A stretch of DNA of 64,000 nt, from NCBI RefSeq assembly GCF_009914755.1, contig NC_060932.1; one strand, given 5' to 3'. Below are positions 1 through 64,000 of the stretch, piece after piece; within the stretch, counting starts at the first letter, position 1; every line of letters begins with the position of its first letter. The notes under the pieces are model-generated. The model did no database searches, was not told the origin of the DNA, and saw only the letters and a program-made list of their open reading frames with translations. Source of the DNA: the human T2T-CHM13v2.0 reference genome, Homo sapiens. The translations under genes and the position numbers were made by a program.

Positions 1-595
1 ATGGGTGAACTGATAATAGGGAAGAAAACAAAAGACAGTAGATTTTATTTAAATGCAACAGAAGGAGAGTGACCACAATCTTCAAATGATAAACAAATCA
101 TTTCAAAAATGAAAATTCCTGTTTGATTTGATGAAGTTCAGACCCATTCCTTCCAAGGAAGTGGAGCAGGATAAACTTGTGTTTCATTTTGTTCATGTCT
201 GGGGATTCTGGCCCTGAATTATCTTGAAAGACATATTCAGAAATGAAATCATAGTCATGAGGGTCAATGGGTTTTTAGATCCACCACAAAGAAGCTGAGA
301 AACCCCAGTCTGATCACATGCAAAACAAATCTATTTCAGATTTCTTATCCACAGAGAGATGATCAGGGAAGTTCGTTTACAGAGGTGATGGACAGAGCTT
401 CCAGCCTTCCATGTTTCCATGCCTGGGATAGTCCTAAGAACTCTTCCTAGGTGAGGGGGAGGAAAACCACAGTGCTTTCCTAGACTCTCCATTTTGACTG
501 TAAGCTAAAAGGCACTGAAAGATTCTTACATTTCTACAAGATGTAGAAGATGCTTATAACTAAAACAATTATCTAGTTAATTGCCTAAACTGTAA

Positions 596-904
<309 letters not shown>

Positions 905-1258
905 ACTCTGTCTTTTTATCAAAGATTGTAGGTGAGATTACAGAATCTTCTAGGTGGAATGAATTGTATTTGTCATCTTGTTCCAATCTTTACTAATGCC
1001 AGTTTAACTCACTAATATCTCTCAGGTATAAGCTGTTAACTCCTGCTTGAATATTTCCAGTGTTGGGGGAAATCAAGTCCTCAATTGGGAGCCCATTTCA
1101 TTTTTGGATAAATTTAGTTTGATTAAATAAAATTTTCTAGCACATCTTTTATTAGTATATATTAATATAGTTGTAAAAGAAAATTCTCAACTGGGATAAC
1201 CTGTTCATTTTGCATTAGTGGATGAAGAAATTTAACCACTGTTCTGTTGTTAAATTCA

Positions 1259-1666
<408 letters not shown>

Positions 1667-3265
1667 TCAGTAATTTTTGAATTTCAAAATAGGCCATCTT
1701 CTCTATCTTGGTTCCTACACCAATAAAATTATTATTAAGAGCAATTAATTCTATGAGTGACAGGTGAGTGTGCAGAATGTCTCACTGACATACTTCTTCC
1801 CAAGCAAACTGACCTCTGAACAAATGTGGATTTAATCATGTTAAGTTGACTCACAAGGAAACATGCTAACATGCGTTTAAGATTGATGGGCTTCAGAAGT
1901 GCAAGGCTGGGAGGACACCTGCCCAGGGGTGACAGAAGACCCTAGGTTGGTAATACATTTCCTAATGTTATGTCCTTCCTTGATAGCGGGGTTAGACTGG
2001 GCACATGAGAATTTCAAGAAAAACTTTTAAAAACCTTCCATACCACCATTCTTCCAGCTCACCCTCCCCAACATCTTTCATCCTTGGGAGGAAGAACTCT
2101 TCCTTTCTTCACTGGTCCAGCCCCCCACCCACACCCCCAGCCATGGAGAAGCCAAGAGAGTGGTAACTATTGCTATATTCTTTACCTAGAAGTCCCTGGT
2201 TGTAGATGATAATGATGTCTACCCATGAAGCGTTACAATTGCTTCAGTGACCAGGTCAATGGCCTCATAATTCTGTAATTCTATATTACACTGTTATAGG
2301 TGAAATTGGCACTTCTGACTCTGAAAATGCTGGCTTTATGGGACTGGAACTGGCTAATTGATCTGATTAAAAAATACACACGAAATGGTACTTGATATCA
2401 TTTGACTACCTAGAGGGTGGTAGAAACAGCTGTAATTTTGCAAGATAATATCAAGACAATAAAGGAGTCTTATAAGGCTACTGTCTCATTAAGGGATGGA
2501 TTTCTTCCCGAAGCCTCTTTGAAACCTGTCCTTCACATCTGAAGGAGGAGGCCAAGATATTCATACTATGTTGGGACTTACTAGAGCAGTAAAAACTCAA
2601 GAGCAGCCTGATGCTATAACAGAATAAATCTTTAAAAATCATTTTAACAATAAGATCATGAAAATGACTAGGAGATATGTGATTTAGAAAAATGAAAGAG
2701 AAAAGCTGAGACCATTTGGTTCATGCTTCATGTTCCCATTTCTGTTCATCTAAATAAGACATGGAGTGGTTCAACAAATTCTGAATGTCCCCAAGACAAA
2801 AATGTGCATTTTGCTCGTTACCTAATTCCAGAGTCCAACATCATAACCCATCAGAAAATTCATTCATTTGCTTAGCCTTCTTTTCTTTGCCCAGATTTCT
2901 CCTTTATTATTTTATACTAATCATTACAACTCCAATAAAAGTTGATGGGATGAAGTAAGAAACATTTTAGAGTTTATGATTCATTTTTCTTGAAGTTTTT
3001 AAAGCCTCCATTTAACTTTGATTTTCTTTATAAATGACAGAAAAAAACTGAGAGACATTCTGGACATAGCGAAGAACCAATTGTACTGAGCCAAATAATT
3101 ATCTAAAGATTCTCTTGTGTGGCAAATCCTTGGTTTTATGTGGCTGCTAACCGAAAAAAGAAATAACATTAAATGAATGTTTTTGAAAATACTCAGCACA
3201 GAACTTGGTTCATAGTAAGCACTATTTACAATAGTTATCATAATATAAAACTGGCAAAAGCTTAG

Positions 3266-3615
<350 letters not shown>

Positions 3616-4159
3616 GGGTTTGATTGTTCTGGGAGGCTATTTCTGGCTTTGTCTTCTCTTGAGCCATCTTGTCACAAAACTACCTCCTTGATTGCTCAAG
3701 CTAATCAGCCTTTTTGGGATACACAGTTCAACGGTGGTTCTCCCACTGGCCTAAGAAAAAATGTTTCATGTGTTCATGTATTCACTTATTTGATTCTTAC
3801 GTGTTCATGCATAGTTAGGGTGATAGAGTTGCCTTTGTTTTCAGGCTACCTTTATCAAGATTGTGTCTGTTGCCAGAAACAAGAGGTGGATTGTTTGTAT
3901 ATGTGTGTGCCTATGTATGTGTACATGTGTGACATGTGTGGATATTTGTGTGTGTGTAGGGGGGCAGGGGGGAATGAATAGAGGATAAAAGAAATGTTCA
4001 TGGTTTTAACTTTTTTTTGGTCTCTATGGTATATTTGCCATATGCATTACTGTATAACTCCTCCCTTGCAACCCACTGGCTGCATCCTTCTTGAATTTCA
4101 AACTATATGAAAATCAGGTGCTTAGGAGAAAGACAGGATTTTTCAAGGTGTGGCAGAAG

Positions 4160-4390
4160 TGGTAGAATAGCTTGGGAGACACAGTGAACTCTACTTGAAT
4201 CCCCACTCTGCTGCCTTCTATTACTGTGGGCCTTGGAAAAGCTGCTCAAACTCTTTGAGACTCCCTTACCTGTCAAATAGTACAATTAGTACCTCCATAA
4301 AGGAAGTTGTGACACTTAAGTAAAATGAGGTAAAACATTTAAAATAGTCATGATAGGGCCTGATATGGTAGTAAGTGATCAGCAAATACC
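4160..4390 (+). mobile_element. MIR
   Basis: Diverged MIR core (...ctctgctgcc..actgtgggccttggaaaag...acctgtcaaatag). Confidence 0.6.
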
Positions 4391-4645
4391 AGTTTCCTTG
4401 TCACATTGCTGCCTCAGTTGCAATTCATTGCAGCCTCCAAGGCACTTAAGTATTATCTGCATTTCATCTGCACCACCTTGCAAAGTGGCCATTATCATGC
4501 CCAATTTTAGGATGGGAAGTTCCCAGATCACAAGCCAGAGTGTAAGTTCCCAGGGCACAGAAGCTGTGGCTTTATGTCTTCCTATATCATCTCAGTATAA
4601 GATGCCCAATGGAGTGGACACAAACAGAATCCAAACCAAGCATAC

Positions 4646-4786
4646 TGAATGCTCTGAGCTGTTCCTGATGGACTTCCCAAGAATCAATAGCATGAATGCT
4701 CTGAGCTCTGCTGGAGGCACTTCCCAAGAATCACTAGAGTGAACACTCTGAGCCATGCCTGATGGACTCCCAAGGAATCACAAGAA
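4646..4786. repeat. Three diverged tandem copies of a 47-bp unit
   Basis: TGAA(TG/CA)CTCTGAGC...CCCAAG(G)AATCA starting at 4646, 4693 and 4740. Confidence 0.85.
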
Positions 4787-7098
4787 GTGTGGACAGAAAG
4801 ACAATCTTTTGCAGGAGCATAAAGAAACCCATGCGTGAAATATCTAATCCTTGGCTGGCTTGTCCTCACAGGAAGAAAAGCATGGCCTTTGGGAATGATA
4901 AAACATCTATCATCCTTGAAGAGAGAAACAATCCTTATCTTTTTTTGGAAAATAGTGATAATAAGGATCTTAGAATAATCAAATCATTTAGAGAAAATAC
5001 AAGCAAATGACACCTACAAATTTAAACACATCTCAGAGGCCAAGGTGGTCACTGCTTGTGCTCCAGTGATCCTGGGAGATTGTTGGAAGCACCTCTTCCA
5101 ATGAGCTACAAGGCTGTACTTGCTTAGATTAATGACGGTTGGAACCCTGGTACCCTGGGATACAAGACACATTAAGATTGGCCCATATGAGATTTATCTT
5201 AAAGAGGGTCTTGCCTTGTGCAGGTTTGGGTTAGAAGAGGATTAATTAGAAGGACAAGGGAAAAGAAAGACTATTGCATTTATACAAACTTCTGTTATAT
5301 GAATATTGTGCCATTTAATTTTCACAACAACCCCTAGGGGCAGACAATCATACTCATTTCGATGAGATCAAGCCCCTTGCTTTGTATCACCCAACCGGTA
5401 ACTGGTTGGAACTGGGTTCAAGTCAGAATCCAGTCTATGTTCTTTCCTCTGTCTTTCAACGAAGACTAAATACTGGTGAGCGAAATGAGGATTTTATACG
5501 TGTGTGTGTGTATCCATTTGAGTGACAGAAAGATATCAACTTGTCATTACCCATTATTGATCAGTAAACTAATCAACTGTCCTTTATGCTCACTTCTATT
5601 TCCAAAGTGGGACTTGAACTGAGGTCTAGCTGATCCCAAAGACTGTGGTCCTGAAGCCATTATTAGTCTCTTGGAGACATCTCCTCTAGACTTGTTAAAA
5701 GCCATATTACCCTTGAGTTAGGACCCGGGGACTTTTTGATGTAAGCTGATCTCTGAAGATGTGGGGCAAGTGACCAGCCCGAGTCTCATGCTCAATCAAG
5801 GACAGAGAAAGATGGCCAACAACCAAGAATAACAAAATCCAAAAAAGAGTATTTACCAAAATGCAGGTCTTCTTGCAAAATCAGAATCTTGGGGGCAGAG
5901 TGATGGGATGGTACCTGCATTTCAAACAAGATCCCCAGATGATTCTTAAGTTTGAAAACTATTAGCCTGAGACAAAGAGAGTTTTAGTACATAAATTTGT
6001 CACAAGGACAAAGGATGCCTTTTCTCAAAGCAATTAAGAATCAAGAGGAAAAATATCAGCATTAAAAGAAGGAAGGAACTTTAATCTTCCTTGATATGGC
6101 TTGATTATCACAGTTTACCCACAAAAATGCCCATATCCAAAGCATAAATATGCAATCAATTTTGAAGTATATATTAAACATGTCTTAATCTTTATTCAAG
6201 ATGAGGAAGTCACCTTATTATAAGGTGATAATATTGTTTTTGGAACACTTAGCTTAATGAAATAATTCCAAATAAGTGTTCCTGTGTTATTAAGCTCTCT
6301 TAAGATGCTAAAGTTTTGGGTTGGCTACTCTGGCTTGGAAACATCCATAAGTAAATGTAATTAATTGTCTTCCCTATCCTAAGCCTCATTCAGAGCCATT
6401 TCCCAGAAGAGAAGTGAGGACCAGAGGCTGAGAAACATCACCTTCTTGTAAGTGCTCTGAAAATGGAAGGGCCCAAGATAAGTGATCCCACAAAAGGTTA
6501 AGTTCCTCAGTGTGTAAAGAAGGCTCACAAATAAAAAAGACAAAGGTGAGCACTGCGATAAAAGATTGGCAATGAAGACAAATGTGTAAATCATACCATC
6601 AAGGTATAAGAAATGTGCAAGTCACAAAAGGAGAATTATAAAGGCCAAAATATGTACTGACAAACCTTCTACTGCAATAATAATTTTAAAAATAAAAACA
6701 GAAATGCCAGGCAGGTGCTGCTTTTTACTTCTTACCAAATTGACAAGTTTTTAAAAGTGTAAGCACAATTTTTGAGGGCAACTTCAAAATGACTATTAAG
6801 TATTTTTAAATGTGAATTCTCTTTCACCCACCCCTAGGATTTTATCCTAAAAATAAATAAGCAAAAGTGCATAATTTAACTATGAGAATAGTCATTACAA
6901 CATAATTTGTAATTTATAATAGTGAAAAACTTTTTTTAAAAGCCTGAAATAGTTAAATGTGCAATGAGATAGTATGTAAATACTAAAATTACTGTGTAAG
7001 TGAATATTTAATAATGGGGAAAAAAGCTCAAGCAAAGAATGTTTAACACTGTGTTACGAAGCCCTGTGCATACAATGGTCTATTTTTATAAAAATTTT

Positions 7099-7466
7099 TG
7101 ATATGGTTTGGCTCTCTGTCCCCACCCAAATCTCATCTTGTAGCTCCCATAATTCCCACATGTTGTGGGAGGGACCCAGTGGGGCGATGACTGAATCATG
7201 GGGGTGGGTCTTTCCTATGCGATTCTCGTGATAGTGAATGGGTCTCGTGAGATCTAATGGTTTTTAAAATGGGAGTTTCCCTGCACAAGCTCTCTCTTTG
7301 CCTGCTGCCAGCCTCATAAGATGTGACTTGCTCCTCCTTCACCTTCTGCCATGATTGTGAGGCCTCCCCAGCCATGTGTAACTGTAAGTCCAATAAACCT
7401 CTTTCTTTTGTAAATTGCCCCATCTTAGGTATGTCTTTTTCAGCAGCATGAAAATGGACTAATACG
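7099..7466 (+). mobile_element. THE1 (MaLR) solo LTR, inserted in an old L1M 3' fragment (approximately 6560-7650)
   Basis: TGATATGGTTTGGCT...CCCACCCAAATCTCATCTTG start; ...GGACTAATAC end. Confidence 0.92.
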
Positions 7467-9023
7467 GTTGTGTACATAAGTCTATAGATTCACACTCATG
7501 TAAGACCAGAATGACAGATGCCAGAATGGTAACAGTGGTTACCCTGGGTTGAAAGATCCAAAGAGATTTCATTTTTTTCTTTTTGCCTTATACTTAGTAT
7601 CAACTTTTACTGGTGAAAATGCATTCTTCTTTTAATAAGAAAATATCCAATAAGAAATATTCAATAAGGAAATACCAATGTGATTGGTAGCATCTGACAG
7701 ACACATTAAGTTTTCTACATCTCTTTACCATAGTTCTGATTTGTGCTTGCCCATGAGATCTGTAAGCCCACTTAGGAAATATCTAGCCTGACTAAAGAAG
7801 GGCAAATGATTCATCTGGGAAATGTGGGAAGAGCTGAAGAAGGCCTTTGGCAACTGCAATAGGTCTCCTCTCCCCTATCCAGAGTTCTGCTTAGAAAGTC
7901 CTGATGACTGGCTGGGTAGTGAAGGAAGATGTTGAGTCACTAATTCTAACCTGGCTGAGGCCCAAGCCTTGGGTCACATGACTTGTTACATATCATCCAC
8001 ACTGGGTGATTTTTTAGAGTGAAGGGAGGTGATACTAATTTCACATTGTAAAAATAGACATCTACTACTCTCCTGGGCAAACCAGGACATATGGCCACCA
8101 TGATCATAGGAAATTCACAGATTTATAGCATTAACTGCTGAAGTGGTCAGCAGCTGTCCAACGTCCTCATTTCACAGATAAAGAATCCAAGGACTAGAGA
8201 AGGAAAGATATGTTCGCTAAGCTACATGAGTCATGAGCATACTGTTCTGAAGCTTAACTCAAAAGACTCCTGTGAGGGAGCAGGGAGTGAGCCACCTTTG
8301 AAATTCCATGGCAGGGAGTACACAGAACTTTTGTTCTCTGCTGAAACTCCACTAAAAAGAGTCAGATCAAAATTGACCCATGCCTTTCGGCTCTTAGAGT
8401 TCACAAAAAATATCCTGAAAACAGCTACAGGGGGTGAGGCAGTCTTATCTAACCTTCTTAAACTGAGTCTTTATTCATTTCCTTATTCATTCAACAAGTA
8501 TTTATGCAATACCATGAATTATATAAAAGTCCTGTTTCACATAATGTTGTGGATAGGCACACCAATTATTATAGGCAAACGTGACCAGGGAATGTCTGAA
8601 TGATATTTCTGTACATTTCGATGGAGCTTTGTTCATTTCGGTGTTTGAACATTTCAGTGTTTTCATAAAGGTGGAAAGGCAAACGGGTTCCTATATTCAT
8701 TTGTCTTCTTATTGTTCAAACGGAATAAAGCCTTTCCTTTCCTACAAAGATTGCAAAGGAACAATTATTTTTCCATTTCCATTTTTCCTTTCAGAAAACA
8801 TACTTTTATGGTCCAGACTTGTTCCCAAGAAGAAAGGTAGGGCAGTGGGAAGAGAAAAGGCTTTAGAATCATAAATATTGTATGTATTTAAAAAATTCTA
8901 AGACATATATTCTTAATAAAAATGTTCAATTTTCCTTAAAATGTACACCTTAACATCTCTGAAATCAGCATGCACCTTATTATCAGGGGAATCCTAAAAT
9001 CTTGAGTTCTTTCCAGGGAGGTT

Positions 9024-9056
9024 TGCAATTGCTTCTGTGGTCACCAGGTGGCAATA
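9024..9056 (+). promoter_or_regulatory. Candidate CTCF site with upstream motif
   Basis: TGGTCACCAGGTGGCAATA (9038-9056) matches the CTCF core; TGCAATTGC at 9024-9032. Confidence 0.6.
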
Positions 9057-11806
9057 TCAACCCAGGATCATTTTAAATTAAATTCTCTGATAATTTTTTT
9101 TTTTTTTGTCCACATTCAAAGTGTGAATTCATGCAGCAAACCTATGCAGATTCCATTTCGGAGTTTAAATTCTTGGGGAGCTTCTTCCCTTTATTAAATC
9201 AATACCAGGGTATAGGCATATGGGTTTCCTCACTACCCTTGTCTAAGGGGGTTGTCCCACTAGCCCCTCAGCCCCCCATATCCTTACCCGGAGGGTGTAA
9301 GCCCAGTTTATTAGTGTGTGTGTGTATGTGTGTGTGTTTCCTCTTAGAAACCCATATTGAGGTTTTTTTTTTTTTTTTCCTTTCTGAGAGCTGCATAGAA
9401 AATACAGCATCTCACAGTTGATGACACCTTAGAGTCAATGAAATATAGTAGCTGGATTTTGAGATCTAAGATCTCCACTTAACCTCTTGGAGGTTCAGTT
9501 TTCTCTTTTGTAAGTGGAATAGTAAACTGATGTATCTAACAGCAAGCACAGAGGAACTGCATATTAATGCTATTTTCTGATTCTGGAATCCTATGTATTT
9601 GAAAGCCTTGTTTTAATTTTGTTATGGCTCTAGAACCCTTTCCTACTTAGCCTCTCCTGTAAACTCCCTCTCTGTGCCTCCCACTGCATCCAAAGTTTGA
9701 CAAAAGGAAAATGAAGACAGCACGGGATTGTCTTCTTCGTACGAAACCCTGGGAAATCAAGTCCTGGGGACTCCTGGCAGAGGCAGCATAGTCAACAGAC
9801 AAGAGCAGTGGCTATGGCATCATGGTAGGCTCAGATTCCAGTCCCTCTCTGACAGTTTGACTTTGGAAAAGCTTCATAGTAGTTTCTCCATGTCACGTTT
9901 CACCAAGTATAAAATGAAGCTCATAATAACATCTACTTTTTATTACTGTTTTTGTCAGTTGATTTATGCAGACAGCTTAGAAATAGTGCCTGGTACTTGG
10001 TAAATACCCAATGAATGTTACTTGTGATATATTCTCTGCTCAGCAGTAACACAGTCCCTAGAGATGGTCTCAGAGCAAGAGTCAATGAAGAGTATCTCGG
10101 TAAGAGTCAGTGAAGAATATCTCGGTGACAGGAGAGGAGTGATCGTTTGCTGATGTGTCCTGTTGCCATCACCACTGGGGAACCCATGCAATGCATAGCA
10201 CAGGCTAGGTGGTCTGTGGCTAGACTGTCAATGGGCAAGTCCCATGTTTGTTCAGGGTGCTGTACTCTGGCTCTTCTAGAAGAATCTTCCCTGGTCACAG
10301 AAATCAACCTCAGGCATGCTGTTCCTCCCTTAGATGTGAATGCTATTAAATAAAACACACTAGAAACTATCTGTAGTATGCACGGGTTAGGTTATTAGTG
10401 AAGCAAGTACATCTTTAGCAAAAATAAATAAAAGCGTTTTGTATAGCTCTGGACACAGGTATTTACACAAGCTAATTGAGAAGTTTCTTTGTAAAGCAAT
10501 CTGCTCTTCATCCTAGCTTCTTCAATGCAGTAACCGGGAAAGAAAATGTATTTAATTTGGACCTTAAGCCCTTAATTATATGATGAATAAGAGAAGTGTG
10601 TCTTTTACTTTTTTTGTGTGGGTTGAGTGAGGCAAAATGTTTCTTTTCCTTTTGTTTTGTTAGTACATAGACACAATCCATCTCAAATTGGGAACTGTAG
10701 GTGAAGGTATTAATTTTGGAGTCTGCAATCCTTAGGTAGCTATCAAAGAAGCTCATTGGGAATGCTGTATGTGCACAGAATTGTGAATTCTCTAAACTAA
10801 GGAAAGCAAATCTCCCAGGCAGCTGAACAAACTTACAAAAAAATTGCTCACTGGAGCTTTACAGAGTATTGAATCAAACTCCTGAAATTTGCTTGTAGAT
10901 TCCCTGCTGTTCCTGCCCGAGGCTCCTGCAGATGCCAGGCACCTCTTATGCTCAGTCAAGGAAGGTCTGTCAGCTTCTATCAGCACAAAGGAGCAACCCA
11001 GTTAAGCAAGGTCGGCACCCCATCTGCCCACTCCCTTCTCCAGTTCAAAGCTGAGGTGGGGGAGGGGAATGGAAAAAGTCATCATTAATGTGGTGATAGC
11101 TGCCATCCTTGAACACTTTACCTAATCAAGGTGTTGCCCTGAAGACTTTCATATTAACTGTGAGGTAGGTGCATTCATTATCCTCATCATACAGAGGGGA
11201 ACTCACGCTCAGAGAGGTTACTTTACTTATCTAAGTTCACATAGCAAGAAAGTGGCAGAGGTGGAATTCAAATTTGACTCTGAATCCACAACCCATCTTC
11301 TTTCTACTATGCCTAGGTCAGAAGACTCTGAGGCAGCAGACAACTGGGGAAAGGGGAGAATAGATATCTAAAATCTAAGAAAGACAGTGTTTATCACTGA
11401 CCGCTTACATCAAGTTATTGGGTGCCCTCATTTATTATGTTAAAATGGTTGCAGCTGATGTGAATTCATCTAAAAGCAAAGTTAAGTGGCTGTTAATGCC
11501 ACTTGGCTTAATAATCTGAAAGTGGAAGAAACTCTTGATGCTTACTGAGTTAAAGGAGTCTTTGTTCTTTGAGTCTTCTTTTCCTTAAAGAGCAAGCTGA
11601 TGTTCTCTTAATCTAACTCTCATCTCCTTTCATGACCTTCAGTCTACTCATGATTTTCAAGGAGAAAAATGAAAGACAGTACCAAACCAAACCAAAGCAA
11701 ACAAACAAAGAAACCAAAACCACAGCCCCTGGGCTCTCTCTCTAGTCCCATGAACATCTACCACAATTTACTCAGAAAAAGAGCCGCTGTGGAGACCCAG
11801 CTCTAC

Positions 11807-12004
11807 CTTGTGCTCCAGGCTGGAGTCTTTAAACATCAGTGAGAATGGCTTGATATGCTCTCTTCTCAATTTATCGCCACTCCGCAAGTCGATGGTATGT
11901 TCTATTCTCTTGTTAATTTCCTCAGGCCCAGACTGGACATGCAAAGCTTGTGCAAGATGGTTTGGAAGCAGATTTATTGAATTTCTTGTTAGGGCAGCCA
12001 GAGT
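11807..12004 (-). CDS. ADCY8: ADCY8 coding exon (probably exon 8), 66-aa C1b cassette [66 protein letters not shown]
   Basis: 198 nt, phase 0/0, translated by hand (absent from the ORF track); acceptor tttccccctAG, donor AAG|GTAGAG; matches recalled AC8 sequence. Confidence 0.95.
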
Positions 12005-15000
12005 CTAGGGGGAAAGCACATGCAAACACAATAAACCTGCTAGTCCCCTTTAGATAAAACAGAAATGCAATGTTTTTAGATCATGTTGCATTGCAAACAG
12101 TAATAGCATTCCATGCAGTTGTATTCAGTGAAACCTACAGAAGTTGATCTGATAGCATTTGGTGCAGAGAAATACAACCTGGCAAAATATCACATCCAGA
12201 GGGACACTTCCTTTTTCTCTATGTAGGCACACTGAATTCCTTTGGTTGAGGTATTTGGAGAGTTGTTGGCTTAGAAATGTTAATCAAGACCCTTTCTCTA
12301 ACCAGGCACAACCTGGGTATGAGAGAAAGAGAACCAAAAAAATAACAGAAAGTAAATATATGTTAAAAGTCCCCAAAAATGATCATCTCCAACTGAGTAG
12401 ATTCCACATTTTCGTGTGACCTTTCATTTAATGGTGGTGGAGAGACTTGGGGTCTTATGGCTTGCATTTTGTTTTTTTAGCATTACTCATAGAAAGACAG
12501 CCAAATATGCCAGGATCTGCTCCTTAAACTTGATAAAGATTGCTAAATTTTTTACTTCGCTAATATGTCCCTCCCTCAGCATAGGCCATTATATATCTAT
12601 ATATTCATATAGATATATGTGTGTAATTCCTTTTAGGTAAAAAATGCAAGCAACTTGCAGCCTCCCACCATTTCACAGGGTTACACAGCACGAGACGGGG
12701 AAAGGCATAACCACCACGGTTGGTCACTGGATATGGATACATGGATGCAGAAACTGCATTGGCTTACGAAGACACACCAGGTTTGGCAAGGAGACCTTTC
12801 CTCCTGGTGATTCAGTAGCCAGGATAAGATTAACTGGCTGTATCTAGCCAAATGCAGTGTTCACTCACAGCACCAATTTAAGGCAGCTTCTTAGACCAAA
12901 AAACAAAAAAAAAAAGTGTGAGTTGGACCTGAAGGGATATATAGGGACAAGGAAGCCCAACCCATCCTTCCAATAGATCTTCTTGAAGGAAAGTAGAGGA
13001 TGCCACGCATCTGTAGAGTGAGTAAGGAAGTGAAAATTCTCTGCCTTTATACACACTCACTGCATTTGCTTTTCTCTGCCAGCCTCTCAGCTTGGCTATG
13101 TTTAGAACACAGGCTAGATGAAGATAAGATTATGGAGTCATCAAATGGCAGCCTGTGAGAGGTGACATAGGACCTTGCAGATCCTCTTGCCAAACCTTCA
13201 GATATCGATGAGCCTCAGAGAGACTTGCTCATTTGCTGCCAAGCCAGATCTGCTGACTCCAGGACCACAGCTGGAGTCAGGAGCTTTGACCTCTGTGAAG
13301 CCATCCAGCCCACCCCATAAGGATTCTCCCTATGGTGTTATTGAACCCTTCATTTTAACCTTCATGAAGGTAATCAATGTAACATAAATTCAAAGCTTCT
13401 AAAGCATTCTATAGCAGGGCTCATCACGGCTAGACTTTACTGAAACCCTCTTCTCCAGCCCTAGAATAAAGAATAGAGCTGCCTGTGCCAACATGAGAAA
13501 GCAAAGTACATGCTCTTAGGGCACTGAAGCATGTAATTTCAGCTCTGAGTACCAAAGAGACTACTATAGAGAAAAAAATAGATGTTAGGGGGTGGCATGT
13601 TAGGAGAAGGGCTGGAGCAGAGACAAGGAGGCCAGAACCAATGTTCTGGAGAATTGAAAAGCAGGATACATGCGGGGCCAGAGAGTTTAGTCCCTGGAAT
13701 TAAATGCTATTAGTGCAGCATCCCAGAGAGCAAAGGAAGCTGAACTGTCAGCCACTTGGTGGATTTCTCATTGGTTTTTTGGTCAGAAGTTTTTTTCATA
13801 TGGCATGGAAAGTGATAAAACTCCATTTTCCATCTTGGAGAAGAGATGGAAATGACAGTCCAGCTGTCCTCGTCTGACCATACATTCTGACCTTGGGATG
13901 CCAGGGTGCCCTCGTAAGTGCTTGGAGCTGGGGTCTAACAGCTGGAGAGGAAATCTGCTACAACATCTGAGCACATTCATAGTTAGGCATCTCTCACTGT
14001 CTGATATTTTTATTTGTATATGGTTTTCCTTCTATTAACTAAATTGAGCTTATCCACTCTACCAGTCCCTTGTGCCTTCAGTGACTCTAAGACTTTTGGA
14101 TTTCACAGAGGAGAGAAGTTTCAAAAAATAGTTTGGGGATTGATTTCTTTAAATTTCAGTAGCAGCAGCAGCAGTAGCAACCACAGCTCTTTAATATGAC
14201 CATTATGTAATAGAAGAAAGGGCGTTTTTTTTTTTCCTTAACAGGAATGATGTAGTCTCAGAATAAAAGACAGTCCTTTACATTGAATACATTTAATTTA
14301 ATAAATAACTATCTACTTTGTCCTTATTTTTCTCATATTAATGTGAACTGGTGAAAATGTTAGCAGGAATTGATACTGGTATGTAGAGGACATTTGGAAA
14401 TTAGGAATAGACATTGCTTCCTGGTTGCCTGTGCTGTATTCAGCCGTCCATTCAGAGAAGGATTCTGCTGCCATTGGCCACTTCTGTAGGATACAGACCA
14501 ATGAAATCTCCTCCTTTCGAAACTCCCCTGCTCCTCTCCACATTCTATTGGCTGTCTATGTGGTTGCTTCAAATGAGAGAGAAATTTAGAGGCATTCTTC
14601 TTTCTTTCATCACCACCACCAAGTTATAGGTAATAGTTGGGAAGGAGCTCCTTTCATCAAAATGTCAATAATGTGGTGGAGAATTCTTTTCTTGCCCATG
14701 TAGTTATTTTTATTCTTTGCAAGTGTTTTCCTAGCATTTTATGCAGGTAGTCAATTTTCAGTGATGTTTTTTCTGATTATTTCCTCTGTCAATTACATAT
14801 GACAATTACAAATGCTGTTTGGCCAGCAACCTCTCTAGCACCTACCTTACTCCTTAGGAGTATATGTGCTTAAGGGAAGACCATCATTAACTCAAGAAGG
14901 CAAGCAAATTGAAACTAGAGAGGGACATCAGGAAATCATCTGCTTTCATTTAACCCTCAGTACACTGCAAAGGCTACATGTCTTTGGGGGTGACTATGAT

Positions 15001-17387
15001 TTGGGATTATCTGTGATACCCCTCTATCTCATTAGTCATTAGTAATGACCACTAAGATGTCACCTTCAGTGGGATAATGTTACCAACATAAAAAATCCAT
15101 ACACTGATATATTCACAGTGATTCATTTGTAATCAGTAGTGGAGACAGGTATAACTTGTCTTATTTGTCTATTTAGAGTCATTAGAGTCATACTGGAATG
15201 AGCTATTTTTAATAGAATAGGGCTTTCTCTTTTTAAGACTTACAGCACCAGTGCGAGCTAGACTGAGATCATGTTTAAAAATAGCATAAGCTTCCAAATG
15301 TGATTCCAGTATTAAATGGACCTCCAAAATGTTGAGACGGTTCTTTCACATAAACACTCTAAACAATTGGCTAAAGAATAGGAAAAACAAATGGACAAAA
15401 TGGAATAAAATGGAAAATGCCATAATACTTGACTATAATATAATATATATATAATAGAATACATATATTTGAACGTATGCTTCAATGTATGATTGAAGTA
15501 TACATTGTATTTATATATAATATATGTATATGTGTATACTTAGCTGGTGTTTTTGATATTTGGGATGTCAGATTGAAGCAGCAATGTAATAATGTTATAA
15601 ATGATGTTATAAATAAATAATGCTATTCATTTACTTTAGCTGGTGTTTTAGGTATTTGGGAAGTCAGTTGGAGCAGCAGAAATGGCAGAGTTTGCAGCTG
15701 AGATGGCCTCTCATGACTGAGTTTTTTCCCAAAATGATGTTGAATTCCCTAGATTTATCCTAATGGAGATTCGTGCTCTCCTCAGGTATTTCCATAAATG
15801 TTTCCTCCCTCACAGGTGCTTGAGATAGATCAAAGTGCAAATGAGAACCAGAGTTCCTTCTGAACTGAGTCTCTGATGATAGGATCTTGCTTGACAGTTT
15901 GGGGGTTCTGGTGAAAATTATAATGAGAGGGTCAGGTAGCCCTTTGTAAATTGCATTTGAATGGGCTGGGGGAAGTCACAAATCCTCTTAAGCTCATCAT
16001 TTGGTTTATGATCAGAAGACTCTTCTTTAGGACTTGTCTTTTATCTGTGTTCCCAGTAAAATCCTACTTTTCTTGCAGATCCTATCACTTCATGGATTGT
16101 CATAAAACTTGGTATTCATTAATCAGTTTGTCACAGCAAATAATTCTTCCCAGCAAGACTGCAGGCTGAAGGTGTACTGTCTAGAAACATCCAGTTTTGT
16201 TGAGTCAAAACCATTTCAGGTCTTAGGGATCATACGCTCAAATCTCAAAAGACCCTTTAAAGCATCCTTACAGACACTGCAAATCAGCTTACATAGTTAC
16301 AGCACTGGAGTGATCTATTTCGTTGTTAGATCCTCCTAATTCACTCTTTCTCAAAAATGTGTTTCAAGAAGCACAAGAATGATGAGATGTTTCATTACAA
16401 AGTGGTTCTGTGGACCAATCAGTTTAGAAAATGTAGATCCATTATTTGTTTACTGCCATTTCTCCTTACCTTAATTTTGTCTCTTTTGTTCATGTCTTTG
16501 TCCCCAGGGCCTATGACAATGCCTGATACTTTGTAGTCACTTAAGTACTTTGTAACCACAATAAATGTGTTTACTGAATGAAAAATTTCTTATATCTTCC
16601 TATCTCAATACACTTTATTGAGATAAAGGCACTGATAAGTTCCACAGAAATAAGACTTTTAAACTCTGCATCTTCCAAACTTTTTTGACCACAAATCCCC
16701 CTTTTCTTGAATTGCCTCTATATGTTTCATGGAATGCTATTTGGGAAACAGTGCTTTAAAGTTCTTCCCTGCTTTTATTCAGAATTTCCACACACTAGAC
16801 CTGTTTCCGATTTCTGAACAAGATCTACATCCATCTCCCTTCATGTGGCTGCTTTCCAGTGTCCTTAGCTTTCTTCACCAGGCACATGAAATGTATTTCC
16901 CCAGTTGTTCCATAGGTGATATAGTTTCTACATATTGCATAATTCTTCTTAGTTTGTCCTTGCCTTGTGGGTACTACTTCACAGAGTATCAGACCCAGTG
17001 CACGTGGCATCTGACCTTGTGGTGGAACATGGACACCTAACATAATCTGACCTATTAAGTAATTACTCATTTTATGCATTGAAACATGTAGCATCTAGGC
17101 ATGTATCCTACTGCTACTATAAAAAACAAATAAGACATCACCTCCTCCAGTAAGCCTACTCTGAGGCTGCAATTGTCCTTATCACCATTACTATGATTCA
17201 TTGTAATTGCCTAATTAGGTGATTGTTTCTCTAGACTATGATCTCCTTGAGGCCAGGCACTGTGTTTTATCTATAACTGAGTCTCCGGCACCTGGTATAT
17301 CTGCTAGGTTCATAATAAGTGTATATGAAAGGAAGGAATGGATGAGTGGATAGACGAAAGGTCAAGTGCCTTTATAAGAAGATTGTC

Positions 17388-17609
17388 GAACACATGGACA
17401 CAGGGTGGGGAACATCACACACCGGGGCCTGTTGTGGGGTCGGGGGAGGGGGGAGGGATAGCATTTGGAGATATACCTAATGTAAATGACGAGTTAATGG
17501 GTGCAGCACACCAACATGGCACATGTATACATATGTAACTAACCTGCACGTTGTGCACATGTACCCTAAAACTTAAAGTATAATAAAACATAAAACTAAA
17601 AATAAAAAA
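17388..17609 (+). mobile_element. 5'-truncated L1PA (approximately PA4/PA5) 3' UTR
   Basis: G-rich tract, GATATACCTAATGTAAATGACGAG, A tail; perfect 14-bp TSD ATAAGAAGATTGTC (17374-17387 and 17610-17623). Confidence 0.93.
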
Positions 17610-20600
17610 ATAAGAAGATTGTCCCTAGGGCAGTGTTTCTGGTCTTTCACTGCAAAAGTCCCTTTAGTTTTTTTCTGTTCTCTCCCAAATGGACTTCAAA
17701 TTTTGGAAAGATTCTGTTTACCAAACTGTATTAAATAAGAAGTAGTTTATTTTCCTGCTATTTGATCAAATGCCTAGTTTTTCTCAGCATGAGATAAAAG
17801 GCACTACCAATGCAGTTAATATTCCAGCCAAGAGCAAGGGCCTTTAAAGGCAGCCTAGTGACGCTTGTCAATGTGAGGTTTTATTCAGACTTTTGGGACC
17901 CAGAGAATGTCACTCCCATTACTACTTCCCAGTGCTGGCTGCTAGAGCACCAGAGACCACAGGCTGGCAAGGGGTAACCTTGAGCCTTTTCTGGGACCAG
18001 CACCTGGGCTAACTTCAGTTTGTGTGTTCTCCATGAGCCAGTTGTGGAAGGAGGTTAAGGTCACTAGTGAAAGCACTTTATTCTTTATTAGCTCCTGGAC
18101 AAGGCAGATGTGGTAGTCTTTGGATTTAGCTATAGTAGTTGTGACTGAGGTCTCACAGTGTGGGCCAACTCATTGCTGATATGGAAAAGACCTAGCGAGA
18201 ACGCCAGGCTCAGCAATCTCAAGGCACAGCTGTACAGCTTCTGTCTTTCATGCTGAGATGTCCTAACCTTTCCCAAAGACTCTGCTTATTTTCAGTTTCA
18301 GGCTGGAATCTTCATTCAGAAGTAGGTAGGGCCAGTAGTTTCCCCAACCTATTCTGGGAGCACGCTTCCATTACCCCTGTGGCAGCATGTTTCTGTGCCT
18401 AACTTGGAAGCCTCTGTACCTCTATTTTAAACCTGATGCCTGCAGCCTTTGGGTTGTGGAAAAGGCAGAGGTTCCACCTTTCAGTTCTTATGAACTTCCT
18501 ATGTCCTACAAGACACAGGAAAAACAGTGAGCCTAAGTAAGAGTACCTCAACAGTGCACATTACAGCGATTCTTTCTCTACTGTTTGTTAAAATGCCAAC
18601 CCAACCCCTGGAAGAGAAGGCTTCTACTTTAAAAAGAGTCATTTTGTGTTCTTTTTTTGACAGATTATAATAATATACAATTATGTGGTACATTGTGATA
18701 TGATATACGAATATGTTGTACAATGATTAGATTAATCTAGTTAATATACCCATCATCTTAAATACTTATCATTTATTCTTCTTAAGAAAGCTCATACCTT
18801 GGGAAAGCTTCAAGGTGATCTAGTCTACAATGGTTTGCATTGAGGACCTCAGGGAGGAGAATGCTTGTTATGTTTGAAAATGGCACAATTTTTTTCCCTC
18901 AAATCTGGGAATGGGGAGATATGAGATGAAATATTTTCCTAGTAAGAAAATGCTAAGTGGTATTTGAGTAAACATTGACTTGGGGAGCCCTTGATAAAAT
19001 ATCCACATGAGATCTCCAAGACCCTGTCTTATAACAAGTTTTCCTTCTTATGGGAGTGGAGGTGCTAGTGAATAGGAACATTTCCCATAAGCAAGGTATC
19101 TTAGTTAAGATTGTTGCAACTTTTCTTGTCTATACTAAGAGAAAATGAAACAGTACAGCCAAATGATCTGTTTGATGCTTTTTTAGTTAGAAATCATGCT
19201 TACTTTTCCTTTTATTTTTTGAATATTTATGTCACTGTAATCTGTTTTCCAAGAAAAGCAAATGAATGTTTAACGAGATCTTATTGTGGGAGAAGGTCTG
19301 TGGGATTCTGCTATGGAAAGCGGTTTAAATAATTTTCATAATAGTCTCATAGCTTCTGCCCCAGGAAACGATATAACAGGGGTCAGAATGTCCATTCTGT
19401 TGCAATAATAGCCTAGACATTTCTATAAGCCTACTGTAGGATTTCAGCACCCCTCTGTTGTCTGGTTTCCCAGTTATGAGTAAACAATGTCAGTCTGGGG
19501 CTCAGGTCATTTGGGAAATCGTTGCTTCCCATCTTTAGGCAGAATTGGAAGTTTCCGACTATTGTCTGGATGCTAACTTTGATAGGGATGAAGGGATCTG
19601 TGACATCCTTTGATTGACTTTTGTTCCTCGGTGTCCTGAAATTTCAGTCTATGATGAAGAAAATAAAACAATGACAAGGCAGGTGCCCTGACTCTGGCTG
19701 ATACCACACTAGGCACTTACTCATTTGCTACTCATTGGAACCCCACAACCTCACTCTTGGCCTTTCAACTAATATTGGTAAACTGGAGCATGAAAACAGT
19801 TTAATCATTTGGGGGTTTAGGTCCCAGGATATCCAAGCACAATCCTGGGCTGTCTTCCTGGTGTGCTTTGCCTGGCATTAAATGCCTCACCTCTTGCTTC
19901 AGTTCAACCTACTCCTGGGTCATGGCTTTAGACACAGATGTACTCTCCTGGTTCTCTTGAGATGTGATGTGGGCAAGTGGTCCGCTGTGGCTTCTCTCCA
20001 GGTTCAACCACAATTCCCCGTGATTGGGCAGAGTTCTCAGGATAAGAAGACTGAGACCTCACAGAGGGAATTACCAACATTCTAGATTTTGTCCCTTAGA
20101 CCTGGCCTAAGGAATCCAGCCAGGTTAACTTGGGTCAAGTGGGGTCTGACAATGATTCCCTCCTGCCTGAGAAGCTTACCTGACTCTATTCCACCAATCT
20201 ATTAGCTAATCCTAGATGCTTGCCTCTGATATTATTCTTTGAGCTCCTTAAAAAGAAGATTCTCATCTCAGTTTGGGAAATGTGATTATGTCTGAGACAT
20301 TACACACTTGGGTCATTTTTATAAAATCAAAAAATGTTGTTAAACTTCTGCAGAATTGGCGGAAACAGAACTTGGCACACTCATTTAGATCCGACCACTT
20401 TGACGCCACATGATTTGAGGCAAATTGTCAATTGAATTGAATTTTTAGCTTTTTAAGTATCACATCCGTAGTAATGTGTGGAACAGATATGCAAACTCCA
20501 GCACGGACTTCATCTCGAGATTAGGGATGGTGTAAGTGCTGGGATAAGGTACGATCTAGGAATGGAGGCAAGATTTCTGCCAGGATTCACATGGGACTCA

Positions 20601-20891
20601 CAAGTAGGGGAGAGAGAAACTGAAACATTGGTGGTTTGTTCATAGGGCCACAGGGTAGGTGTGAATTGAAATATCTCTTAGCACTGAATTAGCTGGGTTG
20701 AAATGTCATTGGCTGTAGTTGGTGAGATGACCACTATCCCATTGACTGAATGACCTTGGGTTGGCAACCTGGAGAATTTTAGCTCAGGAAATGAATAAAC
20801 AAACATATATCCAGACCTAAGTTACTCCATTTTCTTGTGAACATCAAAGATGTGGATTTTTTAGAGGTGTCAATACCATGGGGAGAAGAAG

Positions 20892-21128
20892 GTGTGTGTG
20901 TGTGTGTGTGTGTGCATGTTTATATGTGTGTGTGTGCATGTTTATGTGTGTGTTTGTGGGTGTGCAAGTTTATGTGTGTGTGCATGTTTATGTGTGTGTG
21001 TTTGTGGGTGTGCATGTTTGTGTGTGTGCATGTTTATGCGTGTGTGTGTTTGTGGGTGTGCATGTTTGTGTGTTTTGGGGTGTGCATGTTTATGTGTGTG
21101 TTTGCGGGTGTGCATGTTTGTGTGTGTG
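20892..21128. repeat. (TG)-rich compound repeat with recurring GTGTGCATGTTT units
   Basis: Directly visible. Confidence 0.95.
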
Positions 21129-24100
21129 GTTGTCGTTGTGTTTTCTTAATAGAAATTTTGAGAAAATTGAAATAGAATTATTTAAATGTTTAGCTTTGAA
21201 GGTTCAGAAGTAACTTTTAATTTAGGCAGATGAAAAACTTACACATCTTGGGTTGCTGATAAATTGCTCATGTTTGGTGTTTTAAATTTCTCAGTATGAG
21301 TTTTTTCAGACCACTCTTATACAATTTACTAATCACATGTAGTTATTGATGCTTTCCTTAATTTAATTCCAATGGAGCAACAAATTACTGACCTTCAAGA
21401 ATCCAGCATCTCTTACTTTTCACCAGTTGTGTCAGGGCAAAACTGGGAAAAGAAGAAACGGTCTATGTTAGAGCTACATTGCTACCTCTTTGGGGTTGTG
21501 CCTGCTACTTCCTTTTACCCTAACTTTCCCAACACACACATTTCTATAAGAATGGTGTAATTGGTTTAGCTTTTCTGGTTTTTTATTATCCCGTGTGTTT
21601 ATTTCCAGGCTTATCACTTATGAGTGGTCCTGTGTTTAAGTTTTCCCCAGACATGAAGTCCAGAGTGGGTGATACTTCATACAATGTATCCAAAGTCCTT
21701 ACTATCTCACAGTGTGACATGATTCTTTAGGGGACTAAAGGTAACATAAAAGTCACACAGTGGGAAGAGACACTGCCAAATCTAGTGGTGCATAACCTGA
21801 AATTCACAACAGTAGTTTGGGAATCCTTGAGATAGAAGAGGACCTTGCAAAAACTTCCATCCATACTGTATGCTTACTGAAGATAAGCCACTGTAAGTCT
21901 CTTTTGACACAAGGGGAAGTAAAAAGAAGTACATATATAAGTACCGTGGCTGTTCAGGCCAACAAAAATATCCGTTATCTTTTCTCTGGCTAGAATTCAG
22001 TCACCTTAGAATGGGAAGACCCATGTGTTTGTGTAGAGCAGGAAAACTGGTGGGTCAGGGCACATATAAAATTACTTGAAAAATGGGAATAAAAATTCAC
22101 TCACATCAAATGCAATTTTGCTTGGAAAGAAAAACCTTCCTCGATATGAACTGCGCTGTGTCAAACAATAAAAGTTATACTTGGTGGCAAAGAGATGAGA
22201 GCAATCCTGGTGTAGCTCAATGAAGAGATTTTACACTGAAGGATCTGAGCCCAGTCCTTGGCAAAGTGAACACCAAGAATGATAGAAAATAAATCCCACT
22301 TCTTTGTTTTCAAATTGAGGAAATAAGTCAGGGGAAAAGAATCCAGATTTTTGCTTTTACTCTTCCTACCTATCTTCTCATATTTAAAATATCATACATT
22401 TCCACCTTGACATATTTAAAGTGCTATACATTTATTGGGTCTTGTTTGTCAGCCCTCAGTTTTATGACTCCCCAAACAATGACTCAATATCTCATAAAAG
22501 AAGAGTCCAATTCGTTTGTGTAGAAAAGTTTTAGCAGGTTATCAGCAATGGGAGTAACCGTGGCTGCATGATGTATGCTTGACAACCTAAATGTGTATTT
22601 TTCATGTCTGTGGTTCTACATAAGCCTCAGTCCTATCTCTACCTTTATCTCTTCTTCCTTAGTCTACCCCAGGAACTTCAGAGAAAGGAAGGATGATGAG
22701 TCAAAGCAAATGGATCCAATTGCCTACTTAATCCATTCAATGTTCTCTGGAAGGCTTCAAATCCACTTGTCTTTTGAAACAGAGTGAAAAAGCAGACCCC
22801 ACTAATGATTCTCCCTGGCTGAACTCAGCAGCTATCCTCAGATTCAGAGCTCAGGACAGCCTGGGGAGTTTTATTGTCAGAAAAAGCCATGTTACTGGAA
22901 GAATGCAGCTTGACTTCAGGAAAATTTCCAAAGATTTCCATGTTCTTGACCCTAAGTCTGCAGATGTCTTATCTAATAAGCATCAAAACTTAATCTGATG
23001 TTAAAATGGTTAAAAAAATTACCTGTGGGGAAAAATATGCCTGTGATTCTCTGCATATTTATATTGAATATGGACAATTAGATGTCCTGTAACTTATCAC
23101 AGAAGCAGTTACCTCTGAAAACACACCTTTCTAAAGATCAAGATTCAATATTTCAGGTGTTTTTAGGGGGAGGAATTTCAGGTCAGAATTCCCTGTAGGG
23201 AAAGAGAAATCTGTGCTTTGGTCTTGAGCAAAGAAACTCAGGCTGAGATGGTGGACTTGCTTTTTCTCCCGTTCTAAGGTCTTGTTCCCTCATTCTTGGC
23301 TTAATTCCTGCTTGCCTGTAGATCTCAGCTTAAGGTATTTCCTGATTAACTCAGATCAATTTTCCCTCATCTACTACTCTACTACTCTGTCCTGCCATAA
23401 TTGTAACAATGTTCACAGTGAGCCTGCTGACCTCTTAGTAGCACCATCAAACTAAGCTCCGGAGTGCTTGCCCCACCTTCGTCTCTATCCCCAGATCCTA
23501 GAACTTTACTGGCAAATTGTAGTTTCTCAGTAAGCTGTTGATAAATGCATGGCTGAATGAATGAATGAACAAATAAGCATCTTGATAGGATTGCCTTTCT
23601 TAAGCTGAATGATAAAAGTAAGATGAGTTTGAATTTAAAAAATGCATTTTTTTGCACGCCTTCATATTCACAAAAAAGAGGCTTGCCCCTTAGTTTGAAT
23701 CCACCCTTTAGGGGCAGAAAGAAGAAGGAAAGAAATCAAATCCCAGGGAACAATATCACTCAATAAGAGAACATAATGACCATGGTGAAAACAGGACCTT
23801 GAAAGCAGGCAAAGTGTGATGATGTCTGTAATGATGTTTGGGTGTTTATCTACACAAAATCATAAGTTATGCTTAGAGAAAAGGGTAAATCTCATTCCCT
23901 AGTTAGGTAAGATTTTACCTCAAATACTTTTTAATTTTTTTTTCTTTAACTCCTGTTGCTGAATTTGGTATTCATGTTTTAAGACGGTTCACCAGGATAA
24001 GTGTAGCTGTTACCCTACAGTAAGATAACTGTAAACAGTGGATGTCCCCATGGCTTCCTGGTAAATTATTTATGGATGGTAGAATTCTGAAGTGTATGTG

Positions 24101-24899
24101 GCTCACCAGTATGGCCACAGTCTTGGAGCCTGTGTCTGAGGTAGGGAAACTGAATAGGGCAATGTCAGAGCTGAAAGGAATTGTTGGATCATCCAGTCCA
24201 GTTTTGCTATTGTTCAAATGAGGACACCGAGCCTTGGAGGGGAGAAGTGGTTGCCCAAGGTCTCTTAGTAGCAACTGGACAAATCTGACTCCAACTCAGT
24301 TCTGCTTAGTTTCTATTCAGGCCCTTCCACTATCATATGTGCAAATTTCAATTCCTGCAGAGATTTACTCAAAGATCACAAGACTCACAGTCTACAGAAT
24401 TAACCAGTTCACTCTGAGGAGCCTGAGGCTCAGCATTGGATCCACAAGGAGGTTTCAATCAGGACGGCAATCAGATGAGAATTCTTCCTTTTCTTCTAAT
24501 AAATACAGAGAACAAGATCTAAGAAAAGTCCCAGCTGGAATTGGTGAAGATATAGTAACCTAAATATATTCTTTGACCATGTTCACCAGCCCAGCCAGCC
24601 CCCACTGACTTCACATTTCCTTTTCTTCTGGTATCAACATTTGCCAACTCAAGTGGGACTAAATCAAATTGTTGTTTGTTTGTTTTTACTACTAGGCACA
24701 TGTGAGAGGCTGCCTAGTGTTGCCTTGTTCCAGGCAAACAATCATCATGCGAGGACACTCAGGCAATGAGATCCTTCTTGGTTGGGTAGGATTTCCAAAA
24801 TTTAGCTGGAGCAGAATCTGGTCATTTCCTGATGTTTTCATTTAAAATTTCTAAATAGCCGTGGTGAGCAAGTGACCCACATATATGAGAGGGTGAATA

Positions 24900-26380
24900 C
24901 ATGTACACACACATACACACCTCACACATACATACACATATACATACACACCACACACATACACACACACACCACACACATATACATACGTACCCCACAC
25001 ATACATACACATATACATACACACCACACACACACATATATACACACTACACACACACCCCACACACACATACACATATACATACACACCACACACACAT
25101 ATATACACACTACACACACACCACACATACATACACATATACACACATCACACACACATATATATATACACCACACACACACACCACACCACACATACAT
25201 ACACATATACATACACACCACACACACATACACATACACACCACACACATACATACACACCACACACACATACACATACACACCACACACATACATACAC
25301 ACCACACACACATACACATATACATACACACCACACACATATACACACAACAAACACACCACACATACACATATACATACACACCACACACACATATATA
25401 CACACTACACACACACACCACACCACACATACATATACATATACACACATATACATACACACCATACACACACATATATACACACTACACACACACACCA
25501 CACACACATACACATATACATACACATCACACATATATACACACTACACACACACACCACACCACACATACATACACATATACATACACACCACACACAT
25601 ATATATAAACACTACACACAGACACACCACACCACACATACATACACATATATATACACAGCACACACACATATATACACACTACACACAGACACACCAC
25701 ACCACACATACATACACATATACATACCACACACATATACACACTACACACATACACCACATCACACATACCTACACGTATACACACATCACACACATAC
25801 ACACCATGCACACATATCATACATATATACACATACCACACATACATACACCACACACACACCACATTCCTACCACACATAGACATATACTTGTACACAA
25901 CACACACAGCCACACATGGAAAGCAAATATGCTTCATTGCCTGGAATACAGATAAACATCCACGAGGTCACCAACACTGACAGGAGTAGAGAGCTTTACA
26001 CATGTTTATACACACCCCACACCTATACACATCACACACACATATACACACCACTCACATACACACACCTCACATCATATGCACATACACACATCACACA
26101 CATACAACACATGCAACATATACATACATACCACACATACATCCATATATACACACATCTCACACACACCATACCACACATATATACATATATCACACCA
26201 CATACACAGCAAACATACATAATACACATATAAACACCACACACATACACCACATACATACCGTACACACATATACATGCACACTACACATATACACACC
26301 ATGTACAAATACACATAACACACACCACACCACACCACACACATATTCACACACACTACACACACAACACACATAAATAC
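24900..26380. repeat. Approximately 1.5-kb (CA/TA)-rich VNTR-like low-complexity tract (UG-rich in the ADCY8 pre-mRNA), interrupted by a unique island at approximately 25916-25997
   Basis: Recurring blocks such as CACATATATACACACTACACACACACCAC. Confidence 0.95.
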
Positions 26381-26388
26381 TCACTCAC

Positions 26389-26409
26389 CTTCTGAGACTG
26401 ACAGATGAC
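26389..26409 (-). other. Candidate 21-nt cryptic/micro exon (GTCATCTGTCAGTCTCAGAAG = VICQSQK)
   Basis: Acceptor catcttctaccttgttttcAG, donor AAG|GTGAGT; in frame in a phase-0 intron; no expression evidence available. Confidence 0.55.
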
Positions 26410-26464
26410 CTGAAAACAAGGTAGAAGATGACACCCAGCATATATCTTCAGGCCACAAAGACGG

Positions 26465-26685
26465 AAGCAGTGTGAACTGATGGAAAGCATGGGGCTTTTT
26501 GAGTCAGATATATGGGGCTCTAATTCCATCTCTGTTATTTACCAGCTATGTGTCCTTCAGGGAATTAATCAATTCTCTCTGAATCCCAATTTTCCCATTT
26601 GTGAAGTAGGCACATCACACTTACCCTGTAAGGTTGGTGTGAGAATTAGGTGGAAAAACATGGGCACACCACTCCCGACATGCTA
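26465..26685 (+). mobile_element. MIR
   Basis: gagtcagat..ggctctaattccatctctg..agctatgtgtccttc..ctctgaatcccaattttcccatttgtgaa. Confidence 0.7.
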
Positions 26686-27224
26686 CCTGTCCCAAAGCTC
26701 TCTACTCCTGTCAGTGTTGGTGACCTTGTGGATGTTTATCTATATTCCAGGCAATGAAGTGTGTTTGCTCTCCATTTGTTACATGGAGATAGAAATTCCA
26801 TCTGTGTTTATAATCCTCATGGGAAACACATTAATTTCAAGATAACAAAAATGCCTCAAATCAGTCTATTGCATAGAAATGACTAAAACATACAGTGGAG
26901 GTACCAGTTGTGTACTTTTCTCCATATGACTCTTTCAAAAGGCCTAGCGGAGTAACAGAAACATGCCTGGATTCTCAGGCTGTAATAAATGTGAAAGGGA
27001 TGGATGGGATGAAGATGATTCCACAACATACGGAAACAAATTCCAGGCTCTGAAAAGGGGCCTTGCTTCTCAAAGAGTAGCCTCAGTTCTCTTGGCATAT
27101 CACTTGTCATAAAAATCCAGTTAAAATGATTAATATCCTACACACAATACATTTTTATAGCTACATAAAAACCTTTGGTATCTTCTTGAAAATCTGAAGT
27201 CTAAGACGGATCTTTTTTCTGCTA

Positions 27225-28095
27225 AGTCTACTCTTGTCCCGACAGTCCATTCTTCACAGGCAGCCAAAGTGATCCCTTAAAAATCTAATTGAGATCACAT
27301 CACTGCCCCGCTTTTACCCTTTCTATCACTTCTGGAATAAAATACATCAACAAAGCTTGCAGGACGGAGGTCCCAGCCCCTTCAGCTCCATCTGTTACTC
27401 CTTTTCCCTGCTCACTATGCTCTAGCCACTTGGGACTTTTTGCTGTTCTAACACACTAAACTCCTTTCTACCTCAGGGTGTCTGCACTGCTTTTCCTCTG
27501 TTTAGAATGCTCTTTTCCTGCTTATTTGCATGAGAGTCCTTTTAGCACTCATATTAAATCTTTAGAGAGACTTTCTCTGACAATGCCTTCTGTATGCTAT
27601 ATACTCCCTGGTCATATCTCTCTATTTCCTTCATTACACTTATATGTTTTGATTAATTGTCTGCATTCCTCACTCCTTTGAAATGTAAGCTCCTGGGCTG
27701 GGTGCAGTGGCTCAAGCCTGTAATCCCAGAACTTTGGGAGTCTGAGGCGAGTGCATCATTTGAGGTCAGGAGTTCGTGACCAGCCTGGCCAACATGGTGA
27801 AATCCCATCTCTACTAAAAATACAAAAATTAGCCAAGGGTGCTGGCACGCGCCGGTAATCTCAGCTACCTAAGAGGCTGAGTTAGAAGAATCGCTGGAAC
27901 CCGGGAGGCGGAGGTTGCAGTGAGCCGAGATCGTGCCATTGCACTCCAGCCTGGGCGACAGAGTGAAATTCCATCTCAATAAAAAAAAAAAAGGAGAAAA
28001 GAAAAGAAACATAAGCTCCTGGAGGACAGGATTCATTCATTACTGGATCCTCAGTATGTAGTACACTTGAGTATCTGTTAAATAACAGAATGAAC
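27225..28095 (+). mobile_element. L2 3' region, interrupted by an Alu
   Basis: cagccaaagtgatcccttaaaa..gatcacatcactg; tgtaagctcctggaggacagg L2 terminus. Confidence 0.7.
27696..28005 (+). mobile_element. Alu (AluSx-like)
   Basis: Dimer; TSD GAAA(TG/CA)TAAGCTCCTG. Confidence 0.95.
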
Positions 28096-28759
28096 AATAG
28101 CTCAAGCCCAGATATAGATTTTACTCAGAGCATGCAGCAGAAAAGGAAAATATAACCTTTATGATAAGGATCCTGTTGTTATCTTCCTTTCATTTGCAAT
28201 GTTGTCTTTCAACTGAGAGATTCAATGTCCATGTTGATAACTCATTTAATAATCTAGCCTTGAACTTCCTGGATATTCTCCCCCATATGTGAAATTTTTC
28301 ACTTTTGATCTACTTCAATCATCTCCTTCTACTTTTTAAATCTTAAGTTCCAATAGTCCACCTGTGATCATAAACTTCTTGCCTTCTAGTTTCCTTACTT
28401 TCATTTCACCTGGAAACTCAAGGCATGGGGAGTCTCACTGGGATCTGAGTCAGGGTTCAGGAAACCAAGGCATCAAATTAAGAGGCAGAACATCTGCACC
28501 TGTCAAGGGCCAGGGATATAAAAGGGCATGGGTGTTCAGGATGTCCAAGAGCAAAACTTGGATACCAGAATGGGGTCAAACCAACAATTTTAACCCAAAT
28601 GGATACAGATACAGGGGCAGACAAGACACAGCATCAAAACCAAGGGAGTATGGTCAGGCAGACAGAAACTGGAAGACTCACATAAGGGGCCAGAGATAAT
28701 TATTAGTGATTTTCATTGCTCCTCCAAGCCATTTACAAACTACTGAAATGGGTAGAGGG

Positions 28760-29700
28760 AAGGGAACAGGGGTGGAACTGGAGTTCTTGGAAACCCAGAG
28801 CCACCTCTTACCAATTATGATGACCTGGCTTCTGACTCTACCATCTCACCAGATCTGCCTCTTGCCAATGATGTCCTTCAATCCAGTTCCAATAGGCAGC
28901 TATCAGTCTTCATCTTCCTGGGCCTCTTGTCTCCATTTGACTTTGCTGATGGCCCCTTCCTTCTTAAAATGCCATACTCTAGGCTTCTGTGACACCACAT
29001 TCCCTAGTTCTCTTCTGACAACTTTGACTGTTTCTTCTCTGTCTCTGCCAAGGAATACGAATCTTTCACCTTCCAACTTGTGCTCCTCAAGGTCTGCTTG
29101 TGTCTTCTTGTTCCTTAATTTTACAGATTCTCAACAGTGATCTCTTTCACTGCCATGTCTTCTACTAACACCAAAATTCTCGTGACTATGAATACCAAAT
29201 TCACATCCCTTGCACAGTTCTTTTATGCCTGAGTTTCAGAAATGTGTGATCACTCTCCCTGGATTTTTCCCAGACACTTCAAGCTCCACATGTCCCAAAG
29301 AGAATTCCTAGTCTTCCTCACACAATCTCCTATTCCAGTACTGCTTATTTTAGTTGGAAGTTCTATCATCCACGCAGTTCCAAGCAAAAAATCTAGAATT
29401 CAAACTTGACTGATTCCTCTCCCTCACTACCCATATCTATCATTTAATTCACTTATTCAACAAACTTTAATCAAGCCCTGTGATTTGCCAGGTATTGTTC
29501 TAATTGTGGGCTAAATTGTGGTAAGTGAAACGGATATAATTTCTATCTTCATTAAGAATATAAACCACTGGCTGACTTTGTCTCTAAAGTGATTTTTTTT
29601 CCCCATCCCTCCTCTTTTTTTTTTTTTTTTTTTTTTTACTAGCAGTAGTTGGCTTGTAATAGATGCTCAATTAATCCTTATTGAATGAATGAATACATGA
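28760..29700. mobile_element. L2 fragments
   Basis: Pyrimidine-rich L2-like body; ctcaattaa..ttgaatgaatgaat end. Confidence 0.55.
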
Positions 29701-32143
29701 GGATGTAACTATCTGAACATCTGCTATCTACATAGCACAGAATATGACACAGCAATTTGATGCCATTAAACATATTTCTAAGCACATATTATGAATGAAT
29801 AGAAGCCAAAACATCTGGCCAATTTAGCTGGAATACCCCCAGTGAAGCATTAGCATGCTTTATCTGTGTTATGCAAACACTCAGATGGTCGGGGCTTCCG
29901 TGGAATTGACTGGGTGTTTTGGCAAAGCATAGGCTCAGCCAGACCAGTCTTGATCTCTTCCAGGGACAAATTATGTCTCTGAATTGCACATATGGCTCAC
30001 TGACTTCTAGAGTTAGGCATAAGTACAAACATTGAATACTTGTGACGGTTTTAATTGGCTCAGTAATTTCCAAAATATTATTGGTGGCACGCGGTTATTC
30101 ATGAATATCAGCACACATTCACTTGCTCTTCAGTCTGAAGGCATCAAAATGAATTCAGATTTTTCGTGCTAAAGATGGCACAGATGGGTTACATCCAGGC
30201 AAAACTTGGGCATTAAAAAAATACACGGTATGGTTAAACAACACTAACAATCTCTAGCTAATAATGACATCTCTTATAATAGGTATTTGGTGACATCAGG
30301 AAATATCTTTAGGAAATCAGCAAATAAATATTTCAAGCATTCCTATACAATTTAACCACATCAATCAACTATAGAATAAAACCAAGAACCTCCACCTCCC
30401 TCTTCTTGGCTCTCAGTTATTAGTAGCAAGTTCATGTACAATACAGATTAGAACATTAAGGAATTATCTTAATTCCTACAATCAGCATAACTGGAGAGAG
30501 ATTTTTCAAAAATAAAGACAAAACAAAAACTAAAACTGAGAGAGAGAACTTTATGCTGAGGTATTCAGGATGAGGCATGCATTTCTTTCTCTTTAAATAA
30601 TCAGCATACAGACCCAAGCTAACAATAGGCAAAAGCAGCAGAGAGGGCACTGTCAGCTGGTCATGCACCCACTCCAGGAAGTATATAACACCATTATTTT
30701 ATAAAACAGCAAACTGTACCATGCACACCAACTCAGAGATGGAAAGAACCTAGGCATTGCAATCAGTTATGACTTGTGTGGGCATAATAATTTTTGGGGG
30801 AAATTAAACACTCACAAAAGAGCTGTCGAAGACCTAAGGGTCAACTCTTGCAAGGCATGCAGCCTAGGTTCAACCTGCAGCTTTTCCCAGTGGAATCTGG
30901 CCCATGCATTTTCTCATAGTTTTTCCCCCACAGATCCAGAAAGAAACCAAAGACAGCCTAGTCTCAGAGTGCCCCATCAAACTTTCAAATGCAGAAAAAA
31001 GAGGGGAGACTTTCAGCATTTTAACCTTTCCATTTAAAATTTTTTTAGGCAGACAGATTTTTCTTATCTATAAGTTAATGAGAAATGTTGAGGTCTATGG
31101 AATTTAAAAATTAACCCTTATATGTCTTCATAAAACTCCAGACACTATTGGCTGGGTACTTCATGGTACTCTCAGCTTCTGCTTGGTCGAGGATCTTATC
31201 AGAAACTGTCAGATAACTGTCAGATAAGTGTTATATATTGGCTATTTTTATTTCTTTCTCTAAAAATGTATAGTACAGTCACATCATTGAACTTATGTGA
31301 ATTCAACTAAATGTGCTGTGTCTAAGAGGTTAAAGGGAAAATCCATATTAGAGCAGGTAATTTTGCCATGGCTCCAAGCAAGCATTCTGGGAGAACAGAA
31401 TCTCTGTGTCCACCTTGGTTCTCGACCTGGCTCAGCCTCAGTTCTCTAAGTGCCTCTTGGAGTCTGAGCATCTCATTGGGTTTACTGTGATTTCAATATT
31501 TGAATAAATAATTTAAAAAGAATTTTGGTTATTGGTGATCTACTCCTTATGTACTGACTTAGTAGCCCTGTCCTTCATAGAAGATGCAAATCCATGCTAT
31601 ATAAAAATAGAATCATGTGGGTGGCTTTGAAATTGCATGCTCCTCCTGAACTCCCTAACTCTAGGCATCACTTGGTGCTCCTTTCCTATTTCCAAATCAG
31701 CAGTGCCCCCCTGATTTTGAATCTCAGAGGGTGACACAGAACTGATGATGGCCAGCTACCGAAAAAGGGGCATTCCCATGTACTTGATCCTCCCCTTTAG
31801 TTTAATAACAGAGGGTTTATTTTTTCCAACATGAGTGGTTTTTTTTTTTTTTGGTAAAATTACAATTCAGCTTCACATAATATTTATTTTTAGCTAGGTT
31901 ACAAAAAAAAAAAAGAGAGAGAGAGAGGGTGTTAGGAACCCTCTGGCATTTCTGGCATTTCCTGAAATTGCATACGAGGTTAATTCTGTCCTGAGGAGAC
32001 AGAGAGATAGTTTGATCATTTGCAATTATGGTGTTCATTGGAGAAAAGGTTAAAGATGAATCAGTTTTCTCTGAGGTGTCTGGATTGGAGATGCACACGA
32101 GCATGCATTCATGGCCAAGCAGAAGGAGGAAGAGAGGACTTAC

Positions 32144-32414
32144 ATTCTGTTTCCCCACGATATTATCAAAGGGCAGTTCAGGGCTCCAGGATCCTTCAGT
32201 GAATGTGGCCCCACTGTTTCTCCGGTCTGAGGAGCTCACTGACTCCTTGACGATATCTTCAGGCAAGGACAGCAGACTGTCCTCAGGCTGCTTAATTAAG
32301 TAAGTTTCGATATTATGCTTCCTCAGGAATTCATTCCTCTCTTTACCATGGCCCTCTTCCACGTTATAGTCACCGTTGAGACAGTCCAGCGTGGCTTTGG
32401 AAATGTGAATCCTC
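32144..32414 (-). CDS. ADCY8: ADCY8 coding exon (probably exon 7): [23 protein letters not shown]...[14 protein letters not shown]
   Basis: 271 nt; acceptor cacAG|GAGG, donor AAT|GTAAGT; 1 nt plus 90 codons; joins the previous exon in frame to give GGIPG-RIHIS. Confidence 0.97.
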
Positions 32415-33967
32415 CTGTGTGTAGAAGGCATAGGTCATTACACGCTCCTGATGTTGCCTGCAAAGGCTATATTTTTTTGACCTGTACAAAACCAACACCA
32501 GGTTACACAAGGGTATTATTAGGACATGTCCTCAGGGACAATACTTGTCTTCCTAAAAAGTAGAAAGAATAAAAGAAAATAGAAGCATAAATTCATGAGC
32601 ACAGTATCACGGACATCGTCCCAAGAGACACTGCTGCCTCTGATAAAATACAGCCCTTCTGAGCCACACCTAAGCACATCTTTTGGCTTTTCTTATGATT
32701 GTCAGCCTGATCCCAGCAAACTTTACAAAACAGTGATTTTTTTTTCAGTCGTGTTGATTATATTGGAAAAACAAGTGCTGCAAATGTTTCTGAACCCCAG
32801 TGGCAATCATTATCCAAATCACCATGCAAAAACAGTTCTTTCTTCGTCTTGGAACCTGTCCTATCATTTCAATCTTCATGTATTTGTAACTTGTTTCTCC
32901 AACTTGTCTATATTCTTCTCAAGGGTGATTCTGATAAGTCCATAGGGCTGCACTGAGGGTCCTTTGGGAAAACCACTGTAGGGTACAATTTCCCCTATAA
33001 CATGTATATTATAAGGAGCAAAGAACAAAGCTGTGGACATGTGCAGGCTGGCAGCTGGCTGGGCTCACTCACAAGTGAAGTGACTCATGGCTGCACAATT
33101 GTCAGCCACTGTGGCTCATGACTCAGGCTTCTTTTTTAGCAAAATAACATATGACATCAGGGCCTTGAGGATCAAACTTGATTCATGGAAATTTCACATG
33201 GTAAATTCTTCTGGGGAAGAGTTTTTCTGTCCTCGTAACTGTCTAACTCAATCATACTACTTATTGCGTTATAGTGTGGTCTGGGTAGACTAGCAAGGTA
33301 AGGTGGTTACAAACATGGACTTCATTGCTAGATCTCCTAGATTCAAACCGTAGCTCTGCCACTTGCCAGCTGAGAGATCTTGGGCAAATTACTTAGCCTT
33401 TCTATCAGTCCATTTTCTTACCCATAATATGGGAAACATAATAACACCTATCTCTGACTATTATTGTGATTATTCTACGAGTTGATTTGTGTAAGGTAGT
33501 CAAAACAGTGCATGGTACAACATATACACTATAAAAGCAAATATGTAAGTTATTAAGAGTATTCTAAAAAATGCCATTGTCATCATATTACTGTTGTGTA
33601 TTCCATGCCTTCTCAAGGCTTGCAGAAGACTATTGTCAGGCCTTCTGAATAAGGCCTCCAAGCTTTCATTCTCTGGCTCTGTCACTTCAAAGCTCATTTT
33701 CTGACACTCCTCTAATATAGCTCTCCTACGCTCTCTCCAGCTATTCAAGTAATTGGCAATTCTCCAGATTCAACGTACTATTTGGTGCTTACTAACAATT
33801 TCCTACTGTCCAATTCTGCTCAAAAGTCATCTTCCTAAGTTTACTTTAGTGTTCATTTGAATGAAAGAATGCTTAATATTTTGATTGGCTTTTGGAATGC
33901 TAAGAACAATATATCCAAGTAAACAGAAAAGTTTTTAAAAAAAATTTAGAGTGGCTTTTAAAAATGC

Positions 33968-34262
33968 ACTGTAGTGGCTCATGCTGAGGAAGCCGAGACT
34001 GGTGAATTGCTGGAGCTCAGGAGTTTGAGACCAGCCTGGGCAACATGACAAAACACCATCTCTACAAAAAAATACAAAAGTTAGCTGGGCGTGGTGGTGC
34101 ATGCCTGTAGTCCCAGCTACTTGAGAGGCTGAGGTGGGAAGATCGCTTGAGCCCAGACAGTTGAAGCTATAGTGAGCCGAGATCATGCCACTGCACTTCA
34201 TTCTGGAGGACAAAGTGAGACCCTGTCTTAGAAAAAATAAATAAATTCATTAATTAAATAAA
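33968..34262 (+). mobile_element. AluJ with deleted/degenerate 5' part
   Basis: J-type diagnostics (gggaagatcgcttgagccc; cagcctgggcaacat); (TAAA)n tail. Confidence 0.88.
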
Positions 34263-35507
34263 ATGCAGTTTACTTTTAGTATTAGCTCTGCTACTCCCTC
34301 TCATCCTTCTAACCCATTCTGCTAAATCCCTCCTTACAGAAAGAATAGTTCATTGCAAAGAACATGTGAAAAACCAGAAACTACAAACAAATCATTTCTG
34401 ATACTTCATGTTCTCCACATCTTCCACATAAATATCTTGATTGATTTCAAGTGCAAGATGTTAAAAATAAATGTGTGAAAGATGTTTTCACTCTCTTGAG
34501 AAATGTGCTGAATAAATACAAAATATTCCCAAGATGCATTTTGTTAATACACATGAACTCAATAATATTGACCTGGGAGAATAACAGATCGTTTGACCTT
34601 CCATGAAATGGAAGTCCCCATCCGCTTTCTCAGATGAATCTGAGTTAAGACTGGAAGCTTACCTTTTCTCCTAGACAAAATGAACCTGGTAGGAGGGTTT
34701 TCTAAAGTACCATGGTTGATTTTCTTTTAAGATAATTAAGTTACATATCAACCCCTTTTAGCATTTCTCTGGATTCTATTTTTATTATTCTGCTGTCAGT
34801 ATGCAAGGGGACAAATACTTCCATGTATTAAATCAATATTATGTTTTCACTAGTGAAAGAGATCCTTGCCTTCACTGATTCTTCTGCTGAAGTGCTAATC
34901 AATATGCACTTAAATGTTTTGGTAGAAACTGGGTTTTAGATGTTTCTTTTCATCCTTGTTACTAACTTGAGCTTTGGGGTAAGACATTTGCAGATGAGAT
35001 TCTGAAGATTGCATTTCTTTCTAAGGAAATGTGTCAGTTTTCAGGCATTTCTTTCTAAGGAAATGAGTCAAGTAAACTTGGCATTTTCTGATAAATTTTA
35101 ATGCTAGGATATAATAAAAGTAGTCATGATACTAAATTAAGACCTAACAATTGTGTAACTCTTGTTTTGCATAAATGTTATCTAGTAGCCAAAGGTGTTA
35201 CTGTGTGCCCCATGGATTATCTCATATAATTTCCGTTCTTTCAACAACCTTAGGTATTAGACATTTCTTTGTCTCCTTTTGCAGATGCTGAAACTGGCCC
35301 AGAAGTAACAAGTACATATTTGGCCCCAAATCATATTAGTGGTTAGTGGCAGTGCTGGATTGAGACAAGAACTTTTACTTTCAGCGTCTCTCTACCACCC
35401 TGGAACTGTATTATATGGTAACTACTACCAGCACAACCACAATAAATATTTACTGAGTACAGGACAAAGGACTTTATATGCATTATTTCATTTAACACAA
35501 GTTCAAA

Positions 35508-35682
35508 AATGGTGATCTTCATGGTGTGGTACTAAGGCCAGCAGTTCCTACCAGGAACTGGTAGAAAGCATCATCTTGAGTTCCATGCCAGACATACTGA
35601 ACCAGAAACTCGGCAGTGGGGCCCAGCAAGCTATGGTTTAATAAACTCTCGGGTAATTCCAAGGCTGAGGTTTGAGAACCGT
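35508..35682. mobile_element. MER5A-like hAT MITE
   Basis: ccagacatactgaaccagaaactc..gtggggcccagcaa..gtttgagaacc. Confidence 0.7.
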
Positions 35683-36084
35683 TCTTCTAGAAACCCAAGG
35701 CTCAGTGGTGTTAAAGAAGAAGACAATAAAAAAGTGGAAAAATATAAAACAATATCAAACCATGGTGAGTCTGGGGTCCCGTTTTGACATTCCTGCATTT
35801 TGCACATTGACAACATGCCATGGCTAAGCAGAGATGGATACTGAATAGAAGACTAGACTACGTGCTTTATAAGCACTATCATATTTGAAACTACATTTTT
35901 AAGGCGGATAATGTTTTCAGTCCAAAATTACAGTGAAGAAACTGGGAAGGGCATGAAGTACTTGCCACAATCTTCCAGACTTCATAACTGGTAAGTAGTA
36001 AACCCACGGTTCAGACTCATGACTCATGATATGAAAAATAAGGGTGTGAAAGATGATTTAAACTCAGTCACTTTTCTGTTTCTT

Positions 36085-36484
36085 TTTACAAATTATTTTA
36101 TTCGTTTCTTTCCTTTTTCAACTTTTATTTTAGAATCAGGTGGTATATGTGCAGCTTTGTTACAAAGCATATTGTATGATGCTGAGGTTCGGGGTAAGAA
36201 GGAACCCTCACACAGGTAGTGAACATACTACCCAACAGGTAGTTTCTCGTCCCTTGTCCCACTCTCTCCCTTCTCCCTCTAGCAGGCCCCAGTGTCTATT
36301 CTCGTCTTTATGTCCATATGTACTCAATGTTTAGCTCCCACTTAGAAGTGAGAACATGTGGTGTTGGGTTTTCTGTTTCTGCATTATTTAAATTAAGATA
36401 ATTTCTTTCAGCTGCATCCATGTTGCTGCAAAGGACATGATGTCATTCCTTTTTATGGCTTTGTAGTATTGCATGGTGATGTGC
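36085..36484 (-). mobile_element. Old L1 (L1PB or late L1PA) 3' end
   Basis: tttagctcccacttagaagtgagaacatg..gctgcatccatgttgctgcaaaggacatga; flanked by a 31-bp direct repeat. Confidence 0.88.
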
Positions 36485-37354
36485 TGATTTAAACTTGGTC
36501 ACTCTTCTGTTTCTTAATGTTATTGAGAACAATAGCTAAACTGGCTTCCAGATATCAAAGCAGTATCTTACAAATCCCCAAAGCATCCTCTAAGGTTTGC
36601 AAAAGGAATCTATTGAGTATATGGGCAATTCCCCATTTGGTGATGCTTTTAAGATACAGTCCTGGAAACACAGATGAATTGGCTAACTTGTTTGTCTAAA
36701 TTCAGCAGGTAGTTACTTGTGGGAAAATCCTAAAGAATGGAAAGATTTAAGAAACCCAGCAGTGACACATCAGACCTTCCTCAATTCTAAACCTGTCTGG
36801 CAAACAGCCATGACACACCACATAGAGTGAAGGATCCCCATAAGAATAGTAACTGACCTGGGGTGTCCCTGCACAGTGTACAAAAAAAAGCGCTTCATAC
36901 CCATTGCCTGAGATAATCTTCAGAGGAGACCTGTGAGGTGGATTATGCCATTATAGCAGATGAGAGAACAAACTCTCATGGAGGAGGAAAATAAGTTCAC
37001 AAGGTAGCAAATCATAAGTAGTATTATCTCTCTTCCTGCAGTGAAGAAAGTTGGACTCAGAAGTTAAGCACTGGCCTGAGATCACACAGGTAGAGTGATG
37101 CAAGCCAAGTTCACACTAAAATCACACGCCAGGTGCTGTGCATGCTTTACATAACTTGCTGAAGATAATAGAGTTTAGCAAGGGGCAGAGTGGGAATCCT
37201 AGTTACTCTGATTCCACCTCTTGTTGTCTGTTTCCCCCATGATAACATATTACTTGATATTAAACATAGTTTGCAAGGAGTGATGGCACATACCAGAGAA
37301 ATCTGTGACTCCAAGGGCAGTTCTAGGGGGTAGGAAAAGGAATATGTGGAAGTG

Positions 37355-37386
<32 letters not shown>

Positions 37387-37426
37387 ATCTCCATCCATCC
37401 ATCCATCCATCCATCCATCCATCCAT
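37355..37426. repeat. (CT)n plus (CCAT)n microsatellite
   Basis: Directly visible. Confidence 0.95.
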
Positions 37427-38070
37427 CATCTTTAAGAAAGAGAGGCTGCAGAAAATCACACTGGCTCACATATATCTGAGATCTTATTAGGTCCAATCTG
37501 TGTAAACAGAATCTTGATACAACTTTTCAAGACTTACATTAGTTGCAGTGGCCTTTGCAGACCACTAGCACCTTTGGGGATCCTATGTCAACCAACCTTG
37601 ACAGCCAAATTTGAAATGTTGAGTTTCTAAGGAAGAGCCTGATTTCCTCACTGAGTCCTAGATCATGCATGGAAAGTCAGTAGGTCTTAATCCTGGCTGC
37701 CCATTACAATTCACTGAAGAACTTAAAATAGATTCTGCACAGATTCTGCTTTAAATAAACTGGCATGGGGTCTGGACACTAGTATTTTTTAAATGTTCCT
37801 TTGGAGATTCGAATGTGCAGCCAAGTCTAAGGACCAATGCTGTGCAGGGCAGAGACCCGAACACCTCAGTGTTATTCCACATCCTTGTTGCCTCTGATGC
37901 ATTTTACTAGATTTTGGAAGCTAATAGTTGTATGATGTTTCAGTGTCTGGTCTCCTTCCAAATAATTGCTTCCTAGATCTAACCCTGAATTTCTGTACAC
38001 AGGAAACCCACTGTCACAAAATAAGCCAATGACAACCGTTAAGCATGAAAAGGGCTTTGCTTTATCTTAC

Positions 38071-38229
38071 CCGGGGATTCCTCCAGATTCGAGTTTGTTT
38101 GCAATATCCACATCCCAAGACCAGACATCAAACTGCCACTTCCTTAGTCCCAAAACACCGCACAGCACCGAGCCGGAGTGGATTCCAATCCTCATGTCAA
38201 CATCGTGTTTTGTCCTTGACCGCACATAC
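38071..38229 (-). CDS. ADCY8: Adenylate cyclase 8 coding exon (probably exon 6), C1a catalytic domain: (R)[52 protein letters not shown](G)
   Basis: 159 nt; acceptor caacAG|GTATGT, donor CCCGG|GTAAGA; phase 2/2; class III cyclase motifs MRIGIHSG and [17 protein letters not shown]. Confidence 0.97.
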
Positions 38230-38298
38230 CTGTTGACATAGGTAAATGGAGAGACACATGTATAAGACCAGAGTGGGCATCGTTGGCTCTGCACTTTC

Positions 38299-38498
38299 TT
38301 TTCTTTTTTTTTTTTTTTTGAGACGGAGTTTCGCTCTGTCTCCCAGGCTGGAGTGCAATGGAGCTGCAACCTCTGCCTCCCGGGTTCACGCTATTCTCCT
38401 GCCTCAGCCTTGATGGTCTCGATCTCCTGACCTCGTGATCCTCCCGCCTCGGCCTTGCAAAGTGCTGGGATTACAGGCGTGAGCCACCACGCCCGTCC
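38299..38498 (-). mobile_element. Internally deleted AluY/Sc-like element about 70 nt upstream of the exon 6 acceptor
   Basis: CpG-rich; gcctcagcct joined directly to gatggtctcgatc (linker missing); TSD CTCT(G/T)CACTTTC. Confidence 0.9.
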
Positions 38499-38928
38499 AC
38501 CTCTTCACTTTCAATGTCACCCCTTCCATGAAGCCTTCTTAGGTTCTTTAATAACTAGAAAGAGTCTCTGAACATCCTTAGCCTTTTATCTGTACTTTTA
38601 AGGGCTCTTTGAAACCTTCCTCCAAAACCTGCTGTGTAACCTCTGTCTCAGGGAATGGCACCAGCATCTTTTTCTACCCAACATTAACCTGAGATAGATT
38701 ATTGATTTCATACTTCATTACACATTCCATTTCCAACCAAAATGTCAACTGTTTCCTTCTTTCTAGCCCTTCTGTGACTTAGTTCAGACCACCATCATGC
38801 CTGAGTCTGGGATCCCTGCCTCAGCCTTACCTCCTTCCAGCCCATACTGTCATGGTTTCCAGCTGCTCCTTCTAAACACAAATGTGACCTCATTACCCCA
38901 TCACTCTTTTCTGACCTACTACTTAGAG

Positions 38929-40227
38929 CTGTGGTCTCTGAAATAGAGTGTTTACATCCCAGGGCTGAACTGGGTCATCCGTTGAGATGCAGGAGGAAAA
39001 TGTTAGAACTTCCATTCACAGCTTTTGTTACTTATGTTGAAAAGCTTTACCAACATTTGATATATAGATTGATATTGGAAACTTAGGGGATACATGTCTG
39101 GTCATCCTCTGACTGTAAGTATGGAGGAGGCATCTTGAGAAGACAGAAGAATTTCTACCATTGGATGATTTCCTGTAGTCATGAGCGTTCTTTCTTTCAG
39201 AGTATTTTGAACAATTTTAGTTTATGATTAAATGATGTCATTTATGCAGAAAATCAAATGGTAGAAGATAATACTTTGTAGTAGAATTACTAGAAAAACC
39301 TTCATTGCCCCCCAAATGCAATGATTATGTGACTTCAAAATGCTTAAAAGAGTTGTCAGACTTAAAGGTGAGCTATTCATTTGTCTTTGACAGAAGACAA
39401 GTGTTCCAAATTTGCTGATATTTTTGTGATAATAAGTCGCCATTAATATTCCTTCTAGCATATATTTGAAAAAAACACACAAACTTGCTTAATTTATTTC
39501 TTCCAACTCAAGATGATGACTTAAGAATGAGCAAGAAAGTAACTGATTTTTAAAGAAATTGATGCTCTGAAGAAAGCATTTTGAGAATGGAAGTTTGGAA
39601 ATGTTTCCATCTTTTTAAGAATTTTGTTGTAAAACCAAAGTTATGTTATATCATCTATCAAAATTCTTAGAGCTGCACATTTACTAATGTTTAAATATCT
39701 TCTAAATGAAGATTTCTGATGAGGTCAGAACCCATTTATAAGGGCTTAAATCCATTTATGAGATTGGAAAACATTTATAAGATATATGTTTAGCTCTGAT
39801 AGCCACTGAAGCCTGGTATAGAGATAAATTGAACTTAAAACCTGACCTTTACATTACTATATCACAAACTATTAAAAATTTTTTTAAAAAGAATTATGTT
39901 TAAACCCATTGCTCTCTAATAAATGGTGAAAGCAGAAAAGTCTAAATTAAATTGTAATTAATTTAAGATATTTTAAAATTGTAATCAAATTAAAATATTT
40001 AAATTAAATTGGATACTGTAAATTAAAATACTTTAAAGTATTTTTATTTTCTCATTATCCTTTAAAATCCCTATATTATGTATATTTTATGGTATATATT
40101 TTTAAACATATGAATATAATTAAATATAATTAATAGAATAGTTAATAAATATAATTTTATTAGATATGCATATCTTCATATAATTTTATTAATAAAAATA
40201 GGGGATCAAAATATTTAGATACTACTG
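38929..40227 (+). mobile_element. hAT-Charlie DNA transposon fossil with transposase remnants, nested in L2 (approximately 38510-38920 and 40230-40720)
   Basis: Termini C(T)GTGGTCTC... and ...ACTACTG; degenerate peptides LKRVVRLKGELFICL and KLML*RKHFENGSLEMFPS resemble Charlie/Buster transposases. Confidence 0.72.
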
Positions 40228-41403
40228 GTCTATAAGATACAATGGAAAATTCCTAGTCTGGCACACAAAATTCCTCATGATCTGTCCAGTGTCTTAGTTA
40301 TTCTTCTCATTCCTCATGCACACATTAGACTCCAGCCATCCAAACAACAAGTCATTGTCTGAACCTTGTGTTCCTTCTTTCCTCTCTGGGACCATGGTGC
40401 TTCCTCAATCTGGAATGTCCATTACCTCTTTCAGTGGAAGAGCTTCTACTCCATCTTTTAGAGTGAAGCTTGGTTTAACTCTGGCCAGTAAGCTGCCCTG
40501 ATTTCCAAGTCTGACTATGTACCCTTCCCTGTGTTCTCATTGCATCCTGGGTGAACAGTAATTAGGGTGCTGTGTTATAATAATCTGTCTCCTGTAAACT
40601 AATTGAGAATGGGGACTTTGAACAACTACTCTGTATGTTCCCCTCTTAAGATTGTACTGTATCTGGCACGTGGTTAACACTTAGCAGGTGTTTACTGAGT
40701 AGGTGGATGGGTGGATGCCTGGGTGTCCAATACTTTCTATTAATGTTCATATATATCCAAGCTTTTTGGTAAAGAGTATAAGGTCCTCGAAGGCATTATT
40801 CCTGCCTGAGGCAGCCTTACATTCCTCACAGCCTGGAGCATCCTGCTTTCCATACAGTAGGACTTAAGACATGCAGTGTCCTTTTTTAAAAGAAAAAAAT
40901 AAATAAAGAATGAATGAATGATTCCATGTACTCAATTGAATCTTTGCAGTCTCTGTTCTTAAATTGTAAGGTAATGCAAAGCTATTTACATAAGAAAGTA
41001 AAGTTGAATTGGGTTGAGAATATGGAAATATTGTAATAAATTAGACATTAGGCAGGCAACCTGTGAACATTAGAAGAAATGCTTGTAACTAATGGATGAG
41101 GTTTTTCTTGATCTTGGTGAAGTTCCTGGTTTCTGGGTCATTGTTTTTACTTTAACTCCCAAGTTAAAAAGCATATGGTACTTTATATCTACTGATAATG
41201 AAAACTGTAGGAGCCATTTAAAAAAAATTGACAAGGCAAGAGAAGAAATGGAATCCAGCCTTTGAGAGGAGCACATCAGTTTCTGAGGCACTTTTCCAGT
41301 GAGCTTCTGTGCAGGAGGTCATTGAGAGGAGTCATTTGTGCTATCCACAGCCATGCCCACTACTATACTATTCAAGTGTATAGTAGGATTGTCCTCCCTG
41401 CAT

Positions 41404-41810
41404 AATTTTTTAATTTTTAATTTTTGTGAATACATAGTAGGTGTATATATTTATGGGGTACATGAGGTGTTTTGAGGCATGCAATGTGAAATAATCACAT
41501 CATGGAGAATGGGGTATCCATTCCCTCAAGCATTTATCCTTTGAGTTGCAAACAATCCAATTACACTCTTTTAGCTATTTTAAAATGTACAATCAAGTTA
41601 TTATTGACTATAGTCTGTTGGGCTATCAAATAATAAGTTTTATTTCTTTTTTCTATTTTTTTCTACCCATTAACCATCCCCACCTCCCTCCTAACCCCCC
41701 ACTACCCTTCCCAGCCTCTGGTAACCATCATTCTACTCTCTATGTCCATGAGTTCAATTGTTTTGATTTTTAGATTCTGCAAATAAGTGCAAACATGTGA
41801 TGTTTGTCTG
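41404..41810 (-). mobile_element. L1MA 3' end
   Basis: tacatagtaggtgtatatatttatggggtacatgag...cccttcccagcctctggtaaccatc. Confidence 0.88.
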
Positions 41811-41814
41811 GATA

Positions 41815-42134
41815 TTGATGTTACTTTTGACCAATGAAATATGAGCAGAGGTAATATGTGTCATTTCTGGGCAGAAGCTTTAAGACCATGATCAACCACA
41901 GTCTTTAAAATTTTTTCTCTCCTGTGTCACCATCATGAGTCAAGGAGCTCCTGATGAAGCCTTCTAACCAGGGTCCTTGAATCAGGATAAAATGTTATGA
42001 TATCCTGCTATCACACCCCCCTCCTGTAATAAAGTGTGAATGAAAAATAAACATAAAGTGTGAATGAAAAATAAATGTTTACTGTTTTAAGCACTGAGAT
42101 TTTAGGGATGTTTGTTACTATCCTGACTGGCACA
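41815..42134 (+). mobile_element. Old MLT1 (MaLR) LTR fragment
   Basis: gaccaatgaaatatgagcagaggt..tgtgtcatttctgggcagaagctttaaga; aagcactgagattttagggatgtttgttac. Confidence 0.7.
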
Positions 42135-44857
42135 ATCATGAGTCCCAATTGATGTTTTCCTTATTACACTGTTGTCACTGTAGTATGAGGGTTAATATCA
42201 CAGACTTTAGTGCTAGACAGCCAAGTTCTCATCTTGTTCCATCACTGACTGGCAACATGAACTTAGAGAAGTTATTTTATTTCCCTACAGATGCTTTAAT
42301 CTCTGCATCGATAAAATGTTAATAACGTTGTCAAGATTAAGTGAATAAACACATGCAGGGAGTTTATAACAGTGCCTGGCCTATAATAAGGACTAGTTGC
42401 TTGTCTACTATTTATGAAGGAATTGTAGCCTGAGAAAGTAAAATGATTTTCCCTATGGCCCAGAGCTGGTAAGTAGGATTCCAGGACTAAACTGGTACTG
42501 TTGTGTTTTTAAAACCCATACTCTTTGAACATGTGATCCTGGGCACATAGTTTAATCTGACCCTGAGTTTCCATAGTTGTAAAATAAGGCACTACCTGAT
42601 TGCTTCACACACAGAACTATTGTGAGCCCCGAAGGATATAATAATGGATGTTAAAGTGCTTTGCCAGCTAATGGTGAGAGACTACTAAACAGCACACGGC
42701 GCTAATGTCATTAGGCAATTAACATTATACAGAGAATGCACTGGAGCATCTTAATGAAAAGACATTTAGATGATTTTTATTTTCCTCTACAAAACAAGAA
42801 GCATAGCAAGAAGACTTCACATTTTTTTACTGCATAGCTTTTCTTTCTCTTTCATTTTGTGTCTGGGATTTGACTTAAAGATAAGAATGAAACTATATAA
42901 AAGTAATTAATAATTTACAGACATTGATACTCATTAGTAAGGCTACCCTGTGGTTGCAAAGAACCACAAACACACACAATGTATTTCAAGATCAGTTCTT
43001 GAGGGGAGGACCTCGGAGCATTCTTGAAGCTAAAATGGAGACAATTCTACTCCTAGCGACAAGTCTTGTTCAGTTCTTCCAGAGCAGAGCCCCAGGGATG
43101 TTTTGCTGTGCCTAATCAGTCACAAATTAAGAGAAAAGGACTATAGATGACATCTGCATCTTCTCTTTCTTCTCTAGACACTCGGATTCTGGAGGGCAGG
43201 GATGCCACCTTCCATTCCCACTTAGCTCAAAGCTCAGCACACAGACATAGTCAGTGCTGAAAGTTATTTATCAAGTTAATGGAGAAAGCTCAATGGCTTT
43301 CTGGGTTCACAGGCCTTTGGCTGTCCCAAGATGGATCTAAGAGTCCCAGAGAAACCACTGAGTTGCCTTAGGACCTCCTAGTTGGGGAGGGGATAACCCC
43401 CTAAACCTCCTCCTTTCAAACAGAGCAAATCTACTTTCTGTTCTTCATGGTGAGATTCCATTCAAAATTTCTTTTAAATAAAAAACACACGTAATTATCA
43501 TTATTATTTTTGCTCACCTCTGTCTAGCTGGGGACAAATCATGCAACAATTAACAAACCAAAGATTGACAACATTATTTCTTTTAACTGAACTATTAAGG
43601 AAGCATGTTATAATTATAAGGTAAAAAATGAGGGACCTTAGATTTTTTCTTTCAACTTAAATGCTTCAAAGGGTTCTTTTTAGACAATTAATCCATAGGA
43701 GTTGCTAGAGGAATGACAGGACGCATAATTCAGTAGCAATCATTGATCTATACATTAGACAGGAATCCCAATGCTGTAGGGGCTAGAGCAAATTACACAT
43801 ATTTCCCCAGCAACACCACACAGGCATAGAACATGCATTAAAGCAGGCCCGGATCTGACATCACACTTCTCCATTTACTGCTTGTGGATGTCAGGCTAGT
43901 TGCTTTAGTCTCAGTGTCTCAGTCTTCCCAGGTGCAATGGGGAAGAGAATTGGTCCTCTGTAGAGGTGTTAGGGTGGTTCATAAAATAATGTATGTAAAA
44001 CACTTAGCCTGGTGGATACTGAACACTCAAAAATAGTACCTAGTACTAACTTTTGGAAGTAATACCATTTTTCAATTGCACAGATTGAATCAGACCAATA
44101 AAATGATGAATTGATCACTTTACCTACCCTTTTCTGCTAAAACTCTGCCTACATCAACTCTATTCACACAGACATAGCTTCAACCAACCCATCAGCGGCA
44201 CAGTTCTTAGGCATAAACTGGTCTAAACAGAGTGAACAATGGTTACAATTTAGGCAGAATTGATTGGGCCCCAGTCACCTGGAAAAAACGGTGCCCTTGA
44301 ACATTCCAGAACAAAGGAAAGGCAAGGGAGTTAGTTATGGAGGTCAACTACGTTCATTGCCCAGGGCGTTTTGTGCAGCTATGGAATCATCTTCATAACA
44401 AACCTGGGTATCACTACCAGAGCCAGTTTACAAGTGAGAGAACTGAGTCACGAGAGGTATATTGCTTTACGTCACACAGTTATTGATGGACTAGTTAGAA
44501 TTTCACCCCGGGTATATAAGCCTGAACCCATTGGTCCATTTCTACTTCCCTGCATGGCTTCTTTAAAGGGAAATACAAAAGGAAGTATGTGGACTACTGG
44601 GGTCTGAGCTGACTCAGCCCAATATATGGACACAGTCTCTACAGATTAATCTCCAAAGCCTCCCTTCTTATAGATCTGAGTTTGCTGAGGGTACTTCAGG
44701 AGTCATTGTGGGGTAGGGACTGCCATTGTGGTGGCCATGGAGCCCAACTTTTCCTTCAACCCTGATCCATTCTATTGCCTCTGCTGGACTTTAGTGTCAG
44801 CCTGCCGTATGAAACGTAGGGTCCATCTGCTTCTTAAAATGTTTGAAAGCCACCGTG

Positions 44858-45342
44858 TGTTGGGAGCAAGCCCCTCAATGTCTGGCCATAAACTGGCCCC
44901 AAAACTGGCCATAAATAAAATCTCTGCAGCAATGTAACATGTCCATAATGGCCATAACGCACAAGCTGGAAGATTGTGGGTTTACGGGAATGAGGGCAAG
45001 GAACACCTGGCCCACCCAGGGCGGAAACCGCTTAAAGGCATTCTTAAGCCACAAACAAAAGCATGAGCGATCTGTGCCTTAAGGGCGTGTTCCTGCTGCA
45101 ATTAATTCGGCCCATCCCTTCGTTTCCCTCAAGGGATACTTTTAGTTAATTTAATATCTATAGAAACAATGCTAATGATTGCTGTTAATAAATATGTGGG
45201 TAAATCTCTGTTCGGGGCTCTCAGCTCTGAAGGCTGTGAGACTCCTGATTTCCCACTTCACACCTCTATATTTCTGTGTGTGTGTCTTTAATTCCTCTAG
45301 CACCACTGGGTTAAGGTCTCCCCGACCGAGCTGGTCTTGGCA
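44858..45342 (+). mobile_element. MER9 (HERV-K HML-3) solo LTR
   Basis: TGTTGGGAGCAAGCCCC..CTGGCCATAAACTGGCCCCAAAACTGGCC start; ...GAGCTGGTCTTGGCA end; TSD CC(G/A)TG. Confidence 0.9.
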
Positions 45343-46118
45343 CCATGCTTACCCTGACATGAAAGTTGTGATTTCACAAAGTGCTTCCCAATTCATGTTC
45401 TCATTTTGATAGCCACAGTGACTCTGAAAGGTAGATGCCTATCAATATTATAAATTTTGATTTTATAGATGAGCAAACTGAGGCTCTGAGAGGATTAAGA
45501 TGCGGTTATTACCTCTCCTGTGCTAGGCCTTTTACCTTAATAACCTCATTTCATCCTCATTTCCACCACAGGCTACATATACAGCTCATCCATTTATTCT
45601 TTCAACAAGTGTCTGTTGAAGAACTCTAAAGATATAAGCAGTGACCCAAACAGACAAATCAAGTTCTGCATTCATGGAGCTTACATCAATGTGGTTTATT
45701 CCCATTTTACAACCAAGGAAGCTGGAGCCCAGAGAGGTTAAGTCACACGGGTGTTAGGTAATGCCAGACTCCAAGCTGAATGGTGTTTGGATACTTTGCT
45801 GCTGCTTGCACTCCCTTCCAGTGGAAAGGTAATGGGGAAGACCTAACTGCACTCACATTCAAAAGCAGGGTGGATCTAGGGAGAGAAAAGTGAGAGCAAT
45901 GGTGTTCTTGAAGATGAAAGCGTTGCTGACCCTTCCTGCCCTGGTGCCCCGGAATCTTAGAAGAACAATAGAGACCAAGTCAGGACAGCAGCTGTGCGCC
46001 AAGTCAGCATTTCCTTGTTGATCCCGCTCAGGGGAGTTCTGAAGTTCTGAATTCTGGATTTTTTAGGACAATTTATTTCCTGAAATGGCCCTAACTCAGG
46101 GGTGAGGGAGGCACAGGG

Positions 46119-46152
<34 letters not shown>

Positions 46153-46486
46153 GGGGGTGAAACCATTGGTGCTTCTTTTATTCCCGTTAATTTCCTCTCC
46201 TTCCTTCAAGATGCCCCTTATTGTATAGTGCATTTCCTTTTCCAACGTGCCCTCTGTCCTACCTGCCTGGAAGCACTCAGCATTCCCTAGCAGCCCACAT
46301 CTGGCCCTGTAGCCTGGCCTGCTGCAGTGCTTCACTGCCTGGATTCAAAACCCCAAACATTCTGGGTTGGGGACATCGTTTCTTTTAAATACAACTGGAA
46401 TGTTTTTTGGAGTTATTACAATTTTCAAGATACATAGGGTAATACTCAGGGATAAATATTCTTATGATTCTCTGATTTTGTGTGGG

Positions 46487-46833
46487 TCTTAATCAACTCA
46501 GGCTGCCATAACAAAATTTATAGACTGGATGGCATAAACAAGAGGAATGTATTTCTCACAATTCTGGAGGCTGGGAAGTCTGAGATTACGGTGCTAGCAG
46601 GATCAGGTTCTGGTGAGGGCCCTCTTCCTGGCTTGCAGATGGCTGCCTTCCTACTGTGCCCCTACAAGGTGGAGAGAGAGAGCCAGCAAGCTCTCTGGGG
46701 TCTCTTCTAATAAGGGCACTAAGCCTCATTTAAACCTAATTAGATCCCAAAAGCCTCATCTCCAGATACTGTTATATTTGTGGTTAGGGCTTCAACACAG
46801 GAATTTGAGGGGGATAAAATTCAGCCCATAGCA
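46487..46833 (-). mobile_element. MLT1A-like LTR
   Basis: ggctgccataacaaaa..tttctcacaattctggaggctgggaagtc..attcagcccatagca. Confidence 0.85.
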
Positions 46834-47138
46834 GTGTGATTTATTAAATGAGGGAGTAAAACCTATTTTTTTAAAAAAACTATATTATGAAATATATTTT
46901 AAGAGATTATTCCCATTTTAATTAATTTAAAAATTATTTGTTTTGTTTCTTGTCAGTAAAAATAAACAATGTTGGATAAAATTTTAGATGTCAACTTAGA
47001 ACTGTTTGAGGGATGTAGCTTTCAACATTATTTTAGAGAGTATGGAGCAAAGAGTTTGTAAATCACTGTTTTAAAAACCAGAATCAAACCCTTCCATTGG
47101 ACAACCTCTAATCCAGTGCTATAGAAATTGTGTATCCT

Positions 47139-47474
<336 letters not shown>

Positions 47475-48355
47475 TTAAACAGAGCTCTGTGGGACTGGTC
47501 AGTATCGCATGTCCAAACTGGGAGAGTCATTTAACCCGAAACTTCATCTACCCTTTTGCTGTTTTTTAACATGGCCCAGACACTTAACAGTTACAGGCTC
47601 ATGTGGAGAGTGTGGGGAGTCCTGGCCAAAGATTTTTGTGTGCATTATTTAACTCACACTCGCACACACACACACACACACCACACACATGATGTATGTT
47701 GTGATGGGCTATGGCCAGGCCAGCTGTAGGCACATAGATACAGTGAGAGCAAGAACATGGCTCTGTGTCAACAGGAATTTCATGTAAAGGGGTTGATCTC
47801 TGAGTGCCAATGTGGCCTCTCTCCTAGCCTGCAGAAGAGTGGGTGCAGAGCTTGAGGGTTGGGTGGGTAAATGTTTAACAACTGTCTCTTTGGGAAGAAA
47901 AGGTCCTGATTTGTGATGTCTGTCAACTTCTGTGGTGTCACTATTTTTGTCATGGATGAGTTCAAGCTTCCAACTTGAGGTCAACTGGCTTGTAAAATTC
48001 CTGCAAGTTTAACAGTTGGCTTTTGCAAACAGACAGGGGCTGACCTAGGCATATCACTTTTTAAGGCTTGTGACTGGGTAGTTTTCTCCTCCTAGGGGCA
48101 GCTGAGACCACTGCAATTCACTTCCCTCTGTATGGAACAGAGAGGGACACCACAGCCCAGCCCACTTCCTGTGCCCTTACTCCTCTGTGCTTTGTGTCTT
48201 GCTTGTTTCTGTTGTGGCAATGAGCTGAAGTCACTTCAACTATCCTCCAGTATTCAAACCTGGATTAGTCCTTATGGTGTGGCCTTCCACATTATTATCC
48301 CCATTTCCTCAGGAAGAAACTGAGATTCAGCATGTTTAAAATTCTTGGAAGCAGG

Positions 48356-48528
48356 GCCTGGTGCAGTGGCATTTGCCTATAATCCCGGCTACTTGGAAGG
48401 CTGAGGTGGGAAGATCCCCTGAGCCCAGGATTTCCAGGCTGCAGTGAGCTATGATTGCACCACTGTGCTTTAGCCTGGGTGACAGAACGAGACTCCGTTT
48501 CTTAAAAAAAAAAAAAAAAAAAAAAAAA
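48356..48528 (+). mobile_element. Free Alu monomer (FRAM-like) with long pure A tail
   Basis: Single right-arm-type monomer; degenerate TSD ATTCTT(G/A)GAAG(C/T)AG. Confidence 0.82.
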
Positions 48529-48879
48529 GATTCTTAGAAGTAGAATGTAAACCAAGTTCTCCTGAATTCTAAATCCTAAGCATTTCCTATTATATCACGT
48601 GGCCTCTTCCCAGAAGTGTCACTGGGTTAGAGTGAGAACTGTGTTACATGAAGACAGTAAGCAACAGACAAACAGTGTGCCAGGGACACTGTGAGGAGCC
48701 TTCCATTTAGAACCAAAAACACCGTGATCCAAGGATGCTAATGGAATATGGCTCCACCGCATGTGGGGCTCCTGGTATTTCAAAGGGAAAGACAGCTGTG
48801 GTCACACTAGACTCCCCTGCCCACAAACCTCTAAAGGCTCTGCCACTTATCCAATGAAGTGAAAGTGTTTTTACTATTA

Positions 48880-48917
48880 CTAAGTTGGTGCAAAAGTAAT
48901 TGCGGTTTTTGCCATTA
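48880..48917. mobile_element. Solo Hsmar1/MADE1 terminal inverted repeat
   Basis: TAAGTTGGTGCAAAAGTAATTGCGGTTTTTGCCATTA matches half of MADE1. Confidence 0.88.
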
Positions 48918-49005
48918 ATACATTTTGATAGTCACCCTGACTCATCTCCATATATTCTAACTCTGAGCTTTTGCAGATGTTATTGCCTAAGGGAGGGAGG
49001 AACAC

Positions 49006-49415
49006 TGTGATTTTTAATTTTATGTGTCAATTTGGTTAGGCCTTTGTATCCAGATATTTGGTCAAACACCAGGCTAGATGTTGCTGGGAAGGTGTTTTTT
49101 TAGGTGAGATGAACATTTAAATCAGTAGACTGAGTAAATCAGATTACCCTCCACAATGTGTGTGGGCTTTACACAGTTGAAGGCCTTAAGAGAAAAATTA
49201 CTGCTGTTCCCCAAGGAAGATGAAATTCTGAATCCAGCCTGCTTTTGGACTCAAGCTACAATATCAACTCTTCCCTGGATCTCCAGCCTGCTGGTCCACC
49301 CTGCAGATTTTAGACTTAACTAGCCTCCACAATTTTGTGAACCAATTTCTTAAAACAAATTTTTATAAGTAATACACACCCTGTTGGTTCTGTTTCTCCA
49401 GAGAACCCTAACACA
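49006..49415 (+). mobile_element. MLT2 (ERVL) solo LTR
   Basis: TGTGAT..TAATTTTATGTGTCAA start; GGTTCTGTTTCTC..GAGAACCCTAACACA end; TSD AACAC. Confidence 0.88.
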
Positions 49416-49768
49416 AACACCTTCCTGTCATCTCTACCTGTCAATACTTTTCCTTTTTGAAATAACATTTTCTTTTCTAGTTCTATTAGTTATACATGAT
49501 TATTCCCAAATATTAAAAAATATAGTAAAGAATAAAGAAGAAAATTAAAACTACTCAATTTCATCACAGAGCTTTATGTCCTTTCTTTTTATAAAAATAG
49601 ATGTATTAAGAAGTGGAGGTTCCCATTCCAGCAGGGGTAGCTAAAAATAAATAAAAAATTAAAAAAGCTGAAGTTGGTTTAAATATGTGTGCATGTGTGT
49701 ATGTGTGTATTCTACTATGTATACTTTAAATGCATGAGCATTTTTCATGCCATTGAATATTAATGTAA

Positions 49769-51188
<1,420 letters not shown>

Positions 51189-52574
51189 GATGAACATGAT
51201 TCAGAGCCTTTGCTATGTCACTTACAAGCTGTGTGTCATTGGTCAGAAGATGTTTTTATTCTATCAGAGCTTGAGTTTCATTTGGAAATTGTTCTTCACA
51301 GAGTTTTGGTATTTGTGAAGTAATTCAGGTAGATTATTTAGTATAGTGCCTGGCACATGGCAAACATTCTATCAATATTAGTTTATCAACAATTATTTCT
51401 AGATATATTCAATTTTCATTATTACAAATAATTTTGCTAAAAATAAAAATTTCTGTCCATGTACTGAACATCACTCTAATTGAAGCAGGCTTATGAGTGC
51501 TGAATTTAATGACATTTTGGAACAGAGTGAGACAAGGGATTTTTGGGGGAAATAAAGAAAGGGAAAGAGAGAGAGAGAAAGAGAGAAAAGAAAAGAGGGA
51601 GAAGAAGTGACGAAGGGAAGGAAGGAATAGACAGAAAAAAATAGAAAAAAATAAAATGTAACAAAGAGAGAAATAAAAAGGAAAGGAGGCTGGGAGGCAG
51701 GTTTAGGCATTCTTGCCTTCAGTAAAAACAATATAATTTCTGTTTTTCGTTTCTTGTCCTGCCATATTGCTTGGCAGGGTGACCCTGCCACAAGGATTAA
51801 GACCTTTACTCTGATTAACTGTTGGGGACAAACCAGTTACTACTTGGCATTCTGCTGTCATTCCTATGACTTTTTTAGCAATTGCACTGAAAAGACCAAG
51901 CTCTGCAATTTTCATTAAGATTAATCAAGAACAACTTTTGCAGATCATTAATAAACATTGCATATGACAGAGCCCAGTGTCAGCCCTGGCATCTTCTCAA
52001 CGATCAGGACTCCCCAAAACAGACATAGAATATGTGAAGAGAAGCCACCTGGAGCCACTTTTCAATCTATGTAATAGAATCTATTATATAAACCTATTTT
52101 AATTAATTTAATTTTATGAACAGACATGCATGAGATGACATTAAGTGTTTCATTGGAAATAAAATTACATTCAATCTCTTTTTTGCCATTCATCTAGCTA
52201 ATATCATGTTTCTAAAATTAAGTATTTTTGGTGGATTGAATTTACTATGAGGCTGTTTTGATTAGGGCTTATTATCTTGTTATTCTTAGATGTTTATTGA
52301 CTGACATTTTCCTCTTTCAATATCAGTTCTGCTAAAGTATTAGAAATGTACCAATGTATGTAGGATCTCCTAAACTATATGTTGATCCTTTGAGTATTGA
52401 TGGCAAATTTCAGGCATCAGTAGCAATTGCACAAATCTGGAGTTGGGAGGTGGGCTACCATGATGACTAAGATAGACGGCTTTGAAGTCAGATGATTCCA
52501 GAATTGGTCCCCTTGTGCTGCCACTGACTAGTCATGTGATCTAGGTGGAGGTAATTATACAACCTCTGTTAGCT

Positions 52575-53008
52575 TGTATGGCAGAGGCACCTGACAGCCA
52601 TAACTGAAGCATACCCTGAGGGTGACCCTATGGTCTAAGAAGAGCGTTAGTTTGGAGTTCCAAGCTAAGGAATCTGAGAGTGGCCAACATGGAGATCCAC
52701 TGCTTATCCATGAAGAACAGCCAAACCTCTGGCTCATTCCCCTGGCACACAGGCTGTAAGGGGACTGAGGCCCTTTGCTTTGGATGAAATGGGGGTTGCT
52801 AGGTAGAGAGCACTAAGTAAAAATGCTGTATAAACAGCATACTTTTTACAAATGGTAGTTGTCTTCTTGTGCAGGGTGCCACCACTAGACCACCCCATAT
52901 GTAATTTCCCCCTGTAAACCCTATGTCTTATTTGCTGTCTCTAGGTCTCATCTTCAGCCTGAGACACAGTACCATCCCTACTGGATGCAACAGGGGTCCA
53001 GCACTACA
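52575..53008 (+). mobile_element. ERVL solo LTR (LTR47-like) inserted in a MIR
   Basis: TGTATGGCAGAGGCACCTGACAGC..GCATACCCTGAG; end AGGGGTCCAGCACTACA; TSD (T/C)AGCT. Confidence 0.75.
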
Positions 53009-53286
53009 CAGCTCCAATTTTCTCATTGGTAAAGTAGGAGCCCACTTCCAGACCTTCCATTAGTTAGGACAAACCTGTCTAGCTATATTGTTTGTTGTTT
53101 GCATCCATTCTCATTGTTGCTCTAAACTAGTCTGATTTGTCCATGCTGCAGACATACTTAGTTCTTCAGTATTTGGCCTATCACCCCGCCTATCTTCTAG
53201 AATTTTTATGAGGACTTAATGAGCCAATACATGCAAGACATTTATCTCAGTATCTGGGATATAGTTAGTGTTTAAGAAACTCAAGC

Positions 53287-53614
<328 letters not shown>

Positions 53615-54490
53615 CTATCATTATTTTATGGGCATAGAATAGAAGCCATGGTAAAACAATAGGTTTCTGTAACTCAACTGCATCAAATTTTCCAGGACCC
53701 AAACTCAGCCTCCCTTGCAATATTCTATTAAAAATATTTCCATAGTGATAACATGCATGCTACCTATTTGAATTTTCCTATTTGAAATTGGGATCTTATT
53801 ATCCTCATTTTGCAGACGAGGCCATGGAGGCTATAAGTTAAGTCACCCACCCATCATTACAGACCTAATTACAGGAAGAGGCAGGAAACAGGGTAGGTCT
53901 GTTGCTGCCTGTCAAGGGCCCCCCAACCCATCCCACTCACTCAGCATATTTTCTATGTCACCTTACAGTACAATAGGCACTCTTTCAGGGAAGCTTTGTC
54001 ACAATCACATCCAGCAATGAATTATAATTTTAATAAAATGGAATCCTGACTGGAATTCTTGGAGTAGTCAATTGAAAATTAGTTTAATGTCATGATAAAT
54101 GTTTGGTTTAATTAAAATTTGTATGTCACATATTGTCTGTTGGGTGACTCTTGGAACTCAGCTTTGATGTGTTATCATCCCATCCTTTCTATTTCACAGC
54201 TGCTGCTCTATTTCAGATCCTTACTTCTCTCCCCTGGATTAGTATGAGAATATCCCCAAACCAGTTTCCTTCCCTTTGGCCTCTGCTCCTCCATTCCAGT
54301 GTCAAGGGGAGAGAGAGTTATCCCTCTCCACAGTCATCTTCCTGACATCCAGATCTGACCATGTCACTTCCCTACTTTAAGAGTCAGTGACTTTTCATTG
54401 CCTGAGGGATAAAGCCCCAGCGTATCGTACCCTAACCCTATTGTTTTAATTTAGAATTGTGGTAATCACCAAGGTCAGCTTCAATGCTTA

Positions 54491-54610
54491 ACACACACAC
54501 ATGCACATACATACAAACACATATAAACACACACATATATACCACACAGGTACATACATTTACACTCATACATACATATGTACACACATACACTAATGCA
54601 CACATACATG
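54491..54610. repeat. (CA/TA)-rich low-complexity tract
   Basis: Directly visible. Confidence 0.85.
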
Positions 54611-56274
54611 TGGCTTTTGCCATTCTTAACAGCTAGCATGACTCATTGTTCAAGCCTTTGTTTCCAGGAAAAAAAAAAAAACCTTTGGTTCTTGGTTTAA
54701 AAGGCTACTGTGCAAACAGCTCAGTAAAAGGCAAATGACAGGGAAAAAGGTTTCCCTCATACTCGTACTTTTGATTGACTTGACTCTTGCCCACTTTGCA
54801 TTTAAAAAATATTTTTTATTTTATTTTTTGTACATTGACAGGTAAAATTGTATATATTTGTTGCATACCACACGAAGATTTGAAACATATATACATTGTG
54901 GAATCTAGCTAATTAACACATGTATTACCTCACAGTTATCATTTTTATGGTGAGAACACATGACATCCAGTCTCTTACCATTTTTCAAGAATAAAATATA
55001 TTGTCAACTATAGTCACCAAGATGTATAATAGGTCTTTTGAATTTATTTCTCCTATCTAATTGAAATTTTGTATCTTTTGATTAACATCTCCTCAACCAC
55101 ACTCCAACCACCCCTAGACCCTGATAATCACCACCTCTACTTCTATGGGTTAGCTTCTATAGCTTCCACATAGGAGTGAGATCACGAGGTATTTATCTAC
55201 CTGTGCTTAGCTTATATTTTTTAACATAATGTCCACGTTCATCTATATTATTGAAAATGCCAGGATTTCCTTCTTTATGGTGTAATAGTATTCCATTACA
55301 TATATATATATATATATATACACACACCACATTTTTCTTTATCCATTTCATCCATTGATGGACATTCAGGTTGATTGCATATCTTGGCTATGGTAAATAA
55401 TGCTGCAATAAACATGGGAATGCAGATATTTCTTCAACATACAGATTTCATTTCCTTTGCATAACTACTCAGTAGTGGAATTATTAGACATATGGTAGTT
55501 CTATTTTTTAAGTTTCTGAAGAACTGCCACTGTTTTAAATAATGACTGTATTAATTTACATTTCCACCGGCAGTGTTCAAAGTTTCCTTTCCACCACCTC
55601 CTGGTCAATACTTGTTATCTCTTGACTTTTTGATAGCAGCTATTCTAATAGGTGTGAAGTGATATCTCATTGTGGTTTTTATTTGCATTTCCCTGATGAT
55701 TAGTGATGTTTAACTTTTTAAAAAATATACCTGTTGGCTTGTATACCTTCTTTTGAGAAATGTATATTCAGGTCCTTTGCCCATTTTAAAATCAGGTGAT
55801 TGATTTTCTTGCTATTGAGTTGTTGGAATTTCTTATATATTTTGGATTTTAACCTTTCATCAGAAGTATAGTTTACAAGTATTTTCTCCCATTCTGTAGT
55901 TTAGGTTCACTATCTTAATCGTTTCTTTCGTTATGCAGAAAGTTTTTAGTTTTTCAGATAGTTTGCTGTTAATATATAGAAATGCTACTTATTTTTGTAT
56001 GTGGATTTTATATCCTGCAACTTTACTAAATTTGTTTAATTCTAACCATTTTTTTTTTGGTGGAGTCTTTAGGGTTTTCTCTATATAAAATCATGTCATC
56101 TGCAAACAGAAACAATTTAACTTGTTCCTTTCCAATTTAGATGCCTTTTAATTCTTTCTCTTGTTTGACCGCTCTAGCTGGGACCTCCAGTACCTATATT
56201 GAATAGAAGTGGCAAGAGTGGACATCCCTGTCTTTTTTCAGATCTTAGAGGAAAAGATTGCAACTTTTTATTGT

Positions 56275-56731
<457 letters not shown>

Positions 56732-58577
56732 TAACTTTTTCTTATTGAGTATGATATTAGCCCTGGGTTTGTCATATACATGGCCTTTATTATTTTGAGG
56801 TACATTCTTTCTCTAATTAATTGAGAATTTTCATCATGAAAGGATGTTGGATTTTTTCAAATGCTTTTTCTGCATCTATTGAAATGATCATGTGGTTTTG
56901 TCCTTTATTCTGTCATTGTGATGTATCACAGTTATTGATCCATGTATGTTGAACCATCCATGCATCCTGGGATGAATCCTACTTGAGCATGGTGAATGAT
57001 CCCTTTAATGTGCTGTTGAATTTGTTTTTCTAGAATTTTATTGCATATTTTTCTTTATCAGGAATAAAATCAGGAATATTTTTGTAATTAATCAGGAATA
57101 TTCTGTAATTTTCTTTTTTCTAGTGTCTTTGTCTGGCTTTGGTCTCTGGATGATGCTAGCCTCATAAAATGAGGGTGGAAACAGTTTTCCCTCTTCAATT
57201 TTTTGGAAGAGTTTGAAAAGAATTGATATTCTTCTTTAAATTTTGATAGAATTCACAGTGAAACCATCAGGTCCTGGGCCTTTTTTTAGATGAGAGACTT
57301 TGTATTACTGACTCAATCTCCTTACTTGCTATTGGTCTATTAAGATTTTCTATTTCTTCATAATTCAGTTCTGGTAGATTGCATGCATCAAATGAATTTA
57401 TTCATTTTATTTTATTTGTTTTTTTCTTAATTAGTCCAGCAATAGGTCTTTCAACTTTATCTTTTCAAAAAAAATCAACTCTTGGTTTTGTTTATTTTTT
57501 CTAGTCTATTTCTGTCCTGATTTTTATTATTTTCTTTCTTCTACTAACTTTGGACTTAGTTTGTTCTTGTTTTTCTAGTCCCTTGAGGTGCAATGTTAGG
57601 TTGTTTATTTGAGATCCTCTTTTTTGATGCAGGTGTTTATTATTGTAAACTTCCCTTATATAACTGCCTTTGCTGTATCCCATAAGTTTGTTGTTTTCCA
57701 ATTTTGTCTCAAGAAATTTTAAAATTTTCCTTTAAGTTCCTTCATTGATCCATTGGTTGTCCAGGAGCATGTTGTTTAATTTCAATGTATTTGTGAATTT
57801 TGTGAAGTTCCTCCTGTTATTAATTTCTAGTGTTATACCCTTGTGGTCAGAAAATATACTTTATATGATTTGAATCTTCTTAAATTTGTTAAGATTTGTT
57901 TATGTCCTAACATATGAGCTATCCTCGAGAATCTTTCATGTGAAATTGAGAATAATGTATATTCTGCAGCTATTGAATGAAATGTTCTATATATGTCTAT
58001 TAGGTCCACTTATTTGAGAGGATAGCTTAAGTCTGATGTTTCCTTATTGATTTCCTATGTGGATAATCTGTGTACTGCTGAAACTGGGATGTTGAAGTCC
58101 TCTACTATAGTTATAATATAGTATTATCTTTCCCTTCATATCTATTAATATTTGCCTTGTATTTTTAGGTACTTTGATGTTGGGTGCAGATAAATTTACA
58201 ATGTTATATCCACTTGCTGAATCATCCCTTTATCATTACATAATGACTTTCTTTGTTCATTTTCATAGTTATTAATGTAAAGTGTATTTTATCTTGCATA
58301 AGTATAGGTATTCCTGCTTTCTTTTGTTTTTTATTTGCAGGTAATACCTTTTCTATCCTTCACTTTCAATCTATGTGTGTCCTACAGGTAAAGTGAGCCT
58401 TTGTAAGCAGCATATAGTTGAGTCTTGTTTTTCATCCATTAAGGCACTCTACATTTTTTGATTCTAGAATTTAATGCATTTACATTACATGTAGAGACTT
58501 GTTAATTGTTTTCTAGTTGTTTTGTAGATCTTGTGTTACTTCTTCCTTTCCTTTTGTCTTCCTCTGAGGTTAAGTGA

Positions 58578-58909
<332 letters not shown>

Positions 58910-61900
58910 TCTTGCTTCTATTTTTTGTGTATTTACTATAGGTTTTTGCTTTGTGGTTACCATGAGGCTTACAAAAACATCTCATATTCATAACAGGTTA
59001 TTTTAAGCTGATGGCAACTTAACTTTGGTCACACACACACACCCTACTGTATATTTTTAATCCACTTCTCTCCAGCATTTTCTATTTTTATATCAATATT
59101 TACATTTTAATATTGTATATTTCTTAACAAATTAATGTGGGTATTATCATTTGTAGTAGTTTTGTTTTTTTATCCTACATTACAAAGATATAAGTAATTT
59201 ACATCTTTTTCCAAGTTTGAAAAGTTTTCTGCTACTATTTTTTAAAATAAGCTTTCTACCCTTTTATCTTTCTGTTCTCCTTCTAAAACCCACAGGACTT
59301 GAATATTTGCTCTTTTGGAGTTGTCCCATAAATCCTGTATTACTATAATATTAGAATATTCTGAATTTTACTTTGTACTTATTTTTACCAGTGAGTTGTA
59401 CTTTCAAATGTTTTTATGATACTCATTAGCATCCTTTTCTTTCAGCTAGAACTTCCTTTAGCGTTTCTTATAAGACAAGTCTGGTGGTGATGAATTCCCT
59501 CAGCTTTTGTTTGTCTGGAAAAGTCTTAATCTCCCTTCATTTCTAAAGGACAGTTTTGCTAGGTATAGTATTTTTGTCTGGCAGGTTTCTCATTTCCCTT
59601 CAGCACTTTGAATATGTCTCCCACTTTCTCCTAGCCTGTAAGGTTTCTGCTGAGGATTCTGATGTTAACCATATTGGGACTCCTATATATGGTATTTGCT
59701 TCTTATTGTTGTTGTTGCTTTCAGGATCTTCTTTTTGTCTTTGATTTTAATAGTTTGATTATTATGTTTCTTTGGCTATTCTTATTTGGGTTGAATCTGA
59801 TTGGAGATCTTTGACTTTCATGTACCTGGATATTTACACCTTTTTCCAAGTTTGGAATGTTTCCTGCTACTATTTGTTTAAATAAGCTTTCTACCCCTTT
59901 ATCTTATTTTTCTCCTTCTAAAGCCCCCATGACTTGAATATTTGCTCTTTTGATGTTGTCCTATAAATCTTGTAAGCTTTCTTTATACTTCTTTATTCTT
60001 TTTTCTTCTTTGACTGTATATTTTCAAATAACCTGTGTTGGTGTTCACAATTTCTTTCTTCTGCCTGAGAAATTCTGCTGTTGATGTTCTCTATTGCAGT
60101 TTTCATTTTGGTTATTATATTTTTTGGCTCCAGATTTCTTTTTAAAAATTATTTTCAATCACTCCATTAAGTTTCTTGTTCTGGTCACTTATTATTTTCC
60201 TCATTTTATTAATTTTTTTTTGCATTTTCTTCATGTTTGCTGGGATTCCTTAAAATAGTTATTTTGAAATATTTGGCAGGTAGTTCACACATCTTCATTT
60301 CTTTAGGTTCAGTCACTGGTACCTTATTTTATCTCTTAGTGATGTCATGTTTCCCTGATGATTTTTGACCTTCATCATTGTGCCTCAATCCCTGCTCAGT
60401 TGAATAAGTAAGTCCTTATTATAGTCTTCACAGACTGGATTTTCCTGGGAAAGCACTACGGCAGGTGTGGTACTGGGGCATGCCAGAAGCCTGGGGCAGC
60501 TGCAGCCAGAGTGACATTGCTAGAAACATGGTATCTACTACATGGGTATTACTTCTGGGTGGGCCAGAAGCCTAGGACCACTGAGGCTTTCCCATTGCTA
60601 AGGGATGTCCAGAGCCCAGGTCCACTAATGTCAACCTAATAGTGGTGTGTGCCTGAGATCAGACTGGCCAAGCAAGCCTGTAGCCTTGAGCTGTGTGGTC
60701 CTATCTGCCATCGGGGCATGTGTAGAGGCTTAGTCTGTGGGTACCAGCCTGGTATATGGGATCATGAGGGTCTGCCTAGTGCTGGGTTTTACTGTGGCAG
60801 GCCCAGTGTTGGGGTCCAAGTCAAAGTCCTATGCCCACTTCCTTCTCTTTTCCCCAAATGGATGGTATATTTTTCTGCACTGTGCTGCTTGGGATGGGGG
60901 AAGGATGATATGGGTAATATAATATAAATTTGTCCTGCCTACTCCATTTAATGTGCCTTTTATTATTATTGTGCTACAGCTGAGTATTATGACATCTCAC
61001 CTGATTTCCTTAGCTCTTTTGAAGCTATTTTCACATATGAATACTTGCTCAAATTGATGTTTCTGTTAGAGAATAATCACAAGAGAGTCCTATTTCATTA
61101 ACTGGCTTTACTACTCCTCACCCTCTTTGAAACCTGCCAATGCACTAACTAGCAGTGGACGACCCTGGCCTTTCGTGATATTGGCACCCTATCCTACCCA
61201 TATCTATGGTTGTAGAGGATTTCTATCACATGTTTGGAATGATCAGTGAGTAAGAGACTAGGGTCATTTTGAGTGTTGGTTTGCCATTTGCACAAAAATT
61301 ATAGATCTCACCTAAACAAGGAAATTATTGGAGTTGTTAGGTACAGTGACTAAAAATCCAAATGCCATCTTACCAACAGAGCACTGGCCCCTTGTTGTCT
61401 TTCTGCACTCTGGGGATTGATGGTATCCTAACTTTGAGAAAATGCCAGAAATAGGGACAAGGAGAGCTGCTGAAAGGGAAAGACAAAACCTCAAACAGGG
61501 GTCCATTTCTGACAGCAAATAAAGAGGGTCAACACGAAATCTGGGGACACCAGTAAACAAATGGTTTATTAACCTAACATTATGATATATGCAATATAAT
61601 ATTATGAACATTTCCAGTCTTTATGGCTTCTATCAAGTTTTCAAATTGGAACAAGCAACTTTGCAGCTGAATAAAAAATTCCATCTTGTGTAAGCAGTAA
61701 TTGGTTAAGATTATTAACTTTTTGATAAAGCTATGTAACTGGCATTTTCTTCTAAACACATTAAGGTGCAAATATTGTTCACCAGCCATTCCTCAGAGTG
61801 AAATATTTGGCAGTAAGACTGGAAACTATAGAAGTCTGAGCCAATTGCAACCAAGGTTTATCTAATTCCAGGGCTCCTATTAATTCCTTTTTAGCATGCT

Positions 61901-62537
61901 TTCTTGCTAACTAGAATAATTAATACTGGACCTCATGTTACTTAGATTAGAATCAAGGAGTTGTTTGGATATCAACAGATTTTGATTCATACAGTTTGAA
62001 AAAGACTTTGAATCATTTCTCACTGTTCAATTTCAAAACTCCAGAAAGGAGATCTTAAATTCAATAAAATGATCAGGAAGAATAAGGTCCTCTCCAGAAA
62101 GAGAAATAATAATGCTCTAAGTATCTTAAAGTATTTGATTATAGATGCTCATTTATTTTCCAATGTTATCTCTGTAACATATCTTTTACTTAAGGCTAAG
62201 ATACAAATCCTTATGGAAAGTCTGTAGAAAGTTTTGCTGCTTAAACTCTGATGTTTATGTGGCTATAAATCACAGATTTTCAGAACTGGTGGAGACTTCA
62301 AAGTTGTCTGATCTGATTTTTTCATTTTGTAGGCAATAAATTTAATTGTTCCCCTAAAGGACACCCATGTACAAAGACCTCCAGGTGACATGTTTATCAC
62401 TGTATTTCTAGGGCTTAGCCCAGTTCCTGACACATAGTGGAGCTCAATAAACATTTGTTGATGGGTTTACTGATTGACAGAATAAGGCTCACACACCTAA
62501 TTAGTTGTAGAGATCTCTGATCTTCTGGGTGTCAGTC

Positions 62538-62919
62538 TGTGTTAGTCTGTTCTTGCATTGCTATAAAGAACTACCTGAGACTGGGTAATTTATAAAGAAA
62601 AAAGGTTTAATTAACAAGTAGTTCCACGGGCTGTACAGGAAGCATGGCTGCGAGGCCACAGGAAACTTACAATCATGGCAGAAGGTAAAGGGGAAGCAGG
62701 CACATCTTACATAACAGAGAAGGAGGAAGAGAGCAAAGAAGGAGGTGCTACACACTTATAAACAACCAGCTCTCATGAGAACTCACTCACTATCATGACA
62801 ACAGCAATGGGGAAATCCACCCCCATGATCCAATTACCTCCCATTAGGCCCCTCCTCCAACACTGAGGATTACAATTTGACATGAGATTTGGGTGGGAAC
62901 ACAAATCCGAACCATATCG
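62538..62919 (-). mobile_element. MSTA/THE1D-like MaLR solo LTR
   Basis: tgtgttagtctgttcttgcattgctataaagaa...aaccatatc; TSD CAGTC. Confidence 0.9.
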
Positions 62920-64000
62920 CAGTCCCATTGTCCCCCTTTACACCAGTTAAAGTATTATTACAATTCATCCTAGTTTTCAGGGAAAAACTCTCAAGTGTCC
63001 AAATTAGCAGTTAAAAAACATCTGCAGCCTTTTCCATTAACCAAAACCCAAACAAAAGGGAACTCTGTGTTGGAACCCATAGATTCCTCTCTCCATAGTT
63101 CCTAAAGTGGAGTACTTCCGCATCTCTACAGAAGACAGGGAGATAGTAGAGAGGACATCTTGGGTCTCTTTATCTACCTACCTACTTGGTATTAGGGACA
63201 GTAAAGGGTTTGGTTTCCATCATACACTTCACAGAAAAGTACCATAAATTCTCATCCCACTTGTACATCTCCCGATTCCATTTTTTTGGCTTTATGGGAG
63301 ACTTTCAGATAAATCCCTTAAATGAGGCATAAGGCCTCTGAAATTGTTACTCAAAATTTTTTCTTTCCATAGGATCAATGACATAAGAAGACTGTGACAA
63401 CTGGATATTTTTCTTGAGATATGATAAAGCTCTACATGTGCCTTTCCAGAGGTAGGCTGCTGTCACTATGGACACATGCCTTCTGCTGATGGAAAGGTAC
63501 TAAAAAGATTTTGGAAATTCCTAGTCTCTTTGCCCTGTGCTGGAATGGTAATCCAGCTGTCTTCGAAGAGGCTTGGATGCATGCAGAATTACTCTGGATC
63601 CACTTTGATCACCAAGCTGGCCAGCCCAGCCTAATGTAGTCTGGGGCGGTAGCCTAATGTAGGGCAGGAAAGCTTGGCCAGATAATGCTTAAAATTCTAT
63701 TAAGAGATGGCGTAAAGGGAGAAAGAAGGTTTTTAGAGTGCTTTTGTCTCCTGCTCCTCAGATTCCTTCTCTTCTGAAAGAATAAAAATATGATGCTACC
63801 CAGACAAGGAAAGAATCCCAAATTTTGACGTTAAGACACCCAGAACCATGACCTCTGTGTCCCTCCTGACAGTCCACCTCCCTGTGCCTGGTCTGGTGAG
63901 TTCCTGCTGCTCCTTTTTGCAAGACAATGTGCTACAGCAACTGCACACCCTACTCAACTGTTTGCAGAAGACAGCAAAGGCCCTGCAGTTTACAGACAGC

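What the first reader, a model, noticed from the sequence alone, without database searches (positions are those of the whole stretch)
24900..26445. Candidate TDP-43-repressed in-frame 21-nt cryptic microexon in ADCY8, abutting a 1.5-kb UG tract
Seen: on the transcribed strand, catcttctaccttgttttcAG|GTCATCTGTCAGTCTCAGAAG|GTGAGTgagtattt is followed within about 15 nt by roughly 1.5 kb of UG-rich repeat. The intron is phase 0, so inclusion inserts VICQSQK between ...IVGKQN and TLAALTR in C1b with no stop. The donor is a perfect consensus, better than the real exon 8 donor. A second GTGAGT 4 nt downstream would give a 25-nt frameshifting form. Established: TDP-43 binds UG repeats next to cryptic exons and represses them, and these exons appear in ALS/FTD. 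Inference: this exon is silenced by TDP-43 (or CELF) and would yield a neo-peptide-bearing AC8 when TDP-43 is lost. It may already appear in published cryptic-exon catalogues; I cannot check this.
Basis: partly seen in the sequence, partly recalled or inferred. Interest (0 to 1): 0.85.

Follow-up and report, generated by a model that had tools for sequence, protein, structure and literature searches.

The report
Unused mini-exon beside ADCY8 UG repeat
A 21-base exon look-alike with textbook splice signals sits at the edge of a long UG-rich repeat inside a human ADCY8 intron, which is the layout of exons that appear when the ALS protein TDP-43 is lost, but no catalogue I could open shows it being used.

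Summary
The sequence observation holds. On the ADCY8 strand, window 26409..26389 is a 21-nt in-frame open segment (VICQSQK). It has a CAG|G acceptor and the only 9/9 consensus donor (AAG|GTGAGT) on that strand in 64 kb. An 82% G+T tract of about 1.47 kb starts 15 nt downstream, in two blocks split by a 139-nt unique spacer.

One 9/9 donor per 64 kb is what chance gives (1.69 expected), and the donor looks like a decayed repeat unit.

The only ADCY8 TDP-43 cryptic event I found in print (Sinha et al. 2025, CE012) is a cryptic start-site exon in the upstream intron, at about window 37294-37384. The candidate is missing from that 421-event table and from the supplements of five other TDP-43 papers I could search. 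ADCY8 read depth in those neurons looks low, and 21-nt exons are hard to map, so this absence is weak evidence.

The 21-nt exon has no UGC enrichment and no strict branch-point motif. The closest precedent is the 30-nt in-frame, SRRM4-dependent G3BP1 exon 2a.

My odds:
- about 0.6 that it is a silent pseudoexon;
- about 0.2 that the donor is used in some TDP-43-dependent event;
- about 0.07 for the exact 21-nt in-frame exon.

At best it is a new member of a known kind, of low to moderate interest.

The parts
26389..26409 (-). 21-nt in-frame pseudoexon GTCATCTGTCAGTCTCAGAAG (VICQSQK)
   Evidence: It is not an exon of any RefSeq transcript in the hub's table.
26410..26432 (-). 3' splice-site motif: pyrimidine tract and CAG, with 13/16 pyrimidines at -20..-5. 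The only branch-point-like motif is a relaxed UCAU with its A at 26429 (-20).
   Evidence: No strict yUnAy motif lies in -50..-15, and the nearest UGC is at 26440.
26380..26391 (-). 5' splice-site motif AAG|GTGAGT (9/9), overlapped 4 nt downstream by a second GTGAGT (6/9) that would give a 25-nt frameshifting form
   Evidence: It is the only 9/9 donor on the minus strand of the window.
26007..26373 (-). Proximal UG-rich block A (367 nt, 82% G+T, longest pure (UG) run 5)
25868..26006 (-). 139-nt non-repeat spacer with two acceptor-like sites (first exon base 25976 and 25940)
24905..25867 (-). Distal UG-rich block B (963 nt, 85% G+T, main periods 2, 4 and about 23, longest pure (UG) run 6)
26410..26625 (-). 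Zone of alternative upstream acceptors that could pair with the same donor: first exon base 26476 (88 nt, frameshift), 26445 (57 nt, A at -3), 26625 (237 nt, contains stops)

Best explanation
This is a real, consensus-quality pseudoexon created at the decayed upstream edge of a long, imperfect (TG)n-type microsatellite in the 20-kb ADCY8 intron between the 271-nt and 198-nt exons.

Shown: the motifs, the frame, the composition of the tract, and the absence of the exon from RefSeq models and from the catalogues I searched.

Inferred mechanism: the tract grew by replication slippage. Its edge mutated to GTGAGTGAGT, which happens to read as a perfect U1 site, and a fair acceptor lies 21 nt upstream.

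The segment stays out of ADCY8 mRNA for two redundant reasons. First, 21 nt is too short for ordinary exon definition, and the segment lacks the usual aids for microexons: there is no UGC cluster near the 3' splice site and no strict branch-point consensus. Second, the UG tract starting 15 nt past the donor is very probably coated by TDP-43 or other GU-binding proteins in neurons, which would hinder U1.

Because the first block remains when TDP-43 is lost, I expect little or no inclusion of the 21-nt exon even then.
For: The exon, frame and sites are as described.

One 9/9 donor per 64 kb is what chance gives: 1 observed against 1.69 +/- 1.30 expected. Fifteen pseudoexon pairs on this strand pass donor >=8/9 with acceptor >=12/16. 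Only one of them is a constitutive exon and one is an annotated alternative exon. Another is a 19-nt pair at 45875..45857 with no UG tract beside it.

There is no UGC enrichment: 3 in the 150 nt upstream and 1 in the 150 nt downstream, against a background of 2.08 per 150 nt, and the nearest is 31 nt from the exon. No yUnAy motif lies in -50..-15.

The candidate is not among the 421 cryptic events found in TDP-43-depleted i3Neurons with NMD inhibition, where another ADCY8 event was measured. ADCY8 is absent from the splicing lists. In the passages returned, the 13 cassette rows I could see span 48-191 nt, and none comes near 21 nt.
Against: The donor is the best on the strand, and the acceptor is better than those of all three constitutive exons in the window.

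UG/GU density in the first 50 nt after the donor is 0.62 per nt, against 0.13 for the window. Published analyses tie exactly this combination, a strong site with long dense UG at the donor side, to TDP-43-repressed exons and to the most sensitive ones.

A 30-nt in-frame cryptic exon (G3BP1 exon 2a) shows that very short cryptic exons can be included and detected in i3Neuron data.

The validated ADCY8 event CE012 has a weaker donor (7/9) and far poorer UG context (0.16 per nt). Weak-looking sites can therefore respond, and sequence features predict poorly in either direction.

The negative catalogue evidence has low power because ADCY8 counts are low.
Confidence: 0.6

Rival explanations
1. One reading: the 21-nt exon is held silent by TDP-43 bound to the adjacent UG tract. 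When nuclear TDP-43 is lost it is spliced in, in frame, and gives AC8 with VICQSQK inserted into the conserved C1b domain.
For: Sites, frame and UG adjacency are confirmed. The junction lies inside Pfam PF06327. The architecture matches the donor-side UG enrichment of known cryptic exons and the features of early-responsive ones. [quoted passage not shown]
Against: It is not in any catalogue I could search and not in print. It would be shorter than any cryptic cassette I saw listed. The G3BP1 precedent depends on TGC/SRRM4 motifs near the splice sites, and these are at background level here. There is no strict branch-point motif. The UG nearest the donor is interrupted, with pure runs of at most 5.
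Confidence: 0.07
2. The strong donor at 26388 is TDP-43-repressed, but on de-repression it pairs with another acceptor (first exon base 26476, 26445 or 26625, giving 88, 57 or 237 nt) or the 25-nt form is used. The products are frameshifted or stop-containing and are removed by NMD, lowering AC8 rather than producing a neo-peptide.
For: Alternative acceptors exist: 11/16 with CAG at 26476 and 12/16 with CAG at 26625. Lengths of 57-237 nt overlap the 48-191 nt range of the cassettes seen. Most TDP-43 cryptic exons are out of frame, and only 8.9% of the events are in frame. Donor-side UG is the commonest layout.
Against: The Sinha et al. design with NMD inhibition was built to reveal exactly such events, and it lists only CE012 for ADCY8. 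ADCY8 goes up, not down, on TDP-43 knockdown in i3Neurons (log2FC +0.89). The acceptor at 26409 lies between these acceptors and the donor and is the strongest of them.
Confidence: 0.12
3. The segment is a genuine but unannotated, low-level neuronal microexon, or is controlled by other GU-binding proteins such as CELF, independently of TDP-43.
For: The length is a multiple of three, the frame is open and the flanking sites are strong, which is typical of microexons (general knowledge). UG/UGU-rich tracts also bind CELF proteins (general knowledge).
Against: It is absent from the five RefSeq ADCY8 transcripts in the hub table. No paper pairs ADCY8 with 'microexon' (0 papers). No UGC motif lies close to the 3' splice site. 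Conservation could not be tested.
Confidence: 0.05
4. The tract matters but the exon does not. The 1.5-kb UG-rich region is a multivalent TDP-43 binding platform in a long neuronal intron, or a Z-DNA-prone polymorphic microsatellite, that affects ADCY8 pre-mRNA processing or transcription generally. The flanking pseudoexon is incidental.
For: It is the longest and densest GUGUG/UGUGU zone on the transcribed strand of the window. It holds many GUGUGU/UGUGUG and UGUAUG/GUAUGU hexamers (238 and 110 across the tract). These are the classes that links to long, condensation-dependent TDP-43 binding regions. ADCY8 mRNA changes on TDP-43 knockdown.
Against: There are no CLIP data here. The ADCY8 increase is as well explained by the published cryptic start site CE012.
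Confidence: 0.1

Closest known systems
G3BP1 exon 2a (bioRxiv 10.1101/2025.09.17.676845; I read passages and section 10)
   Same: [quoted passage not shown] It inserts a few residues into a conserved domain. The authors propose a wider set of microexons regulated jointly by TDP-43 and SRRM4.
   Different: Its inclusion was shown experimentally and needs SRRM4, with several TGC motifs near the splice sites. The ADCY8 candidate is 9 nt shorter, has TGC at background density, has a far longer UG tract, and has no expression evidence.
ADCY8 CE012, a TDP-43-dependent cryptic 'start site' exon (Sinha et al., bioRxiv 2025, PMC12262666; I read passages, sections 4 part 1 and 20, and searched 2 supplement files)
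   Same: It is in the same gene and the same window, and depends on TDP-43 in i3Neurons. PSI is 30% on knockdown and up to 85.7% with NMD inhibition.
   Different: It lies in the upstream intron. hg38 chr8:130908924-130909014 maps to about window 37294-37384, where a CTG|GTATGT donor sits within 2 nt of the predicted place. It is an alternative first exon, not a cassette. Its donor is 7/9 and its UG context is weak, at 0.16 UG/GU per nt.
Classical TDP-43 cassette cryptic exons (for example UNC13A, STMN2 and the in-frame HDGFL2 exon, as named)
   Same: They are unannotated intronic segments with AG/GT and nearby [UG]n, most often at the donor side. In-frame ones give neo-peptides used as biomarkers.
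   Different: The 13 cassettes I saw listed are 48-191 nt, and their use is documented by junction reads. Here nothing beyond sequence supports use.
Intronic pseudoexons (consensus-like splice-site pairs that are never spliced; concept recalled from the splicing literature, no paper read here)
   Same: It is a pair of good splice motifs at exon-like spacing inside a long intron, with no annotated use. Fifteen such pairs on this strand pass moderately strict thresholds, and only 2 of them are annotated exons.
   Different: This one has the top-scoring donor of the window and abuts a 1.5-kb UG tract.

Membership tests
TDP-43-repressed cryptic exon (operational criteria of Sinha et al. 2025) | Unannotated intronic segment bounded by AG and GT | tested here: met
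   It is not among the RefSeq exons in the hub table.
TDP-43-repressed cryptic exon (operational criteria of Sinha et al. 2025) | [UG]n repeat within 600 bp of a cryptic splice site | tested here: met
   The UG-rich tract starts 15 nt after the donor. UG/GU density is 0.62 per nt in the first 50 nt against 0.13 for the window. The pure runs are short, at most 6.
TDP-43-repressed cryptic exon (operational criteria of Sinha et al. 2025) | Junction absent in controls and PSI raised by at least 20% on TDP-43 depletion | tested here: inconclusive
   No read data are available here. The candidate is not listed in the 421-event table or in the supplements searched (12 of 14 files; 12 of 16 files). 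ADCY8 depth is low in those data.
TDP-43-repressed cryptic exon (operational criteria of Sinha et al. 2025) | Direct TDP-43 binding (CLIP) next to the exon | not testable with these tools
   No CLIP data are held. No paper found links ADCY8 to TDP-43 CLIP.
SRRM4-type neuronal microexon (3-27 nt) | Length 3-27 nt that preserves the frame | tested here: met
   It is 21 nt with an open frame. The size range is as stated.
SRRM4-type neuronal microexon (3-27 nt) | UGC motifs close to the 3' splice site | tested here: not met
   The nearest UGC is 31 nt upstream of the exon. There are 3 per 150 nt upstream against a background of 2.08. The rule on motif position is recalled and partly supported.
SRRM4-type neuronal microexon (3-27 nt) | Inclusion in neurons and conservation across vertebrates | not testable with these tools
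   No vertebrate genomes or expression data are held. The exon is absent from the RefSeq models, and 0 papers pair ADCY8 with 'microexon'.
Pseudoexon | Consensus-like acceptor and donor at exon-like spacing | tested here: met
   Donor 9/9, acceptor 13/16 pyrimidines with CAG|G.
Pseudoexon | Not spliced into mRNA | tested here: inconclusive
   Only annotation and published lists were checked, as above. Raw reads were not seen.

The most novel reading that the evidence does not exclude
The 21-nt segment is the shortest TDP-43-repressed cryptic cassette yet seen. It would be an in-frame microexon kept silent by a 1.5-kb multivalent UG platform, missed by standard pipelines because of its size and low ADCY8 coverage. 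In TDP-43-depleted neurons it would insert VICQSQK into the conserved C1b domain of adenylyl cyclase 8, giving the tryptic neo-peptide QNVICQSQK. That would support the proposed hidden class of cryptic microexons controlled by TDP-43.
Probability: 0.07. Interest if true: 0.55.

Novelty: new member of a known kind. Interest (0 to 1): 0.25.

Why it matters
If the exon were used, it would add one of the rare in-frame TDP-43 cryptic exons. Only 8.9% of the events are in frame, and the review seen puts the figure near 3%.

It would sit in a Ca2+/calmodulin-stimulated cyclase important for synaptic plasticity, and it would come with a defined neo-peptide. It would also suggest that cryptic microexons are under-counted by current pipelines.

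As it stands, it is a cheap and well-specified candidate to look for in existing RNA-seq data, not a finding. The practical result of this check is that the known ADCY8 TDP-43 event is a different one, 11 kb away in the neighbouring intron.

Tried and rejected
- RNA folding of 26470..26330 gave no structure beyond shuffles (z = -0.02; 97 of 200 shuffles fold at least as well). Sequestration of the sites by structure is not supported.
- The bacterial promoter and terminator scan does not apply to a human intron and is ignored.
- A transposon origin for the exon-bearing flank is unlikely. 26380-26700 has only itself and one 77%-identity 83-nt match in the T2T genome. The tool warns that its counts are lower bounds.
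- I tried a genome-wide base rate for 'AGGTRAGT within 20 nt of (TG)6'. It gave 74 forward matches, 363 reverse matches inflated by overlapping hits, and 181 and 68 for the reversed-pattern controls. The pattern is no more common than its control. The candidate itself does not fit it, having no pure (TG)6 near the donor. Without annotation the count could not be turned into a prior.
- A higher-order repeat unit was not supported. Autocorrelation shows periods 2, 4 and about 23 only.
- MaxEntScan, SpliceAI and Pangolin scores could not be computed because no tables or models are held. I used matches to the consensus instead.
- Conservation in other mammals could not be tested because no vertebrate genomes are held.
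- The AC8 splice-variant literature search gave only the C1b boundaries, residues 582-703. The 66-residue AC8-C deletion is recalled, not verified.

Full report
**What is in the sequence**

Read on the minus strand, which is the ADCY8 sense strand, window 26432..26379 is tcatcttctaccttgttttcAG|GTCATCTGTCAGTCTCAGAAG|GTGAGTgagt. The segment 26409..26389 is 21 nt.

The upstream 271-nt exon (32414..32144) ends ...ATC GTG GGG AAA CAG AAT|gtaagt. The downstream 198-nt exon (12004..11807) begins ACT CTG GCT GCC CTA ACA AGA. Translation confirms IVGKQN|TLAALTR, a phase-0 intron, and the insert VICQSQK without a stop.

A second GTGAGT 4 nt further on would give a 25-nt form. That form shifts the frame and reaches a stop inside the 198-nt exon.

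Pfam places the exon-exon junction inside PF06327, 'Adenylate cyclase, conserved domain'. The last 21 residues of the 271-nt exon match profile positions 1-21, with E = 0.0031, which is below the curated cutoff. The 198-nt exon matches positions 23-89 with E = 3.6e-20. This agrees with a C1b location. A paper passage gives C1b of AC8 as residues 582-703. I did not verify the exon numbers 7 and 8.

**The repeat**

Tandem Repeats Finder and my own counts show two UG-rich blocks separated by a 139-nt ordinary spacer (26006-25868):

| Part | Window coordinates | Length | Longest pure (UG) run |
|---|---|---|---|
| Block A (nearest the donor) | 26373-26007 | 367 nt | 5 |
| Spacer | 26006-25868 | 139 nt | not a repeat block |
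| Block B | 25867-24905 | 963 nt | 6 |

- Over 26388..24900 the RNA would be 45.5% U, 36.9% G, 15.3% A and 2.4% C.
- The tract is imperfect, and its main periods are 2, 4 and about 23.
- It is by far the densest GUGUG/UGUGU zone on the transcribed strand of the window.
- In the first 50 nt after the donor, UG/GU dinucleotides occur at 0.62 per nt, against 0.13 for the whole strand.

**Is it more than chance?**

I scored donors against MAG|GTRAGT.

- The candidate is the only 9/9 match among 3,492 GT dinucleotides on the minus strand, and 21 of the 3,492 score at least 8/9.
- First-order Markov simulations of the strand expect 1.69 +/- 1.30 sites at 9/9 and 25.3 +/- 5.5 at 8/9 or better. One perfect donor in 64 kb is therefore expected.
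- The acceptor (13 of 16 pyrimidines at -20..-5, CAG|G) is better than those of the three constitutive exons here, which score 11, 12 and 12. Even so, 63 sites on the strand are as good, 0.98 per kb.
- With donor >=8/9 and acceptor >=12/16 there are 15 pseudoexon pairs from 11 distinct donors. One is the constitutive 271-nt exon and one is the annotated alternative exon 21442..21393.
- The other two constitutive exons fail these thresholds. A 19-nt pair at 45875..45857 passes them with no UG tract beside it.

The splice-site pair alone is ordinary. The notable point is its position at the tract's edge. That position is partly self-explaining, because GTGAGTGAGT reads as a mutated repeat unit.

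**Weak points of the 21-nt exon**

- No strict yUnAy branch-point motif lies 15-50 nt upstream. There is only a relaxed UCAU with its A at -20.
- UGC motifs are at background: 3 in the 150 nt upstream, with the nearest 31 nt from the exon, and 1 in the 150 nt downstream, against 2.08 per 150 nt for the strand. These motifs mark SRRM4-dependent microexons and were invoked for the G3BP1 precedent.
- RNA folding shows nothing (z = -0.02).
- The same donor could instead pair with acceptors at 26476 (88 nt), 26445 (57 nt, A at -3) or 26625 (237 nt, with stops).
- Acceptor-like sites in the spacer (25976, 25940) could pair with 7/9 donors in block B to give 136- or 169-nt segments.

**What is in print**

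Four searches bear on this:
- ADCY8 with 'cryptic exon' and TDP-43: 2 papers hold the terms and 1 is listed.
- ADCY8 with TDP-43: 8 papers, 7 listed.
- ADCY8 with 'microexon': 0 papers.
- ADCY8 with 'cryptic': 27 papers, 20 listed.

They yield one relevant work: Sinha et al., bioRxiv 2025 (PMC12262666). I read its passages, section 4 part 1 and section 20, and searched 2 supplement files.

Its text says an ADCY8 cryptic exon is seen in about 30% of transcripts after TDP-43 knockdown and close to 85% with NMD inhibition. Its table has a single ADCY8 row:
- event CE012, type 'start site';
- hg38 chr8:130908924-130909014, within the intron chr8:130904043-130909707.

That intron is 5,665 nt, and the window intron 32415..38070 is 5,656 nt. 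CE012 therefore maps to about window 37294-37384, in the intron upstream of the one holding the candidate. A CTG|GTATGT donor lies within 2 nt of the predicted place. It is not the candidate.

Other supplement sets searched for ADCY8:

| Paper | Files searched | Result |
|---|---|---|
| Brown et al. 2022 (PMC8891020) | 8 | ADCY8 in three gene-level tables, none a splicing list; one calls it upregulated (baseMean 194, log2FC +0.89, adjusted p 7e-9) |
| Ma et al. 2022 (PMC8891019) | 12 of 14 | none |
| KCNQ2 paper (PMC12672377) | 12 of 16 | listed only as 'DE, Brown et al' |
| Sporadic-ALS iPSC-neuron paper (PMC12318032) | 6 | none |
| Sinha et al., Nat Commun 2025 (PMC12297563) | 1 | none |

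In addition:
- A 2026 review's tissue tables name ADCY1 and ADCY7 but not ADCY8. I saw passages only, and only the first 300,000 of 403,460 characters are held.
- The main text of Brown et al., bioRxiv 2025.11.23.689722, has no 'ADCY'. I did not ask for its supplements, which cover thousands of events.
The candidate could be listed in those files.

**How much the absence weighs**

The Sinha screen required a PSI at least 20% above control, [UG]n within 600 bp, and a splice site in the STAR junction output. ADCY8 is weakly expressed in i3Neurons (baseMean 194). The CE012 PSI values of 85.7 and 66.7 look like ratios of small counts (my inference). Unannotated 21-nt exons need a read split twice and are often lost, which is general knowledge and was not tested here. 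The absence lowers the odds only moderately.

- In the Sinha set, UG repeats are enriched at the donor side, and nearly 60% of the cryptic exons include the donor in the proximal repeat.
- Brown et al. 2025 report that the cryptic exons most sensitive to TDP-43 loss have stronger splice sites and longer, denser UG regions.
- A 30-nt in-frame cryptic exon in G3BP1, with TDP-43 sites just downstream of its 5' splice site, is included in TDP-43-depleted i3Neurons and in patient tissue. It depends on SRRM4, and its authors propose a network of microexons regulated jointly by TDP-43 and SRRM4.
- The validated CE012 in this same gene has a weaker donor (7/9) and almost no UG nearby (0.16 per nt). 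The candidate looks better on paper than a real event. This also shows that such features predict poorly.

**Verdict**

The interpretation can be neither confirmed nor excluded with these tools.

I judge it most likely (0.6) that this is a silent pseudoexon at the decayed edge of a microsatellite. It would be kept out of mRNA both by its size and lack of microexon aids and by proteins on the UG tract, with little inclusion even without TDP-43.

I give about 0.2 to some TDP-43-dependent use of the donor at 26388. Of that, about 0.07 is for the exact 21-nt in-frame exon and 0.12 for longer or frameshifting forms.

If real, it would be a new member of a known kind and the shortest such exon I saw described. 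The decisive test is cheap: count two junctions in existing data.

Noticed in passing
window 37294-37384 (minus strand): The published TDP-43-dependent ADCY8 cryptic 'start site' exon CE012 (hg38 chr8:130908924-130909014) maps here. It sits just downstream of (GGAT)n and (GA)n repeats and has a CTG|GTATGT donor (7/9). In T2T the nearest UG is weak, a (TG)3 at 37088 about 200 nt past the donor, although the authors' criteria require [UG]n within 600 bp.
   Followed up: partly
window 21393-21442 and 20885-21135 (minus strand): The 50-nt exon of other RefSeq ADCY8 transcripts carries an in-frame TAA when it is placed between the 271-nt and 198-nt exons, so it behaves as a poison exon. A CA-rich repeat of about 250 nt lies roughly 260-510 nt downstream of its donor (AAG|GTCAGT, 8/9). 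CA repeats are hnRNP L-type sites, which is recalled knowledge.
   Followed up: partly
window 26618-26636 (minus strand): ccaaccttaCAG|G|GTAAGT is an acceptor followed one base later by an 8/9 donor. It is close to, but not exactly, a recursive-splice-site motif, and lies 237 nt upstream of the candidate donor.
   Followed up: no
window 25772-25976 (minus strand): Acceptor-like sites in the unique spacer between the two UG blocks (first exon base 25976 and 25940) could pair with 7/9 donors inside block B (last exon base 25805 or 25772). The resulting 136- or 169-nt segments are flanked by UG on both sides, and both shift the frame.
   Followed up: partly
window 45857-45875 (minus strand): This is another microexon-sized pseudoexon: 19 nt, acceptor 15/16 pyrimidines, donor AAT|GTGAGT 8/9. 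No UG tract lies beside it. It shows that such pairs arise without any special context.
   Followed up: no
window 47501-47800 and 54401-54700 (minus strand): Two smaller UG-rich spots lie on the ADCY8 sense strand in an upstream intron. One includes the longest pure run in the window, (UG)9 at 47680-47663.
   Followed up: no
window 11807-12004 (minus strand): The 198-nt exon (66 codons) has the weakest donor of the three constitutive exons here (AAG|GTAGAG, 6/9). From memory, an AC8 splice variant lacks 66 residues of C1b, which would correspond to skipping this exon. I could not verify this in the papers I opened.
   Followed up: partly

What the first reader, a model, noticed from the sequence alone, without database searches (positions are those of the whole stretch)
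25916..26775. 82-bp inverted repeat brackets the candidate microexon
Seen: the unique island within the CA tract (25916-25997) is the reverse complement of 26694-26775. Identity is 76/82 with no gaps and a 33-bp perfect run on the loop side. The 696-nt loop holds the microexon, a MIR and about 380 nt of UG repeat. In the pre-mRNA the six differences give 2 G-U wobbles and 4 A-C mismatches, and A-C is the ADAR-preferred context (established). I recognise no transposon in the arms. Inference: a long RNA stem loops out the exon as a second repression layer or serves as an editing substrate. It probably arose by an inverted template switch into the unstable repeat.
Basis: partly seen in the sequence, partly recalled or inferred. 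Interest (0 to 1): 0.75.

Follow-up and report, generated by a model that had tools for sequence, protein, structure and literature searches.

The report
Unique inverted duplication in ADCY8 intron
An 86-base stretch in an ADCY8 intron also sits, backwards, inside a nearby CA-repeat tract; this one-off inverted repeat should fold the transcript into a long hairpin, but nothing shows that the hairpin has a function.

Summary
Chance does not explain it: the longest inverted match in 200 shuffles was 18 nt.

The arm occurs only at these two places in the whole T2T genome. It is not detectably part of any dispersed repeat and matches no Rfam family.

The left copy interrupts a 1.4-kb CA/CATA tract. 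The most likely origin is therefore a templated, inverted insertion (template switch or break repair) into the microsatellite. Polarity and age (roughly 20-45 Myr by my estimate) need primate outgroups.

In the ADCY8 pre-mRNA the arms are predicted to form an 86-bp duplex of -141 kcal/mol, with mean pair probability 0.92. That is the kind of duplex ADAR edits.

No function is shown:
- No annotated exon lies in the loop.
- The 21-nt "microexon" is only a good splice-site pair.
- The published TDP-43 cryptic exon of ADCY8 maps about 11 kb away.
- The 2 G-U / 4 A-C pattern follows simply from six transitions.

Verdict: a real but ordinary mutational scar, and a new instance of a known kind.

The parts
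25912..25997 (.). Left arm: an 86-nt island of normal composition inside the CA/CATA tract; inferred to be the inserted, inverted copy
   Evidence: 79/86 to the right arm; the island is 21% G, the flanking tracts 1-2% G; only two places in the genome match.
26694..26779 (.). Right arm: an 86-nt stretch in unique sequence just beyond an old dispersed repeat; inferred to be the template
   Evidence: iterated nhmmer with 26657-26950 against 264 kb finds only itself and the left arm (2 of 2 hits); dispersed-repeat homology ends at about 26656.
24895..25911 (.). Left part of the compound CA/CATA microsatellite (UG-rich in the ADCY8 pre-mRNA)
   Evidence: TRF: AC period 2, 24905-25866, 72% matches; 1017 nt, 46% A, 38% C, 29 runs of (CA)>=4, longest run 6 units.
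25998..26375 (.). Right part of the same kind of tract, now inside the loop
   Evidence: AC period 2, 26027-26373, 64% matches; 378 nt, 45% A, 37% C, 7 runs of (CA)>=4, longest run 5 units.
26389..26409 (-). Candidate 21-nt microexon: unannotated, splice signals only
   Evidence: phase 0, would insert 7 residues without a stop; the only 9/9 match to the donor consensus on the minus strand of the window, with an AG 21 nt upstream behind an 82% pyrimidine stretch. About 1 such donor is expected per 64 kb by chance.
26479..26671 (.). Old dispersed repeat (MIR by my recall) inside the loop
   Evidence: 10 matching places in the window plus L004, reaching at most 26656. iteration 1: 5 further copies in the 264-kb sample, reaching at most 26671.

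Best explanation
This is a one-off inverted micro-duplication, left by DNA replication or repair, and most likely neutral.

DNA step (inferred): a fork stalled or a break arose in the long CA/CATA microsatellite. The free 3' end switched to the opposite strand at least 318 nt away and copied 86 nt from 26779 down to 26694. It then returned, leaving the reverse-complement copy at 25912-25997 inside the tract. The two copies have since drifted apart by 7 substitutions.

RNA consequence (predicted): both arms lie in one ADCY8 intron. The pre-mRNA can therefore close an 86-bp near-perfect duplex around a 696-nt loop. A duplex of this length is expected to bind dsRNA-binding proteins and to be edited by ADAR in neurons. 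That would happen as a by-product, as it does for inverted Alu pairs.

No effect on ADCY8 splicing is expected unless the unannotated 21-nt exon candidate in the loop is really used.
For: Shown:
- The repeat is real and non-random.
- It is unique in the genome: 2 of 2 matches are this locus. A 331-nt query over the right arm finds only itself, the left arm and one match to the dispersed-repeat part.
- It is not part of a detectable dispersed repeat. No Rfam family reaches threshold; the best is mir-297 at 36.9 bits against a gathering score of 90, and that hit lies in the CA tract, not the arms.
- The left arm is an island with 21% G between two stretches of like composition with 1-2% G. This is why I read it as the insertion.
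- Seven differences, not zero, argue against a fold-back assembly artefact.
- The stem dominates predicted folding.
- Among 23 inverted pairs (>=50 nt, >=85%, spacer <=3 kb) in 264 kb, 22 have arms with 118-221 copies in the sample. Only this one has 2.

From papers, passages read:
- Template switching creates new inverted repeats in human DNA without pre-existing homology (PMC5453318).
- Inverted templated insertions flanked by microhomology are a germline class (PMC8421209).
- Structures below -30 kcal/mol are strongly enriched in A-to-I sites, odds ratio 13.2 (PMC8052449).
- Duplexes of 60 bp or more recruit endogenous ADAR, and A-C is the preferred mismatch (PMC10244592).
Against: - No outgroup sequence could be examined, so the polarity (right to left) and even the insertion itself are inferred from anatomy.
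- The template is 696 nt away now, and at least 318 nt of that is not microsatellite. The tool in the paper read looks for templates within 100 bp, so this event would be unusually long-range for that class.
- Microhomology at the junctions is weak: 3 nt (ACA) at the outer junction and none visible at the inner one.
- No editing, RIC-seq or PARIS data for this site could be reached, so the dsRNA and the editing are predictions.
- The only perfect donor consensus on the minus strand of the 64-kb window lies inside the loop. That is what the functional reading would predict, although one such site per 64 kb is also the chance expectation.
Confidence: 0.7

Rival explanations
1. One reading: the stem is a functional splicing element. 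It loops out a real neuronal 21-nt microexon (26389-26409, minus strand) and adds to repression by proteins bound to the UG-rich tract just downstream of its donor site.
For: The candidate has a 9/9 donor, an AG 21 nt upstream behind an 82% pyrimidine stretch, and is the only such donor on the minus strand of the window. It is in phase 0 and adds 7 residues without a stop. The arms flank it at 284 and 391 nt (coordinates). Looped-out exons have lower inclusion, more so for more stable structures (PMC8052449, passages). ADCY8 is a TDP-43 splicing target (PMC12262666).
Against: The exon is in none of the RefSeq transcripts in the hub's table. No paper in the library holds ADCY8 and microexon. 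The TDP-43 knockdown tables list one ADCY8 event each, and it maps to about 37294-37384, in the next intron. One perfect donor per 64 kb is the chance expectation (my arithmetic). The UG tract is degenerate: the longest pure (CA) run is 6 units on the left and 5 inside the loop. The arm differences show no bias toward pair-preserving changes: only 2 of 6 are wobbles on this strand.
Confidence: 0.06
2. Same event, opposite polarity or a different source: the left arm is the original and the right arm the copy, or both are the ends of a very old, otherwise unrecognisable element whose interior was later filled by the dispersed repeat and the microsatellite.
For: Without an outgroup nothing fixes the direction. 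BLAST and nhmmer cannot see very old repeats, and the genome search scores only the best candidates.
Against: It needs two CA/CATA tracts of like make-up to have arisen independently on both sides of an 86-nt island. There are no other copies of the arm in 3.1 Gb. The bases next to the outer ends are not duplicated, so there is no target-site duplication. 92% identity is too high for the ends of an element older than the dispersed repeat it would enclose; that repeat's copies are only detectable by profile search.
Confidence: 0.15
3. The hairpin is a selected ADAR or dsRNA-protein substrate with a regulatory role of its own, for example nuclear retention or intron processing rate, independent of any exon.
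For: The duplex is very stable (-141 kcal/mol) in a brain-expressed gene. Four A-C mismatches are present, and ADAR prefers that context (PMC10244592).
Against: The mismatch types follow from transitions alone. No editing data were found. Thousands of inverted Alu pairs are edited with no known consequence (recalled general knowledge).
Confidence: 0.07
4. Assembly artefact in T2T-CHM13: a fold-back chimera inside a hard-to-assemble repeat.
For: It lies in a long degenerate microsatellite, a difficult context.
Against: The copies differ at 7 of 86 positions, whereas a fold-back artefact copies its template exactly. Both junctions are clean, and the tract continues on both sides.
Confidence: 0.02

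Closest known systems
Template-switch mutations of the four-point model (Loytynoja and Goldman 2017, PMC5453318; passages read). Event type 1-4-3-2 / 3-2-1-4 creates a new inverted repeat.
   Same: A fragment is written as the reverse complement of nearby sequence in one event, needs no pre-existing repeat, and creates a stem in DNA and RNA.
   Different: The events described there are short and local; fragments shorter than 14 bp were removed as noise. Here the fragment is 86 nt, the template at least 318 nt away, and the target a microsatellite, a kind of sequence those scans mask. The ancestral state was not seen.
MMBIR-type templated insertions, MMB-TI (Osia et al. 2021, PMC8421209; passages read)
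   Same: An inserted inverted copy of a nearby template, a germline class in normal genomes, linked to replication stress.
   Different: That tool searches for templates within 100 bp and expects microhomology at both junctions. Here the distance is 696 nt and only 3 nt of possible microhomology is visible at one junction.
Inverted Alu pairs in introns, the main ADAR substrates (recalled general knowledge; examples in this window at 645-3615 and 47162-56717)
   Same: Intramolecular dsRNA in a pre-mRNA formed by two inverted copies less than 3 kb apart. Editing is expected as a by-product.
   Different: The arms are unique sequence, not a repeat family. They are shorter (86 against about 280-300 nt) and more alike (92% against 72-86% for the other inverted pairs in this window).
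Exon loop-outs by complementary intronic regions (PCCRs; Kalmykova et al. 2021, PMC8052449; passages read)
   Same: Two complementary intronic stretches that would place a splice-site pair in a loop. Such loops go with lower inclusion.
   Different: PCCRs are defined by conservation and flank annotated exons. Here conservation is untested and the exon is hypothetical.
Hairpins and new miRNA genes born by template switching (PMC10710096, significance section read; PMC8794818, search listing only)
   Same: One mutation event makes a perfect stem in a transcript.
   Different: The loop is 696 nt and the stem 86 bp, which is not a pri-miRNA shape. No Rfam miRNA model matches the arms.

Membership tests
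Template-switch / templated inverted insertion | The inserted fragment is the reverse complement of a nearby stretch of the same chromosome | tested here: met
   79/86, ungapped. No other copy in the genome.
Template-switch / templated inverted insertion | An ancestral or outgroup sequence lacks the fragment at the target site | not testable with these tools
   No primate genomes are held. The insertion is inferred only from the island interrupting a CA/CATA tract.
Template-switch / templated inverted insertion | Microhomology at the switch points | tested here: inconclusive
   The outer junction has 3 matching bases (25912-25914), then a mismatch, before the solid match begins at 25916. The inner junction shows none. 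About 8% later divergence blurs this.
Template-switch / templated inverted insertion | Short range (template within about 100 bp, as searched by MMBSearch) | tested here: not met
   The distance is 696 nt now, of which 318 nt (26376-26693) is not microsatellite (PMC8421209). This is a limit of that tool, not of the mechanism.
DNA transposon / MITE with terminal inverted repeats | Many copies in the genome | tested here: not met
   2 of 2 genome matches are the two arms themselves. There are 2 copies in the 264-kb sample, against 118-221 for the other 22 inverted pairs.
DNA transposon / MITE with terminal inverted repeats | Target-site duplication next to the outer ends | tested here: not met
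   The bases outside 25912 and 26779 do not match each other (alignment).
ADAR substrate (long intramolecular dsRNA) | A long, nearly perfect duplex within one transcript | tested here: met
   Prediction only: -141.1 kcal/mol, in both the MFE and the centroid structure, mean pair probability 0.92. Both arms lie in one ADCY8 intron (hub table).
ADAR substrate (long intramolecular dsRNA) | A-to-G differences between RNA and DNA at the site | not testable with these tools
   No editing database is held. Paper searches found nothing on ADCY8 intron editing.
Exon loop-out structure | The complementary regions flank an exon that is actually used | tested here: inconclusive
   There is only an unannotated 21-nt candidate with good signals. 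No literature support was found. It is absent from the TDP-43 cryptic exon tables read.
Exon loop-out structure | Conservation or compensatory substitutions in the arms | not testable with these tools
   No orthologues are available. Supplementary files of PMC8052449 held as text contain no ADCY8 entry or nearby coordinates, but only 245,821 characters are held.
Known RNA family (Rfam) | A match at the gathering score | tested here: not met
   There are 3 sub-threshold matches, all in the CA tract and none in the arms.

The most novel reading that the evidence does not exclude
A primate-specific hairpin, born in one template-switch event inside a UG-repeat tract, acts together with UG-binding repressors such as TDP-43. 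Together they keep a 21-nt in-frame neuronal microexon of ADCY8, which would add 7 residues to the linker between the first catalytic domain and the second membrane domain, switched off or tightly regulated. This would be a dated example of a new splicing-control structure created by a single mutation.
Probability: 0.04. Interest if true: 0.65.

Novelty: new member of a known kind. Interest (0 to 1): 0.25.

Why it matters
As it stands, the finding is one clean, datable example of a long-range inverted templated insertion into a microsatellite. Scans for template-switch events mask this sequence class and search only short distances, so such events may be under-counted. It also adds one non-Alu candidate dsRNA to a brain-expressed gene. 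It would matter much more only if the 21-nt exon proved real and dependent on the stem. That can be checked directly with existing brain RNA-seq and a minigene.

Tried and rejected
- Transposon ends: rejected. There are only 2 genome copies and no target-site duplication.
- Right arm as the tail of the neighbouring dispersed repeat: not supported. Copies found by iterated nhmmer reach at most 26656-26671, and the right arm with its flank finds nothing else in 264 kb. By eye, against my recalled MIR consensus, the first few bases of the arm might still belong to it; this was not tested.
- Known RNA family or miRNA: rejected.
- The published ADCY8 TDP-43 cryptic exon as the 'microexon': rejected. 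CE012 maps to about 37294-37384 in the neighbouring intron.
- Editing and duplex data:
  - Searches for ADCY8 with A-to-I and intron gave 3 papers, none relevant by title or abstract start.
  - ADCY8 with 'editing sites' gave 1 paper, on PDE8A.
  - ADCY8 with microexon gave 0.
  - Supplements of the RIC-seq paper (PMC10691357, 1 file, 1,910 characters) and of the PCCR paper (PMC8052449, 5 files) held no ADCY8 or nearby coordinates. These files are small or cut, so this is not evidence of absence.
With 0 low-copy inverted pairs among the 22 found in that 200 kb, the rate is bounded only loosely.
- Age from divergence: Jukes-Cantor K = 0.086. Substitution rates recalled from memory then give roughly 20-45 Myr. 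Only 7 differences and possible gene conversion make this a rough guess.

Full report
**1.

In 24500-27500 there is exactly one inverted pair. Its arms are 25912-25997 and 26694-26779, 86 nt long and 92% complementary, with 696 nt between them.

The match is ungapped, with a perfect 33-nt run at 25965-25997 next to the loop.

The longest exact inverted match in 200 dinucleotide shuffles of the region was 18 nt (mean 11.9), against 33 observed.

A seventh, G-A, sits at 25915.

**2. What the arms are**

- Copy number: a search of the whole 3.1-Gb assembly with the left arm returns two places, which are the two arms themselves. A 331-nt query over the right arm returns itself, the left arm, and one 81-nt match elsewhere on the chromosome that covers only the dispersed-repeat part.
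- Relation to the neighbouring repeat: iterated nhmmer shows that the old dispersed repeat in the loop has many relatives. I recognise it as MIR from memory. There are 10 places in the window plus one locus and 38 hits in a 264-kb sample. Their homology ends at 26656-26671. The right arm with its flank (26657-26950) finds nothing but itself and the left arm.
- Known RNA families: Rfam gives only three sub-threshold miRNA-like matches, all inside the CA tract.
- Other inverted pairs: in the whole window the other 17 pairs of 40 nt or more are at most 86% complementary. They lie mostly in stretches the hub lists as masked, or are poly-A/T or TG/CA simple sequence. The ones printed look like Alu to me (recall).
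- A wider sample: I surveyed 27 tiles, 264 kb in all (the window plus 200 kb about 1 Mb away). There were 23 inverted pairs of at least 50 nt and 85% identity within 3 kb. For 22 of them the arms had 118-221 matches in the sample. Only this pair had 2.

**3. How it probably arose**

The left arm has ordinary composition (21% G). It sits between two stretches of the same unusual make-up, 45-46% A, 37-38% C and 1-2% G. TRF reads both stretches as degenerate AC-type arrays. The economical reading is that an 86-nt piece was written into one pre-existing tract.

Its only possible template in the genome is the right arm, in inverted orientation. That is the signature of a template switch or an MMBIR-type templated insertion:
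- Such events create new inverted repeats in human DNA without prior homology (PMC5453318, passages).
- Inverted templated insertions are a germline class (PMC8421209, passages).

Three reservations apply:
- The template is 696 nt away, and 318 nt of that is not microsatellite. This is further than those studies look.
- Microhomology is weak: three bases at the outer junction and none visible at the inner one.
- No outgroup could be examined, so polarity is inferred.

Seven differences give a Jukes-Cantor distance of 0.086. With substitution rates recalled from memory, this suggests an event some 20-45 million years old, with a wide error. Six of the seven differences are transitions, and one removes a CpG.

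The seven differences also argue against a fold-back assembly artefact.

**4. What it does in RNA**

- Folding: the 931-nt minus-strand transcript folds with the stem in both the MFE and the centroid structures. The z-score is -8.9, and none of 20 shuffles folded as well.
- Energy: the two arms alone give -141.1 kcal/mol on the ADCY8 strand and -145.9 on the opposite strand. The opposite strand is an intron of a predicted lncRNA.
- Probability: in a 1.9-kb context the 86 register positions pair with mean probability 0.92.
- What the literature predicts for such a duplex:
  - Complementary regions below -30 kcal/mol are enriched 13-fold in A-to-I sites (PMC8052449).
  - Duplexes of 60 bp or more recruit endogenous ADAR, and A-C is its preferred mismatch (PMC10244592).

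Editing is therefore a fair prediction. The A-C pattern itself is not evidence, because any transition in one arm must give G-U or A-C. The split of 2 wobbles to 4 mismatches shows no sign of selection for pairing.

**5. The splicing idea**

The candidate exon is 26389-26409 on the minus strand.
- It is 21 nt and in phase 0. It would add seven residues without a stop.
- It has a 9/9 donor and an AG behind an 82% pyrimidine stretch.
- It is the only such donor on that strand in 64 kb. However, about one is expected by chance (0.5^2 x 0.25^7 x 64,000).
- It is in no RefSeq transcript of the hub's table, and no paper in the library holds ADCY8 together with microexon.

ADCY8 does have a published TDP-43-repressed cryptic exon (PMC12262666; passage and two supplementary tables). 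By junction arithmetic it lies at about 37294-37384, in the neighbouring intron, where I found its donor within 2 nt of the predicted place. Those tables list no event at the present locus.

The UG tract is degenerate: the longest pure run is 6 units, and 5 inside the loop.

Looped-out exons are indeed less included (PMC8052449). But here there is no evidence of an exon to loop out.

**6. Verdict**

This is a real, unique, non-random inverted duplication. It is best explained as a neutral templated insertion into an unstable repeat. A stable intronic hairpin, probably edited, is its by-product.

It is a new instance of known kinds, and of modest interest. The regulatory reading is not excluded, but I give it about 5%.

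Everything that would decide the matter needs data not held here: primate orthologues, brain RNA-seq junctions and editing calls, and a minigene.

Noticed in passing
window 20885-21135 with 24895-26375 (best duplex 20890-21134 with 25167-25425): A 250-nt TG-rich tract lies in the opposite orientation to the 1.4-kb CA tract, about 4 kb away in the same intron. As ADCY8 pre-mRNA the two could form a far larger duplex than the 86-nt stem: 211 pairs, -299.7 kcal/mol. The two tracts bracket the annotated 50-nt alternative exon 21393-21442, which brings in a stop codon when included.
   Followed up: partly
window about 37294-37384: The published TDP-43-dependent cryptic exon of ADCY8 (CE012 of PMC12262666, 'start site' type, up to 85.7% inclusion when NMD is blocked) maps here, in the intron between exons 32144-32414 and 38071-38229. 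A GT donor lies within 2 nt of the predicted place. The exon overlaps the start of a (CT)n/(CCAT)n repeat at about 37356-37428, not a UG repeat.
   Followed up: partly
window 26001-26009, and 20915-21093: The 9-mer CATGTTTAT lies 4 nt from the inner end of the left arm, inside the otherwise C/A-only tract. It occurs 8 times in the window, against 1.3 expected. Five of these are in the TG tract at 20.9-21.1 kb. Its 8-nt core is also in the right arm, and its complement is in the left arm. It could be a second short templated piece from the same event, or it could be chance. I noticed the motif after the fact, so I give no probability.
   Followed up: partly
window 24878-24937, 24977-25022, 26262-26316 (minus strand): There are weak, sub-threshold resemblances of the UG/UGUA tract to the repeat-derived miRNA families mir-297 (36.9 and 25.4 bits, gathering score 90) and mir-4012 (23.8 bits, gathering score 80). 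This most likely reflects composition only.
   Followed up: no
window 645-3615 and 47162-56717: Clusters of inverted high-copy repeat pairs (Alu by my recall) have arms of 45-306 nt at 72-86% complementarity within 0.4-3.7 kb. These are other likely dsRNA-forming sites in ADCY8 introns.
   Followed up: no
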